A DNA stretch of 63,777 nt, filler included, from Octopus bimaculoides (taxonomy: Eukaryota): NCBI RefSeq assembly GCF_001194135.2. It is 5 parts of 5 records of this genome, joined end to end, with 100 filler letters (N's around TTAATTAATTAA, not from the genome) between each part and the next. Parts side by side here need not be neighbours in the genome. Positions count along the whole stretch, not along the records: positions 54,205 to 57,329 come from NC_068987.1; 4 more parts are not named here. One strand, written 5' to 3'. A program made the translations under genes and the position numbers. A model generated the notes under the pieces. The model saw nothing but the letters and a program-made list of their open reading frames with translations, had not been told where the DNA came from and did not search any database. Positions 1 through 63,777 of the stretch are shown here, in pieces; the stretch's first letter is position 1; each line of letters starts with the position of its first letter.

Positions 1-218
1 CAACAAAATCTTTGTTTGTTTGTTTGTTTTTTTGAGACCATTTTTAATTGATGACAACAACAACAACATTTCATTGTTGTACACACCCACACCCACATAC
101 ACACATACTCTCTCTCCCTCTCTCTCTCTCTCTCTCTTGTGTAATGTTTTTTTTTTAATGTGGACCAGGACTCAATCTTATCCTCTGAGCAGAATTAATG
201 CTTGCCATCTTCTCCAAA

Positions 219-269
<51 letters not shown>

Positions 270-1473
270 GATATATGCACACACATACAAACATGTATGT
301 ATTGACACACACAACATATATATATATAAGTACATACATGCAAATAGACAGACATATACTTGTTCATGTGAGATGTTGTGTGCACACACGTTTACAAATC
401 TGTCAGTTTCTGCATACATACATACATATATATATGTGTGTGTGTATGTATATATGTACATGTATGTCTGAGCATGTGTATGTGTCTGTGTGACCCTCCC
501 CTCTTCTCTCTCTTCCTCCCTATCTTCTTATAAACATTGATGTTTTTTGTTTTTTTTTGTGTTGCCAAAATGAAAAGACAAAAACAGATTGAAATGAAGA
601 AAAAGACGTAAGACAGGACAAGTAAATCACGTTAGAAATATTCATTTGGAGAGGTACCAGGTTCATTAAGAAAAGAAAACTGTATTCCTTGTCCTGTCAA
701 CATACACACCACAGCTGTATAAAAGTTTTATGAATGCAGCGGAGACTTGAAATCAAAATCTTGCATTCACTCACTCACTCACTCATCCACTCACGCCTAC
801 TTCAAAACACATGCATGCATAAATAAACACATACACCTCTTGTATTCAGACATACTCGTATACACATTCACATACACACGTGCACACACTGGTATATATA
901 NNNNNNNNNNNNNNNNNNNNNNNNNNNNNNNNNNNNNNNNNNNNNNNNNNNNNNNNNNNNNNNNNNNNNNNNNNNNNNNNNNNNNNNNNNNNNNNNNNNN
1001 NNNNNNNNNNNNNNNNNNNNNNNNNNNNNNNNNNNNNNNNNNNNNNNNNNNNNNNNNNNNNNNNNNNNNNNNNNNNNNNNNNNNNNNNNNNNNNNNNNNN
1101 NNNNNNNNNNNNNNNNNNNNNNNNNNNNNNNNNNNNNNNNNNNNNNNNNNNNNNNNNNNNNNNNNNNNNNNNNNNNNNNNNNNNNNNNNNNNNNNNNNNN
1201 NNNNNNNNNNNNNNNNNNNNNNNNNNNNNNNNNNNNNNNNNNNNNNNNNNNNNNNNNNNNNNNNNNNNNNNNNNNNNNNNNNNNNNNNNNNNNNNNNNNN
1301 NNNNNNNNNNNNNNNNNNNNNNNNNNNNNNNNNNNNNNNNNNNNNNNNNNNNNNNNNNNNNNNNNNNNNNNNNNNNNNNNNNNNNNNNNNNNNNNNNNNN
1401 NNNNNNNNNNNNNNNNNNNNNNNNNNNNNNNNNNNNNNNNNNNNNNNNNNNNNNNNNNNNNNNNNNTATATAT

Positions 1474-1519
<46 letters not shown>

Positions 1520-1773
1520 TTATATATGTATATATATATATGCATGTGTGTGTGTGTATATATATATATATATCCACCCATGTACACATGCAAATGCACA
1601 AATGCATCCACACACAAGTATATACATATATGTGCAAAAGCATTTATACATACATATATATATATTTAGACATGAACACACACATACATGTATGCAAATA
1701 CATGCACAAACCCATTGTTACACAAATATATATATATTTATAAACACACACGCACACATGTATATATACATAC

Positions 1774-1804
1774 CAAAGTTCTCTGAAAATCTGAAGAGGT
1801 GCTC
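1774..1804 (-). CDS. Candidate 31-nt micro-exon of an unidentified gene
   Basis: Minus strand gtgtttttag|GAGCACCTCTTCAGATTTTCAGAGAACTTTG|gtatgt; unique island inside microsatellite; all three frames open; no homology recognised. Confidence 0.3.
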
Positions 1805-1827
1805 CTAAAAACACAAACACACACACG

Positions 1828-1862
<35 letters not shown>

Positions 1863-2037
1863 GCATAAATGCACAAACACGCTCAACACATGTATGTTTA
1901 TGCATGTGTATGTGTGTGTGTTCATATATATATATATATATATACACACATGCACACACTCACATTGATGTTTATATACTAAGAATCTGTGGAAAAATGG
2001 ACAAGTGCTCATTGGAATACACATGCTAAACATACAC

Positions 2038-2069
<32 letters not shown>

Positions 2070-2272
2070 TACATGTTTGTTTGGAATTGATAAAGGTGTG
2101 TGTGTGTGTGTGTACTAACTTTAAAAAAAAGTATCCATGTTTCATGCAGTCTCATCATTGTGAGTGAGTTGAGTATTTTCATTGTGAGGGGGGAAGGGGG
2201 AGCTTACCCCACCCCCTGCATGCACCGTGTGGGTGGACGTGGATCGGTGGTTAAAAAAAAAAAGGTTAAGTG

Positions 2273-2290
2273 TGACCTGACATGAGGTCA
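2273..2290. promoter_or_regulatory. Possible nuclear-receptor response element (everted repeat, 6-bp spacer)
   Basis: TGACCT gacatg AGGTCA, two perfect half-sites; E-box GTCACGTGAG at 2327-2336. Confidence 0.2.
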
Positions 2291-2389
2291 GTCCAGTCAA
2301 GTGTCGTCAATACTGATCATAGTTATGTCACGTGAGTTTTTTTTTTAAAACACATACACATATATGCCACATATACATGTGTGTGCATA

Positions 2390-2430
<41 letters not shown>

Positions 2431-3608
2431 TTTATATATACGTTAATTTATGTATATACATATATTTATATACACATTAATATATGTATATACATACACA
2501 AGTATGTGTGTGAATATGTGTGCATATATATATATANNNNNNNNNNNNNNNNNNNNNNNNNNNNNNNNNNNNNNNNNNNNNNNNNNNNNNNNNNNNNNNN
2601 NNNNNNNNNNNNNNNNNNNNNNNNNNNNNNNNNNNNNNNNNNNNNNNNNNNNNNNNNNNNNNNNNNNNNNNNNNNNNNNNNNNNNNNNNNNNNNNNNNNN
2701 NNNNNNNNNNNNNNNNNNNNNNNNNNNNNNNNNNNNNNNNNNNNNNNNNNNNNNNNNNNNNNNNNNNNNNNNNNNNNNNNNNNNNNNNNNNNNNNNNNNN
2801 NNNNNNNNNNNNNNNNNNNNNNNNNNNNNNNNNNNNNNNNNNNNNNNNNNNNNNNNNNNNNNNNNNNNNNNNNNNNNNNNNNNNNNNNNNNNNNNNNNNN
2901 NNNNNNNNNNNNNNNNNNNNNNNNNNNNNNNNNNNNNNNNNNNNNNNNNNNNNNNNNNNNNNNNNNNNNNNNNNNNNNNNNNNNNNNNNNNNNNNNNNNN
3001 NNNNNNNNNNNNNNNNNNNNNNNNNNNNNNNNNNNNNNNNNNNNNNNNNNNNNNNNNNNNNNNNNNNNNNNNNNNNNNNNNNNNNNNNNNNNNNNNNNNN
3101 NNNNNNNNNNNNNNNNNNNNNNNNNNNNNNNNNNNNNNNNNNNNNNNNNNNNNNNNNNNNNNNNNNNNNNNNNNNNNNNNNNNNNNNNNNNNNNNNNNNN
3201 NNNNNNNNNNNNNNNNNNNNNNNNNNNNNNNNNNNATGTACACATGTGCATATACACACACATAAATATTTATTTTATAAAATCAAATGTAAATGGATCC
3301 CCATCAGTTTTACTGATGTATATTTGACTTGTTCAATCAACTGCATTTCCAACTCATTGAATTCAAAAAAAAAAAAACATGTAAGTGGTTGAGTATTCCA
3401 TAGACAGGTGTACCATTCATGTAATACTCAGGTAGAGCCACTGTTGAATTACAGGTACATCCTTTCTCAATGTCATGGTTAAAAAAAAAAAAAAAAAGAG
3501 CAATTGCTGAAGCTGCCATGCACTGGGATCAAACCAGGGACCTTGTGATTGGACAAGAGACTTCTTAATCACTTGGCCATCCCTACATACATATTTTATA
3601 TATATATG

Positions 3609-3642
<34 letters not shown>

Positions 3643-4145
3643 TACACACACATTCTTTTGCAGATACTATTGTCTGGTTAGCCAACTCCCACTTCCCTTC
3701 TAATCTTGATTAAAACACACACATACACACTCACACACACACACACACACAGAGTCGCTGTAATTGACACAATTCCCCAACCACCATGCCCACCACACAG
3801 CAACGTATAAACACTGCCTACATTTTTATCTATTCATGAATATTATCAAAGCAAATCATTTCTAAACTGTTCCATTTTTTGGTCCAGTTGGGCTCCGTAA
3901 TTAATCACCAGCTCCCAAACTCTCAGCATTTTCTCTGGATCTCCAGGTAAGTCACAAGCCCTAGACTTTCAGCCATATTCTTCAGCCCTTTAATAAGGCA
4001 CCAACCAGCCCTAGATTTTCTAGGTCTCCCAAATATGTGACAAGCCCTACCTTTTTTGGCCATATTCTGCTGTGCAGCATTGAATCAAAAAGCAACAACA
4101 AGAGATGATGTTTACATTAAGAACTAATTAGTGAGGAATCCTTTA

Positions 4146-4192
<47 letters not shown>

Positions 4193-4403
4193 GGTGTAGG
4201 GGAGTTGAGTAACAGATCTGGCAGAGTGACAGTCAGAACAGCCTGTCACTTATAGATTTTTTTTGTCTTTAAGGCTCTGAGTTCAAACTTCACCAAGATC
4301 AACTTTGCCTCTTGTCTCTCCATGGTTGATAAAAAATGTACCAAATACAGAAGTCAATTCATTATCATCATTTTATTATTATTATCATTATTATTATTAT
4401 TAA

Positions 4404-4614
4404 GGTGGCGAGCTGGCAGAATCGTTAGCACGCCGAGCAAATGTTTAGTGGTATTTCGTCTGTCGCTACGTTCTGAGTTCAAATCCCACCGAGGTCGACT
4501 TTGCCTTTCATTCTTTCAGGGTCAATAAATTAAGTACCAGTGAAAGACTGGGGCCGATGTAATCAACTAGTCCCCTCCCCACAAATTTGAGGTCTTGTGC
4601 CTCCAGTAGAAAGG

Positions 4615-4616
<2 letters not shown>
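4404..4616 (+). mobile_element. tRNA-derived SINE, family A (Deu/Nin-like central domain), near full length
   Basis: A-box-like tggcagaatcg, B-box-like gagttcaaatccc, central gcctttcattctttcagggtcaataaattaagtaccag, (TTA)n tail; many copies in the window. The domain name comes from my recollection of the Deu/Nin consensus. Confidence 0.85.
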
Positions 4617-4670
<54 letters not shown>

Positions 4671-4671
<1 letters not shown>

Positions 4672-5315
4672 GAGCTGGCAGAATTGTTAGCACTCTGCAG
4701 CATTTCATCCATCTTTATGTTTCGAGTTCAAATTCTGCTGAGGTCGACTTGGCCTTTCATCCTATAGGGGTCGGTGAAATAAGTACCAGTTAAACACTGG
4801 AGTCAATGTAATCGACTAGTCCCCTCCCTCAAAATTTCAGGTCTCGTACCTGTAGTAGAAAGGATTATTATTATCATTCTTATGGCAGTGAGTTGGTAGA
4901 ATCATTAACACAAACGACTAATTGCTTAGTGGTATTTCTTCTGACTTTGTATTCTGAGTTCAGATTCTGCCACGGTCGACTTTGCTTTTCATCCTTTCGG
5001 GGTCGGTAAAATAACTACAAGTCAAGCACTGGGGTCAATATGATCAGCTTCCCCCTTCCCCCTCCCCTCAAAATTACTGGCCCTGTGCTAAAGCTAGAAA
5101 GAATTATTAGCTGGCAGAATCGTTAGCATGCCGGGCGAAATGCTTAGCATATTTCACCCGTCACCATGTTCTGAGTTTCAATTCCACCAAGGTCGACTTT
5201 GCCTTTCACTCTTTTGGGGGTCGATAAATTAAGTACCAGTTACGCACTGGGGTCGACGTCATCAACTCATCCCCTCCCCCAAAATTGCTGTTCTTGTGGC
5301 AAAATTTGAAACCAT
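4671..5315 (+). mobile_element. Three further head-to-tail family A SINE copies
   Basis: gagctggcagaa-type heads near 4672, 4890 and 5110, each followed by the same body and a tta tail. Confidence 0.85.
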
Positions 5316-6211
5316 TATTATTATTATTATTATTATTATTGAAGATTGAAATTTTTCTTGTAGAACTGAAAACTATGGTTTTAAGTCACCAGTGAGTGTG
5401 TCCCCTTCTCCCTCGCAGCCATTGCTGAGGATCTTGGGAAGGGCGTGAACAATTCAGTGTCTACATCTGGTGGTATATATATATCTAAATCCAAGATTTT
5501 TATCCTACCTGTCTGTTGTACGCAGAGATCATCATCAGCATCATAACTACCACAACTAATCATCATCATCATCATCATCATCATCACTACCATTGTCATC
5601 ATTGTTATCATCATCATCATCATCGTCATCATCAATATTTTCTATTACTGATGTTGCTAATGCCCCCAAAAATAGGCATGAAAGTCTTCGTCAGCCTTCT
5701 GCGTATTCTCTTTATTAATTCTGCGTATTCTCTTTATTAATTCTTAATTAACAAACTAATTATTATTAATATTAATAATAATAATAATAATAATGATAAA
5801 AGAAAATGGAGCAGTGTCTTAAATATCTTAATTTCTGCTCATCTAACCCTCCAACATACACAGTTCAAACAGTTCAGATCAATCCTAAGATTCGTATACA
5901 TACACACACTGCCTTTCATCTCATCCGAAAATGGGTACCAGAGCAGTCAAGTGAATCAACTGTTCCTTCTCCTCTCCCTGTCCCTCTCCCCTCCCCCGCT
6001 ACCGTCACATCTCATTCATGGTTGGTTGCTCGACATTCTGGTAAAAAAAAAAAAAAAGTAGATTTAACAAAGATCTCTTTTTTTTTAATCACACTGTATG
6101 AAAAACTCAAAAAAGGAAAAAAGACAAGGTGGTCATGACTTGAATGGCGGTAAGAGCTGACCCAGGTTAAATAACCTAGTACTGTGTAAAAAAAAACAAC
6201 AAATTACTGTT

Positions 6212-6252
<41 letters not shown>

Positions 6253-6694
6253 GGGCAAGAAAAAGGATATTGTTGTGGTGCAAGAAGGGAGAGAAGACAA
6301 GACAAATAAGGGGTTAAAGGAACTTTGGTTTTAGGGTTAGTTGAGGGCAGAACTGGTGGTTTGTGAGTGTTAAGGTGAGTTTGGCAGATGTGCAACGTTT
6401 ACTGATAATCTACAGAGGGACACTGGCTTCTTGTAGCCCTTTGCTTCAGAGTACAGTGGTAGTGTGCCTGTAGATCAGGGGTCAGGTGGAGGAAAACAAT
6501 GTCTAATATATTCTTGAGTTAAGGTTCCCTTAAAGTCCCTCTTTTCTACATGCCTGCACCAGACATCTACAATTCACACTTAGAAAACTCCTCAATAGCA
6601 AACATTAATTTCTTTATGATATCCCAGTAAAAGATAAATGGGTTTTATTCAAATGAATCCACTCCAGTACTTATTCTATTGGCCTTTTATGCTA

Positions 6695-6880
6695 CACCAC
6701 TAAACTACAGGGACATTAACAAACCAACACTGGTGGGGACAAACACACAATATATATATATATTAACAGGCTTCATTCAGGCCTGGGCTATAGTAGAAGA
6801 CACTTGCCCAAGGTGCCACACAGTGGGACTGAACCCAGAACCATCTGGTTGGAAAACTAACTTTTAACTATACAGCCATA
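6695..6880 (-). mobile_element. Family B (CORE-like) SINE, internally deleted
   Basis: gctatagtagaagacacttgcccaaggtgccacacagtgggactgaacc matches the reverse complement of the copy at 26470. Confidence 0.75.
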
Positions 6881-7060
6881 CTTGAGCCCACACAGTCATT
6901 GCTAACAGCAATAATAATAATAATGTTTTATTTGTTAATAACTAGAATTGATCAAAGCGGACTAATTCAGGTCATAGAGTGTATCATTGATTAATATCAT
7001 GTAAACTGAGATTTGTGGTTCAAGGATAGGAAACAGCACCTCTAGGAAGATTTCTCTCAC

Positions 7061-7107
7061 CTCTCCACAAGAAACACATTGATGTGATTTCACTACCACA
7101 CTGCTGT
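7061..7107 (-). CDS. Candidate 47-nt exon of an unidentified gene
   Basis: Minus strand gtgtttcactag|ACAGCAGTG...TGTGGAGAG|gtgaga; two frames open (DSSVVVKSHQCVSCGE or QQCGSEITSMCFLWR); no homology recognised. Confidence 0.22.
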
Positions 7108-7920
7108 CTAGTGAAACACTCAACAATAAACAGTGCTCCTGCTTATTGTTTCCCCAACTGTCTCCTCCTGGCACATTCTGATTCCAGTTCCTATTGTAGT
7201 ACCAGTGAGTGTATATATATTTTATGGGCCTCCTTCTTTAAAGTGACTCTGTGTTTGAGTGTTGGTGGAAATGAAGATAATCGTCTAAGGAGGACGGGTG
7301 AGATATAGTTTTAAATGTTAAATCAAAACACAGAAGTAAGGGAGAGGTGGAATGAGCGGTGCTAAGAGATCTGGATTAATGAATCGGTTAAATTTAACTA
7401 ATCAACTTAATTTAAATTAATATATGAACAAAAACCATCATCCACATTCATCTCTGTATTTCCAAAAATTAATGGAAGCTGCAGGTGTCTGGGTGGAAGA
7501 ATCAAATTTCAATTTGAAGAATACAAGACCAAAATTGTGAAGAGCCTCTCTCAAACACCCCACCTGCTCCCTACAATCCCACATCTTGATTAGGAGACAG
7601 ATGCAAGGAGGAATCCAGATTTGCCCACCACTCACAAATTTTTTTTTTTTTTTTTTAATTATGGCTTTGTTTGCGAAGAACTGTTTCTACACAAGGAGGG
7701 CAGTGCATGTATGTGTATGTGTGAGGCAGGAGGGGGTGGGCATGGGTAGGTTGTAGTGACCATTTATGGACAAAAGAGATGTTGGGGAGAGGGGCTAAGT
7801 CAGTTGTGAGTTTTTCTCCCCACCCCATCACACCCAATCACTATCCACCCCTTCTCTCTACACACGCAGACACATGTACACACGTGTATGTATATATATA
7901 TATACATATATATATATATG

Positions 7921-7954
<34 letters not shown>

Positions 7955-8411
7955 CGCATATGTGTGTGTGTATATATATGTATATACGTATGCACACATA
8001 CCCAAGTGTACATCCCTACATATATACCCACTTCCTAGGATCAATAAGTGGACAGTTAATGCCACCTCAGTGACCACTACCACCACTACTACTATTATTA
8101 TTATTACTACTACTACATACCCCCCCCCCCNNNNNNNNNNCACTGCGACTCTACAACAAAGACAAAAAAAAAGTAAAAAGAAAAAGAGAAACAAAAGGAC
8201 TTTAAATGTTGACTGTCTCTGACACTGTCAAAAGGTTTCAAACTTAAAAACAAAAAACTTTTAAGCCTAACAAATGAAAATCAATAATAATAATAATGAT
8301 AATAATAATAATAATATTAAATACAAGAAAATAACTGTCTGTCTTTTTTTTAATTTTGTTTGTTTTTTTTGTGTAAAAGAACTTTGTCTATAAAACAAAT
8401 GAGCTACCAAA

Positions 8412-8562
8412 ATTGTTGTCTGTTGTTAATTAACCAAGCTATTAATATTGTTGTTTATGATTAATTAACTGAGCTGTTGATATTGTCTGTTATTAATTAA
8501 CTGAACTGTTAATATTGTTGTTTGTTATTAATTAACAAAGCTGTTGATATTGTTGTTTGTTG
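8412..8562. repeat. ~35-bp minisatellite, ~4.4 copies
   Basis: attgttgtttgttattaattaac(t/c)(g/a)agctgtt(a/g)at repeated at 8412, 8447, 8482, 8514 and 8549. Confidence 0.85.
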
Positions 8563-8566
8563 TGTC

Positions 8567-8886
8567 AAGGAGTGTGGCTTAGCAGTTTAAGTATTCGGCT
8601 CACAATCATATTGCCGCGAGTTCAATTCCCAGCAGCGCATAGAGTCCTTGAGCAAGACACTTTATTTCATGTTGCTCCAATACACCCAGCTGGCAAAAAT
8701 GAGATGTACCTGTAATTCAAAGGGCCAGCCTTTTCACACTCTGTGCCATGCTGAATCTCCCTGAGAACTACATATAGGGTACATGTGTCTGTGGAGTGCT
8801 CAGCCACTTACACATTAATTTCACAAGCAGGTTGTTCCATTGATCAGATCAACTGGAACACCCATCATCATAATCGACGGAGCACC
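8567..8886 (+). mobile_element. tRNA-derived SINE with Meta-like central domain
   Basis: Head gtggcttagcagtttaag...gagttcaattcc, then gtccttgagcaagacacttt...cccagctggcaaaaatgag. Confidence 0.75.
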
Positions 8887-9500
8887 CCGTAACTTTGCTG
8901 TTGACTCGACTCACACACTGCCCCATCTCTGTCCATGGTGGTTGGGTTATAGTGTGATGGTCCGGATATATTGTATTGGGGTGTGTGTAGTGTTAATATG
9001 TTCCTTGTAGGTTCTGCTGTATTTAGTCAGGCCATGACAGCTGCTGTCTAGCCTCAAGTCGCTCCCGATCCAGTAGAACTATGATCAGAAACATTCCAAT
9101 CATGACCACCCTGCTTTTTACTCAGGTATAGTATATCTTTAACTACATTATCTATTGCATCTGATATATCCTTCCTTCCTTGTTGTTGTTTAGACCCAAG
9201 TCAACACTGATCTCAAGAAATCTATGAGAAGTGAGGTAAACAGGTGAACGGAGAGGTGGGGTTGATATTTTAAAAAATCATGTAGACAGATGAACAGGGC
9301 GTGTATAAAAGGCATCGATCACAGTATACAAGGGAGACAACTGTGTTACATCAATGCATGCAGTATAACAAAGGAGTGTACGTTGGGCTGTTGGTGTTTA
9401 GCCCTAGGTTTGTGTTCTGATTAAGCAACCCTATAATCAAATGTCTTTGCACCCATAACCAACTTTTTGTATATTTAGGGCTGCTTTTATATATATATAT

Positions 9501-9770
9501 CATCATCATCATCATCATCGTTTAACGTCCGCTTTCCATGCTAGCATGCGTTGGACGATTTGACTGAGGACTGGTGAAACCAGATGGCTACACCAGTCTC
9601 CAATCTGATTTGGCAGAGTTTCTACAGCTGGATGCCCTTCCTAACGCAACCACTCCGAGAGTATAGTGGGTGCTTTTACGTGCCACCAGCACGAGGGCCA
9701 GTCAGGCGGTACTGGAAACGGCCACGCTCAAAATGGTGTTTTTTATGTGCCACCCGCACAGGAGCCAGTC
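9501..9770 (-). mobile_element. 5'-truncated RTE-clade LINE 3' UTR with (GAT)n tail
   Basis: Reverse complement of the 3' end of the RTE at 11554-12298 (ttaggaagggcatccagctgtagaaa...ccatgctagcatggaaagcggacgttaaacgatgatg). Confidence 0.85.
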
Positions 9771-9852
9771 ATATATATATGCAATCAGATATTACAATAG
9801 TAAATTAAGGTATTATGATATATTAAATACATATATATATATATATATATGA

Positions 9853-9992
9853 TAGGCTTCTTTCAGTTTCCATCAACCAAATCCACTCACTTTGGTCAGC
9901 TATAGTAGAAGACACTTGCCCAAGGTGCCATGCAGTGGGACTGAACTTTGAACCATATGCTTAGCAAGCAAGCTTCTTACCACACAATCATA
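9853..9992 (-). mobile_element. Family B SINE, 5' half
   Basis: ggcttctttcagtttcc...ctatagtagaagacacttgcccaagg...cttaccacac. Confidence 0.75.
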
Positions 9993-10029
9993 CCTTCACT
10001 TATTACATATGTTTATTCGGTCATTGAGT

Positions 10030-10300
10030 ATGACGTTGGTTGTATTTGATGTTCTCTGGGGTTGCTGACAAGAAGGGAGACAGGGGTGGGGGTCAGTAGG
10101 GGCTAGTTTATGAGCTGTTGTTTTGAATCCAGGTTTCCAAGGAGTTCATATATGGTTGAAGAATAGAGATATAGTGTGAATGTGACGTCATGTGATCTGC
10201 ATATTCGTTTGAGTGTGTGATTTGGGGGAGGCATAGCAAAGCTGTTTTCCTGTATTGTTGCTAATTCTATATAGTATGGAGGTGTTGTTCACTAATGTTT
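10030..10300 (-). mobile_element. Degenerate non-LTR reverse transcriptase fragment
   Basis: Minus-strand translation NEYADHMTSHSHYISILQPYMNSLETWIQNN resembles the YADD region and downstream helix of I/Jockey-group RTs. Confidence 0.45.
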
Positions 10301-10500
10301 TCCTACGTAGTTTTGTTTTGTGTTGTGTTGTGTTGCATGGTGTTTAGCAATTGCACCATTTTTAAAGTGCATGGTGAGCCAGTGAGAGAGTACTGTACAT
10401 GTCACATAAAAACAATATGTACATAATTCATGGTGTATAAATCTAACAGTCACTTTTACCGATTATAAAAGAGGCAGTTACATATGCCTAAAATATTTCA

Positions 10501-10541
10501 CATCCTGAAGATGAGGTTGTGAAAGTCTAGAAATGTTGATG
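10501..10541 (+). ncRNA. Decayed minimal hammerhead-ribozyme motif (Penelope type)
   Basis: catc CTGAAGA tgaggttgtgaaagtcta GAAAT GTT gatg; stem I catc/gatg; GAAACGTT has decayed to GAAATGTT; stem II weak. Confidence 0.4.
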
Positions 10542-11160
10542 ATGGATTTAGGAATTTTTATTATTCCAAACAAATTGTATGGAACTCATAAAAATGCAAA
10601 AACAAAGCAATAAAAAAAGACTACAATATAACAATGTTTTTCAATACACCGCTAAGAAAAAACAGTTTTCTCTCTCTCTCTGAATATGTGTGTGTATCAT
10701 TGTTCAACATCCATGTTCCATGCTGGCATGGGTTGGATGGTTCGAAAGGGTCCAGTGGGTTGCAAGGCCACATCAAGCTCCAGTATCAGCTTTGGCATGG
10801 TCTCTGTGGCTGAATGCCTTTCTTAATGGCAACCACTTAAGAATGGACTGGATACTTTTTTCATGTCCCCAGCATTAGTGAGGTTCCTGTGTAAACTTGT
10901 AAGACTGAAAAAGAATAGGGAAACGAAAAAAGCTTCCACAACTAAAAGGGGTGTATTTGAGAGAGGGAGGTGGAGGTAGAGGTGAAGGTCTGTATGCCAG
11001 GTGTTGAAAGGATAAAGTGTGATTGAAAGACAAGTACAGGTGTCTTGTAGGGGAGATAAAAGGAAAGCAGTGGTAGGATGCTGATGCAAACTCTGGAGAT
11101 GACAAGAGGATGAGCGTTAGAATTCTGACAGTAGGCCATGAGAGGGGACATATATATATA

Positions 11161-11361
11161 TCATCATCATCATCGTTTAACGTCCGCTTTCCATGCTAGT
11201 ATGGGTCGGACGATTTGACTGAGGACTGGTGAACCGGATGGCTGCACCAGTCTCCAATCTGATTTGGCAGAGTTTCTACAGCTGGATGCCCTTCCTAACG
11301 CCAACCACTCCGAGAGTGTAGTGGGTGCTTTTACGTGCCACCAGCACGAAGGCCAGTCAGG
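11161..11361 (-). mobile_element. 5'-truncated RTE 3' UTR
   Basis: Nearly identical to 9501-9710. Confidence 0.85.
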
Positions 11362-11553
11362 TGAGGCACAGGAGTGGCTGTATGGTAAGTAGCTTGCTTA
11401 CCAACCACATCTTTTTGCTGAACTGCTAAGTTACAGGTGATGTAAACAAAGCAACACCAGTTGTCAAGTAGTGCTGCAAGATAAAAACAACGGCACACAC
11501 ACGCACATAGATATATATATACATATACATACATACATGCATACATACATACA

Positions 11554-12298
11554 CAGAGTGAAAGGCAGATTGTTTGATGCCTTTGTGCAAACAGCTGTGC
11601 TGCACGGCAGTAAAACATGGGCTGTGACAGCCGAGGACATGCGTAGGCTTGAAAGAAATGAAGCCAGCATGCTTTGCTGGATGTGCAATGTCAGTGTGCA
11701 TGTTCAACAGAGTGTAAGCATCTTGAGAGAAAAACTGGACATAAGAGGCATCAGATGTGATGTGCAAGAGAGACGACTGCACTGGTATGGTCATGTGATA
11801 TGTATGGACGAGGACAGCTGTATAAAGAAGTGCTGATCTGAACCTGTGGTAGAGAGGTAGACCCAGGAAGACATGGGACAAGGTGGTGAAGCATGAGCTT
11901 CACAGAGGCAATGACTAATGATTGAGACCTTTGGTGATGTACTGTGCTTGAGAGGACCCATCAAACCAAGTGCACCTGTGCTGGTAGCAGGTAAAGAACA
12001 ACTTTCAGGTGTTGGGCCTCATGAAAGCAATGACAAAGACCTTTGGCATTATGTCACGCTTGAGAAGATGACCCATCAAGATGAGCAAAATTGCAGTTGT
12101 GGCAGATACCCATGCCAGTGGCATGTAAAAGCACCTATTACACTCTCAGAGTGGTTGGCATTAGGAAGGGCATCCAACCATAGAAAACCATACCAAATCA
12201 GACTGGAGCCTGGTGCAGCCTTCCAGCATGCCAGCCCAGTCAGACTGTCCAACCCATGCCAGCATGGACAATGGATGTTAAATGATGATGATGATGAT
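11554..12298 (+). mobile_element. RTE-clade LINE relic: ORF2 C-terminus plus 3' UTR
   Basis: KGRLFDAFVQTAVLHGSKTWAVTAEDMRRLERNEASMLCWMCNV...QERRLHWYGHV is the RTE post-RT domain (YGSETW...RWFGHV); (GAT)n tail. Confidence 0.9.
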
Positions 12299-12300
12299 AT

Positions 12301-12508
12301 CTCTTTACTCTTTTATTTGTTTCAGTCATTTGACTGTGGCCATGCTGGAGCACCGCCTTTAGTCGAGCAAATCGACCCTGGGACTTATTCGTTGTAAGCC
12401 TAGTACTTATTCTATCAGTCTCTTTTGCCGAAGCACTAAGTGACGAGGACATAAACACACCAGCATCGGCTGTCAAGCAATGCTGGGGGGACAAACACAG
12501 ACACACAA

Positions 12509-12554
<46 letters not shown>

Positions 12555-12772
12555 TTATATATGATGGGCTTCTGTCAGTTTCCATCTAGTGTGTGTGTGT
12601 GTGCGTGTGTGTATATGCATAACCGGCTTCTTTCAGTTTTTGACTACCAAATCTACTCATAGAGCTTTGGTCAGCCTAGGGCTATAGTAGAAGACACTTA
12701 CTGAAGGTGCCATGCAATGGGACTGAACCCAGAACAACATATGCGGGAAGTGAACTTCTGACCACATAGCTC
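12301..12772 (-). mobile_element. Family B SINE with expanded internal (CA)/(TG) tracts
   Basis: ctctttactc... tail, gccatgctggagcaccgcctttagtcgag body, and head ending ctgaccacatagc. Confidence 0.85.
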
Positions 12773-13562
12773 TGGGCTCTGAGCAAATGTAAAAATTATC
12801 AAAAGTGGGCAGTGACAAGACATTACTGATCTCAGGTGTAAAATCTCTCTCTCATTGGCTCCTTGATTATGGTTTTCAATTAAATACCTGAAGAGCCAGT
12901 CCTTTTATGATCATGTCAGATGAAAACCTCCAAGTAATTTACACGTTCAGCCATTGAATGTGTGAGGTAAACCAGATGTTGCTGTGTAATTATATATGCA
13001 TATATAAATATATACACACACTGCAATACAATAACCAGGTGCACCTTTACTATAGCTTTACCTGATTAATTGCAAAGAAACACTCAAAATTTTTTATTGT
13101 CTCGAAATGATGTTAAGATTTTTGCATTTTTTTGTAAATTGATTCCCCAACCAAGTATTAGTTAATTCTCAGAGCAAACTGAAAAAGAACTCTCCAGTTA
13201 ATAACCTCAACATGTTTTCATTGAAATTGAGCTGTATTTTATTTCATTCTTACCAAACATGCTTTTTAATTTGTTTCAGGTTAATACAAACACAATAAGA
13301 AAAGTTTTAAAGCTATTTTCCATATTAAAATGAGGGTTAGCTTTGCAAGACCCATTGATGTATTATCCATTATAGTTCTCATTTTGAGGTGGTGTTTTAC
13401 ATTCAAATGTCCTTCCTGTTATCAATTTCAACTTCCTCTTACAACAGACAGGGATAATTTGTTTCAAGTCAATAATAATAATAATAATAATCCTTTCTAC
13501 TAAAGGTACAAGGCCTGAAATTTATGGGGAGGGGACTAGTCGACAAGGTAGCCCAGAACCTC

Positions 13563-14141
13563 CACTGGCTACTATGACGTAAGTATGGATATGAGGTTAC
13601 GGGTGCTTGGTACCAACATACACTGGAAAAGGTAATGGACAAAAAGGGGAAGGCAAAAATCCTCTGGGACTTTGATTTCCAGACAGATAAGGTGTTAGAG
13701 CACCAAAGGCCGGGTATAGTAACCTTTAGGAGGGACAAACAAGAGTGCCTAATAACTGACGTGGTAGTGCCAGATCAAAATATAATCATGAAAGAGAAAA
13801 GGTTGATAAATATGGAGACCTGAGAATTGAGATCGCTAAGATGTGGCAGCTATGAGAGTCGAACATAAAGGTTATCCCTATTGTCATCAGAGCAATGGGT
13901 TCAATACCACCCAATCTGAAAAAAACATCTGAAAACTTTAGAAATACCCAATAATCTAGGTGTATTGCAAAAGTCAGCATTACTTGGAACTGCATGCATA
14001 TTGGGTTAAAGTACTGTCTGTCTGAGGTCCTTGTTGTGACTTGACAAACAGTACAAAGCCCCAGTAGATACAATATCTTCAATCAACAACCTCAAGATAT
14101 TGTATACTGTGCAACGTCTTAAATAGGAATAATAATAATAA
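13563..14141 (+). mobile_element. Dong/R4-clade non-LTR relic (restriction-like endonuclease domain)
   Basis: KILWDFDFQTDKVLEHQRPGIV...LITDVVVP, then YGDLRIEIAKMW, KVIPIVIRAMG and QKSALLGTA across frameshifts; ends in (AAT)n. Confidence 0.85.
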
Positions 14142-15289
14142 AGATGATGATGATGATGATTTATTCTGCCACAGAGGTATCAGATGAGGACATGGCAAGA
14201 TAGGGTACAGCTTGTGTAAGGGCTTAAATGAAATCAGGATAGAAAGAAACAGACTGAAGGGCAATGAGATAAGATATATATATATATATATATATATATA
14301 GGATAGAAAATATATGAATACATAGAGAATGCAGTTTTGAAAGAGGAGTGCCTCTAACAAGGGCCAGTCAAGGAATCCAGCAGATCCAAGATCTCCCTGA
14401 TCATCAAGGGCATGAGCCTTCACCAAACTGTTGTTCACCAACCAACAGGGACATGCTTAAAGTCGTTCCATTCACCTTAATCATTTTGTCACAGTTTGGC
14501 CAACCTTTTAAGAAAGCCACCAGACAGCACTTCCCTCTTTATCTTCATTTACCTTATAAATAAAATTTGAAAAAGTAAATAATCATTACTGTCTGAACAT
14601 TCTCTTTTCTGTCCGTGCATGGGTCAAGTGAAATTTGCTGAGGCAGATTTTTGCTGCAGCTGGATGCCCTTCCTGTCACCAATCCCCACTTGTTTTGTAG
14701 TAACATGATATTTCCCCCATAGCTGGATATGATTTGAAAGATTGGAAATGAAGGACACCACTTGTATGTCAGTGAAACTCACTTACAACAATTATACTAT
14801 GTCAAGACAAGACACCAACTCAAACGCACACACACACACACACATATATCTCCTTCACTCAAAGAGCAAATCCCTTTGCTTTCAGCCAGATGTGAAATGT
14901 TCAAATCACCAATTTTTTTTCTTGCTTCTTCCTACTCTATCCACAATGTGGAGCAAGATTTGAAACTGAGTCGTCAGATTACAAAGTTTAAGTCATGGCA
15001 TAGCAACACCTTGCGCATGTAAGAGGCCAAGTTATTGACCAACCAGCAGCCAGACTTCATGTAATAGATCATTCTAGATCCTTCTGGAATGCCTCTGGTC
15101 AAGAGTTATATAAAGGCTTATCTTTAATACCAACCTTCTGTGTTTGCCAGCCCATGGTCCAACTTGACACTCTCTTGCCATTTATAATGGCTATTTTCAT
15201 GATTTCTACTCAACCTAGATATGTCATTATAGATGGCCAATGTTCTCCAGAATGGAACATAACATTAAATGATAATGATGAAATCCTTC

Positions 15290-15690
15290 ATCTACCCCTT
15301 TTTGTACACTTATTGGGTACAACATATGAAATTCCAATCTGCTCCTTTTCTGTATATCAAACATGTCCACTTTCCAGATGTTAGCAGATTCTTGTTTTCT
15401 TTCGTATTAACTTTTGTCTTTACTAGGTTTTCTTTAAAGATTCTGGGCTTTGATTCCATGTTTGGATTGGAGCCTAGTGTAGACACCTGGTTCACCAGTC
15501 CTCAGTCAAATCGTCCAACCCATGCTAGCATGGAAAGCAGACATTAAACGATGATGATGATAATGATGAAATCTTCAACAGAGTCACCAACAGGAACTAG
15601 GTCATTAGCATACAGAAATACCCACAAACAGCCGGTCTTAAACTCCTTTGTTGTGACCTGCAGAACTACAACATTAATCTAATGTGTATG
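15290..15690 (-). mobile_element. RTE reverse transcriptase fragment interrupted by a plus-strand RTE tail (about 15475-15570)
   Basis: VLQVTTKEFKTGCLWVFLYANDLVPVGDSVED (YADD motif decayed) and ESK...NLVKTKV...SGKWTCLIYRKG...CCTQ. Confidence 0.8.
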
Positions 15691-16374
15691 TTTTCTCCTG
15701 TCTTGATAAGCTTAAGTACAGAGCCTTTTTAATCAACCATTTATGAATGCTACAGAATTGTTCTTTCAATTAAGTTGACTTGTTATGGAAACTTTCTAAT
15801 TCATGACCAACCTGAAAATTACTTGAGCAGTAAAATAAAAGTTACTATTAAATGTTCACATGGTGTTGTTACATCATTTGTGTGCAGCCTTATCTACAAA
15901 CTACATCTGTGACAAGCTCTTTGAGATTATTTAGATCACCTACTTAAAAGAAGCTATCGATTATTTTTAGGAAGTCTTCCAAAAACTTAAAGGAATTTAT
16001 TTCATGAATGTTTTTCCTGCAAACTAATCCCATGCATTTGTTGCACATGAAATCTATTTTGCAGACTGCTTCTCCATCCTTTCATCTCCTGTCTCCTTCC
16101 CAAACAATCTTGCAAACTGAATCTTCTACTTACCTTGTACCTTGTGGGCCACCTGAGGACCCTTTCGTCGTTATCTAGCTCTCACAGCTCTAATTGATCA
16201 TTGCTTGTCTCCCCTTCCTCTAATAGATGTTAGTAGCCATGCAATCCTCTACAAGAACCTGCTCTGACTCCCTCTTCTCATATTTTAATCCCATCATCCC
16301 CTAGCATGAAGCTGATCCTCACCTCTCCCCTTCTCCCAGGGTTTGTAGTCCTGTGAGCTGGATGGTGACTTAAA

Positions 16375-16845
16375 TAGACCAGTCGCATGAAAAAAGCACC
16401 CAGTCCATACTGTAAAGTGGTTGGCATTAGGAAAGACATCCAGTAATAGAAACCATGCCAAAGCAGACACTGAAGCATGATGTTGCCCTTGGTCCCATTA
16501 GATCCTGTCAAACATTAGATCTAAACCAAGCCAGAATGGAACATGGGCATTAAATGATAATGATGAAATCCTTCATCTACTCCTTTTTTGTACACTCTTT
16601 GTTTACATTGGGTGCAACTTATGAAATTCCAATCTGCTCCTTTTTCTGTATATCAAACATGTCCACTTTCCAGATGTTAGCAGATTCTTGTTTTCTTTCT
16701 TTTTAACTTTTGTCTTTACTAGGTTTTCTTTAAAGATTCTGAGCTTTGATTCTATGTTTGGAATTTCCTTTTTAAATCTTCAGCAGAGTCACCAACAGGA
16801 TCTTGGTCTTAAACTCTTTCATTGTGGCCTGCAGAACTATAATAA
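16375..16845. mobile_element. RTE 3' tail (+) joined to a second copy of the same RT fragment (-)
   Basis: 16531-16840 aligns by eye with 15247-15670. Confidence 0.8.
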
Positions 16846-17837
16846 ACAGTAGGAAAGTGATAGCTATGGGAGACCCCAATCTGCTTGCTAAATTCTTTGC
16901 TGAACTCATTTTTAACACTCATCGAACATAACGGTATATAATGAAATGTTCAACCCTATTGATGCACAGTCCTCAATGGATATCTATAACGAAAAGAAGA
17001 ATTTGTAATCTACGCACAAACCCTTGAGTATGACTGGTGTTCTAGTTTATCAGCCCCAGAAAGATTTGAATACAAGACTTACAGAACAACAACAGAATGG
17101 CCACCATGTAGTTTATCTTGTCAGGGACTCAAATGACTTTGCTATCCACAGTGCTAACCATCTAACCTTTAGTAAAATTACAAAACATTACTTTTGAATT
17201 TCAATGAGTAAGCCATTTCCATTTGTGTAGTTGCTACATCACACCACTCTCACCACCACCCCTCTCTCTCTCTGCTTTCTCTCACTTTCCCTCCCTCTTT
17301 CTGTATGTGTACAACACACACACACACATGTTGGTATGCAAAATACTTTTGCAATTAAACATTTATAATTTCTTGCTGATTTGACTCCAAACAATCATAT
17401 TATATCTGGTTTGATGCTTATAGAATTCCAAGCATCAACAACCTCGAATACACTCAGAATGTGGCACCAAGTCTTGTAATTCGAATGAGCAGTTGTGAGA
17501 GAATGTCAATGATTACTATGCAAAGCGTTGCTGGTTCAATATTGATCCAAGGATTATTGTGAAAAAAAGGAGATAAAAACAAAGAAGAATAAGAAGTAAA
17601 GAAATTCTTATCCCACCTTTGAAATGTCATTATTCTATCAAAATGTCAGCCCAAACATCTGTGTTTTCTGTTATTTTATAGTTTTGTTCCTTTGGTTTGA
17701 GAATTATTTGAATTAATTACACAAGTTTTCATTCTCTGAGGTATCATTACCACCATCATCATTACCAATCACTCTAAATGAGCAGATACATGCAAACACA
17801 CCTATCCACACACATACATGACACACCAAAACACAAC

Positions 17838-18068
17838 TACAACACCATCCTAACAACACTATCTCTGCCATTCGGTTCACATACATCTACAATGCTATTA
17901 CAATGCCTTCCTAATAACACTATTTCTCCCATTCAATCCAGGCATATCTACAACACCATACAGCACTATTACAACACCTTCCTAACAATGCTATTTCTCC
18001 CGCTCAATCCAGACACATCTACAACACCATCCTAACAACACTGTCTCTCCAACTCAGTTCAGACAAAC
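17838..18068. repeat. Degenerate ~50-bp minisatellite
   Basis: acaacacc(a/t)tcctaacaacactat(t/c)tct(c/g)cc...c(a/t)gacacatct repeated about 4 times. Confidence 0.75.
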
Positions 18069-18302
18069 ATAAGCTCACGAGCTCACATAAGCTCATATGC
18101 ATTCAGAAATAGCTGTAATCTCAACAGCCTCGTTGTACTGGAAGTACATCACCAATAATACATGAAGTAGAAAAACATTTGTCATGTTCTCACTGAGTTC
18201 ACTTTCATTTCCTCCACTGTGGCCTCCTTCAAATTATGCAGACACAAGCAAATGTGGGTGTCTCAAGGTGGTCACTCAACCTGCTAGAAACAGCAACCAA
18301 AT

Positions 18303-18462
18303 CAAGGCAGCGAGCTGGCAGAAACGTTAGCACGCTGGGCGAAATGCTTAGCAGTATTTCGTCTGCCGTTACGCTCTGAGTTCAAATTCCGCCGAGGTCA
18401 ACTTTGCCTTTCATCCTTTCGGGGTCAATAAATTAAGTACCAGTGTGGGCAATAAAGAAATA
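18303..18462 (+). mobile_element. Family A SINE variant with 17-bp target-site duplication
   Basis: agaaacagcaaccaaat at 18286-18302 and 18463-18479 flanks the element. Confidence 0.9.
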
Positions 18463-18779
18463 AGAAACAGCAACCAAATGCCTCCTACTTACTAATGTGG
18501 TCCTGAATGCTCTGTCAGGAGAATAAATGGAATAAGATGTTCTGGAATGTGTATGATCATACAACTGGCACGACCTGGGGCTAAATAGCAAGAAAATAGG
18601 ATACATGTGCTAACTGCTGCAGTGCACAACATATAATTAGGTCCTGCGTGTCAGAAAGCGCAGTTTGGTGCACAATTAAGCAACTGTTGCTATAAATCTC
18701 ACCTGGTTGTTTGGTTGATTGCCAACAGCGAAACACCTCCAGGATCAGATCTGATCTAGGGACCACACTATAGCCTACA

Positions 18780-19130
18780 ATTACAGGGGTCTGCTGGATC
18801 ACAATTCTGATTCTGAGAGCACAAAACCCCATGGAGAACATCTCTACATTCACTGCCCACTTTACAACCAACTCTGCACTACAGACACTTGGCAAATCTC
18901 CTCCCAAACTTTCTCTTTTGATGTTTGTAGGTCCACCATCTTGCATACACATATGCCAAGTGTTAAAGTACTTCTGGTCATTTCAAATGAACAACACCTC
19001 CAGCTCTGATAATATTTCTTCCATTATCCTCAAACATTATGCTCCAAGTGCTAACCACTATACTTACCAAACTATTCAATCGCTCCTTCTCTGCAGGGAT
19101 CTGCTCTGATCTTTGGAAACTCTACTACAG
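18780..19130 (+). mobile_element. CR1/Jockey-group LINE relic (region preceding the RT)
   Basis: SSSDNISSIILKHYAP / LTTILTKLFNRSFSAGICSDLWK resembles the GPDGIP..VLK.CAP.L..LFN.SL..G..P..WK motif. Confidence 0.6.
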
Positions 19131-19242
19131 TATGTGTCATTCCAAATAAAAGCAACCCTTGTGACCCCACTAACTATCACCCTGTCACATTCACTCCCTA
19201 AGGTAATAAGTGACACACAGCAATGAATTCCAACATTTTGAG

Positions 19243-19273
<31 letters not shown>

Positions 19274-19529
19274 GCCTCCTCACTCTCTGCCCATGTCAAC
19301 CCCTGCAGGGGTTGACTTATAAAACGTATAAGAGACAGGAAAAAAACATGAATGACATCATCCCTCACCAGTCTTGAAGGGCTTGCAAATGTCATGGGCA
19401 CCAGCCCTTTCTCCAGATCCAGCAAATACTTTTTCTACACTCCTCTCTCATGATTCTCTCCTCACACTTCAACTCACAAACCCAACAAACACTCAACTCT
19501 CCTTACATCGACAACTGTCTCAAGCATCT

Positions 19530-19629
19530 NNNNNNNNNNNNNNNNNNNNNNNNNNNNNNNNNNNNNNNNNNNNTTAATTAATTAANNNNNNNNNNNNNNN
19601 NNNNNNNNNNNNNNNNNNNNNNNNNNNNN
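19530..19629. other. Artificial scaffold-join spacer
   Basis: 44 N + TTAATTAATTAA (19574-19585) + 44 N = exactly 100 bp; the palindrome gives stops in all six frames; identical at four places. Confidence 0.97.
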
Positions 19630-19769
19630 CTCTGTCAGCTCGCTGTCCGAGAAGAGCGTCTCCATATGTAGGCGCTTTCGCTAGAAAACTCATACAATGC
19701 TACATATAAAGGATAAAGCTTTTCCCAAGATACATAAATTCATAGGACCAGTTTTCCTCATTCCCTGGG

Positions 19770-19975
19770 ATATATATTTCTTCCTGAACAGGGCGCCAGT
19801 CCATCGCAAAAATACTCGTTTTTGCCAGCTAAATTGATTGGAGCAACGAGAAATGAAGTGTTTTGCTTGAGCAAAACACTTCATTTCTCGTTAGCGCATC
19901 GCGCACACCAGAAATCGAAATCACAATCCCACGTTCATGTGTCCAACACACTAACCACTAAGTCACGTGCCTCCA
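19770..19975 (-). mobile_element. Meta-like SINE containing a perfect 48-bp foldback
   Basis: ggagcaacgagaaatgaagtgttttgct and a head ending ctaaccactaagtcacgtgcctcc; inverted copy at 19870-19892. Confidence 0.75.
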
Positions 19976-20949
19976 CAATGCGACATATAAGTGTGCTTGT
20001 GTGTGTATATATGTGTATGTATGTATATCCTTTAAATTCGTTTACGGGAAACGTTTTGAATATACATATAAAAGCTCCTATTCCATTATGCCGGTCACAG
20101 CCTAATGTTACTAGCGATACCAGGTTTTCTGGGTCGCACCAAGCTGTACCGATATAATTGTAGGATAAATATAGTAATAATTATATGATATTAAGAGACA
20201 AGATATTTGCGGAAACGTGCGTAGCGATGCATTAAAATATTTATAAATTCCATCTAAGGATTATCATTATTATTACTATATATATATTCATATATGAGTG
20301 TTTGTAAGTGTGTGGGTGTGTGTATGCATGTATGTATGTATATGAATGTATGTTTATCTATGCGTATGTATGTATTAGTATTAAAAAAAAGATATGCAAA
20401 GAAACTGTTTGTGTGAGTGCTTCCTATGTAGGTCCTCGGTCTTGTGAATCAAAGGTGAAACCGAGGTTTCGGTTATGTTTATTCTGAAAGTAGCAGCACG
20501 AAAGAAATTACCCTAAATGATGTAATCCGTTGCTCTTGGATTTTTCCCCCTCCTATGTAACCTACACAAATAATGCTATATGATTAATGTAAAATATTTA
20601 GTAACAATATGAATTATAGAAACCTATTTATTACCTGTATTGGCATCACAGGTAGCAGATATGTGCTAGTTAAGTTTTTATCGATTGTTGCTGTCAATCA
20701 TTGATAATAAGGGTGGTGAACCACCCTGATTTATTTCTGGGCAGATACAATTGTAGTAAGAAACCCTACAAGAATTAGCTGTGTTTTTATAGATTATAGG
20801 TTTCGAAATATTACGGAAACCGTACGGAAACCGAATAACATAATCTATTGATTTCTTCGATCTTCATGGATCTTCATAGTTATAAATGAAGAAAGATATA
20901 CATTTGATCGAATCGACTACAGTATATTACAGTATATTACTGGTATCTA

Positions 20950-22240
20950 TTTTGAAAGCTTCGTGAAATAAATACCAGTGGAGCATAGGGGTCGATATAA
21001 TCGACTTGCCCCCTTTCTCACGCTGTCAGGCCTTGAGCCTATAGTAGAAAGGATTTTGAAAGTTTCGTAAGGCGGTGAGCTGGTAGTACTGTTAGCGCGT
21101 CGAATAAAATGCCTAACGGCATTTCTTCTGACATTTTATGCTCTGAGCTCAAATACCACCGAGGTCAACTTTACCTTCCATTCATCTCTTCGGAGTCGAA
21201 AGAATGAATGAAAAGTACCAGTAAAATACTGGGGTCGATATAATCGACTTACTCCTCCTCCAAAAATCAGCAGCCTTGAGCCAAAATTCAAAACCATTTT
21301 AAAATCTTCCTTGAGAAAAAAAAAATTAATTGATCCTGCCGGGATTCGAATCCACCACGAAAAATATTCTAAGTTATTTATGTCTTTATTATGTAATGCA
21401 TCCAGACATTTTGACCGCTATTGACGTAGTCTCTCGTCCTACCTGAAACAGCAACTAAATCTTTGTCATATTTTACCGTCACGACTGGAAGGTTTTTGAT
21501 TATAGACTTTGATCAATAGGACTGACCTGGGGTTAAACAACAGCACACAACATAATTATTCTAGGTGGAGTCCCATTCACGGTCGGCTGACTTGTTAGAC
21601 ATTGCAGCCAGATCTTCGTCATATCACTACCGCGTCGAGATCAGCTTTGCTTTCATCTCGCACCCCTTGGAGTCGATAAAATAAAGTACAGCTCAAGAAC
21701 TTGCGTCCGTTCTGTAGACTAAGCCCGCTCCCTTAAAAATTTATGACCTTGTGTCTAAATTAGAAACAACGATTTTGGATTAGCAGATTGATTAAAGCAC
21801 CGGATAAAGTGTCTGGTGGTATTTGTTCCGGCTCTTTACGTTCTGAGTTCAAATCCCACCGAATTTAAATTTACCTTTAATCCTTCTGGGGTCGATTGAA
21901 TAAGATACCAGTCAAGTTCTAAAGTTGATAGTATCGACTAACCAACCAACCACCCTCTCACCCACAAAATCTTGTTCTGCACCTAAGATTAGAAATCATT
22001 ACTTCAGCCGTCCTTTAAAGGTGGCGAGTTTTCAGAATCGCTAGCGCGGCGAACAAAGTGCTTAGCAGTATATCCCTTCCAGCTTTCTACGTTCTTAGTT
22101 CAAAACCCGCCGAGATCAACTTGGCATTTCGTCCTTTCGAAGTCCATGAAAATAAAAGTACCAGTCAAGTATCAGGGCCCAGGTACTAACAAACCCCGTC
22201 CCCTCAAAAACTGCCTAAATCAGAAATCAGTATTACAATT
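20950..22240 (+). mobile_element. Cluster of old family A SINE copies
   Basis: Heads near 21080, 21775 and 22020 plus partial bodies (ggggtcgat...gtaccag...aatcgact). Confidence 0.75.
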
Positions 22241-22819
22241 GTTATTGTTATTGTTAATCGCTGTTTGTATTATGTGTATCAATATGTTTACGATGAATCA
22301 ATATTATCATACACTAACGTCTTCGTTTGGCAAGCGGTGTTGTTATGCAGGTAGTTTGTTGTTCATTGTCTAGTAACTATAACGAACAAAGTGGTTACAA
22401 GAGGTCGGTGAGGTGAAGAGAACAGAGGTCAGATTATTTCCTCTCTGTCGAAACCCTAATCACTTTCTTCAACTGCTACTTAATGCTTAATTTCCCATGA
22501 AACTCTGGAGTCATAAGCAAGAAGAGGCAAAGGCAAGGTTGAGGGAAGAGGTGGGGTGCCTTTTGTGTATTTCATAAGACTATTATCACAAGTTAAGCTG
22601 TTTCAATCTCGTGGAACAAAGAAGAAATTATGAAGTGTGTAGGAGAATGTCGAAATAATGAGCAATATGGCGGAAACGTATTAATCTAACCTAATGTTAT
22701 TTTCCTGCAGCACCTTCAAAGGACTGGAAATTAATTTACTCACAATTAATTACCAAATTTCAGAGCTTTCATCACAGCACATATTAATTCTTGCTTTTGA
22801 AATATTTTTGTTCTTTCTC

Positions 22820-23573
22820 ACCGCTTACCACTACAACTACTACTACTGCTGCTCCTGCTACTACCACTACTAATAATACTTCTTTAAATAATATTATCAC
22901 CAACAACAGCATTACTACCACCACACCAACACATTTACCGACATTAACCGTATTATCACCTTTGCTGACACTGTCGCCAACACCAATACAACCACCACAA
23001 CCACCACTACCACCACCACTACCAATACTATCGCTGCCATCCACGCTATCGTCACAAGAATCCCCACCCACCAATCCAATCACCGACGCTACCACCACCT
23101 TTACCACAACCAACGCTATTACCACAATCAACATTATCACCCACTCCACTACTATCACGGCCATCCATACAATCGTTACCACTACTATACTTACTCCACC
23201 AACGCTGTCACCGCATTCAATACTATCACCACATTCACTGACATTATTGCACAGCTTATACTATCATCACCACAAGTATTGTCGACAATTTCACAAACAT
23301 TATTGACTAGCATTATCATTTCCACCAACGCTACTCACCAGCTTCCTTAACACAGTTGCCAATACTACATCAATACTAACACCATCGTCTCTGACACTAT
23401 TACTACCACCAATATTATCACAACCAATCGCAGTCTAGTTCAAACAATACAATAACCTGAAACATTATTACCTTTGCTTACACTATTATCGCTAATATTC
23501 TCAACAACAACACTATCACTACAACCACAGACAAAACTAATACTTTCATCGTTTCCACCGCATTCTCATCATC

Positions 23574-23605
<32 letters not shown>
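22820..23605. repeat. Degenerate (ACT)/(ACC)/(AAT) trinucleotide low-complexity tract
   Basis: Directly visible. Confidence 0.9.
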
Positions 23606-24176
23606 TGATTGGAAGTGTTATCATGTACATTGTTTTGTCTTGGTATAAAAAGATGAGCTACAGCAAATATTCTATGCCTGGATGCAGTACCAGGCAGTGG
23701 CTCTCATGGCTTCTGATCTTAACTGATGGGAAGTTCTATCATGTACATTGTTTTGTCTTGGTATAAAAAGATGAGCTACAGCAAATATTCTATGCCTGGA
23801 TGCAGTACCAGACACTGGCTCTTATGGCTTCTGATCTTAACTGACTGGGAGTGTTATCATGTACGTTGTTTTGTCTTGGTATAAAAGATGGGCTACAGCA
23901 AATATTCTGCTCAATACCACAGATTTGCTTGTCAGTTGTTTGACCTTAACCAGTTGAGCATGTTTCTTGGTGGCTGATGATATGTGCATCTCTGATCATG
24001 AGCAGAAGTAGTGGGGGAGCATCATAGCCATGTGTTGAGAGGAATTCTTTGGGGTTTGAATAATTCACCTTTGGAAACATGAGTGTTTTGCTCAACATCC
24101 TTAAACAAACCTTATTCAGGGACCTTTTGAGTGGGATGGGCTACTCGACCTGAAGAAAATTCTAACTGGGCCCCAN
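23606..24176 (+). mobile_element. Interspersed repeat abutting (AAT)n, with an internal 118-bp tandem duplication
   Basis: tcatgtac(a/g)ttgttttgtcttggtataaaa recurs at 23621, 23739 and 23857; runs into a gap; class not determined. Confidence 0.6.
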
Positions 24177-25771
24177 NNNNNNNNNNNNNNNNNNNNNNNN
24201 NNNNNNNNNNNNNNNNNNNNNNNNNNNNNNNNNNNNNNNNNNNNNNNNNNNNNNNNNNNNNNNNNNNNNNNNNNNNNNNNNNNNNNNNNNNNNNNNNNNN
24301 NNNNNNNNNNNNNNNNNNNNNNNNNNNNNNNNNNNNNNNNNNNNNNNNNNNNNNNNNNNNNNNNNNNNNNNNNNNNNNNNNNNNNNNNNNNNNNNNNNNN
24401 NNNNNNNNNNNNNNNNNNNNNNNNNNNNNNNNNNNNNNNNNNNNNNNNNNNNNNNNNNNNNNNNNNNNNNNNNNNNNNNNNNNNNNNNNNNNNNNNNNNN
24501 NNNNNNNNNNNNNNNNNNNNNNNNNNNNNNNNNNNNNNNNNNNNNNNNNNNNNNNNNNNNNNNNNNNNNNNNNNNNNNNNNNNNNNNNNNNNNNNNNNNN
24601 NNNNNNNNNNNNNNNNNNNNNNNNNNNNNNNNNNNNNNNNNNNNNNNNNNNNNNNNNNNNNNNNNNNNNNNNNNNNNNNNNNNNNNNNNNNNNNNNNNNN
24701 NNNNNNNNNNNNNNNNNNNNNNNNNNNNNNNNNNNNNNNNNNNNNNNNNNNNNNNNNNNNNNNNNNNNNNNNNNNNNNNNNNNNNNNNNNNNNNNNNNNN
24801 NNNNNNNNNNNNNNNNNNNNNNNNNNNNNNNNNNNNNNNNNNNNNNNNNNNNNNNNNNNNNNNNNNNNNNNNNNNNNNNNNNNNNNNNNNNNNNNNNNNN
24901 NNNNNNNNNNNNNNNNNNNNNNNNNNNNNNNNNNNNNNNNNNNNNNNNNNNNNNNNNNNNNNNNNNNNNNNNNNNNNNNNNNNNNNNNNNNNNNNNNNNN
25001 NNNNNNNNNNNNNNNNNNNNNNNNNNNNNNNNNNNNNNNNNNNNNNNNNNNNNNNNNNNNNNNNNNNNNNNNNNNNNNNNNNNNNNCCTCTCTCTCTTTT
25101 TGTCTATTTGTCTATACATCTATCTCTACCTCTGGCATTTTATAGTGTGGCAAAGAAGCACTGCTTGATTTTTACAAAATTGACCATTTCTCCATTTTTT
25201 CTGTAAACTGTAATAAATCTAAATCTTCCGGTTGTGTTACAACAGATGCAAGAGTAGCTCTATGATTGATTTAGATTGCCTGAACCTGTGCAAGTCCTGT
25301 GGTTGTTGTTACTGTTGTTCTCATTATCTTCAAAATTATCTGTTAGACTGTTTGAAATATGTTTTCTATTATCTGTTCGTTAAGGTATTCACTTTCTCTT
25401 CTTTTTTCATTCGGTCGTGTAATTTACTTTGTGATGTCTTTATCGCTTCATTTGTTATTGCAGTATTTTATCTTGTATTGCGTCCATGTGTTGTAATCAT
25501 TTGAGTGTGAAATGTGGTCAGTGCGTGTAATCATATAAAATCTATAAAAACAAAGTTTCGTTTTTTTTTATCTATCCATGTGGGTCTGGGGTTAACATTC
25601 CTCAGATAATTATAATTCATTTTAGTAACTTTTCCAAATAGAATTTCATTTGGTAATGCCCACGATAAAACTGTTTGGAAACAAGTAAACACATTTTCAC
25701 ACCATCAAATCCAACAAGAACACAACAGCAGAAAGACAACAGCAACACCAATAACAATAATAATAATAATA

Positions 25772-25850
<79 letters not shown>

Positions 25851-25852
<2 letters not shown>

Positions 25853-26227
25853 GCCTTTGCACAGCTTCTAACGCTGGAGATGTACTACAGTGTCAGCTGT
25901 TCACTACCAGTGAACTAAAGTAACACCTCTTATTTTTCGAGCACTTTCCGGAGTATTCGAGCGGTTCCAAGCAGTGTTATTTTCTGGAAGTGCTCGACCT
26001 TTATTGCAGTCCCTATTTGTTCTACGTACTTCCCGAGATTTTTGCTCACTGTTCCCAGGGCTCCGACAATTATTGGTACTACTGCTACCTTTTTCATCGA
26101 CCACACCTACTTAACTTCCCAAGCTAACCTATCATATCTCTCGACTTTTCTTTCTTCCTTATCGTATACCTTGTTGTCAGCTGAGCATGCTATATCTATG
26201 ATCCAGCATAGTTTGTTTTCTTTCTCA

Positions 26228-26229
<2 letters not shown>
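25851..26229 (-). mobile_element. 5'-truncated Dong/R4-clade element inside a (TAA)n array
   Basis: 25930-26229 reads IEKENKLCWIIDIACSADNKVYDKEERKVERYDRLAWEVK*VWSMKKVAVVPIIVGALGTV...LLGTARILRKVLEK*; short 3' UTR; (TAT)n on both sides. Confidence 0.92.
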
Positions 26230-26299
<70 letters not shown>

Positions 26300-26469
26300 T
26301 AGTTTTATTTTTATAGCGTGCTTTCACTTCACTACCGAGTGCAGCTCTGTGTGCCTTGGGTACGTGGTGTGGTTTGCTGTGATGCTCTTATGGTTACTGT
26401 ATTAAAAGTGCTTTACGTAGGATGTGTGTAGTGCACAGAAAATTGCACTGCTGGGCACAATAATGTGTA

Positions 26470-26887
26470 GGGGCAGGAGTGGCTGTGTGGTAAGTAGCTT
26501 GCTTATCAACCACATGGTTCCGGGTTCATTCCCACTGCGTAGCAACATGGGCAAGTGTCTTCTACTATAGCCTCGGGCCGACCAAAGCCTTGTCAGTGGA
26601 TTTGGTAGACGGAAACTGAAAGAAGCCCGTTGTATATATTTATATACATATACGTATGTGTGTGTGTGTGTTTGTGTGTCTGTGTTTGTCCCTCCAACAT
26701 CGCTTGACAATCGATGGTGGTATGTTTACGTTCCCGTAACTTAGTGGTTCGGCAAAAGAGACCGATAGAATAAGTACTAGGCTTACAAAGAATAAGTCCT
26801 GGGGTCGATTTGCTCGACTAAAGGCGGTGCTCCAGCATGGCCGCAGTCAAATGACTGAAACAAGTAAAAGAGATAAAAGAGTAAAAG
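26470..26887 (+). mobile_element. Full-length family B SINE (tRNA head, CORE-like segment, internal (TA)(TG) microsatellite, LINE-like tail)
   Basis: ggagtggctgtgtggtaag...gggttcattcccact head; catgggcaagtgtctt CORE-like; tail cagtcaaatgactgaaacaagtaaaagag. May correspond to the octopus OR-type SINEs (recollection, not verified). Confidence 0.88.
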
Positions 26888-26929
26888 GATTTGTGTCTGC
26901 ACCCCTTGAGCAGATTTCATTGCCGAGGA

Positions 26930-28745
26930 TCGATAACAACAGAAATAATGATAGTTTGCGTCAAGGACAACACTAGCAACAGTTAACAAGGGCAGCAATG
27001 GCAAGGATAATGATTCGCATCAACAACAACAATAACAACAACAGCAACAACGCAGCAAATGACAATTAGTATCAATAGCAGCAGCGGCGTTAGCAATAAT
27101 TAACAACGACAGCAACACCGGCAACAATAATTAGTGTCATCAGCAGCAGTAGCAACGACAACAGCAGTAACGACTATAAGCATTGACAGCAATAAGAATG
27201 ATAAGAATTAGCATCAATAGCAACACCACATTAGCAACATATCAATAATTAATACAGGCGGCCACAACAAAGATGGCAGCATCAATATCAACGGTATAAC
27301 AACAATAATTAGCATCATCATCATCAGCAGCAGCAAAACCAATTTGTATCCACAGCAGCAATAATAGTTCGCATCAGCAATAGCATCGTTGATAAGCGTT
27401 GGCAACAATAGCAACAACAATAACTAGTACTACTACTACAACTACTATTACGACCACCAACACCACTGACAAGAAGAAAAACGAAGAGAAGAGGTGGAGA
27501 GGGGAGGGGAGGGAAAGGAAGAGGAGGGGAGAGAAAGGAAGGGGAGGGGAGNNNNNNNNNNNNNNNNNNNNNNNNNNNNNNNNNNNNNNNNNNNNNNNNN
27601 NNNNNNNNNNNNNNNNNNNNNNNNNNNNNNNNNNNNNNNNNNNNNNNNNNNNNNNNNNNNNNNNNNNNNNNNNNNNNNNNNNNNNNNNNNNNNNNNNNNN
27701 NNNNNNNNNNNNNNNNNNNNNNNNNNNNNNNNNNNNNNNNNNNNNNNNNNNNNNNNNNNNNNNNNNNNNNNNNNNNNNNNNNNNNNNNNNNNNNNNNNNN
27801 NNNNNNNNNNNNNNNNNNNNNNNNNNNNNNNNNNNNNNNNNNNNNNNNNNNNNNNNNNNNNNNNNNNNNNNNNNNNNNNNNNNNNNNNNNNNNNNNNNNN
27901 NNNNNNNNNNNNNNNNNNNNNNNNNNAAGAAGAAGAAGAAGAAGAAGAAGAAGAAGAAGAAGAAGAAGAAGAAGAAGAAGAAAGTCAAAGGAAGGAGCGT
28001 TTATATGGTCGTGCGGCCTGTAAGAAATAGTAACCAAATTTCCCTCAAATCATACGTACCGTCGGAGAAAAGAAAGGTTTAAATTCAGTAAAGGTACATT
28101 ACATGGAAAACAGACGGGGTGGCATGGCCGGAACGTCTTAGATATAGGTTTAATGCTAAGAAAATATGGACCACAGCTATTGCTGCTACTACTGCTGCTG
28201 TTGCTCCTACCACTACTACTACCACTACTACTACTGCAACCACTACTACTACTACTACCACCACCACAACCCCACCATCCTATCCCTACTATTCTACTAC
28301 TACTATCTAAAAGGAAGCTGAAACATTAAACAACTTAAAATGTAATAATACTCCGAAAATAAATTCATTAAAGGGAGAGGAGAAAACGAAAGTAAGAGAG
28401 AAGCAAAATAGAAACGGCGAGAGAGAGAGAGAGAGAGAGAGAGAGGGGGAGGAGAGAGATAGAGAGAAAGGGGGGAAGGAAGAGAAACAGAAATTGAGAG
28501 AAAGAGTGAGAGAACAAGAGCTGGTGGTAGAGAGTGGCGAAAAGGAAATAGATGCAATAACAAACAATCGCAAAAAAGAGCAACTCTCCGCCATTACTAC
28601 AAACACTGAAATCAACAACAACAACAACAACAACAACACAAACGATGACAAGAACAACAGCAACAGCAATGGCGGCAGTAGTAACGATAACCGACCACCC
28701 ATTCCAACCTCGCCCACCACTCACAACAACAACAAAGACAATTAG
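26930..28745. repeat. Mixed (AAC)/(AGC)/(ACT)/(GAA)/(GA) low-complexity region with a gap
   Basis: Directly visible. Confidence 0.9.
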
Positions 28746-29867
28746 CGATATACGTACACACACGCGCACATATTTATATAAATATATATATTTATATATT
28801 ATATATTATATTTATCTTATGATATTTACTTTACTTTATATTATACTCATTTATTGTGCTTTTAATTATTAATTTTTCTATATGTGATAGTGGATTTTCA
28901 TCGATGAATTCTTGAAACTTGGTTATTTTCCCTAAAACTATATATATATTTNNNNNNNNNNNNNNNNNNNNNNNNNNNNNNNNNNNNNNNNNNNNNNNNN
29001 NNNNNNNNNNNNNNNNNNNNNNNNNNNNNNNNNNNNNNNNNNNNNNNNNNNNNNNNNNNNNNNNNNNNNNNNNNNNNNNNNNNNNNNNNNNNNNNNNNNN
29101 NNNNNNNNNNNNNNNNNNNNNNNNNNNNNNNNNNNNNNNNNNNNNNNNNNNNNNNNNNNNNNNNNNNNNNNNNNNNNNNNNNNNNNNNNNNNNNNNNNNN
29201 NNNNNNNNNNNNNNNNNNNNNNNNNNNNNNNNNNNNNNNNNNNNNNNNNNNNNNNNNNNNNNNNNNNNNNNNNNNNNNNNNNNNNNNNNNNNNNNNNNNN
29301 NNNNNNNNNNNNNNNNNNNNNNNNNNNNNNNNNNNNNNNNNNNNNNNNNNNNNNNNNNNNNNNNNNNNNNNNNNNNNNNNNNNNNNNNNNNNNNNNNNNN
29401 NNNNNNNNNNNNNNNNNNNNNNNNNNNNNNNNNNNNNNNNNNNNNNNNNNNNNNNNNNNNNNNNNNNNNNNNNNNNNNNNNNNNNNNNNNNNNNNNNNNN
29501 NNNNNNNNNNNNNNNNNNNNNNNNNNNNNNNNNNNNNNNNNNNNNNNNNNNNNNNNNNNNNNNNNNNNNNNNNNNNNNNNNNNNNNNNNNNNNNNNNNNN
29601 NNNNNNNNNNNNNNNNNNNNNNNNNNNNNNNNNNNNNNNNNNNNNNNNNNNNNNNNNNNNNNNNNNNNNNNNNNNNNNNNNNNNNNNNNNNNNNNNNNNN
29701 NNNNNNNNNNNNNNNNNNNNNNNNNNNNNNNNNNNNNNNNNNNNNNNNNNNNNNNNNNNNNNNNNNNNNNNNNNNNNNNNNNNNNNNNNNNNNNNNNNNN
29801 NNNNNNNNNNNNNNNNNNNNNNNNNNNNNNNNNNNNNNNNNNNNNNNNNNNNNNNNNNNNNNNNNNN

Positions 29868-29945
<78 letters not shown>

Positions 29946-31689
29946 ATATGTTTCTGCAGTGTGTAACCATACATACATGCATGCATGCATACATACATAC
30001 ACGGACGCAATCATACATACACAAGTGTGTGTGTGTCTGTCTGTCTGTCTGTCTTTGTGTATGTATGTATATATACATGTTTAAATATTTACTTACGTAT
30101 ATGCGCATAATTATGTGAATGTGTGTGTGTATAAAGAAACACACACATACATAGTTTTATATATATATATATATATATATACACTCATATATATGTGTGT
30201 GTGTGAATATATACATGTATGTATATGTGTATGTATATATAAATATATGCATGTAATTATGTGACTATATACATGTATGTATATGTGTATGTATATATAC
30301 ATGTGTGTGTATGCGTGTGCATACCTGCATGTATGTATGGGTGTATATTCATGTACCCAAACATACATACGCACATCTATGCGTGTATATAATGTATATA
30401 CACGCATGAAAATAAACTAAACAATTTATAAATTGATGTGACAGTTTGTGTTGTTATTTGTTCTATTTTTGTTTATTGTTTATTATTTTCATCAAATCAA
30501 TTTTTTAAACTTTTTTTTTCATTCCCTCAGAAACAGAAGGCGTTTCGTTTTGATCCTGGAGGAAAGAGGAGAAAGGATGGAGGGGGAAGGGTACGGGAGA
30601 GGTTTCCTGTGAAATCTCTTCACTACAGCCTCAACCACCACCAACACAGGCACCACCACCACCACCNNNNNNNNNNNNNNNNNNNNNNNNNNNNNNNNNN
30701 NNNNNNNNNNNNNNNNNNNNNNNNNNNNNNNNNNNNNNNNNNNNNNNNNNNNNNNNNNNNNNNNNNNNNNNNNNNNNNNNNNNNNNNNNNNNNNNNNNNN
30801 NNNNNNNNNNNNNNNNNNNNNNNNNNNNNNNNNNNNNNNNNNNNNNNNNNNNNNNNNNNNNNNNNNNNNNNNNNNNNNNNNNNNNNNNNNNNNNNNNNNN
30901 NNNNNNNNNNNNNNNNNNNNNNNNNNNNNNNNNNNNNNNNNNNNNNNNNNNNNNNNNNNNNNNNNNNNNNNNNNNNNNNNNNNNNNNNNNNNNNNNNNNN
31001 NNNNNNNNNNNNNNNNNNNNNNNNNNNNNNNNNNNNNNNNNNNNNNNNNNNNNNNNNNNNNNNNNNNNNNNNNNNNNNNNNNNNNNNNNNNNNNNNNNNN
31101 NNNNNNNNNNNNNNNNNNNNNNNNNNNNNNNNNNNNNNNNNNNNNNNNNNNNNNNNNNNNNNNNNNNNNNNNNNNNNNNNNNNNNNNNNNNNNNNNNNNN
31201 NNNNNNNNNNNNNNNNNNNNNNNNNNNNNNNNNNNNNNNNNNNNNNNNNNNNNNNNNNNNNNNNNNNNNNNNNNNNNNNNNNNNNNNNNNNNNNNNNNNN
31301 NNNNNNNNNNNNNNNNNNNNNNNNNNNNNNNNNNNNNNNNNNNNNNNNNNNNNNNNNNNNNNNNNNNNNNNNNNNNNNNNNNNNNNNNNNNNNNNNNNNN
31401 NNNNNNNNNNNNNNNNNNNNNNNNNNNNNNNNNNNNNNNNNNNNNNNNNNNNNNNNNNNNNNNNNNNNNNNNNNNNNNNNNNNNNNNNNNNNNNNNNNNN
31501 NNNNNNNTATTGATGTTTTTTTTTGTTTGTTTGTGTTGTTTTGTTTTCTTCTTTTTTGCGTGTGTGTATGATTTACTTCTTTTTCTCTTTCTTTTCCTTA
31601 CTCTTCCTCTTTCCTTGTTAATAAATAATTATCAATACACTTTGTACGCGGTAAATTCTTACTTCCTCGCTAAAAAGATTCCACTGCCA

Positions 31690-31969
31690 TCTGCAACAAC
31701 AACAACAATGCTATCAACACCCCCCACCGCCACCGACACCGCCACCGCCAACAACAACAATAACAACTAAAACAACGACAACATTGGCAATAATAACAAC
31801 AACGCAAGCTGCAGCACCGCCACCATCACCACCAACACCTGCATCACCATTATCATCGTCAACCTCATCATTGACATCATCAAAATCATCATCATCGTTA
31901 TTATCATAATCATCATCATAATCACCATCTTCGTCTTCATCATCATCATCATCACCATTATCATCATTG

Positions 31970-32011
<42 letters not shown>

Positions 32012-32096
32012 CCATTATCATAATCATCATCATCATCATCATCATCATCACCATTATCATCATAATCATCATCATCATCATAATCAACACCATCAT
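31690..32096. repeat. (AAC)/(CAT) trinucleotide tract
   Basis: Directly visible. Confidence 0.92.
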
Positions 32097-32777
32097 NNNN
32101 NNNNNNNNNNNNNNNNNNNNNNNNNNNNNNNNNNNNNNNNNNNNNNNNNNNNNNNNNNNNNNNNNNNNNNNNNNNNNNNNNNNNNNNNNNNNNNNNNNNN
32201 NNNNNNNNNNNNNNNNNNNNNNNNNNNNNNNNNNNNNNNNNNNNNNNNNNNNNNNNNNNNNNNNNNNNNNNNNNNNNNNNNNNNNNNNNNNNNNNNNNNN
32301 NNNNNNNNNNNNNNNNNNNNNNNNNNNNNNNNNNNNNNNNNNNNNNNNNNNNNNNNNNNNNNNNNNNNNNNNNNNNNNNNNNNNNNNNNNNNNNNNNNNN
32401 NNNNNNNNNNNNNNNNNNNNNNNNNNNNNNNNNNNNNNNNNNNNNNNNNNNNNNNNNNNNNNNNNNNNNNNNNNNNNNNNNNNNNNNNNNNNNNNNNNNN
32501 NNNNNNNNNNNNNNNNNNNNNNNNNNNNNNNNNNNNNNNNNNNNNNNNNNNNNNNNNNNNNNNNNNNNNNNNNNNNNNNNNNNNNNNNNNNNNNNNNNNN
32601 NNNNNNNNNNNNNNNNNNNNNNNNNNNNNNNNNNNNNNNNNNNNNNNNNNNNNNNNNNNNNNNNNNNNNNNNNNNNNNNNNNNNNNNNNNNNTATTTATC
32701 ATAATTTATAAACAGTTTCAAAAAATTTATGGCTGGTAGGGGTACCGTATTTCGTTATATAAGGTAAAGACCTTCTT

Positions 32778-33085
32778 CAGTCATGAATGCCCATGGGATT
32801 ACACCTAGAAAGTTACCCTCGACGGCAAAGGTTCGGGCAAGATTGTTTTGTCGAAGGCCAGCAGTCACCCATGCGTACCATTCACCCCTTTTCACGCTAC
32901 TGATGTTATCCAAGGGAAAGGCAAAGGCCGATACAGCCTGGCACCAGTGATGCCACAACTAATTTCTACAACTGGTGCGGCGTAAAATGAGGTATCTTGC
33001 TCAATAACACAACACACAGCGCAGTCCGGGAATCAAACTCACTACTTCACGAGTGTAAGCTCGAAATCTAACCACGGAATTATGC
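32778..33085 (-). mobile_element. Meta-like SINE, second tail type
   Basis: cagtcatgaatg...cacctagaaagttaccc...gttatccaagggaaaggcaaagg...tcttgctcaataacac...gggaatcaaactc; same family as 60373-60693. Confidence 0.8.
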
Positions 33086-33800
33086 TACCATGTATATTAG
33101 AGGTTTATAACTGTGCCAGCAGTGCGATTCAATCACTTTTCAAAGTTATCTTTAATTCTTTAAAATGTTTCAGTTTCAAAGCTGCGATCATGCTGGGGCA
33201 TTTTCTCTAGAAATTAGAACCAACACTGAAAGTTACGACGTTTCGTGTACGAATACGTCTATGTAAACAATGCGATCGAATATAGATAAGTAGTTAATGG
33301 GTGTATATACATATTTCAAGAGTTATTGCTCCTTCCTCAGTATCTCACGCGACCCATTAACCATCCAGGTAATGGGAGACGCGTTGAAATATTTCGAAAA
33401 CATTTAATGCTAATACACACTGAAAAAGTATAAACCGCCGTCTTTGTACATTAATCCGGGACGAAATTAGTTTCTATGGAGATAGACCTCCGTGCCACGT
33501 TATCATTTATATCGGAGATCAATAAGTCATCAACATCAAATCTCGATTCCTTGTTCTTAGTTTTTTGGGAATTATTTCAGAGAAACCATAATAGTTCTCA
33601 CCGTCCAAAGACGAATTATCTTTTCATTTCTCTTGCTCATTCCCTCTCTTCCCTTTTCTCTCTCCCTCTCTCGCACTTCCAATATATACATGTGCGTAGG
33701 AGTATGCATATGTGTGAGCGTGTGTGTGTATGCGTGTGCATTTCAAATATATATATATATATATAACTACACACGTGCTGTTGGCGATTTCTTTTCCTTC

Positions 33801-33900
33801 NNNNNNNNNNNNNNNNNNNNNNNNNNNNNNNNNNNNNNNNNNNNTTAATTAATTAANNNNNNNNNNNNNNNNNNNNNNNNNNNNNNNNNNNNNNNNNNNN
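33801..33900. other. Artificial scaffold-join spacer
   Basis: 44 N + TTAATTAATTAA (33845-33856) + 44 N. Confidence 0.97.
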
Positions 33901-33934
<34 letters not shown>

Positions 33935-35770
33935 CATACACATATTGCTGGATGCTGGATGGCAGCGGCAAGATATTGTAGTTGAAAGGGTCTAATCTGA
34001 GCATACACCCGTAAATACAGAGTGAAAAGTAAGGAATCTGAATTTGCCTGAGTAGTCGGAGTGTATATAGTGCTGGGAATATTCACAAAAGAGGGCTGCC
34101 TTTGAAGAAATTTTATTTTTTCTTGAAATTTTACAGTTTACACACTGTCATGAAATCCTATATCATATAGTATATTGTATCAGTCTTGTACCCTCCCGAA
34201 TCTTTTTTTAACCCCTAAATACTGGCAGTGAGCTGGCAGAACCCTTAGTAGACTACACAAGATGCTTAAATACGTGCGACCTTTCCCCTGTTCTTTATGG
34301 TCGGAGTTCACATTCCGTGCAAGTCAAGACCAACTTTACCGTTTGTGCTTCTCAGAGTCGACGAATGCCTACACACACACACACACACACACGCACACAC
34401 ACACACACAAACATAAATCCCCAACAGTCGCTATTCTAAGCATATACCCTCATTCCATCTCAGTGACAAAAGCAAAGCCACTACGTTGACTAGCTACGTA
34501 TGGGGTTTGAAGTCTAACGCCACGTCACATACGATAAAGTGGAAAATAAGCGAAAATGGACCACAAAACCGTAAGCTATGTTAAACTGAAATAACTCAGA
34601 TCCTTTTCAAATCTAAGAAATCTACTACACTACTGTATTCTAGAGCTGAACATTTCAGTAGTTGTAAACATATGGCTAAGTTCCTGTTGGTGAATTGGAA
34701 ATACCACAATCTCCGGATGGATTAGCCGTACCGCAAATTCAGGGCCACTATCTTTTCAGTTTACATACGTTTGGCTTCTTTGTTTTCTTTTTCGTTTTCC
34801 CGTTTTTCAAGCTTCCACCTTTTATATTTACATTTTTCTCGCCTTTTCTAGCTTTTTCCTCTCATCGTGTAGTCTTATTTTTAGCGTTTTATGTCGTGTG
34901 GATATTACCTAAGGATTGCACTAAATACCAGATTTGTTAAAAAATACTGCCTGAGATGTTTACATTGCATGATACTAATAGTAGTATATACAAAACATTT
35001 AATGTGGTTATCAAATAATATTTCTCTCACAAGTACATTATAATCAGGCGAAATTGCGAAGATAATCTGGATATCGACTGAGGAAAGAAAACACCGAATG
35101 ACCTGTCCTTGTTTCTTTGTATCGTATATCTGGATGTCTTGTTGTCCCTTTCTTGTATCACCTAACTGTCTGGATGTTTTGCATTCTTGTCCCATTTTGT
35201 ATTATTTACATGTATAGTTCAGTTATCGGGATTTCAATCAATAGATTTGTGGGTACTCCACTTCAGATAATGCAAAAGAACATAACGAGTATTTATATAT
35301 ATATATATATATATATATAACATGGGTAAATTGAGAAATGGAGTCAAACGCAGGTGTTATTCAAATCATATTTACATCAAGCATATTCGGTTAAAATGGT
35401 TTATTCATGTGTTTTGAGCCAAGTTGATTGCATTGCTTTACATTGTTTTAGTTACCTCCGGATTAATCAGAATTCTTTTTTTTCGAAACATATGCTGGAA
35501 GTATAAATAATTTGAATGACACCTGCGTTCGACTCCATTCCTTAACTTATCAATGTTATACAAAAAACATTTCACTTAACTCTTGAATTTCTACTTTTAT
35601 AAATAGGCTGTAATATCCTTGGCATTTATGTGAATTTTTGCTACCTTAGTGGCTATTTACTTATTTTTTCCTTGTTATTTGTACACATTGAAACAATATA
35701 TATACATTTATACACAAACACACACAAACATATATATTTGTAAAAGGTTGAAGAGGAACTCATGAGTAGA

Positions 35771-36083
35771 TATATATGGAAAAAAGACAAAGTAGAAAAT
35801 GCTAAAACACTTTTATAAAGAACATTACAGGACAGTCCTTCTTAGAACCCACAAGAGTTAACAAGTGAAACAGAGACAGGCAGAAACAAGAAAAATTCCG
35901 CTGTTACTTGAATACTATACAAATATGTCTTTAAGTTTACCAAAATTTAATTTTTCAATAATTTTTCAAAAATCTCTTATTCATATTTACTGTTGAAAAG
36001 ATCTCAAGGATCGAAACCGGCGCTGTAATGTTCTTTATAAAAGTATTTTAGCATTTTCTACTTTATCTTTTTTTCCATATATA
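35771..36083. mobile_element. Foldback element (60-bp inverted arms) enclosing a hammerhead-like motif, probably Penelope-derived
   Basis: Arms 35771-35830 and 36023-36083 differ by two substitutions and one indel; ctgttga aaa gatc tcaag gatc gaaac cgg at 35990-36020. Confidence 0.6.
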
Positions 36084-36091
36084 TATATACG

Positions 36092-36253
36092 ACGGGCTTC
36101 TTTCTGTTTCTGTCTACCAAAAACACTCACAAGGCGTTTGGTCGGCCCAAGATTTTAGTAGAGGACATTTACCAAAGATGCCACGCAATAGGACTGAACC
36201 CGTAAGCATGTGGTTGAGAAGCAAGATTTTTATCACACAGCCACTCCTGCACC
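36092..36253 (-). mobile_element. Family B SINE, 5' half
   Basis: gacgggcttcttt...ttggtcggccc...ggactgaaccc...cacacagccactcctgcacc. Confidence 0.8.
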
Positions 36254-36301
<48 letters not shown>

Positions 36302-36839
36302 CAATTGCTAGTGAGAGAACCAGTAGTGATACAAAAAGTTAATACTCCCGCTGAAAGTGGATGTTAATTCACAAAATACTGTGTCATTTATCATGAGAGA
36401 TTCTTGTATGGAGTCGTGCTGTATCCAGACACTAGTTTTTACATCGCCGAAGGACGATCATTGTGAGTCGCACCTGCCGGAACTGCGAGTTCACTTGAGT
36501 TCGCATTTCTTGGGCTTTTTCAATGACAGACGTCCGGCTATATACAACCGACTAATTCTACTGTAGGCGATAAATAGAATCTCATTATCTATTGAGACAC
36601 TGATATGGCAAATAGCCAGTGAGCTTATTAAAAATTGATCAATAATGACAGAAGCAGTGTTAATACCAAAAAGTAATATTTTTCTCTCGCTAAAATTGGA
36701 TGTTGGATTAGGACACAGAACACCGGAGTATTTACTACGGGGGGACCTCACGTATGGACCTGTGGTGCACTTACGTTCACGTCGCTGATGGGCGATAATC
36801 GTCTGGTGTGCACGACGTAACTGCCAGATCACGAGATGC

Positions 36840-37063
36840 GGAGGCACGTGGCTGATTGGTTATATGTGGTGGACTCATGATCGCAAGATTGTATTTTCGA
36901 TTCCTGGACCGGGTGGTGCATTGTGTTCTTGAGCAAAACACTTCATTTCATGTTACTCCTGTCAACTCAGCTGTCAAAAATGAGTCATCGTCTGACGAAC
37001 CGGCGTCTGTTCCAGGGCGGAGATACATACGTTAGAGAAACCGGAAAACCGGCCCTATGAGTC
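36840..37063 (+). mobile_element. Meta-like SINE, third tail type
   Basis: ggaggcacgtggct head; gtgttcttgagcaaaacacttcatttc; tail gaaaccggaaaaccggccctatgagtc. Confidence 0.75.
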
Positions 37064-37474
37064 TGTATGCGTCCGGAAAGAACTTTATTCATTATCTTAT
37101 CCACTTATCAAGAGATTTCATCATTCATTTGGCTTCTCTATGGCAGACCTCCGGTTCGACAGAGTACGTAAACACCTGGAGGTTCGGTAGTTGCGACCCA
37201 CGATTATCCCTCTTCAACGATGTAAACATGAGTCCTAATAGGCTGCACAACTTCTTACAATAATGCAATATTGTGTGTTCTATAAAAACATCCACTTTTA
37301 GTGGCAGATTAATATAATATTTTCGTCTTATTACTGATTCTGTCGCAATCAATTTTAATAATCCCAGAGCTATTTGGGACACAAGTGCCTAAATAGATAC
37401 CAACGGAGGGATTTCCACACATGTGTCTAGCTAGACGTCTGCCATAAATTTAGTAACGGTCAAGTTACTTTCTT

Positions 37475-37708
37475 TAGTCATCTCGACTCATAAGGGCCGG
37501 TTTCCCGGTTTCCATGACATATAAATTACCCACCTGGACGGGTCAGTGGGCTGTCACAGGATTACTCATTTTGGTCACCTGAGTGGATTAAAGCAATGTG
37601 AAATGAAGTGTTTTGCTCAAGAACACCACGCATCAGCCGGTCCGGGAATCGAAACCACAATCTTACGACCATGAGTCCAACACTTTGACAACTAAGCCTC
37701 GCGCCTCG
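37475..37708 (-). mobile_element. Meta-like SINE, same subfamily, opposite strand
   Basis: gactcataagggccggtttcccggtttc...gaaatgaagtgttttgctcaagaacac...gggaatcgaaacc. Confidence 0.8.
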
Positions 37709-38642
37709 AAAATCTGACATGCAGAAAGCCCAATCACGTTATCTGGTAGGTCTCATAAATGCAACGGTCGATTATCATCCTCACCGATTTAAACACGAGG
37801 GCTTAGATACAACACAAGACCATATGATAGGACGGTTCATGGAGAATAAAGCAGAATTGTATGTTCTAACACGATAGCCATTTTAGTATATATGTGTGTA
37901 TATGTATGTATATATATGTATGTATACTTCAATAGCGTCAACACACATACCATTATATGAGCAGCCACACAAACACTGTGTAACTCTGTACACACACCAC
38001 ACACCATCATACACATTCTCATACCCACACAAACACATAATACCTAAACAAAGACAATATATACTCTCTCTCACACACACACGCACACACACACACGCAC
38101 ACACACACAGACACACACACACACACAGACACACACACACAGACACACACAAGGACATAATATCTGAACACAGGCTATATATACGTACATATAGAACACG
38201 CATTAACACAGGCTACATACATAGACAAAGTTGAATTACGCCCACATATATACACGATACAAATGTTCACTGTTTGACCGCAAACAGATACACACACACT
38301 CACACACACGCACACAAACACACATACATAAGCACCACGTGAAAAAGCAAACCTTAACTGCAACACACAGCACACGATACAGGCACACGTACTTACACAC
38401 GCACACATTCCCACAAGTCAGAGCCACTAGCTCCTATTCACACACGTATACACATTCACGCACACCATTCTCACATACACACGTACGCACGTGCAGCTTC
38501 ATTTTAGATCACCAGCGCTTTATTATGTCCCTTTCTTTCAACCTCTTCTTTCATCCCTTTTTTCTAATGAATCGCTATGCTTGACCTCTAAATCTACAAT
38601 ATTTTATTCATTCTCTCTCTTTTTATTTTCTCTTAAATCTTT

Positions 38643-38670
38643 CTGTTGAAGAGCGTAAGCTCGAAACATA
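38643..38670 (+). ncRNA. Degenerate minimal hammerhead-like motif
   Basis: CTGTTGA a GAGC GTAA GCTC GAAAC ata; perfect stem II with a GNRA loop; core A6 and the cleavage triplet are mutated. Confidence 0.4.
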
Positions 38671-40639
38671 AAAAATTTTTACTGTTTCCCCGAGCCTCAA
38701 ACTAATACACCTGCTTGTTGTTCATACACCTGTCTTCGACTTTTGTTTTTCTATAAGTGTATTTATTTAACAAGATTTTAATTTTTGTTATAGCCTTGTC
38801 TTTACTCTCTTATATGAACAAGAGCGTTTCTACTTGTTGAAGCATCGCCACATAATAAATTATGAATTTTCTTACATGTGCATATACGTGTATATGTGTG
38901 TGCGTGTATGTATAAAAAACGGGTGAGGTATATGTATTTATATACGTGTACACACTCACACATACTAAAATGCATACATACGTATACAATTATATATTAT
39001 ATATATATACATACATGTATATATATATATGTGTATATATATATNNNNNNNNNNNNNNNNNNNNNNNNNNNNNNNNNNNNNNNNNNNNNNNNNNNNNNNN
39101 NNNNNNNNNNNNNNNNNNNNNNNNNNNNNNNNNNNNNNNNNNNNNNNNNNNNNNNNNNNNNNNNNNNNNNNNNNNNNNNNNNNNNNNNNNNNNNNNNNNN
39201 NNNNNNNNNNNNNNNNNNNNNNNNNNNNNNNNNNNNNNNNNNNNNNNNNNNNNNNNNNNNNNNNNNNNNNNNNNNNNNNNNNNNNNNNNNNNNNNNNNNN
39301 NNNNNNNNNNNNNNNNNNNNNNNNNNNNNNNNNNNNNNNNNNNNNNNNNNNNNNNNNNNNNNNNNNNNNNNNNNNNNNNNNNNNNNNNNNNNNNNNNNNN
39401 NNNNNNNNNNNNNNNNNNNNNNNNNNNNNNNNNNNNNNNNNNNNNNNNNNNNNNNNNNNNNNNNNNNNNNNNNNNNNNNNNNNNNNNNNNNNNNNNNNNN
39501 NNNNNNNNNNNNNNNNNNNNNNNNNNNNNNNNNNNNNNNNNNNNNNNNNNNNNNNNNNNNNNNNNNNNNNNNNNNNNNNNNNNNNNNNNNNNNNNNNNNN
39601 NNNNNNNNNNNNNNNNNNNNNNNNNNNNNNNNNNNNNNNNNNNNNNNNNNNNNNNNNNNNNNNNNNNNNNNNNNNNNNNNNNNNNNNNNNNNNNNNNNNN
39701 NNNNNNNNNNNNNNNNNNNNNNNNNNNNNNNNNNNNNNNNNNNNNNNNNNNNNNNNNNNNNNNNNNNNNNNNNNNNNNNNNNNNNNNNNNNNNNNNNNNN
39801 NNNNNNNNNNNNNNNNNNNNNNNNNNNNNNNNNNNNNNNNNNNNNNNNNNNNNNNNNNNNNNNNNNNNNNNNNNNNNNNNNNNNNNNNNAGCTCACCGTT
39901 TAAGCAAATCTATATTTGTTTGCGTTTTTCGCGTTTTCCACAGTTTTTTCTAATGTAAAATTTAGAAACTCTGTCATAACAAATATATAAAGAAAATGTA
40001 TTTAATTTTATTTTTGTCGGATTTTCACGATAGCTGTCTTACACACATCGGAAATTCTCGGAGTTTATTTTTCGGGATATTTCCTCATATTATAGCATGT
40101 CACATTTAAAAACCACACACGCAGACGTACTTACTTTACAGAAAAAATTTTGGAAAAGCTATCATGCACAAGTCGAAAATTTCTCCTTTCTTTTTTTTTT
40201 TTCTCGAGAATTGCATCGTAAAAATTAAAATGAAGTGCATGTACAAATATAGTCTCTAAAAATGCATATTACAAACGTTTCAATATGAATAATACAATAA
40301 CATTGAAGATATATTTTGACACATACTTAGAACAACCGAATTTGTGAACAGTTAGATGAATCATCGTTGCCAAGCAATAAAAGATATTTTTTGCTTATGT
40401 TGATTCGTTAGAGGTTAACATTTAGCTCAAGATAACAGGAAACAGATACAAAAGAATCCTAATTTCATGTTTGAGCAATAAATCATCATCAACGGTAGGT
40501 TGTCATCGCTGCTTTTTCAGCTTATTGAAAAAGCTATATCTAGCGTGTTTACAGCGCACTATATAATCCACAGGAAACCAGTGTTAATAAATAATGTAAC
40601 TTTGAGACTTAACAAATAGTTGAGCACTTTTATTAACAG

Positions 40640-41500
40640 TAAACAATATCAAGACACCTACTCTCAGTCCCCTAGTGTTTTAACCCTCTGTACTAAGAAT
40701 GATAAAGGTTTTGAATGCTTGTTGTAGCACACATAAGTTCGATGGTTGTCAGATGGAAACTGCCTGAAAGTTTCTAATCCCTTTTGAAAAACAGTTGTTG
40801 TACTTGCACACACTTATTCTGTTCTTTATAATGAACCAAGAAATATCAAGCCATAACATGGCTGATGTATTCACATAGTTCAATGAAATTAATTTGCAAG
40901 TACAAAGAAATGAGGTTAAAGCTTATGAAAGTAAAACCAGCCTTTTCTACGTATTTGCGCATGATAGAGTTATTCAAATGTAGCTTAAGCCGTCGTTAGA
41001 TTAATCAGTGTTCAAGCCTCACTGGATTAGAAAAGAAAAATCGCATACTAGATGGATCTCAAGCGTATTGTTCACACCTGGATGAGCTGCACTGAGACCT
41101 GTTTATTTTCTATTAGAATTTAGGATATTTGATTTTAACTAAAATACCAGTCTGCATGATGCCTAAATATCAGTAATAAGAAAACAAGAATGGTTTAGAA
41201 AGAATTGGTTTCGCATTAAAATGATATTGAAATGGGGCCTGAGTTCAAGAAATCATGCCCAGAAACAGATACAAAAGGACATCACTGGTTGCCACCCTGC
41301 ACAGTGGAAAGAAGTCAATATGCGCTTCATTGCCTTCTCAACATCATATTCTGAGGAGCAGGGCTTCAGTGCAGTCGCATAAGATTCTTTCTAAGCAAAG
41401 AAATAGATTGAAAATAACTGAACACAGGGATCTATTTTCTATACCTTTCAGCCTGATGCCGAGAAGCGGATATACCTGCAAAATGTACATACTTCACATT
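40640..41500 (+). mobile_element. hAT (Buster/Charlie-type) transposase relic
   Basis: LL*HT*VRWLSDGNCL, MADVFT*FNEINLQVQRNEV, and the C-terminal dimerisation-like WKEVNMRFIAFSTSYSEEQGFSAV...LSKQRNRLKI. Confidence 0.75.
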
Positions 41501-44500
41501 TAAAAATATGACAACATAGTTTACAGGCGAGATGTGAATTTACTCTTTCATATTTTAAAAACAACAAAACGATCGGTTGATTAGGTTACATTTTAGTTGT
41601 GAAATACAGCTATTTTCAATCCGAAGGAGAAAGCGTTCCATGTGTGTAATGGTGAGTGGGATGGTGCGAAGCAGGTGAGAATCCGAAAAGCTTGGAAAAC
41701 ATTCCTTTATACGGTCTAACGAATCTATAGTAATGAAGTTTTATTGAAGTTCACTAATATCTTGGACTTGTCTTAAATCGTCTTTGGAATCTCTCCGTTC
41801 TGTTATCTCGACCTTCTTCAGTCAATGTTGTTTTTGGTTTTAGTATTTATACCTCTAGTAAGGAGGTGAGCTGGCAGAATCATTAGCACACCGTGTAAAA
41901 CTATTACTGTCTCTAAGCTGTTACTTCAAACTTCGCCAAAATTGAGTTAATTCGTCAGATTCGACGAATTAAGTACCAGTTGAGCACCTTCCCGAAAATT
42001 GTTAGCATTGTGTCAACATTTGAAGTCAGTCTTTATGCCTCCAGTAAGATGACGAGCTGTTAGCATCGTTAGCTTAACGGAATTTCGTCCGTTTTTACGT
42101 TCTGAGTTTAAATATTGCTGAGGTCCATTTTACCTGTTATCGTTTCCGGGTCGAAAGCAAATCATGTGGTTGACGAAACTGACTAGACATTTCCGGCATT
42201 TTAGGCCTTGTGGCGAAATGTTTAACCAATGATTATTTTCCTGGCTTCAAATCAAAATACTGTAATTCAAATAAAACCTATCAAAAAAAAAGGAAAAGAA
42301 AAGAAAAAGAAAAAGGAAAAGAAAAAGAAAAAGAAAAGCGCTAGCAAATACAGAATTTTTTTTTCATAAATGTCACCGCGATTTTTAACACGGTCACAAT
42401 TTTGAAAAATAAGGATGTTTTCTGTTTTTTTGTCTTTTGTATTTTCAATATATTCTGATGCCTAAGAGAAATCTATACTTGACAGAATTTTTTTTTTTTT
42501 AAATGCTTAAGTTGGAAGGTATATTGCCGAGAATATATCTAAGGCTCTCTCAAATATTACAAGAAATATAATAAAAATGAAACAATATACCTTAAAGCCT
42601 TTTGAAAAGGGTTCCACTATCCCGCTTACTGTTCAAATTTGAAGATGGTTTATTTTCTACGATTAAAAGGATGATGTTCAATAATAAATTCCAAATTGTG
42701 CTCATTAAGAAACTGAACACAACCAAGAGTAACATCTCCGCATTTACATGAAGAAAGGAAAGAGATATATATATAAAATTGATAGCAAAAATTGGGTCTC
42801 TGTTTTTCGAACATTAAAGCAATGGCTCATAAAATTCCTCCAACTATCGAATAACATTTGCTTGCCCTCCAAATGTTTGCAGTCGAATTACAAAATTACA
42901 AATTGCTGAACTAACTAATGTTTTAACTCAAGGTAGACTATAATTTAGATATACAAGAATAACTTCTGAGTACGTCTTATGATTCGGCTAAGCATCCCAT
43001 CAATATAATAGTACGGACAAAACAAAAATGTTCATGCGATTCACTTTTAGCCAAATTAAAATGAATATTTTTTACAATTTCGGAAGAAAATCTAATTTGG
43101 TTGTACACTGTTTCAATAAAATTCTTGAGTAAAGAAACTTTAATTTCTTTCATTTTGGAAATGAGCCAGTGTTTCCACTCAGATTCAAGATATTTCATAT
43201 ATAAAGCTGTTACATTGACCACATCTAGTTAACACAGCATCCAAACAACTAATTCTCTCTTTATTGTCACAAAACAGGCTTCGGTGGATATGAATATATG
43301 TACTTTTCCGAACGCTTTCATAAAACTAATAAAGCAACGGATCCCGAGGTTGTTACTGATCAAATAGGCCTATATGTGCTTAATGTTTTAATAACATAGT
43401 TACAATTTCTGCGAGGCAGTTTCTATCACGTAGGTGGTTTTCTTCTACCATAATATAGTAATCCGAAATCAACTGATTTAAAAAGGAAAACCTCCATGCA
43501 TTTTACGATATTAGATTTTTAAAAGTGAAGCATAAGAAGTCCAGCAAGTGATTAAGTTTCTAGATGGAATTTCATATTTAGACTCTAATAAATTTTGCTC
43601 TAAGAAACTGAAAGAAAAAAAAAATTACTTTAAAAATAATCAAATAACCCTAGAAATATTATCATTAATTTTCTTCACATTATATCCTGTAGACCATTCT
43701 CATTATCTTCTATTGAAAATATATTTAAAGATACTACATTTATACACAATGACGCCCTTCGGTAGAACGTTTCTGCAGATATAATTAAATGGAATTTCTA
43801 TAAGTCGCAAACCTACACTAATGAAAAAAAAATTACGTTGTTTAATCTTACATTTTCCGTTATAACGACTAAAGCCAAAATTTTCTTTCAACTTCGAAAA
43901 CATTCACGGGTCTTTTTCTTTTGGCCGGCACATAGAAAAAATAATTTTTTGTAACTAAACACTTTCAAATTTCGCATACTGATAAAATGTGTCATTTAAA
44001 ACATCATTTACTCTTGGTGTTTTTAAGAAAATTTTTTATTTTCGAAGTTATTTCGTGTTAAAGTTGTCGTATTTCGGTAATTTCAACCAATCAATGACGT
44101 CTATTGAGGTGAAAACAATTTCTGCTGTGGTTTGTCAACAAGACGTTCTCCTAACTAGAAATTTTATGCATTTTAAGAACGAATTAAATAAAGATATATG
44201 GGACAAAATTCAACGAACATTTCCTATTGTACAACACATAAATTTAACCAGACTATCGCAACCCCTAATTTGATATGATTAAACTTAATTCTGGAGATAA
44301 TCCCATTACTAATACTTGTGTAATTGTTAAATTTAAAACTCGAAGACTAAATATTCTATCAGAACACTTATTGATCCTTGATTTACAACAGTTTATCTGT
44401 ATTAATGTGTCAATCAAATAAGACATCATCTGCTTATATCATTATCTCTTCTCTCATACATGGTCTATAAATATGGCTAACACAGATCTTAACACAGCTT

Positions 44501-44532
44501 AAGGAATAATGTTTTCTCTGTATATATGTATA

Positions 44533-44568
<36 letters not shown>

Positions 44569-45249
44569 TGTATGTATGCATGTATGCATGTATGTATGTA
44601 TGCATGCATGCATGTATGTATGTATGCATGTATATATGAATATAGGCACTGTAGTGTGCACATTATAAATGATTTTATAATAAGAAAAAATGTTATTATA
44701 AATTACTATTAACATCAGGTCAGTAGATGCCACCACAAGTGCAGAAAATTAAATTCGCTAACAGTATTTAGTAAATATAATAGCTTTTACCTGGTGATTT
44801 CCTGTTCACTGTACATCAATTTATTCTTCCTCCTTTCAGAGTCGATTTAGTATCACTGACATAATGGATTCTATTAACTTGGCTATATACCATCTTGTAA
44901 AATTGTGGACGTATGCTAAATTAGAAATCCAAATGTTTGCTACTGCTTCAATGTAAAAAAAACAGAAACCCAATACGACCGGGATTTAAAGCTAGAATGC
45001 CCTCGGACGTAATTATAATGCACCTACCACTTCGATCTTTAATATGAATTAATTATTTTTTTTTTAGACATGCGTGCTTCGATTTCATCCTCTCTGAATA
45101 GATGTGTGAGACTTATTTAATTGTGTCCAGAAAATGGTGTTGATTGGGTTTGATTAACTTAATAACTCCAACGGCCTTCTCACTTCATCAATATGTTAGT
45201 AAATTTGTATAAATTTATTTAGATTGCAAATACAGAAGAGTGACGGAAC

Positions 45250-45337
<88 letters not shown>

Positions 45338-45623
45338 ATATATATATATATATAGATAGTTAGTTACTTATATATATATATATNNNNNNNNNNNNNNNNN
45401 NNNNNNNNNNNNNNNNNNNNNNNNNNNNNNNNNNNNNNNNNNNNNNNNNNNNNNNNNNNNNNNNNNNNNNNNNNNNNNNNNNNNNNNNNNNNNNNNAGAG
45501 AGAGAGAGAGAGAGAGAGAGATAGATAGATAGATACATACATACATACATAGATAGATACGTTGATAAATAGAAAGATAGCTAAATCGATAGAGAGATAA
45601 ATCGATAGAGAGATCGATCGATC

Positions 45624-45671
<48 letters not shown>

Positions 45672-45672
45672 T
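45250..45672. repeat. (TATC)n / (GATA)n tetranucleotide arrays in opposite orientation around a gap
   Basis: Directly visible. Confidence 0.92.
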
Positions 45673-46378
45673 TTACGAAACCTAGTCCAGCAACTGACTT
45701 TCAGGTGACTTTGGTAAACTTCCTTTCGTTTTTTGCACTCAGGTTTTGTCTGTGTTGCGACGATAGATTACGTTTGTTTCTTTTTTCTCAGATATAGAAA
45801 CCCTAAGAGAGACTGAGAGAGAAAGAAAAAAAAAGAGAGGGAGAGAGACAGACAGACAAAGATAGAGTACAGCCAGAGAGTTATTCAGATGTATCAAAGT
45901 TAATTATTTATCTACTTCGAATGATAAAACGCAAATTCAAAACCGGCAGTTTTTAAACTCCAGTGGATAGAAAGAAGTTAATTACTGCAAAGCATTTTGT
46001 CCATCACTCTACCAGAGCAAAATTCTCTATTATAGCGTTTCTTAAAATTGGCTCTGCTCTAGTTTTTATTAAATGTTTGCATTCTATTCTGAAACTGTAC
46101 AGATTATGTGCGGAGTGATTGCTGCCGTTTACTTCTCTACGTTAAATCAAAGTATATCACAAAGCTCAACAGTGTAGAAATGAAGTGGACATTAGATACA
46201 CTTGAGCACAGGACAATCTTTAATAATCTGTAGTAGACAAAGAATCAAAGAAAATAGATCTATCACTATCGATTAAATGTCGATATCAATAACGTTTATC
46301 ACTACATGAATAGCAATTTTCCGGCGGACAGAATTAAACTATAAAGCCTAAAAAAGTATCTCGTATGTCTTGCCTCGC

Positions 46379-47613
46379 ACAGGATGATCGGGAAAATTGG
46401 TCAATTTTTTTAAAAGATTTTTATCAGAAATGATTGATATAAGGGTGAACAGTCAACAGCGTTGCAGATTATAGAGTTGAAAGTTGTAGCTGAAAGAAGG
46501 TTAGCTAAGACGAAAGATTGAAAGCCATCTGAATATTGGAAAACAGTTACTTTTTCATGTTGATTTGCGCTGGGTATGAAAATGCCGACATAATGACTGC
46601 TGCTCAATGCTGTGTGAACAATGTAAAGACTGTAAGACGTGCCATGGGCAGTTTTAACAAAGACTACATGGTTGTGTCCCACATGAAAGGACACACAGAC
46701 GCTCCGACTGCGCGCACGACAGAATTCATCCAAAAGGTGGTGGAAGATACAACCTATGGAATCCTAGCTTTGGCTAGAGAGATGGGTGTTAATGTTTTCC
46801 GCGCCATGAAGCAGGCTCCGAATGAGGACTTACGCAACAACTCGTAGAAGAAGCGAAAGTGACAAATTGTGACAGGTAAGGCCTAAGAAGCTAAAAAGTC
46901 CTGTTAATCCGGAGATTATTTGGTTTTACTCAGATGACAAGAACTTCTCTCATATACCCCCAGAGCATCAGGTCTCTTACTACAACCCATGTCCCATGCA
47001 TCGTTGAAACTAAGTTTCCACAAATTGAGATGGTATTTGGGTGCGTCTCGTATGAGGGTGACGGGAGGCCGCCGAACATCTTTGTACAGTGCCTCAAACT
47101 CAATTCAGTTGCCTATGTGAAACTTCTGGATACAATGATGAAGCCTTTGCTGCAGAAGATTGCTACGGAAGGCAATATGTGTGATGACAGGATTCGGCGC
47201 GTTGCTACTCCGCTGGAAAGTGTCAAAAGTAGTTTTCAAATAATTTCTACAACTTCACCTATCCCAATTTCTACCGTCCCACTTCCTCCGATTTTAATCC
47301 CCTCTATTACTATGTGAGTGGTGCTGTTGAGAAAGGTACCAACAGCTTTGCATGTAACAAGAAGGTCGACTTGGTGCCCACGGGCAAAGAGATGTTTGAA
47401 GGTCTTTAGAGAGACACAGTGAGGAAAGCATGTGCCAGTGCCCGGAGATGGCTTGAGGTGGAAGCTGAGCGCAACTGCTTTGATTTAATTGCAATTTACT
47501 AGCCAGAGTATGGTTGATATTTCTCGATTTTTCGAAATATTTTAATTTTTAAATGAAGTATTGTGTTTTTTATTCCCTTCTTTGAAACTCTCAAATTGCC
47601 CGACTACCCGCTA
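46379..47613 (+). mobile_element. Near full-length Tc1/mariner DD37D (maT) transposon, pseudogenised
   Basis: YSDDKNF, TKFPQIEMVFGCVSYEGD, QDSA + 37 residues to the third-D position (here Y, in SDFNPLYY); degenerate TIRs caggatgatcgggaaaatt / aaattgcccgactacccgcta; about 1.24 kb. Confidence 0.85.
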
Positions 47614-47763
47614 TAGGACGACTGTGCGTGGTTTGTGAGAAATTCAGTTGTTAACTCTGAAGGTCACTTCGTCGTTCCAAGGTTTTGATTCATAATCGTG
47701 TGTTTTACGTTCGAATCGTTGTAGAATCCGTCTAACATGTTATTCTTCAAACTGACATATACT

Positions 47764-47985
47764 GGTTTCAAATTTTGGCACAATGCCATCAATTTTGAGC
47801 GACTGGGTAAGAAATTATATTGATCCCAGTGCTCAACTAATGCTCAACTGGTTCTTATTTTTCGACCCCGAAAGGATAAAAAGCAAAGTCGACCTCGGCG
47901 CAATTTCAACTGAGAGCGTAAAGACGGGCAAAACGGCGCTAAGCATTTTGCCCGACTTGCTAACGATTCAGCCAGCTAACTTCCT
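47764..47985 (-). mobile_element. Family A SINE
   Basis: tcgaccccgaaaggataaaagcaaagtcgacctcggc...gctaacgattcagccagct. Confidence 0.82.
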
Positions 47986-49279
47986 TCAAGTCAACATATA
48001 TTAAGATCGTTCAAGAGAATTTAGCAACATTAACTGCAATAAACCGGTATGTGTGACATTCAATTTGAGCTTATTTTTGCCCATCAAAACTCTTGCTTCA
48101 GCTCGGAAAGGAGAGATCGCAACATATATACATTGCACTGACTCCATAAGATTAAACATCCCGTTTGTATGTGTGTAGAATGATCTTGGGTTAAACATTG
48201 ATATGACAGAAATTGATTCTGTGCGGTACATTGATTCGTTCATCTGGGTAGCTGAAAGCCAGAAGATTGCCCACTCTACATTGGCACATTCACACGAGAA
48301 AACACTATCGCAAAATATACTCGGTGTCATATAACAGGATTATCAGAGCTGATTTGAGCTACACAGGGTCTATTAGCAGCATATCACCTTACACTATTAC
48401 TAAATAAGAACTGATTTTGGATACGTAACAAAAGCTCTTTCATAAAGATCTTCCAGTGAGTATGGATTGCTCTCATAGGTCTGGGCTTTGATTACGCAAC
48501 AACCGTCTATATACTATAGCTGGACCAAACCATGTGTGACATGAGGCAAAAAAACTACAACCATCTTTGTTCAATAAAACCGTTCCATCAGAGTTGAACT
48601 GAGACTAAGCAATGACTTTTTCTATGACATAACACATCTCAGGCTGCGACACCCAGGGGCCACGCAGCAGCTAAATTTCTATGACAGAAATGATGAAAAA
48701 CAATTTTCAATTAACTGTTATATATTTTTGGTTTTTCTATGTGACATTACTGTTCTCCTTCGCAATACTTTGTTCATGACCAAAGATAGTAGGAAAACAT
48801 GAAAACAATAGCAGCCAAATGGAATTAGTGTATTTAACTGCAAGAAAATATTTCGAACAACCAGAAGGTTTTTGGATCCAAAATCTATCCAGAAAAGCTC
48901 CGTGTGGAAGCTGCGTTGATCTTGTCAAAAACGAGGCCTAAACGATCAACATTAATACCCTCAGGAATCTGCTAGCTGCGTATATAAGGCATGCCCTGTG
49001 ACATTATTTAAAATCATGATTACATCAAGCATAATAACCTCATAAGCATATAATAGTTATATAATGACTAGGGATAGATCATACACCGCGTAACTTTAAT
49101 TATAAAGTTCTATTTCCCTCTAAAGCCCTCAAATTTGTGACATGCTCAGAACTGGTTCGCCCTCAATGGATACACAGGTACATTCAAATGTACATTCAAC
49201 AGCTTCGTAACGAACTTACACTATCACATTTAAAGTGCTTCAGAGTTATGTAACTACATCACTTTGTACAGTAATACAA

Positions 49280-49700
49280 GAAAAATATGTTTAAAGAAAT
49301 CATTTGTTTTCTCACATTTTCTTTTATGATGGAAATTCTCTTTTTTGAAGCCTCACAAAACTGAATTCATTTGGGTGGCTTCTCTCGCAGAATACGAGGT
49401 TTCTGTCATAAACGTAGCTGTAGGTTAAACCAATTTAAAAAACTAATACGAGACTTTTTGTTTAAGGCAATCAGCCAGGCCACTTCAAAGTAGTGTTTCA
49501 TGCTGAAAATCGCACTTGTTTCTTTTGAATCTTAGTGTTTTGACAGATACTTTCAACTTCCCCCAAGTATTGTCAGAGCTTAGAGGCATTTGATCCAAAT
49601 ACATTTTTTTCTGCTAATTCTCTATCTCTTTGAAAGATGCTGAAGTAATTAGTCTCAGATAGCCACTGCATTATATTTTCATTTTGTTCTTTGGCCTCTG
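49280..49700 (-). mobile_element. Possible hAT C-terminal dimerisation-domain relic
   Basis: Frameshifted pieces CERS.. / TQMNSVL / NVRKQMISLN resemble CERGFSQMN...SNLMFIKLN. Confidence 0.3.
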
Positions 49701-50180
49701 CGCTTCTAATGTATAATTAAGGAACGCTGCCTAGTATTTCAATTTCTTTTTCTAATTGATGTCACCACTTTGCTAATTTCGGTTTCATTTAATAAAATGA
49801 TGAAAAGAGACATATATAAATTTCAGCAGTGTAAAATCACCAGTTACGCATCCCCATCCAACTCACATACTCACGCACACTCATACATACATACATACAT
49901 ACATACATACACTCATACATACATACATACATACATACATACATACATACATACGTACGTACGTACATGCAAACATGCTTGCATGCACACATACATACAT
50001 ACATATATGCATGCATGCATACGTACATACATAAATCCATGCATGCATATATACATACATACACACATACATGTATACATAAACACATATACACACATAT
50101 AACTTTAAATCGTTGGTTCCGTCACACATAGGTTCATTCAGTCATTTATATGCATTTATATATATGCATTTATATATGTT

Positions 50181-50303
<123 letters not shown>

Positions 50304-51989
50304 CAAAGTTGTATTACTTAATTCCTAGCTATAATTCATAAAATACACATTACAAAGGAAACACATTGAAATTTAGCACGAAATGTGTTTAAAAGGATAT
50401 TTATTTCAAAAGATTTATGAACAAACAAAATCTATAGAATGAAAAAAATATTACTTATTTCCGTATATTTTTTTATAGAAGCCAAATACGTAAATAATAA
50501 GACATTCTTTGCTAGTCCAGACAAGATGGCGGTATTAAATTTTATATATTTTTTACACCAGTTGTATAAACTTACCTGGATTTCCGCAAAGATATTCCTA
50601 TCCTCTCTAATTTGCGAAAACCATTTATTTTATTCTTTGTTAACATATCAGCTTTAAATTATTTAGAATCCACATGAAGTTACTTGCCATTTATCACATA
50701 ATTAACAATCACTTACAGTTCTTATGGAACAAAACTTGAAATTCTTCCTTGAGTGCGGTAATTATTATTAAGAACTATACTGTAATATAATTAGTGAACT
50801 TTTCTATAGAGCAGAAACTTATCAAGCTGGCTTCTAATTGTATTAGAAAATATTTTAATGACTACATAATTAAAAGTCAAACATATTCTTTATATTTAAT
50901 TATGGAAAACTAACTACTGGTAATTATATGTATTTTTAAGTTGAGATTTAATTAAATCTATAATTTAAAGTATTATTCAAAGATAAATATTAAAATAGAT
51001 TGAAATAATCTATTAGTTAATCACAAAAGAAATAATTAATGAATTTATTTTTCTTTTTATCAAACAGAGTCCGTAAAAATTTCAATGGTATGTTTAAACA
51101 ATGGAATAGATGAAAAAAGAAATGAAAGTAAAACTTAATATAAAAAGCAAATTTTTAACATTGATACAATTTAACAAAGGTTTAGAATATTTTTCAAAAT
51201 TTATAATTTTGTAATTTTAGACAGAAAAGTTTTTAAACGCAATATTTCTTGTTCAGTTTTTGTTGTTGAATTTCTTAATGCTTCCTTGTATGTGCACGTG
51301 ACGTACTACAACTGGTTTTTATTCATAAGAATGTTTTTTTCTTTTTTTAAAAAATACCCATTATATTACAGTAGTTTTTAATGTATATTGTCAATTTATA
51401 AATTGATTCCCCGTTTTGAAAAGCTTTGGGCGATTCAAAATGCCGAAAACTAAAAGTGAATTATATTTTGTACTTATTTCCTATTCAATAAATATAGTTT
51501 AAAATTGAAAATATCTATTATACTCTCAATTTTTCCCACTTCACTTGATATACAATGATATATGAAGTATAGTTTTGCTCTCATGACAACGAACTAATGT
51601 AAGACAACAAGCTAAATGTATTTGAACAAAACAGAATCAAACGTAAACTCGTAACACCAATTTTCTGGTTTTCATTTTTTAATATGAAAAAATAAACAAC
51701 ATTTTATGAGAATCATCTGGAAGATATATCCAACTATATAAATCACTCCCTGCGGATAAACGTACAAAGGTGTTTCTCCGAAGGACAGCCAGTGATATCT
51801 ATTGCATAGAAGGAAGCATACTTCTGTGTTTAAAGACTTGCTTTGAAACTACGGGGTTTTGGGCTCAATTTCAATGGCCGGTACCTTCGGAAAAAGTCTA
51901 CTACTATAGCTCCTGGCCATTTAATGTGTTGTGAGTGAACATGTTAGACGGAAACTGTCGCGAGTTCGTCGCATGTGTATATATAGGGA

Positions 51990-52090
51990 CATCTCTCAGT
52001 GGTTAGAGCGTCGAGCTCACAGTCATGAGGTAGTGAGTTCGATTACCGGACCGGATTGTGTATTGTGTTCTTGAGCAAGACACTTTATTG
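51990..52090 (+). mobile_element. Meta-like SINE head, truncated
   Basis: ctcagtggttagagcgtcgagctcacag...gagttcgattaccggaccgg...gttcttgagcaagacacttt. Confidence 0.75.
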
Positions 52091-52354
52091 GAGGGAAGAG
52101 TTCCACAGAATGACGGATAGAAAGCGAGGGTAGTTCTAAGTTATCGATTGTAATTATACAGAGGGATATATGTAGCTGACACCCATGTGCATCGGGCCAT
52201 CTACGAGAAAGATGTACGAAAAGGATTAGCCATTCAATCAGAAACCACCGTTTAATTGCAGGATGGTCAGAGATGCTTCCTCTTTTGTGGATTGACTGGA
52301 TCTTCGATATAATCGACCACCAATCGATTTTGTTCCAGAAACGCGTAAGAGGAA

Positions 52355-52422
<68 letters not shown>

Positions 52423-52539
52423 ATAGTAGTAGTGATAGCAGCAGCAGTAGCAGTCGTAGTAGTAGTAGTAGTAGTAGTAACAGCAGCATCGGTAGCAGTA
52501 GTAGTACTATTGGTGGTGGTAGTGGTGGTGGTGGTGGTG

Positions 52540-52581
<42 letters not shown>

Positions 52582-52630
52582 ATGCAAATCCTACACCAAC
52601 AGCAACGACAGCAATAATAATAATAAAAAT
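52355..52630. repeat. (AGC)/(AGT)/(GGT) trinucleotide tract
   Basis: Directly visible. Confidence 0.93.
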
Positions 52631-53179
52631 AAAATAATAATGACTTCATTTATTTGCCACAAGGGCGAAGGATGAGGGGGACAATGCAGAGACAGACATA
52701 AAATGATGGGGTTTTACATATGATAATGGAAAGATAAAGCTAAATGTAACTCTACACGGTATAGAATGAAAAAAGAAGGGTCATTTGCACAGCATACAAC
52801 CATAAAAAAGGGGAAGGGGGCGAGGAGGATGATAGAGATGTGGCCCTCCTGATAGAGGAAGGCCTCTAGGGATTATCGAGGAACCCAACTGTCCGACATT
52901 TCTCTCAAACCCTACGTGAAAGTGCCCTCTCCAATTCTTTCTCTCCGACTCACAGGTCTACTCTTAGAGAAGTACCATCCACTCTTCCTAATTTTCGCAA
53001 CTTTCACTTTCACTCACCTAAACTCACTCAAGTACAGCACTACACTCTCCACTCTCAATTTCCTTTCCGAGTAAAACTTGAAAAAGTCAATGAAAACTTT
53101 ATCAAAGGCGACCGCATCTACCCTCATTCCTTTCAGCCTTGTCCATCAAATAATCGCTTTCGCTAATCCTTTCTACTAT

Positions 53180-53620
53180 AGAAGCCCGTCGTATATATGA
53201 ATGTATATATATATATATATNNNNNNNNNNNNNNNNNNNNNNNNNNNNNNNNNNNNNNNNNNNNNNNNNNNNNNNNNNNNNNNNNNNNNNNNNNNNNNNN
53301 NNNNNNNNNNNNNNNNNNNNNNNNNNNNNNNNNNNNNNNNNNNNNNNNNNNNNNNNNNNNNNNNNNNNNNNNNNNNNNNNNNNNNNNNNNNNNNNNNNNN
53401 NNNNNNNNNNNNNNNNNNNNNNCCCCCCCCCAACATCGCCTGACAACCGATGCTGGTGTGTTTATGTCCCCGTAACTTAGCGGTTCGGCAAAAGGGACCG
53501 ATCGAATAAGTACTAGGCATCCAAAGAATAAGTCCTGGGGTCGATTTACTCGACGAAAGGCGGTGCTCCAGCATGGCGCCGCAGTCAAATGACTGAAACA
53601 AGTAAAAGAGTAAAAGAGTA
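53180..53620 (+). mobile_element. Family B SINE whose internal microsatellite is an assembly gap
   Basis: gaagcccgtcgtatatat before gap 53221-53421; ccaacatcgcctgacaaccgatgctgg...aaacaagtaaaagagtaaaagag after it. Confidence 0.85.
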
Positions 53621-53790
53621 TAGGCACAAGACCAGGTGCCTAACTGGTACTTACTTTACCGACTCCAAAAAAAAAGACGGCAGGCAAAGCCTAACCTCGG
53701 CGGTATTTGAAATCTGAACACAGCGACGGTCGTAATAACGCTAAGCACTTCGTCCGACGCGCTAACGACTCTGCCAGTTCGCCGCGAAAC
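53621..53790 (-). mobile_element. Family A SINE, degenerate
   Basis: aactggtacttact...aacctcggcggtatttgaa...gctaagcacttcgtccgacgcgctaacgactctgccagttcgccg. Confidence 0.7.
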
Positions 53791-53951
53791 ACTAAACACT
53801 TCGGCCAGTTCCACCGCCACCACGACCAATACAAACACTGCTGGTATTAATAGCTTGGCCGTCACGCTGTCTTTACCACCACCACCACCACTACTACTAT
53901 TACTCGTACTACAAACATTAATACAGCACTAACCTAACATTTCTACCATTC

Positions 53952-53989
<38 letters not shown>

Positions 53990-54002
53990 GCTGCTCCTGC
54001 TG

Positions 54003-54040
<38 letters not shown>

Positions 54041-54051
54041 GCTGCTGCTGT

Positions 54052-54096
<45 letters not shown>

Positions 54097-54104
54097 GACC
54101 ACCA

Positions 54105-54204
54105 NNNNNNNNNNNNNNNNNNNNNNNNNNNNNNNNNNNNNNNNNNNNTTAATTAATTAANNNNNNNNNNNNNNNNNNNNNNNNNNNNNNNNNNNNNNNN
54201 NNNN
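54105..54204. other. Artificial scaffold-join spacer
   Basis: 44 N + TTAATTAATTAA (54149-54160) + 44 N. Confidence 0.97.
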
Positions 54205-55072
54205 CTCTCTCTCTCTCTCGCTCCTCTCTCTCTCTCTTGCTCCTCTCTCTCTCTCTCTCTCACTCTTCTGTCGCTCTCTCGTCCTTCTCTCTCTCTCTCT
54301 CGTCCTTCTCTCTCTCTCGCTCGTCCTTCTCTCGCTCCTCTCTCTCTCTCTATCTCTCAGTCTCGATCCTCTCTCTCTGGCCACTTTCTCCCCCTCTCTC
54401 TCTCTATCTCTTTCTCTCTCTCGCTCTATCTCTGTCTGTCTGTCTCTCTCTCTAATTCGCTCTCTCTATCTATTTCTCTCTCGCTCTATCTCCGTCTCTC
54501 TCTCTCACTCCCTCTCTCTCTCTCTCTGACTCTCTCTCTGTCACTCTCTCTCTTTCTGTCTCTCTCTCTCTCTAGAGAGAGAGAGAAAGAGAGAGAGAGA
54601 GAAAGAGGGAGAGAGAGAGTGAGAGACAGAGAGAGAGAGAGAGAGAGTGACAGAGAGAGATAGAGACAGAGAGAGAGACAGAGACAGACAGACAGAGATA
54701 GAGCGGAAGAGATAGAGCGAGAGAGAGAGAAAGAGGAAGAGAAAGAGAGAGAGTGAGAGAGTGAGAAAGAGAGAGACGCAGAGAAAGAGAGGAACGAGAA
54801 AGAGAGAGGAGTGAGAGAGAGAGAAGCGAGAGAGAGAGAGGAGCGAGAAAGAGAGAGAAGCAAGAGAGAGAGGAGCGAGAGAGAGAGAAGAGCAAGAGAG
54901 AGAGAAGAGCAAGAGAGAGAGAGAGAGGAGCGAGAGAGAGAAAGAAAACCAAGAGAGAGAGAGCGGAACGAGAGAGAGAGGAGTGAGAGAGAAGCGAGAG
55001 AGAGAGAGAGAGGAGCGAGAGAGAGGCGAGAGCTCTCACACCTCTCTCTCTAGCTCTTCTCTCTCTCGCTCC
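54205..55072. repeat. Degenerate (CT)n followed by (GA)n, forming an imperfect foldback
   Basis: Strand flip at tctcTAgaga (about 54573); specific variants are mirrored, e.g. cgctctatctctgtctgtctgtctc versus gagacagacagacagagatagagcg. Confidence 0.85.
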
Positions 55073-55074
55073 TA

Positions 55075-57146
55075 GTACGTTAGGACGGACGTACGTTCAT
55101 AGTTCGTTAGGACGGATGTACGTGCAGGCGAATAGGGACGCACGTGCGTACGTTCATAGTTCGTTAGGACGGACGTAAGTACAGGCGAAAAGGGACGGAC
55201 ACGCGAACGTTCATAGTTCGTTAGGACGGACGTAAGTACAGGCAAATAGTGACGAACGTGCGTCCGTTCATAGTTCGTTAGGATGGACGTACGTGCAGGC
55301 GAATACCGACGGACGCACGAACGTTCATAGTTCGTTAGGACGAACGTAAGTACAGACGAAAAGAGACGGACGCGTGTACGTTCATAGTTCGTTAGGACGG
55401 ATGTACGTGCAGACGAATAGGGACGGACGTACGTGCAGACGAATAGGGACGGACGCACGTACATTCATAATTCGTTAGGACGGACGTACGTACGTACAGG
55501 CGAATAGCGACGGACTCGCGTACGTTCATAGTTCGTTCTGACGGACGTAAGTGCAGGCGAATAGGGACGGACGTGAGTACGTTCATAGATCGTTTGGACG
55601 GACGTAAGTGCAGGCGAATAGGGACGGACGGGCGCACATTCATAGTTCGTTAGGACAGACGTACGTGCAGGCGAATAGGGACGGACGCGCGTACGTTCAT
55701 AGTTCGTTAGGACGGACGGACGTGCAGGCGAATAGGGACGGACGCGCGTACATTCATAGTTCGTTATGACGGGCGTACGTGAAGGCGAATAGGGACGCAC
55801 GTGAGTACGTTCATAGATCGTTAGGACGGACGTAAGTGCAGGCGAATAGGGATGGACTCACGTACGTTCATAGTTCGTTAGCACGGACATACGTGCAGGC
55901 GAATAGGGACGGACGCTTACGTTCATAGTTCATTAGGACAGACGTACGCGCAGGCGAATAGGGACGGACGCACGTACGTTCATAGTTCGTTAGGACGGAC
56001 GTACATACAGGCAAATAGGGCCGGATGCGTGCACGTTCATAGTTCGTTAGGACGGACGTAAGTGCAGGCGAATAGGGACGGACGCGCGTACATTCATAGT
56101 TCGTTAGAACGGACGTACGTGCAGGCGAATAGGAACGGACGTGAGTACGTTCATAGATCGTTAGCACGGACATACGTGCAGGCGAATATGGACGGACGCT
56201 TACGTTCATAGTTCATTAGGACAGATGTACGCGCAGGCGAATAGGGACGGACGCACGTACGTTCATAGCAGGCGAATAGGGACGGATGCGCGTACGTTCA
56301 TAGTTCGTTAGGACGGACGTATGTGCAGGCGAATAGGGACGGACGCACGTAGGTTCACAGTTCGTTAGGACGGACGTATGTGCAGGCGAATAGGGACGGA
56401 CGCACGTACGTTCAAAGTTTGTTAGAACAGACGTACGTGCAGGCAAATGGGGACGGGCGCACTTACGTTCATAGTTCGTTAGGACGGGCGTACGTGCAGC
56501 TAATAGAGACGGACGCACGTACGTTCATAGTTCGTTAGGACAGACGTACGTGCAGGCGAATAGGGACGGACGCGAGTACGTTCATAGTTCGTTAGGACGG
56601 ACGTACGTGCAGGCGAATAGGGACGGACGCACGTACGTTCATAGTTCGTTAGAACGGACGTACGTGCAGGCAAATAGGGACGGACGCACGTACGTGCATA
56701 GTTCGTTAGGACGGACGTACGAGCAGGCGAATAGGGACGGACGCACGTAGGTTCACAATTCGTTAGAACGGACGTACGTGCAGGCAAATAGGGACGGACG
56801 TACGTACGTTCATAGTCCGTTAGGACGGACGTACGAACAGGCGAATAGGGACGGACGGACGTGCAGGCGAATAGGGACGGACGCGAGTACGTTCATAGTT
56901 CGTTAGGACGGACGTACGTGCAGGCGAATAGGGACGGACGCACGTACGTTCTTAGTTTGTTAGGACGGACGTACGTGCAGTTAATAGAGACGGACGCGCG
57001 TACGTTCATAGTTCGTTAGGACGGACGTAGGTGCAGGCGAATAGAGACCGACGCGCGTACGTTCATAATTCGTTAGGACGGACGTACGTAACTACGTGCA
57101 GGCGATAGGGACGGACGCACGTACGTTCATAGTTCGTTAGGACGGA
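55075..57146. repeat. CpG-rich 57-bp tandem satellite, about 36 copies
   Basis: Consensus cgtacgttcatagttcgttaggacggacgtacgtgcaggcgaatagggacggacgcg; minus-strand translation repeats every 19 aa (RPYSPARTSVLTNYERTRV). Confidence 0.96.
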
Positions 57147-57329
57147 GCTCCGTAGCTCTCCGGCAGAGCGGGCGTACGTTGAGACAAGAGCAACGGACGA
57201 AGCTCCGTAGCTCTCTGGCAGAGCGGGCGTACGCTGAGACAAGAGCAACGGACGAAGCTCCGTAGCTCTCCGGCAGAGCGGGCGTACGTTGAGACAAGAG
57301 CAACGGACGAAACTCCGTAGCTCTCCGGC
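57147..57329. repeat. 55-bp tandem repeat, 3.3 copies, cut by the join
   Basis: gctccgtagctctccggcagagcgggcgtacgttgagacaagagcaacggacgaa starting at 57147, 57202, 57257 and 57312. Confidence 0.95.
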
Positions 57330-57429
57330 NNNNNNNNNNNNNNNNNNNNNNNNNNNNNNNNNNNNNNNNNNNNTTAATTAATTAANNNNNNNNNNNNNNN
57401 NNNNNNNNNNNNNNNNNNNNNNNNNNNNN
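57330..57429. other. Artificial scaffold-join spacer
   Basis: 44 N + TTAATTAATTAA (57374-57385) + 44 N. Confidence 0.97.
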
Positions 57430-57463
<34 letters not shown>

Positions 57464-57816
57464 CATATCATATATATGTATGGATGGATGTATAGATGCA
57501 TATAACGCACATATTCTAACATGCACGTATATGCATTAAGTGTGAAAGAGACATACGTAACTAATGAAAAGGATGGAGAGTGAGAAAGAGATATCTCATT
57601 TCGTTATTAAATTATTTTATTTATTGTTCCATTGTCTTGAACATTCAGTGTAAAGCAGATATTGGTCAGGATTTTATTACTGTCCATCTGTGAGCTTCAG
57701 TTCAGTTGCCATGGAATGGCCAACCCCTGTATCCATCTATGCTTACATAAATTTATATACCACTACACACACAAACACGCATACATACATGCATACATAC
57801 ATACATACATACATAC

Positions 57817-57847
<31 letters not shown>

Positions 57848-58157
57848 CATACATACATACATACTTACATACATACATCCAAATTCCTATCGAGTTAAAT
57901 TTCTAACGAATTTTACTCTATACACTCTCTTGATATTCTCTATCAGTAAATATTCAGTAGTTAGGGTTGGCATTGCATTCAATTAACATTTCTATTGAGG
58001 CATGGTAAAACGTTTAAGATACACAGAAAATGGTATCCAAAACTTTGTTATCATTTTTTGTATTGTGTAACGCTTGATTTGTTAGTGCATAGATGATAGG
58101 GCGTGGCATCTTCGACAAATATATATCACTGTACTGCTGGGAAAGCCTTATAACTGG

Positions 58158-58193
<36 letters not shown>

Positions 58194-59449
58194 NNNNNNN
58201 NNNNNNNNNNNNNNNNNNNNNNNNNNNNNNNNNNNNNNNNNNNNNNNNNNNNNNNNNNNNNNNNNNNNNNNNNNNNNNNNNNNNNNNNNNNNNNNNNNNN
58301 NNNNNNNNNNNNNNNNNNNNNNNNNNNNNNNNNNNNNNNNNNNNNNNNNNNNNNNNNNNNNNNNNNNNNNNNNNNNNNNNNNNNNNNNNNNNNNNNNNNN
58401 NNNNNNNNNNNNNNNNNNNNNNNNNNNNNNNNNNNNNNNNNNNNNNNNNNNNNNNNNNNNNNNNNNNNNNNNNNNNNNNNNNNNNNNNNNNNNNNNNNNN
58501 TATATATAGTATAGATATAGGGCAAAGAATCATTAATTTATTAAGAAATTAATAATTGATAATTTTATATATATATATATATAATGTATAAATATATGCA
58601 TATATCCATACATATATGTACATACCTACATATATATGTATATACGCATGCATATATGTGTACAGAGCATACAAAAAACGTTAAACAATAAGAAACGAGG
58701 ACATAAAAACGAAAACATAGAAAACGAACTTTTTTTCGAACAAGGAAAAAGACAAACACAGAAACGAGACATGCAACAAAGAGTATACTCCTTCGTCAGT
58801 TGTTCCTGTTTCATCTATTCCGCGTTTCGAAGGAGAGGACAATACGCGACTTCGTTGAAACAGTCCTTCCCGCAAAGCAAATTTTAAAAAAAATCGGATT
58901 CTTTCGGGAGGGTGAAAGTGTTGACAAGAACAGGACAGTGAGAACAAGACAGCAAAAACAAACGGTGAAGGCTGTTGAGCCATGACGATAGAAAAATTTA
59001 TTTTGAACGCTAAGTAGACGAGCCATACAAGGAGACATGCGAGGCACATCTTTTCTTTAGGAAGGAAATGGACAGAAAGATAGATCCCCTTTTGTCACAT
59101 ACATATATATACATATACACACACGTACATACATATATTTATATATATATATATATTCATATATTTATGTATACCTCTATATATACATATATACACACAC
59201 ACAGGCACACACACACAAACACACACTGTATGTGTGCGTGTGTGTTTGTGTTCGTGTCTGTCCTTCCACTGCTTGACAACAATTGATGGTTTTCTTACGT
59301 CCATGTAATATACTAATTCGTCGAAGTGGCCAAAACAATAAGGCTTAGACTTTAAAATGTATGTACTACAGTTATTTTTTTTTATTACACTGAATAGCCA
59401 ATATGAAACCAGTGCAATGACTGAAACAACTACATGAAAGTCAACTAGA

Positions 59450-59940
59450 CTATGGTTGGGAGACAACAGTTTACTCAAAGCGGCTGCACTCGGCTTCCAG
59501 CACTGGCACCTGGCGTGTGTATTCCTCACTATGTGTCTGGGACGACCTTCAAAACCTCCTTGGTCGTAGCCATCAGCTCGGCTTTGGTGTCGGGAGAAAA
59601 TCGGCTGTTGACTTTCACAAGCGCGGGCCAAGCATAGCGATCAATACGATTACAATTGGAGAAATTAAGGTACCAGAAATTGGGGCTGGTAAAGTCGTAG
59701 AAATTCTCCGAATACCATTTCTGATTCTTCTCGGAGTAATGACACGGAGCCGAATCCTGTTACCACAAATATAGTCTTCCAGTCGCAAGGCTCTCAATGC
59801 AGAGTTTGACCATAGTTTGTGGCAGCAGCACATAACCGCCTTAATTGTATCTAACATCCTGTTCAAAGATGTAGGAATAAACGCCGTCGTGCGGATTCTA
59901 TCTCTACATCTTTGTCGCATTCAGCAAGAACGCCCTATAT
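59450..59940 (-). mobile_element. Second DD37D (maT) transposase relic, C-terminal part
   Basis: YLW*QDSAPCHYSEKNQKWYSENFYDFTSPNFWYLNFSNCNRIDRYAW: exactly 37 residues between the D of QDSA and the D of RIDR. Confidence 0.85.
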
Positions 59941-60372
59941 ACGTGCATAAGTATATTCATATTCACAAACATTCATAAATACAGACATACATACATGCTT
60001 ACATATATATAAAGAGAAAGACAGACAAACAGACACACACACAAAGATGGACTTACAGACAGATATATACGTAGGTCGGTCGGTGGATAGATAGAAAGAT
60101 AGAGAGAGAGGGAGAGAGGGGTAGACAGATAGACATAAATGTATAGAGAGAGATGCATACATACATACATACATACATACGTACGTACGTACGTAAGTTA
60201 GAAGTTACTTTTTTTCTCGTACAAAATGTTTTATATATACACTACAATCGAATATTGAGTAATCATTCAATGTAATGTTATATTGTTTTATATATAACTA
60301 ATCATCTAAACAGACAGGCACACACACGCACGCACACAAAGGTACACACATGCACATTTATATATGTGAGTA

Positions 60373-60693
60373 GACCCCGTCGGTCATGAATGACCACTGA
60401 ATTGCACCTAGAAAGTTACCTTCCAAGGTAGAAGTCCAGGCAAGGTTGTTTGTGAAAGGTCAGCAGTCGCCCATGCATCCAGCCTCCCCTCCCCACACCA
60501 CTGATGTTATCTAAGGGAAAGTCAAAGGCCGACCGAGCATGGTACCAGGGATGTCGCAACTCATTTCTACAGCTGAGTTAACTGGAGCAACGTGAACAAG
60601 AACACAACACACCACCCGGTCCGGGAATCGAACTCACAAACAACCTCATGATCGTAAGCTCGACGCTCTAAACACTGACCCATGCGGCTTCAC
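60373..60693 (-). mobile_element. Meta-like SINE, second tail type
   Basis: Matches 32778-33085; B-box ccgggaatcgaactc on the plus text. Confidence 0.82.
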
Positions 60694-60700
60694 AGCATTG

Positions 60701-60759
<59 letters not shown>

Positions 60760-61476
60760 CAAATATATATACACACATATATATATAAATATATACACAN
60801 NNNNNNNNNNNNNNNNNNNNNNNNNNNNNNNNNNNNNNNNNNNNNNNNNNNNNNNNNNNTATATATATATATATATATATATTCACTCATGTATATATTC
60901 ACTCATACGCTCGTACATTTATAGGTACAAACACACAAACAATGCATTAGTGGAATTGTTGTAGTTAAATACGTTGGTTGCATTTGAGAATTTATTCCAG
61001 ATGATTGCATCTGATAAATTTTCACAACAAATAAAGTAGGCCCTTCGGAACACGTCCGAAAAATTAATTAGTGATAGTATAGGCAAGTGTTACAGACAGC
61101 AAACCATTTATGGTTTATACTTGACAACGACGACATTAATGCTGGCAGTGGAAAAGCTAGGGAAATTGTAAGTTACACAAAATCTACTTTCCACACTCTG
61201 TTGTCTTTTTGCTTCTTTATATCTGTCTCTCTCATATCATGCTCCACGGTCCATTGTATTCTTAATGAAGTGACTGTTGCAATAATAATTGCTTGTTTCA
61301 GCCTAAATCAGAGTTTACTACAATTATGATTATCATTAAGGCAGCGAGCTGTCAGAAACGTTACACTGCCTGACAAAATATTTAGCGGCACTTCATCGGT
61401 CTTTACTGCCTGACTGCAATTTCTGCTGAGTTTGATTTTGCATTTCATCCTTTTGTGGTCGATAAAATTAGTGCTG

Positions 61477-61610
61477 TTATTTATATTATTTATATTTGAC
61501 GAATATTTGTCTTTATTTTGTTTGTTGTTAACACAACGTTTCGGCTGATATACCCTGCAGCCTTCACGAGGTGCCTTGGGGATTTTTCGAACCTGAGTTC
61601 TCATTCCTAA
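61477..61610 (-). mobile_element. Penelope-type terminal repeat with a hammerhead-like motif
   Basis: Minus strand: ggcac CTCGTGA a GGCTG cagggtatat CAGCC GAAAC GTT gtgtt. Confidence 0.7.
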
Positions 61611-61804
61611 CTCTTTACTCTTTTACTCTTTTACTTGTTTCAGTCATTTAACTGCGCCCATGCTCGAGCACCGCCTTTAGTCGAGAAAATGTAAGCCTAG
61701 TACTTATTCTATCGGTCTCTTTTTGCCGAACCGCTAAGTTACGGGGGACATAAACACACCACCATCGGTTGTCAAGCGATGGTGGGAGGACAAACACAAA
61801 CACA

Positions 61805-61838
<34 letters not shown>

Positions 61839-62132
61839 NNNNNNNNNNNNNNNNNNNNNNNNNNNNNNNNNNNNNNNNNNNNNNNNNNNNNNNNNNNNNN
61901 NNNNNNNNNNNNNNNNNNNNNNNNNNNNNNNNNNNNNNNNNNNNNNNNNNNNNNNNNNNNNNNNNNNNNNNNNNNNNNNNNNNNNNNNNNNNNNNNNNNN
62001 NNNNNNNNNNNNNNNNNNNNNNNNNNNNNNNNNNNNNNNNNNNNNNNNNNNNNNNNNNNNNNNNNNNNNNNNNNNCCGGAACCATGTGGTTGGTAAGCAA
62101 GCTACTTACCACACAACCACTCCTGCACCTAT
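61611..62132 (-). mobile_element. Full-length family B SINE with a gap in its internal microsatellite
   Basis: Tail at 61611, (CA)n running into gap 61819-62076, head ccggaaccatgtggttggtaagcaagctacttaccacacaaccactcctgcacc. Confidence 0.88.
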
Positions 62133-62144
62133 AGTATTTTTCGA

Positions 62145-62212
<68 letters not shown>

Positions 62213-62357
62213 TTATTATTATTATTATTTTTGATAGAGCAGTGCATGCCTTCAAAGTGACACTGGGGTAAAATATACAAAGCCAATAATACCCACCATG
62301 TCTACCCGTCTGATAAGGGTACACCAGGCACATGTATCACAACCATAGAAAAATACA

Positions 62358-62546
62358 TTAGGAATGAGAACCCAGGTTCGAAATTTCCCCAAGACACCTC
62401 GTGAAGGCTGGAGGGTATATCAGCTGAAACGTTATGTTAACAACAAACAACATGAGGACAGATATCCGTCAACTGTAAATAATGTAAATAATGTAAATAA
62501 TGTACATAATTCCTCATCTCTTAAGTATAGAAATGTATTAAAATAA
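62358..62546 (+). mobile_element. Penelope-type terminal repeat, inverted partner of 61477-61610
   Basis: ttaggaatgagaacccaggttcgaaa...agacac CTCGTGA a GGCTG gagggtatat CAGCT GAAAC GTT atgtt. Confidence 0.7.
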
Positions 62547-63726
62547 GTGCCAGCTGAAAAGTGGAGCCGATGTTATCGATTTACAGCTGTCCTTAAAACT
62601 GGCCCACTACAAAAATGTGTAACCGTTTTTATAAGTATTATTTGTATTATAATTTATTTCTGGATTCATTATAGTACTGATGACGACAATGTTAGATTTC
62701 CAGATGGCTTCAGGAGTTTTATGAATAGGTGAAAATGCATAATATAATAAGAGCGGTATTTATCTTTCTGGCCTTTCATTTGCCTATCCATTACATGCTC
62801 TCATCAGGTGAAGTGGATTTTTCAAGTAATCTAATAGCAGTGAATACGAGATCTTCTAGATTCCACTGAACTTTCCTCTGCAGTCTTCCAGCTCTCTAGA
62901 GTAGAAGATCTTCAACAATTCTCTGTTACAACAACTGTAATAACTGGGTTTTATATCCTACAACATGAAACGTCTGCTCCTCGGTCCTGCATTCAAAACA
63001 ATACAACTCTTAGGAATGTATCTATGGTTCGAAGAGGTCGCAAGGACTTTAATCCCATACAAACCCTTCTGGCATTATGTTGTTCCTTATTGCCTATATA
63101 CTGGCAAGCCATGCATTATACAATACAAAGGTGATAAAGTTGTCGCCATCATTTCATATGCTGCTGTGTATCATACAATTTCAGGGTGCATTTTGGCTGA
63201 AATAGTAATATCCACATTTCCAAAAACCAGACAGAACCAACCGTTCGTTTCCCTTCCTCCACTTATGAATATGTTGTATCACACTTCAGCGAGTGCATGA
63301 TATGTACCATCATTGAAGGCCATAGACAAGGCAATCCTATACTCATACGGCAAATTTATTTCCATTCCCTTATTAACCATTGTTGGTCACATCATTGAAT
63401 AAAGAAAATGAATGTCTATCTTTGACAGGATACCTGTTGCTAATGTCCTGTTATTTGCATTTGTATTTGGGTAGCATTTCTCCGTTTTTTTCCCGTCCTT
63501 GTTTTCGTACACATTAGCTGCTTTCTTCCAAGGAATCTAGTGCTCTTAGCTTAGATTTTCCTTGAGGCTGGCCAGATTGGAGCAATCACGAGTATAAGCA
63601 GCTGAAATTGCAAAGATAATCTGGAACTCGACTGGCGATAGTAAACTCCGGATGGCCCGTCCTTGTTTTTTTCTTGTCCCTTTTGTGTATCATCTGTATG
63701 GATGTTCTTTTGTCCCATTTTTTGTA

Positions 63727-63772
<46 letters not shown>

Positions 63773-63777
63773 TTATG

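What the first reader, a model, noticed from the sequence alone, without database searches (positions are those of the whole stretch)
55075..57146. Extremely CpG-rich 57-bp satellite in an AT-rich, microsatellite genome
About 36 tandem units of cgtacgttcatagttcgttaggacggacgtacgtgcaggcgaatagggacggacgcg, with roughly ten CpGs per unit. This is unlike anything else in the window. The unit is itself a degenerate dimer: both halves start CGTACGTnCA and end TAGG(G)ACGGA. Indels are mostly 4-bp (gtac/gacg) slips. I do not recognise it as a described family. It could be a centromeric or subtelomeric satellite, a methylation-protected or methylation-targeted domain, or non-host DNA (inference).
Basis: partly seen in the sequence, partly recalled or inferred. 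Interest (0 to 1): 0.72.

Follow-up and report, generated by a model that had tools for sequence, protein, structure and literature searches.

The report
CpG-rich 57-bp tandem repeat array
This is a real but ordinary kind of non-coding tandem repeat (about 36 copies of a 57-base unit unusually rich in CG pairs), sitting between a long CT/AG simple-repeat palindrome and a second, related 55-base repeat; nothing like it was found in any collection I could search, and its place in the genome and any function remain unknown.

Summary
From 55075 to 57146 there are 34 full and 2 partial copies of a 57-bp unit. The consensus has 9-10 CpG per unit and the copies average about 7.9; CpG o/e is 2.07 and GC 53.6%. 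The unit is a true degenerate dimer (26 + 31 nt).

Two corrections. The large length variants are 26- and 35-bp half-unit duplications, not 4-bp slips. The array is also not isolated. It is a complete, bounded 2.07-kb array inside a compound repeat block: a (CT)n/(AG)n palindrome, then the 57-bp array, then a partly homologous 55-bp array joined in register.

It is non-coding and has no Rfam or tRNA match. No relative turned up in prokaryotic genomes, metagenomes, viral contigs, plasmids, phages, the protein collections or paper full texts. That argues against contaminant DNA, but no eukaryotic genome or repeat library was searchable, so novelty is unproven.

CpG sites do not mutate significantly faster than other G/C sites. 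I infer little germline methylation.

Best reading: an unmethylated minisatellite-class array that changes by unequal exchange and slippage. Subtelomeric, rDNA-spacer and pericentromeric contexts remain open. Low interest.

The parts
54205..54573 (.). Imperfect (CT)n microsatellite. It is the left arm of a CT/AG palindrome and runs off the left edge of the piece.
   Evidence: TRF reports period 2, 186 copies, 69% matches. GC skew is -0.76.
54574..55025 (.). Imperfect (AG)n microsatellite, the right arm of the palindrome. The symmetry centre lies at 54573/54574.
   Evidence: TRF reports period 2, 232 copies. The left arm aligns to the reverse complement of the right arm at 81% identity over 363 columns, and both share specific variants such as CGCTCTATCTCTGTCTGTCTGTCTCT. 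The score is 137, against 106 +/- 6.5 for 10-nt block shuffles (0/200) and 120 +/- 6.7 for 20-nt block shuffles (3/200). The central 200 nt fold to -71 kcal/mol as ssDNA.
55026..55074 (.). Junction: a short CT-rich tract that makes a second small inversion against the end of the (AG)n tract.
   Evidence: Read directly from the sequence. TRF finds a short CT row at 55042-55071. Only sub-threshold miRNA-hairpin hits fall here.
55075..57146 (+). The 57-bp CpG-rich tandem array: 34 full and 2 partial units, complete within the piece and bounded on both sides.
   Evidence: Supported. Divergence from the consensus is 7.8% and mean identity between units is about 0.87 at all lags, so there is no higher-order repeat. 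CpG o/e is 2.07.
55395..55460 (+). Recent 26-bp half-unit duplication inside the array (the 83-bp unit). A second, older one lies at about 56827-56883.
   Evidence: TRF reports period 26, 2.5 copies, 95% matches, and a second row at 56827-56883 with period 26 and 80% matches. The unit alignment shows both.
56233..56303 (+). 35-bp duplication inside the array (the 92-bp unit).
   Evidence: TRF reports period 35, 2.0 copies, 94% matches. Seen in the unit alignment.
55810..56262 (+). Multi-unit block duplication: about 170 nt starting at 55810 recur 283 nt downstream. Both copies carry the same rare variants (55-bp units ending GCTT, TTCATTAGGACAG).
   Evidence: The ungapped diagonal scan gives 93% identity at lag 283. 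Units 55864/55919 match units 56147/56202.
57147..57329 (+). A second tandem array with a 55-bp unit (GGACGAAGCTCCGTAGCTCTCCGGCAGAGCGGGCGTACGTTGAGACAAGAGCAAC). It has at least 3.5 copies at 95% identity, runs off the right edge of the piece, and is partly homologous to the 57-bp unit.
   Evidence: TRF row 57140-57329. GC is 62.6% and CpG o/e 1.25. About 35 nt align to half A of the 57-bp unit, and 4 of 300 shuffles reach that score. The junction is in register at the shared GGACG(G/A)A.

Best explanation
This is a real, non-coding, eukaryote-type compound tandem-repeat block.

Origin (inferred). A 26-27-nt proto-unit, CGTACGTnCA...TAGG(G)ACGGA, built from tetranucleotide-like GGAC/GTAC/ACGT motifs, duplicated into a 57-bp dimer. 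That dimer then amplified to a bounded 2.07-kb, minisatellite-class array.

Turnover (shown by its footprints). The array changes by replication slippage and unequal exchange in three registers: whole units, half units (the 26- and 35-bp duplications) and multi-unit blocks (the 283-nt lag duplication). Variants cluster locally; for example, all seven GTAAGT units lie in the left half. The neighbouring 55-bp array shares about 35 nt with the 57-bp unit and is joined at a shared GGACG motif. I read it as a diverged sister of the same ancestral repeat.

CpG richness (inferred). The founding unit was CpG-rich, and the CpGs have survived because this DNA is little or not methylated in the germ line. 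CpG sites change no faster than other G/C sites, although the copies have diverged about 13% from each other.

Function (inferred). I think it most likely has no sequence-specific cellular function. Its effects would be structural: a CpG-island-like, G-skewed block rich in short dyad symmetries.

Genomic position: not determinable from this piece.
For: - Tandem structure, boundaries and consensus.
- Dimer: 1 of 2000 shuffles reaches the score of the two halves.
- Half-unit and block duplications.
- No higher-order repeat: identity is flat at 0.86-0.88 for lags 1-15.
- Homology of the 55-bp and 57-bp units: 4 of 300 shuffles.
- Not coding. Unit-length variants are not multiples of 3. The longest open stretch within the array is 130 codons. 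No Pfam family reaches its cut-off. Protein searches return only other translated repeats.
- No RNA family or tRNA in the array.
- Mutation spectrum. CpG-site transitions are 8.6% against 5.5% at non-CpG G/C sites (odds ratio 1.6, p = 0.06). Leaving out the single 16:16 G/A polymorphism they are 6.5% against 5.5% (p = 0.52). G/C to A/T transitions exceed A/T transitions (1.5%) about 3.9-fold by odds ratio (p = 1e-4). In heavily CpG-methylated genomes the CpG transition rate is roughly ten times higher than at other sites (established knowledge).
- No match in prokaryotic, metagenomic, viral, plasmid or phage DNA.
Against: - The organism and the flanking unique sequence are unknown, so 'no function' and 'eukaryotic' are inferences from the anatomy alone.
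- Counting variants across copies counts cells, not independent mutation events.
- Homogenisation or GC-biased gene conversion could restore CpGs and hide methylation-driven decay.
- The 10 CpG per unit, the conserved TAGG(G)ACGGAC blocks and the constant positive GC skew would also fit a protein-binding or promoter-like repeat.
- The genome-wide copy number is unknown. This could be an outlying copy of a large satellite family.
Confidence: 0.6

Rival explanations
1. A subtelomeric CpG-island repeat module. Several different short tandem arrays lie side by side near a chromosome end and act as a promoter or boundary, like the human 61-29-37-bp repeats that drive TERRA transcription.
For: The architecture matches. 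Two adjacent, distinct arrays have short units (57 = 26+31 bp, and 55 bp). The composition is CpG-island-like (GC 53.6-62.6%, o/e 1.25-2.07). GC skew is a steady positive +0.2 to +0.3. Each unit carries one TTAGG (27 copies in the array). The human analogue is described in PMC6600276.
Against: There is no tandem telomere repeat anywhere in the piece: TTAGGG 0, CCTAA 0, and TTAGG occurs only once per unit inside GTTAGGAC. There are no transcription data. The resemblance is architectural only.
Confidence: 0.12
2. Sub-repeats of a ribosomal DNA intergenic spacer. Such spacers typically hold several blocks of different CpG-rich tandem sub-repeats (enhancer, spacer-promoter or terminator repeats) together with simple-sequence tracts.
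For: The piece shows several adjacent arrays of different short units plus long CT/AG tracts, with high CpG content. That this is typical of spacers rests on established knowledge of rDNA spacers (for example the Xenopus 60/81-bp repeats), not on a test made here.
Against: Rfam finds no rRNA in the piece, but the piece holds no unique sequence at all, so this says little. No paper in the library pairs 57-bp sub-repeats with an intergenic spacer.
Confidence: 0.12
3. A (peri)centromeric satellite: this locus is an edge or outlier copy of a much larger array that binds centromere proteins.
For: Each unit holds a 10-bp inverted repeat, ACGTACGTGC...18 nt...GCACGTACGT. Three units fold better than shuffles as ssDNA (z = -3.25, 0 of 200 shuffles). 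Dyad symmetry is a feature of many satellites (PMC8122249). Three units make 171 bp, roughly the length of DNA per nucleosome.
Against: The array is complete in 2.07 kb and bounded by other repeats. Units are only about 87% alike, with no higher-order repeat and no rise in identity at lag 3. The stem shows no compensatory changes: only 1 of 7 A31 units carries T52. The inverted repeat follows trivially from two copies of the self-complementary CGTACG core.
Confidence: 0.1
4. Internal tandem repeats carried by a transposable element (for example a Helitron-like or MITE-borne array) and dispersed with it.
For: The array is short and bounded, its units are moderately diverged, and a related second array lies beside it. 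This pattern is known from element-borne satellites in invertebrates (established knowledge).
Against: No element termini, target-site duplication or coding remnant can be seen. Both flanks are simple or tandem repeats.
Confidence: 0.06
5. Non-host DNA: a contaminant, symbiont, plasmid, phage or virus.
Against: Exact 24- and 20-mers are absent from prokaryotic genomes, JGI metagenomes and IMG/VR. The only hit is one isolated chance 20-mer inside an ordinary coding region with no tandem repeat. blastn finds nothing in plasmids or phages. Microsatellites hundreds of bases long do not fit prokaryotes. Viruses of eukaryotes are poorly covered by these collections.
Confidence: 0.03
6. A protein-coding 19-residue repeat (57 = 3 x 19).
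For: Two of the six frames of the consensus are open.
Against: In the real sequence every frame is broken. The longest ORF in the array is 130 aa, and length variants of +26, +35, +4, +7, -1 and -2 shift the frame. Substitutions show no codon-position pattern that I could see. There is no Pfam family, and there are no homologues among 1.84 billion representatives beyond other translated repeats.
Confidence: 0.01

Closest known systems
Minisatellite / short-unit satellite DNA in general (tandem arrays that evolve by unequal crossing-over and slippage)
   Same: Head-to-tail copies, non-coding, unit built by merging shorter motifs, local clustering of variants, block duplications, and dyad symmetries (review PMC8122249).
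   Different: Genome-wide abundance and chromosomal location are unknown. CpG density is unusually high: 9-10 per 57 nt in the consensus, reached by 0.2% of shuffles of the unit.
Human subtelomeric 61-29-37-bp repeats (CpG-island TERRA promoters)
   Same: Adjacent blocks of different short tandem units that together form a CpG island (PMC6600276).
   Different: No sequence similarity was tested or expected. No telomere repeats lie in the piece. The human repeats are heavily methylated in the telomerase-positive cancer cell lines studied (PMC6600276), whereas this array shows no CpG decay. Promoter activity is untested.
rDNA intergenic-spacer sub-repeats (for example the Xenopus 60/81-bp enhancer repeats; from established knowledge)
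   Same: Several blocks of distinct CpG-rich sub-repeats with units of tens of bases, alongside simple-sequence tracts.
   Different: No rRNA gene or recognisable promoter or terminator lies in the 3.1 kb available. The context cannot be tested.
SSUsat, the G+C-rich intercalary satellite of the bivalve Spisula subtruncata
   Same: An invertebrate satellite that had no database match when described. Its units are mostly unmethylated at the tested CpG sites and show no higher-order repeat (PMC5537241).
   Different: SSUsat has a 315-bp unit, 44% G+C, very low diversity (Pi 0.029) and makes up at least 1.3% of the genome. This array has a 57-bp unit, 53.6% G+C and about 13% divergence between units, and its abundance is unknown.

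Membership tests
Tandem-repeat (minisatellite/satellite) DNA | Head-to-tail copies of one unit, far beyond chance | tested here: met
   TRF scores of 421-1205 at period 57; 35 anchors spaced mostly 57 nt apart.
Tandem-repeat (minisatellite/satellite) DNA | Non-coding | tested here: met
   All frames are broken, there are no domains and no homologues.
Satellite DNA in the strict sense | High genomic abundance or long arrays | not testable with these tools
   This array is only 2.07 kb and bounded. No reads or source genome are available.
Centromeric satellite | Long homogenised arrays, often with higher-order repeats | tested here: not met
   Unit identity is 0.86-0.88 at every lag with no periodic rise. 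The array ends on both sides within the piece. This applies to this locus only.
Centromeric satellite | Association with CENP-A and the cytological centromere | not testable with these tools
   Needs ChIP/CUT&Tag or FISH.
Subtelomeric repeat module (TERRA-promoter type) | Adjacent arrays of different short units forming a CpG island | tested here: met
   The 57-bp and 55-bp arrays have GC 53.6% and 62.6% and CpG o/e 2.07 and 1.25.
Subtelomeric repeat module (TERRA-promoter type) | Lies next to the terminal telomere repeat | tested here: inconclusive
   No tandem TTAGG or TTAGGG in the piece, but only 183 nt lie beyond the 57-bp array on the right.
rDNA intergenic spacer sub-repeats | Located between the 28S and 18S genes | tested here: inconclusive
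   No rRNA match, but the piece contains nothing except repeats.
CpG island (Gardiner-Garden and Frommer criteria: >200 bp, GC >50%, o/e >0.6) | Composition thresholds | tested here: met
   2072 bp, GC 53.6%, o/e 2.07. Hypomethylation itself was not measured; it is only inferred from the lack of CpG decay.
Prokaryotic, phage, plasmid or viral DNA | Sequence match to a sequenced replicon | tested here: not met
   No true hits.
CRISPR array | Conserved repeats alternating with unique spacers | tested here: not met
   The whole 57-nt period is repeated, with no unique spacers.

The most novel reading that the evidence does not exclude
The block is a functional, unmethylated CpG-island made of tandem repeats in an invertebrate-type genome. 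It would act as a repeat-built promoter, enhancer or boundary, analogous to TERRA promoters or rDNA spacer enhancers. The invariant TAGG(G)ACGGAC blocks would be factor-binding sites, the ACGT-core dyads would help position them, and the constant G-rich skew would favour R-loops when the array is transcribed left to right.
Probability: 0.1. Interest if true: 0.5.

Novelty: new member of a known kind. Interest (0 to 1): 0.2.

Why it matters
The importance is modest.

- If the source genome is known to the operators, the unit would make a ready FISH or read-depth probe. It would show which chromosomal compartment (subtelomere, rDNA spacer, pericentromere) holds this compound repeat block.
- Its intact CpGs give a cheap sequence-only hint that intergenic repeats in that genome escape germline methylation.
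- The array also illustrates how a short CpG-rich proto-unit grows into a dimeric unit and then into sister arrays.
- It does not open a long-standing question, and arrays of this kind are common in eukaryotic genomes.

Tried and rejected
1. Finding the source or relatives by DNA. I scanned metagenome, prokaryote-genome and viral contigs with exact 24-mer and 20-mer patterns and two degenerate patterns. The only result was one chance 20-mer inside an ordinary coding stretch (L001, which has no tandem repeat). blastn against plasmids and phages found nothing.

2. Finding relatives by protein.
- A concatenate of the open consensus frames of both satellites gave no hit at E <= 0.001.
- An exhaustive HMMER search with a 130-codon open frame gave 13 weak hits. 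Those I inspected are other translated tandem repeats or repetitive proteins with a similar period, not homologues.
- Exact look-up of 20 window ORFs, with either V/L or M as the first residue, found none in the collection. The source contig therefore could not be fetched.

3. Literature. Twelve sequence k-mers searched in full text gave only one chance primer match. Searches for '57-bp satellite', '57 bp + intergenic spacer + subrepeats' and cephalopod terms turned up nothing relevant.

4. RNA genes. The only Rfam matches are sub-threshold miRNA-type hairpins at the two CT/AG inversion points. I reject them as artefacts of the inverted microsatellites. No tRNA was found.

5. Higher-order repeat or 171-bp periodicity: rejected.

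6. A conserved hairpin supported by covariation: rejected. The paired variable positions 31 and 52 co-vary in only 1 of 7 units.

7. A gradient of divergence towards the array edges: none that is clear.

Full report
**1. What is there**

The piece (54205-57329) consists entirely of repeats. From left to right it holds:
- an imperfect (CT)n tract, 54205-54573, cut by the left edge of the piece;
- an imperfect (AG)n tract, 54574-55025;
- a short CT-rich junction, 55026-55074;
- the 57-bp array, 55075-57146;
- a different 55-bp array from 57147 to the right edge (at least 3.5 copies, 95% identical).

Anchoring on ACGTTCATAGTTCGTTAGG gives 35 true anchors. (A 36th at 55066 is a fuzzy-match artefact in the CT junction.) That makes 34 full units plus an 18-nt and a 24-nt partial unit, or 36.4 unit-equivalents.

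**2. Composition**

- The array has GC 53.6%, 288 CpG in 2072 nt and CpG o/e 2.07. TpG is depleted (o/e 0.38), and CC and CT are almost absent.
- 69% of all C on the + strand sit in CpG.
- The consensus has 10 CpG in the GCGCGT variant and 9 in the GCACGT variant. Real units carry 5-10, with a mean near 7.9.
- Because the array is one 57-mer copied many times, the fair chance test is on the unit itself. Only 0.2% of shuffles of the unit reach 9 or more CpG. This is unusual but not extraordinary, given how many satellite families exist.
- GC skew is steadily positive, +0.2 to +0.3, across the whole array.

**3. Internal anatomy**

The unit is a true degenerate dimer. GGACGGACGTACGTGCAGGCGAATAG (26 nt) aligns with GGACGGACGCACGTACGTTCATAGTTCGTTA (31 nt), and 1 of 2000 shuffles reaches the observed score.

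The length variants respect this substructure:
- two 83-bp units carry an extra 26-nt half; the one at 55395-55460 is 95% identical, so it is recent;
- one 92-bp unit carries a 35-nt duplication at 56233-56303;
- the others are one +4, one +7, two -1 and two -2.

There is no higher-order repeat. Mean unit identity is 0.86-0.88 for all lags from 1 to 15. Multi-unit blocks have nevertheless been copied. About 170 nt at 55810 recur 283 nt downstream at 93% identity and share rare variants. Variants also cluster: all seven GTAAGT units lie in the left half. These are the usual footprints of slippage and unequal exchange.

**4. The neighbouring repeats**

The 55-bp unit shares a segment of about 35 nt with half A of the 57-bp unit (CGGGCGTACGTTGAGAC-AAGAGCAACGGACGAAG against CGGACGTACGTGCAGGCGAATAGGGACGGACGCAC). 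Four of 300 shuffles reach that score. The two arrays are joined in register at the shared GGACG(G/A)A. I read them as sister arrays from one ancestral repeat.

The CT and AG tracts are mirror images in more than composition. The left arm aligns to the reverse complement of the right arm at 81% identity over 363 columns, with shared specific interruptions. This beats 10-nt block shuffles (0 of 200) and, marginally, 20-nt block shuffles (3 of 200). It is therefore an old inverted duplication, or less likely an assembly fold-back.

**5. What it is not**

- *Not coding.* 57 = 3 x 19, and two consensus frames are open. In the real sequence, however, the longest ORF in the array is 130 aa, and the length variants break the frame. 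No Pfam family reaches its cut-off. A six-frame consensus query found nothing. An exhaustive search of 1.84 billion representatives returned 13 weak matches; those I inspected are other translated tandem repeats or repetitive proteins.
- *Not an RNA gene.* Rfam gives only sub-threshold miRNA-hairpin matches at the two CT/AG inversion points and nothing in the array. There is no tRNA.
- *Not recognisably non-host.* Exact 20-24-mers and degenerate patterns are absent from prokaryotic genomes, JGI metagenomes and IMG/VR, apart from one chance 20-mer in a coding stretch without repeats. blastn found nothing in plasmids or phages.
- *Not a CRISPR array.* There are no spacers.

**6. Methylation inference**

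I compared substitutions against the consensus, by class of site.

| Site class | Transitions | Comparison |
|---|---|---|
| CpG sites, all | 8.6% | against non-CpG G/C: odds ratio 1.6, p = 0.06 |
| CpG sites, leaving out the single 16:16 G/A polymorphism at position 53 | 6.5% | against non-CpG G/C: p = 0.52 |
| Non-CpG G/C sites | 5.5% | against A/T: odds ratio about 3.9, p = 1e-4 |
| A/T sites | 1.5% | - |

The copies differ from each other by about 13%, so there has been time for decay. In a heavily CpG-methylated germ line, CpG transitions run roughly ten times faster than others (established knowledge). That signature is absent here. I infer that the array is little or not methylated in the germ line.

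There are caveats. The counts are cells, not independent events, and homogenisation or GC-biased conversion could mask decay.

**7. Structure**

Each unit holds ACGTACGTGC, 18 nt, then GCACGTACGT. Three units fold better than shuffles as ssDNA (z = -3.25). The stem shows no compensatory change. The dyad follows automatically from two copies of the self-complementary CGTACG core. I give it little weight.

**8. Interpretation**

The shown facts fit an ordinary eukaryotic minisatellite-class array within a compound repeat block. It was built by duplication of a short CpG-rich proto-unit, is maintained by unequal exchange, and is probably unmethylated.

Three contexts typically show such side-by-side CpG-rich short-unit arrays, and all stay open:
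- subtelomeres (human 61-29-37-bp TERRA promoter repeats, PMC6600276);
- rDNA intergenic spacers (established knowledge);
- pericentromeric edges.

The piece contains no telomere repeat, no rRNA and no unique flank, so none of these can be tested. A homogenised centromere core is disfavoured for this locus.

**9. Novelty and limits**

No match was found anywhere I could look. That includes paper full texts and literature searches. However, no eukaryotic genome collection, nt, Dfam or Repbase was available. The source contig could not be recovered through exact protein look-ups either. 'Undescribed family' is therefore unproven.

I rate it a new member of a known kind, of low interest.

Noticed in passing
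window 54205-55025 (centre 54573/54574): About 370 nt of imperfect (CT)n are followed directly by about 450 nt of imperfect (AG)n. Together they form a long diverged palindrome: the arms are 81% identical and share specific interruptions such as CGCTCTATCTCTGTCTGTCTGTCTCT. It could be a real inverted duplication, prone to hairpin or triplex formation, or an assembly fold-back.
   Followed up: partly
window 54497-54655 and 54941-55107: Dozens of sub-threshold Rfam miRNA-precursor matches (best 50 bits against a gathering score of 90) pile up on both strands at the two CT/AG inversion points. They are artefacts of the simple-repeat hairpins, not miRNA genes.
   Followed up: yes
window 57147-57329: A second CpG-rich tandem array has a 55-bp unit, 95% identity between copies and GC 62.6%. 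It runs off the edge of the piece. It is more homogeneous than the 57-bp array and shares about 35 nt with it.
   Followed up: partly
window 55395-55460 and 56233-56303: Two near-exact internal duplications (26 bp at 95%, 35 bp at 94%) show recent slippage in half-unit register.
   Followed up: yes
window 55810-55980 versus 56093-56263: A block of about three units is duplicated at a lag of 283 nt (93% identity). Both copies carry the same rare 55-bp units ending GCTT.
   Followed up: yes
window 55075-57146, unit position 53: A balanced G/A polymorphism (16:16) separates GCGCGT from GCACGT units. The A form completes a perfect 10-bp inverted repeat with ACGTACGTGC. The two forms are intermingled along the array.
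   Followed up: partly
L001 1160-1179 (Ga0170475_132729393): This is the only exact 20-mer match in the metagenome collection. It lies in a non-repetitive stretch that reads like ordinary coding sequence. It is a chance match and unrelated.
   Followed up: yes
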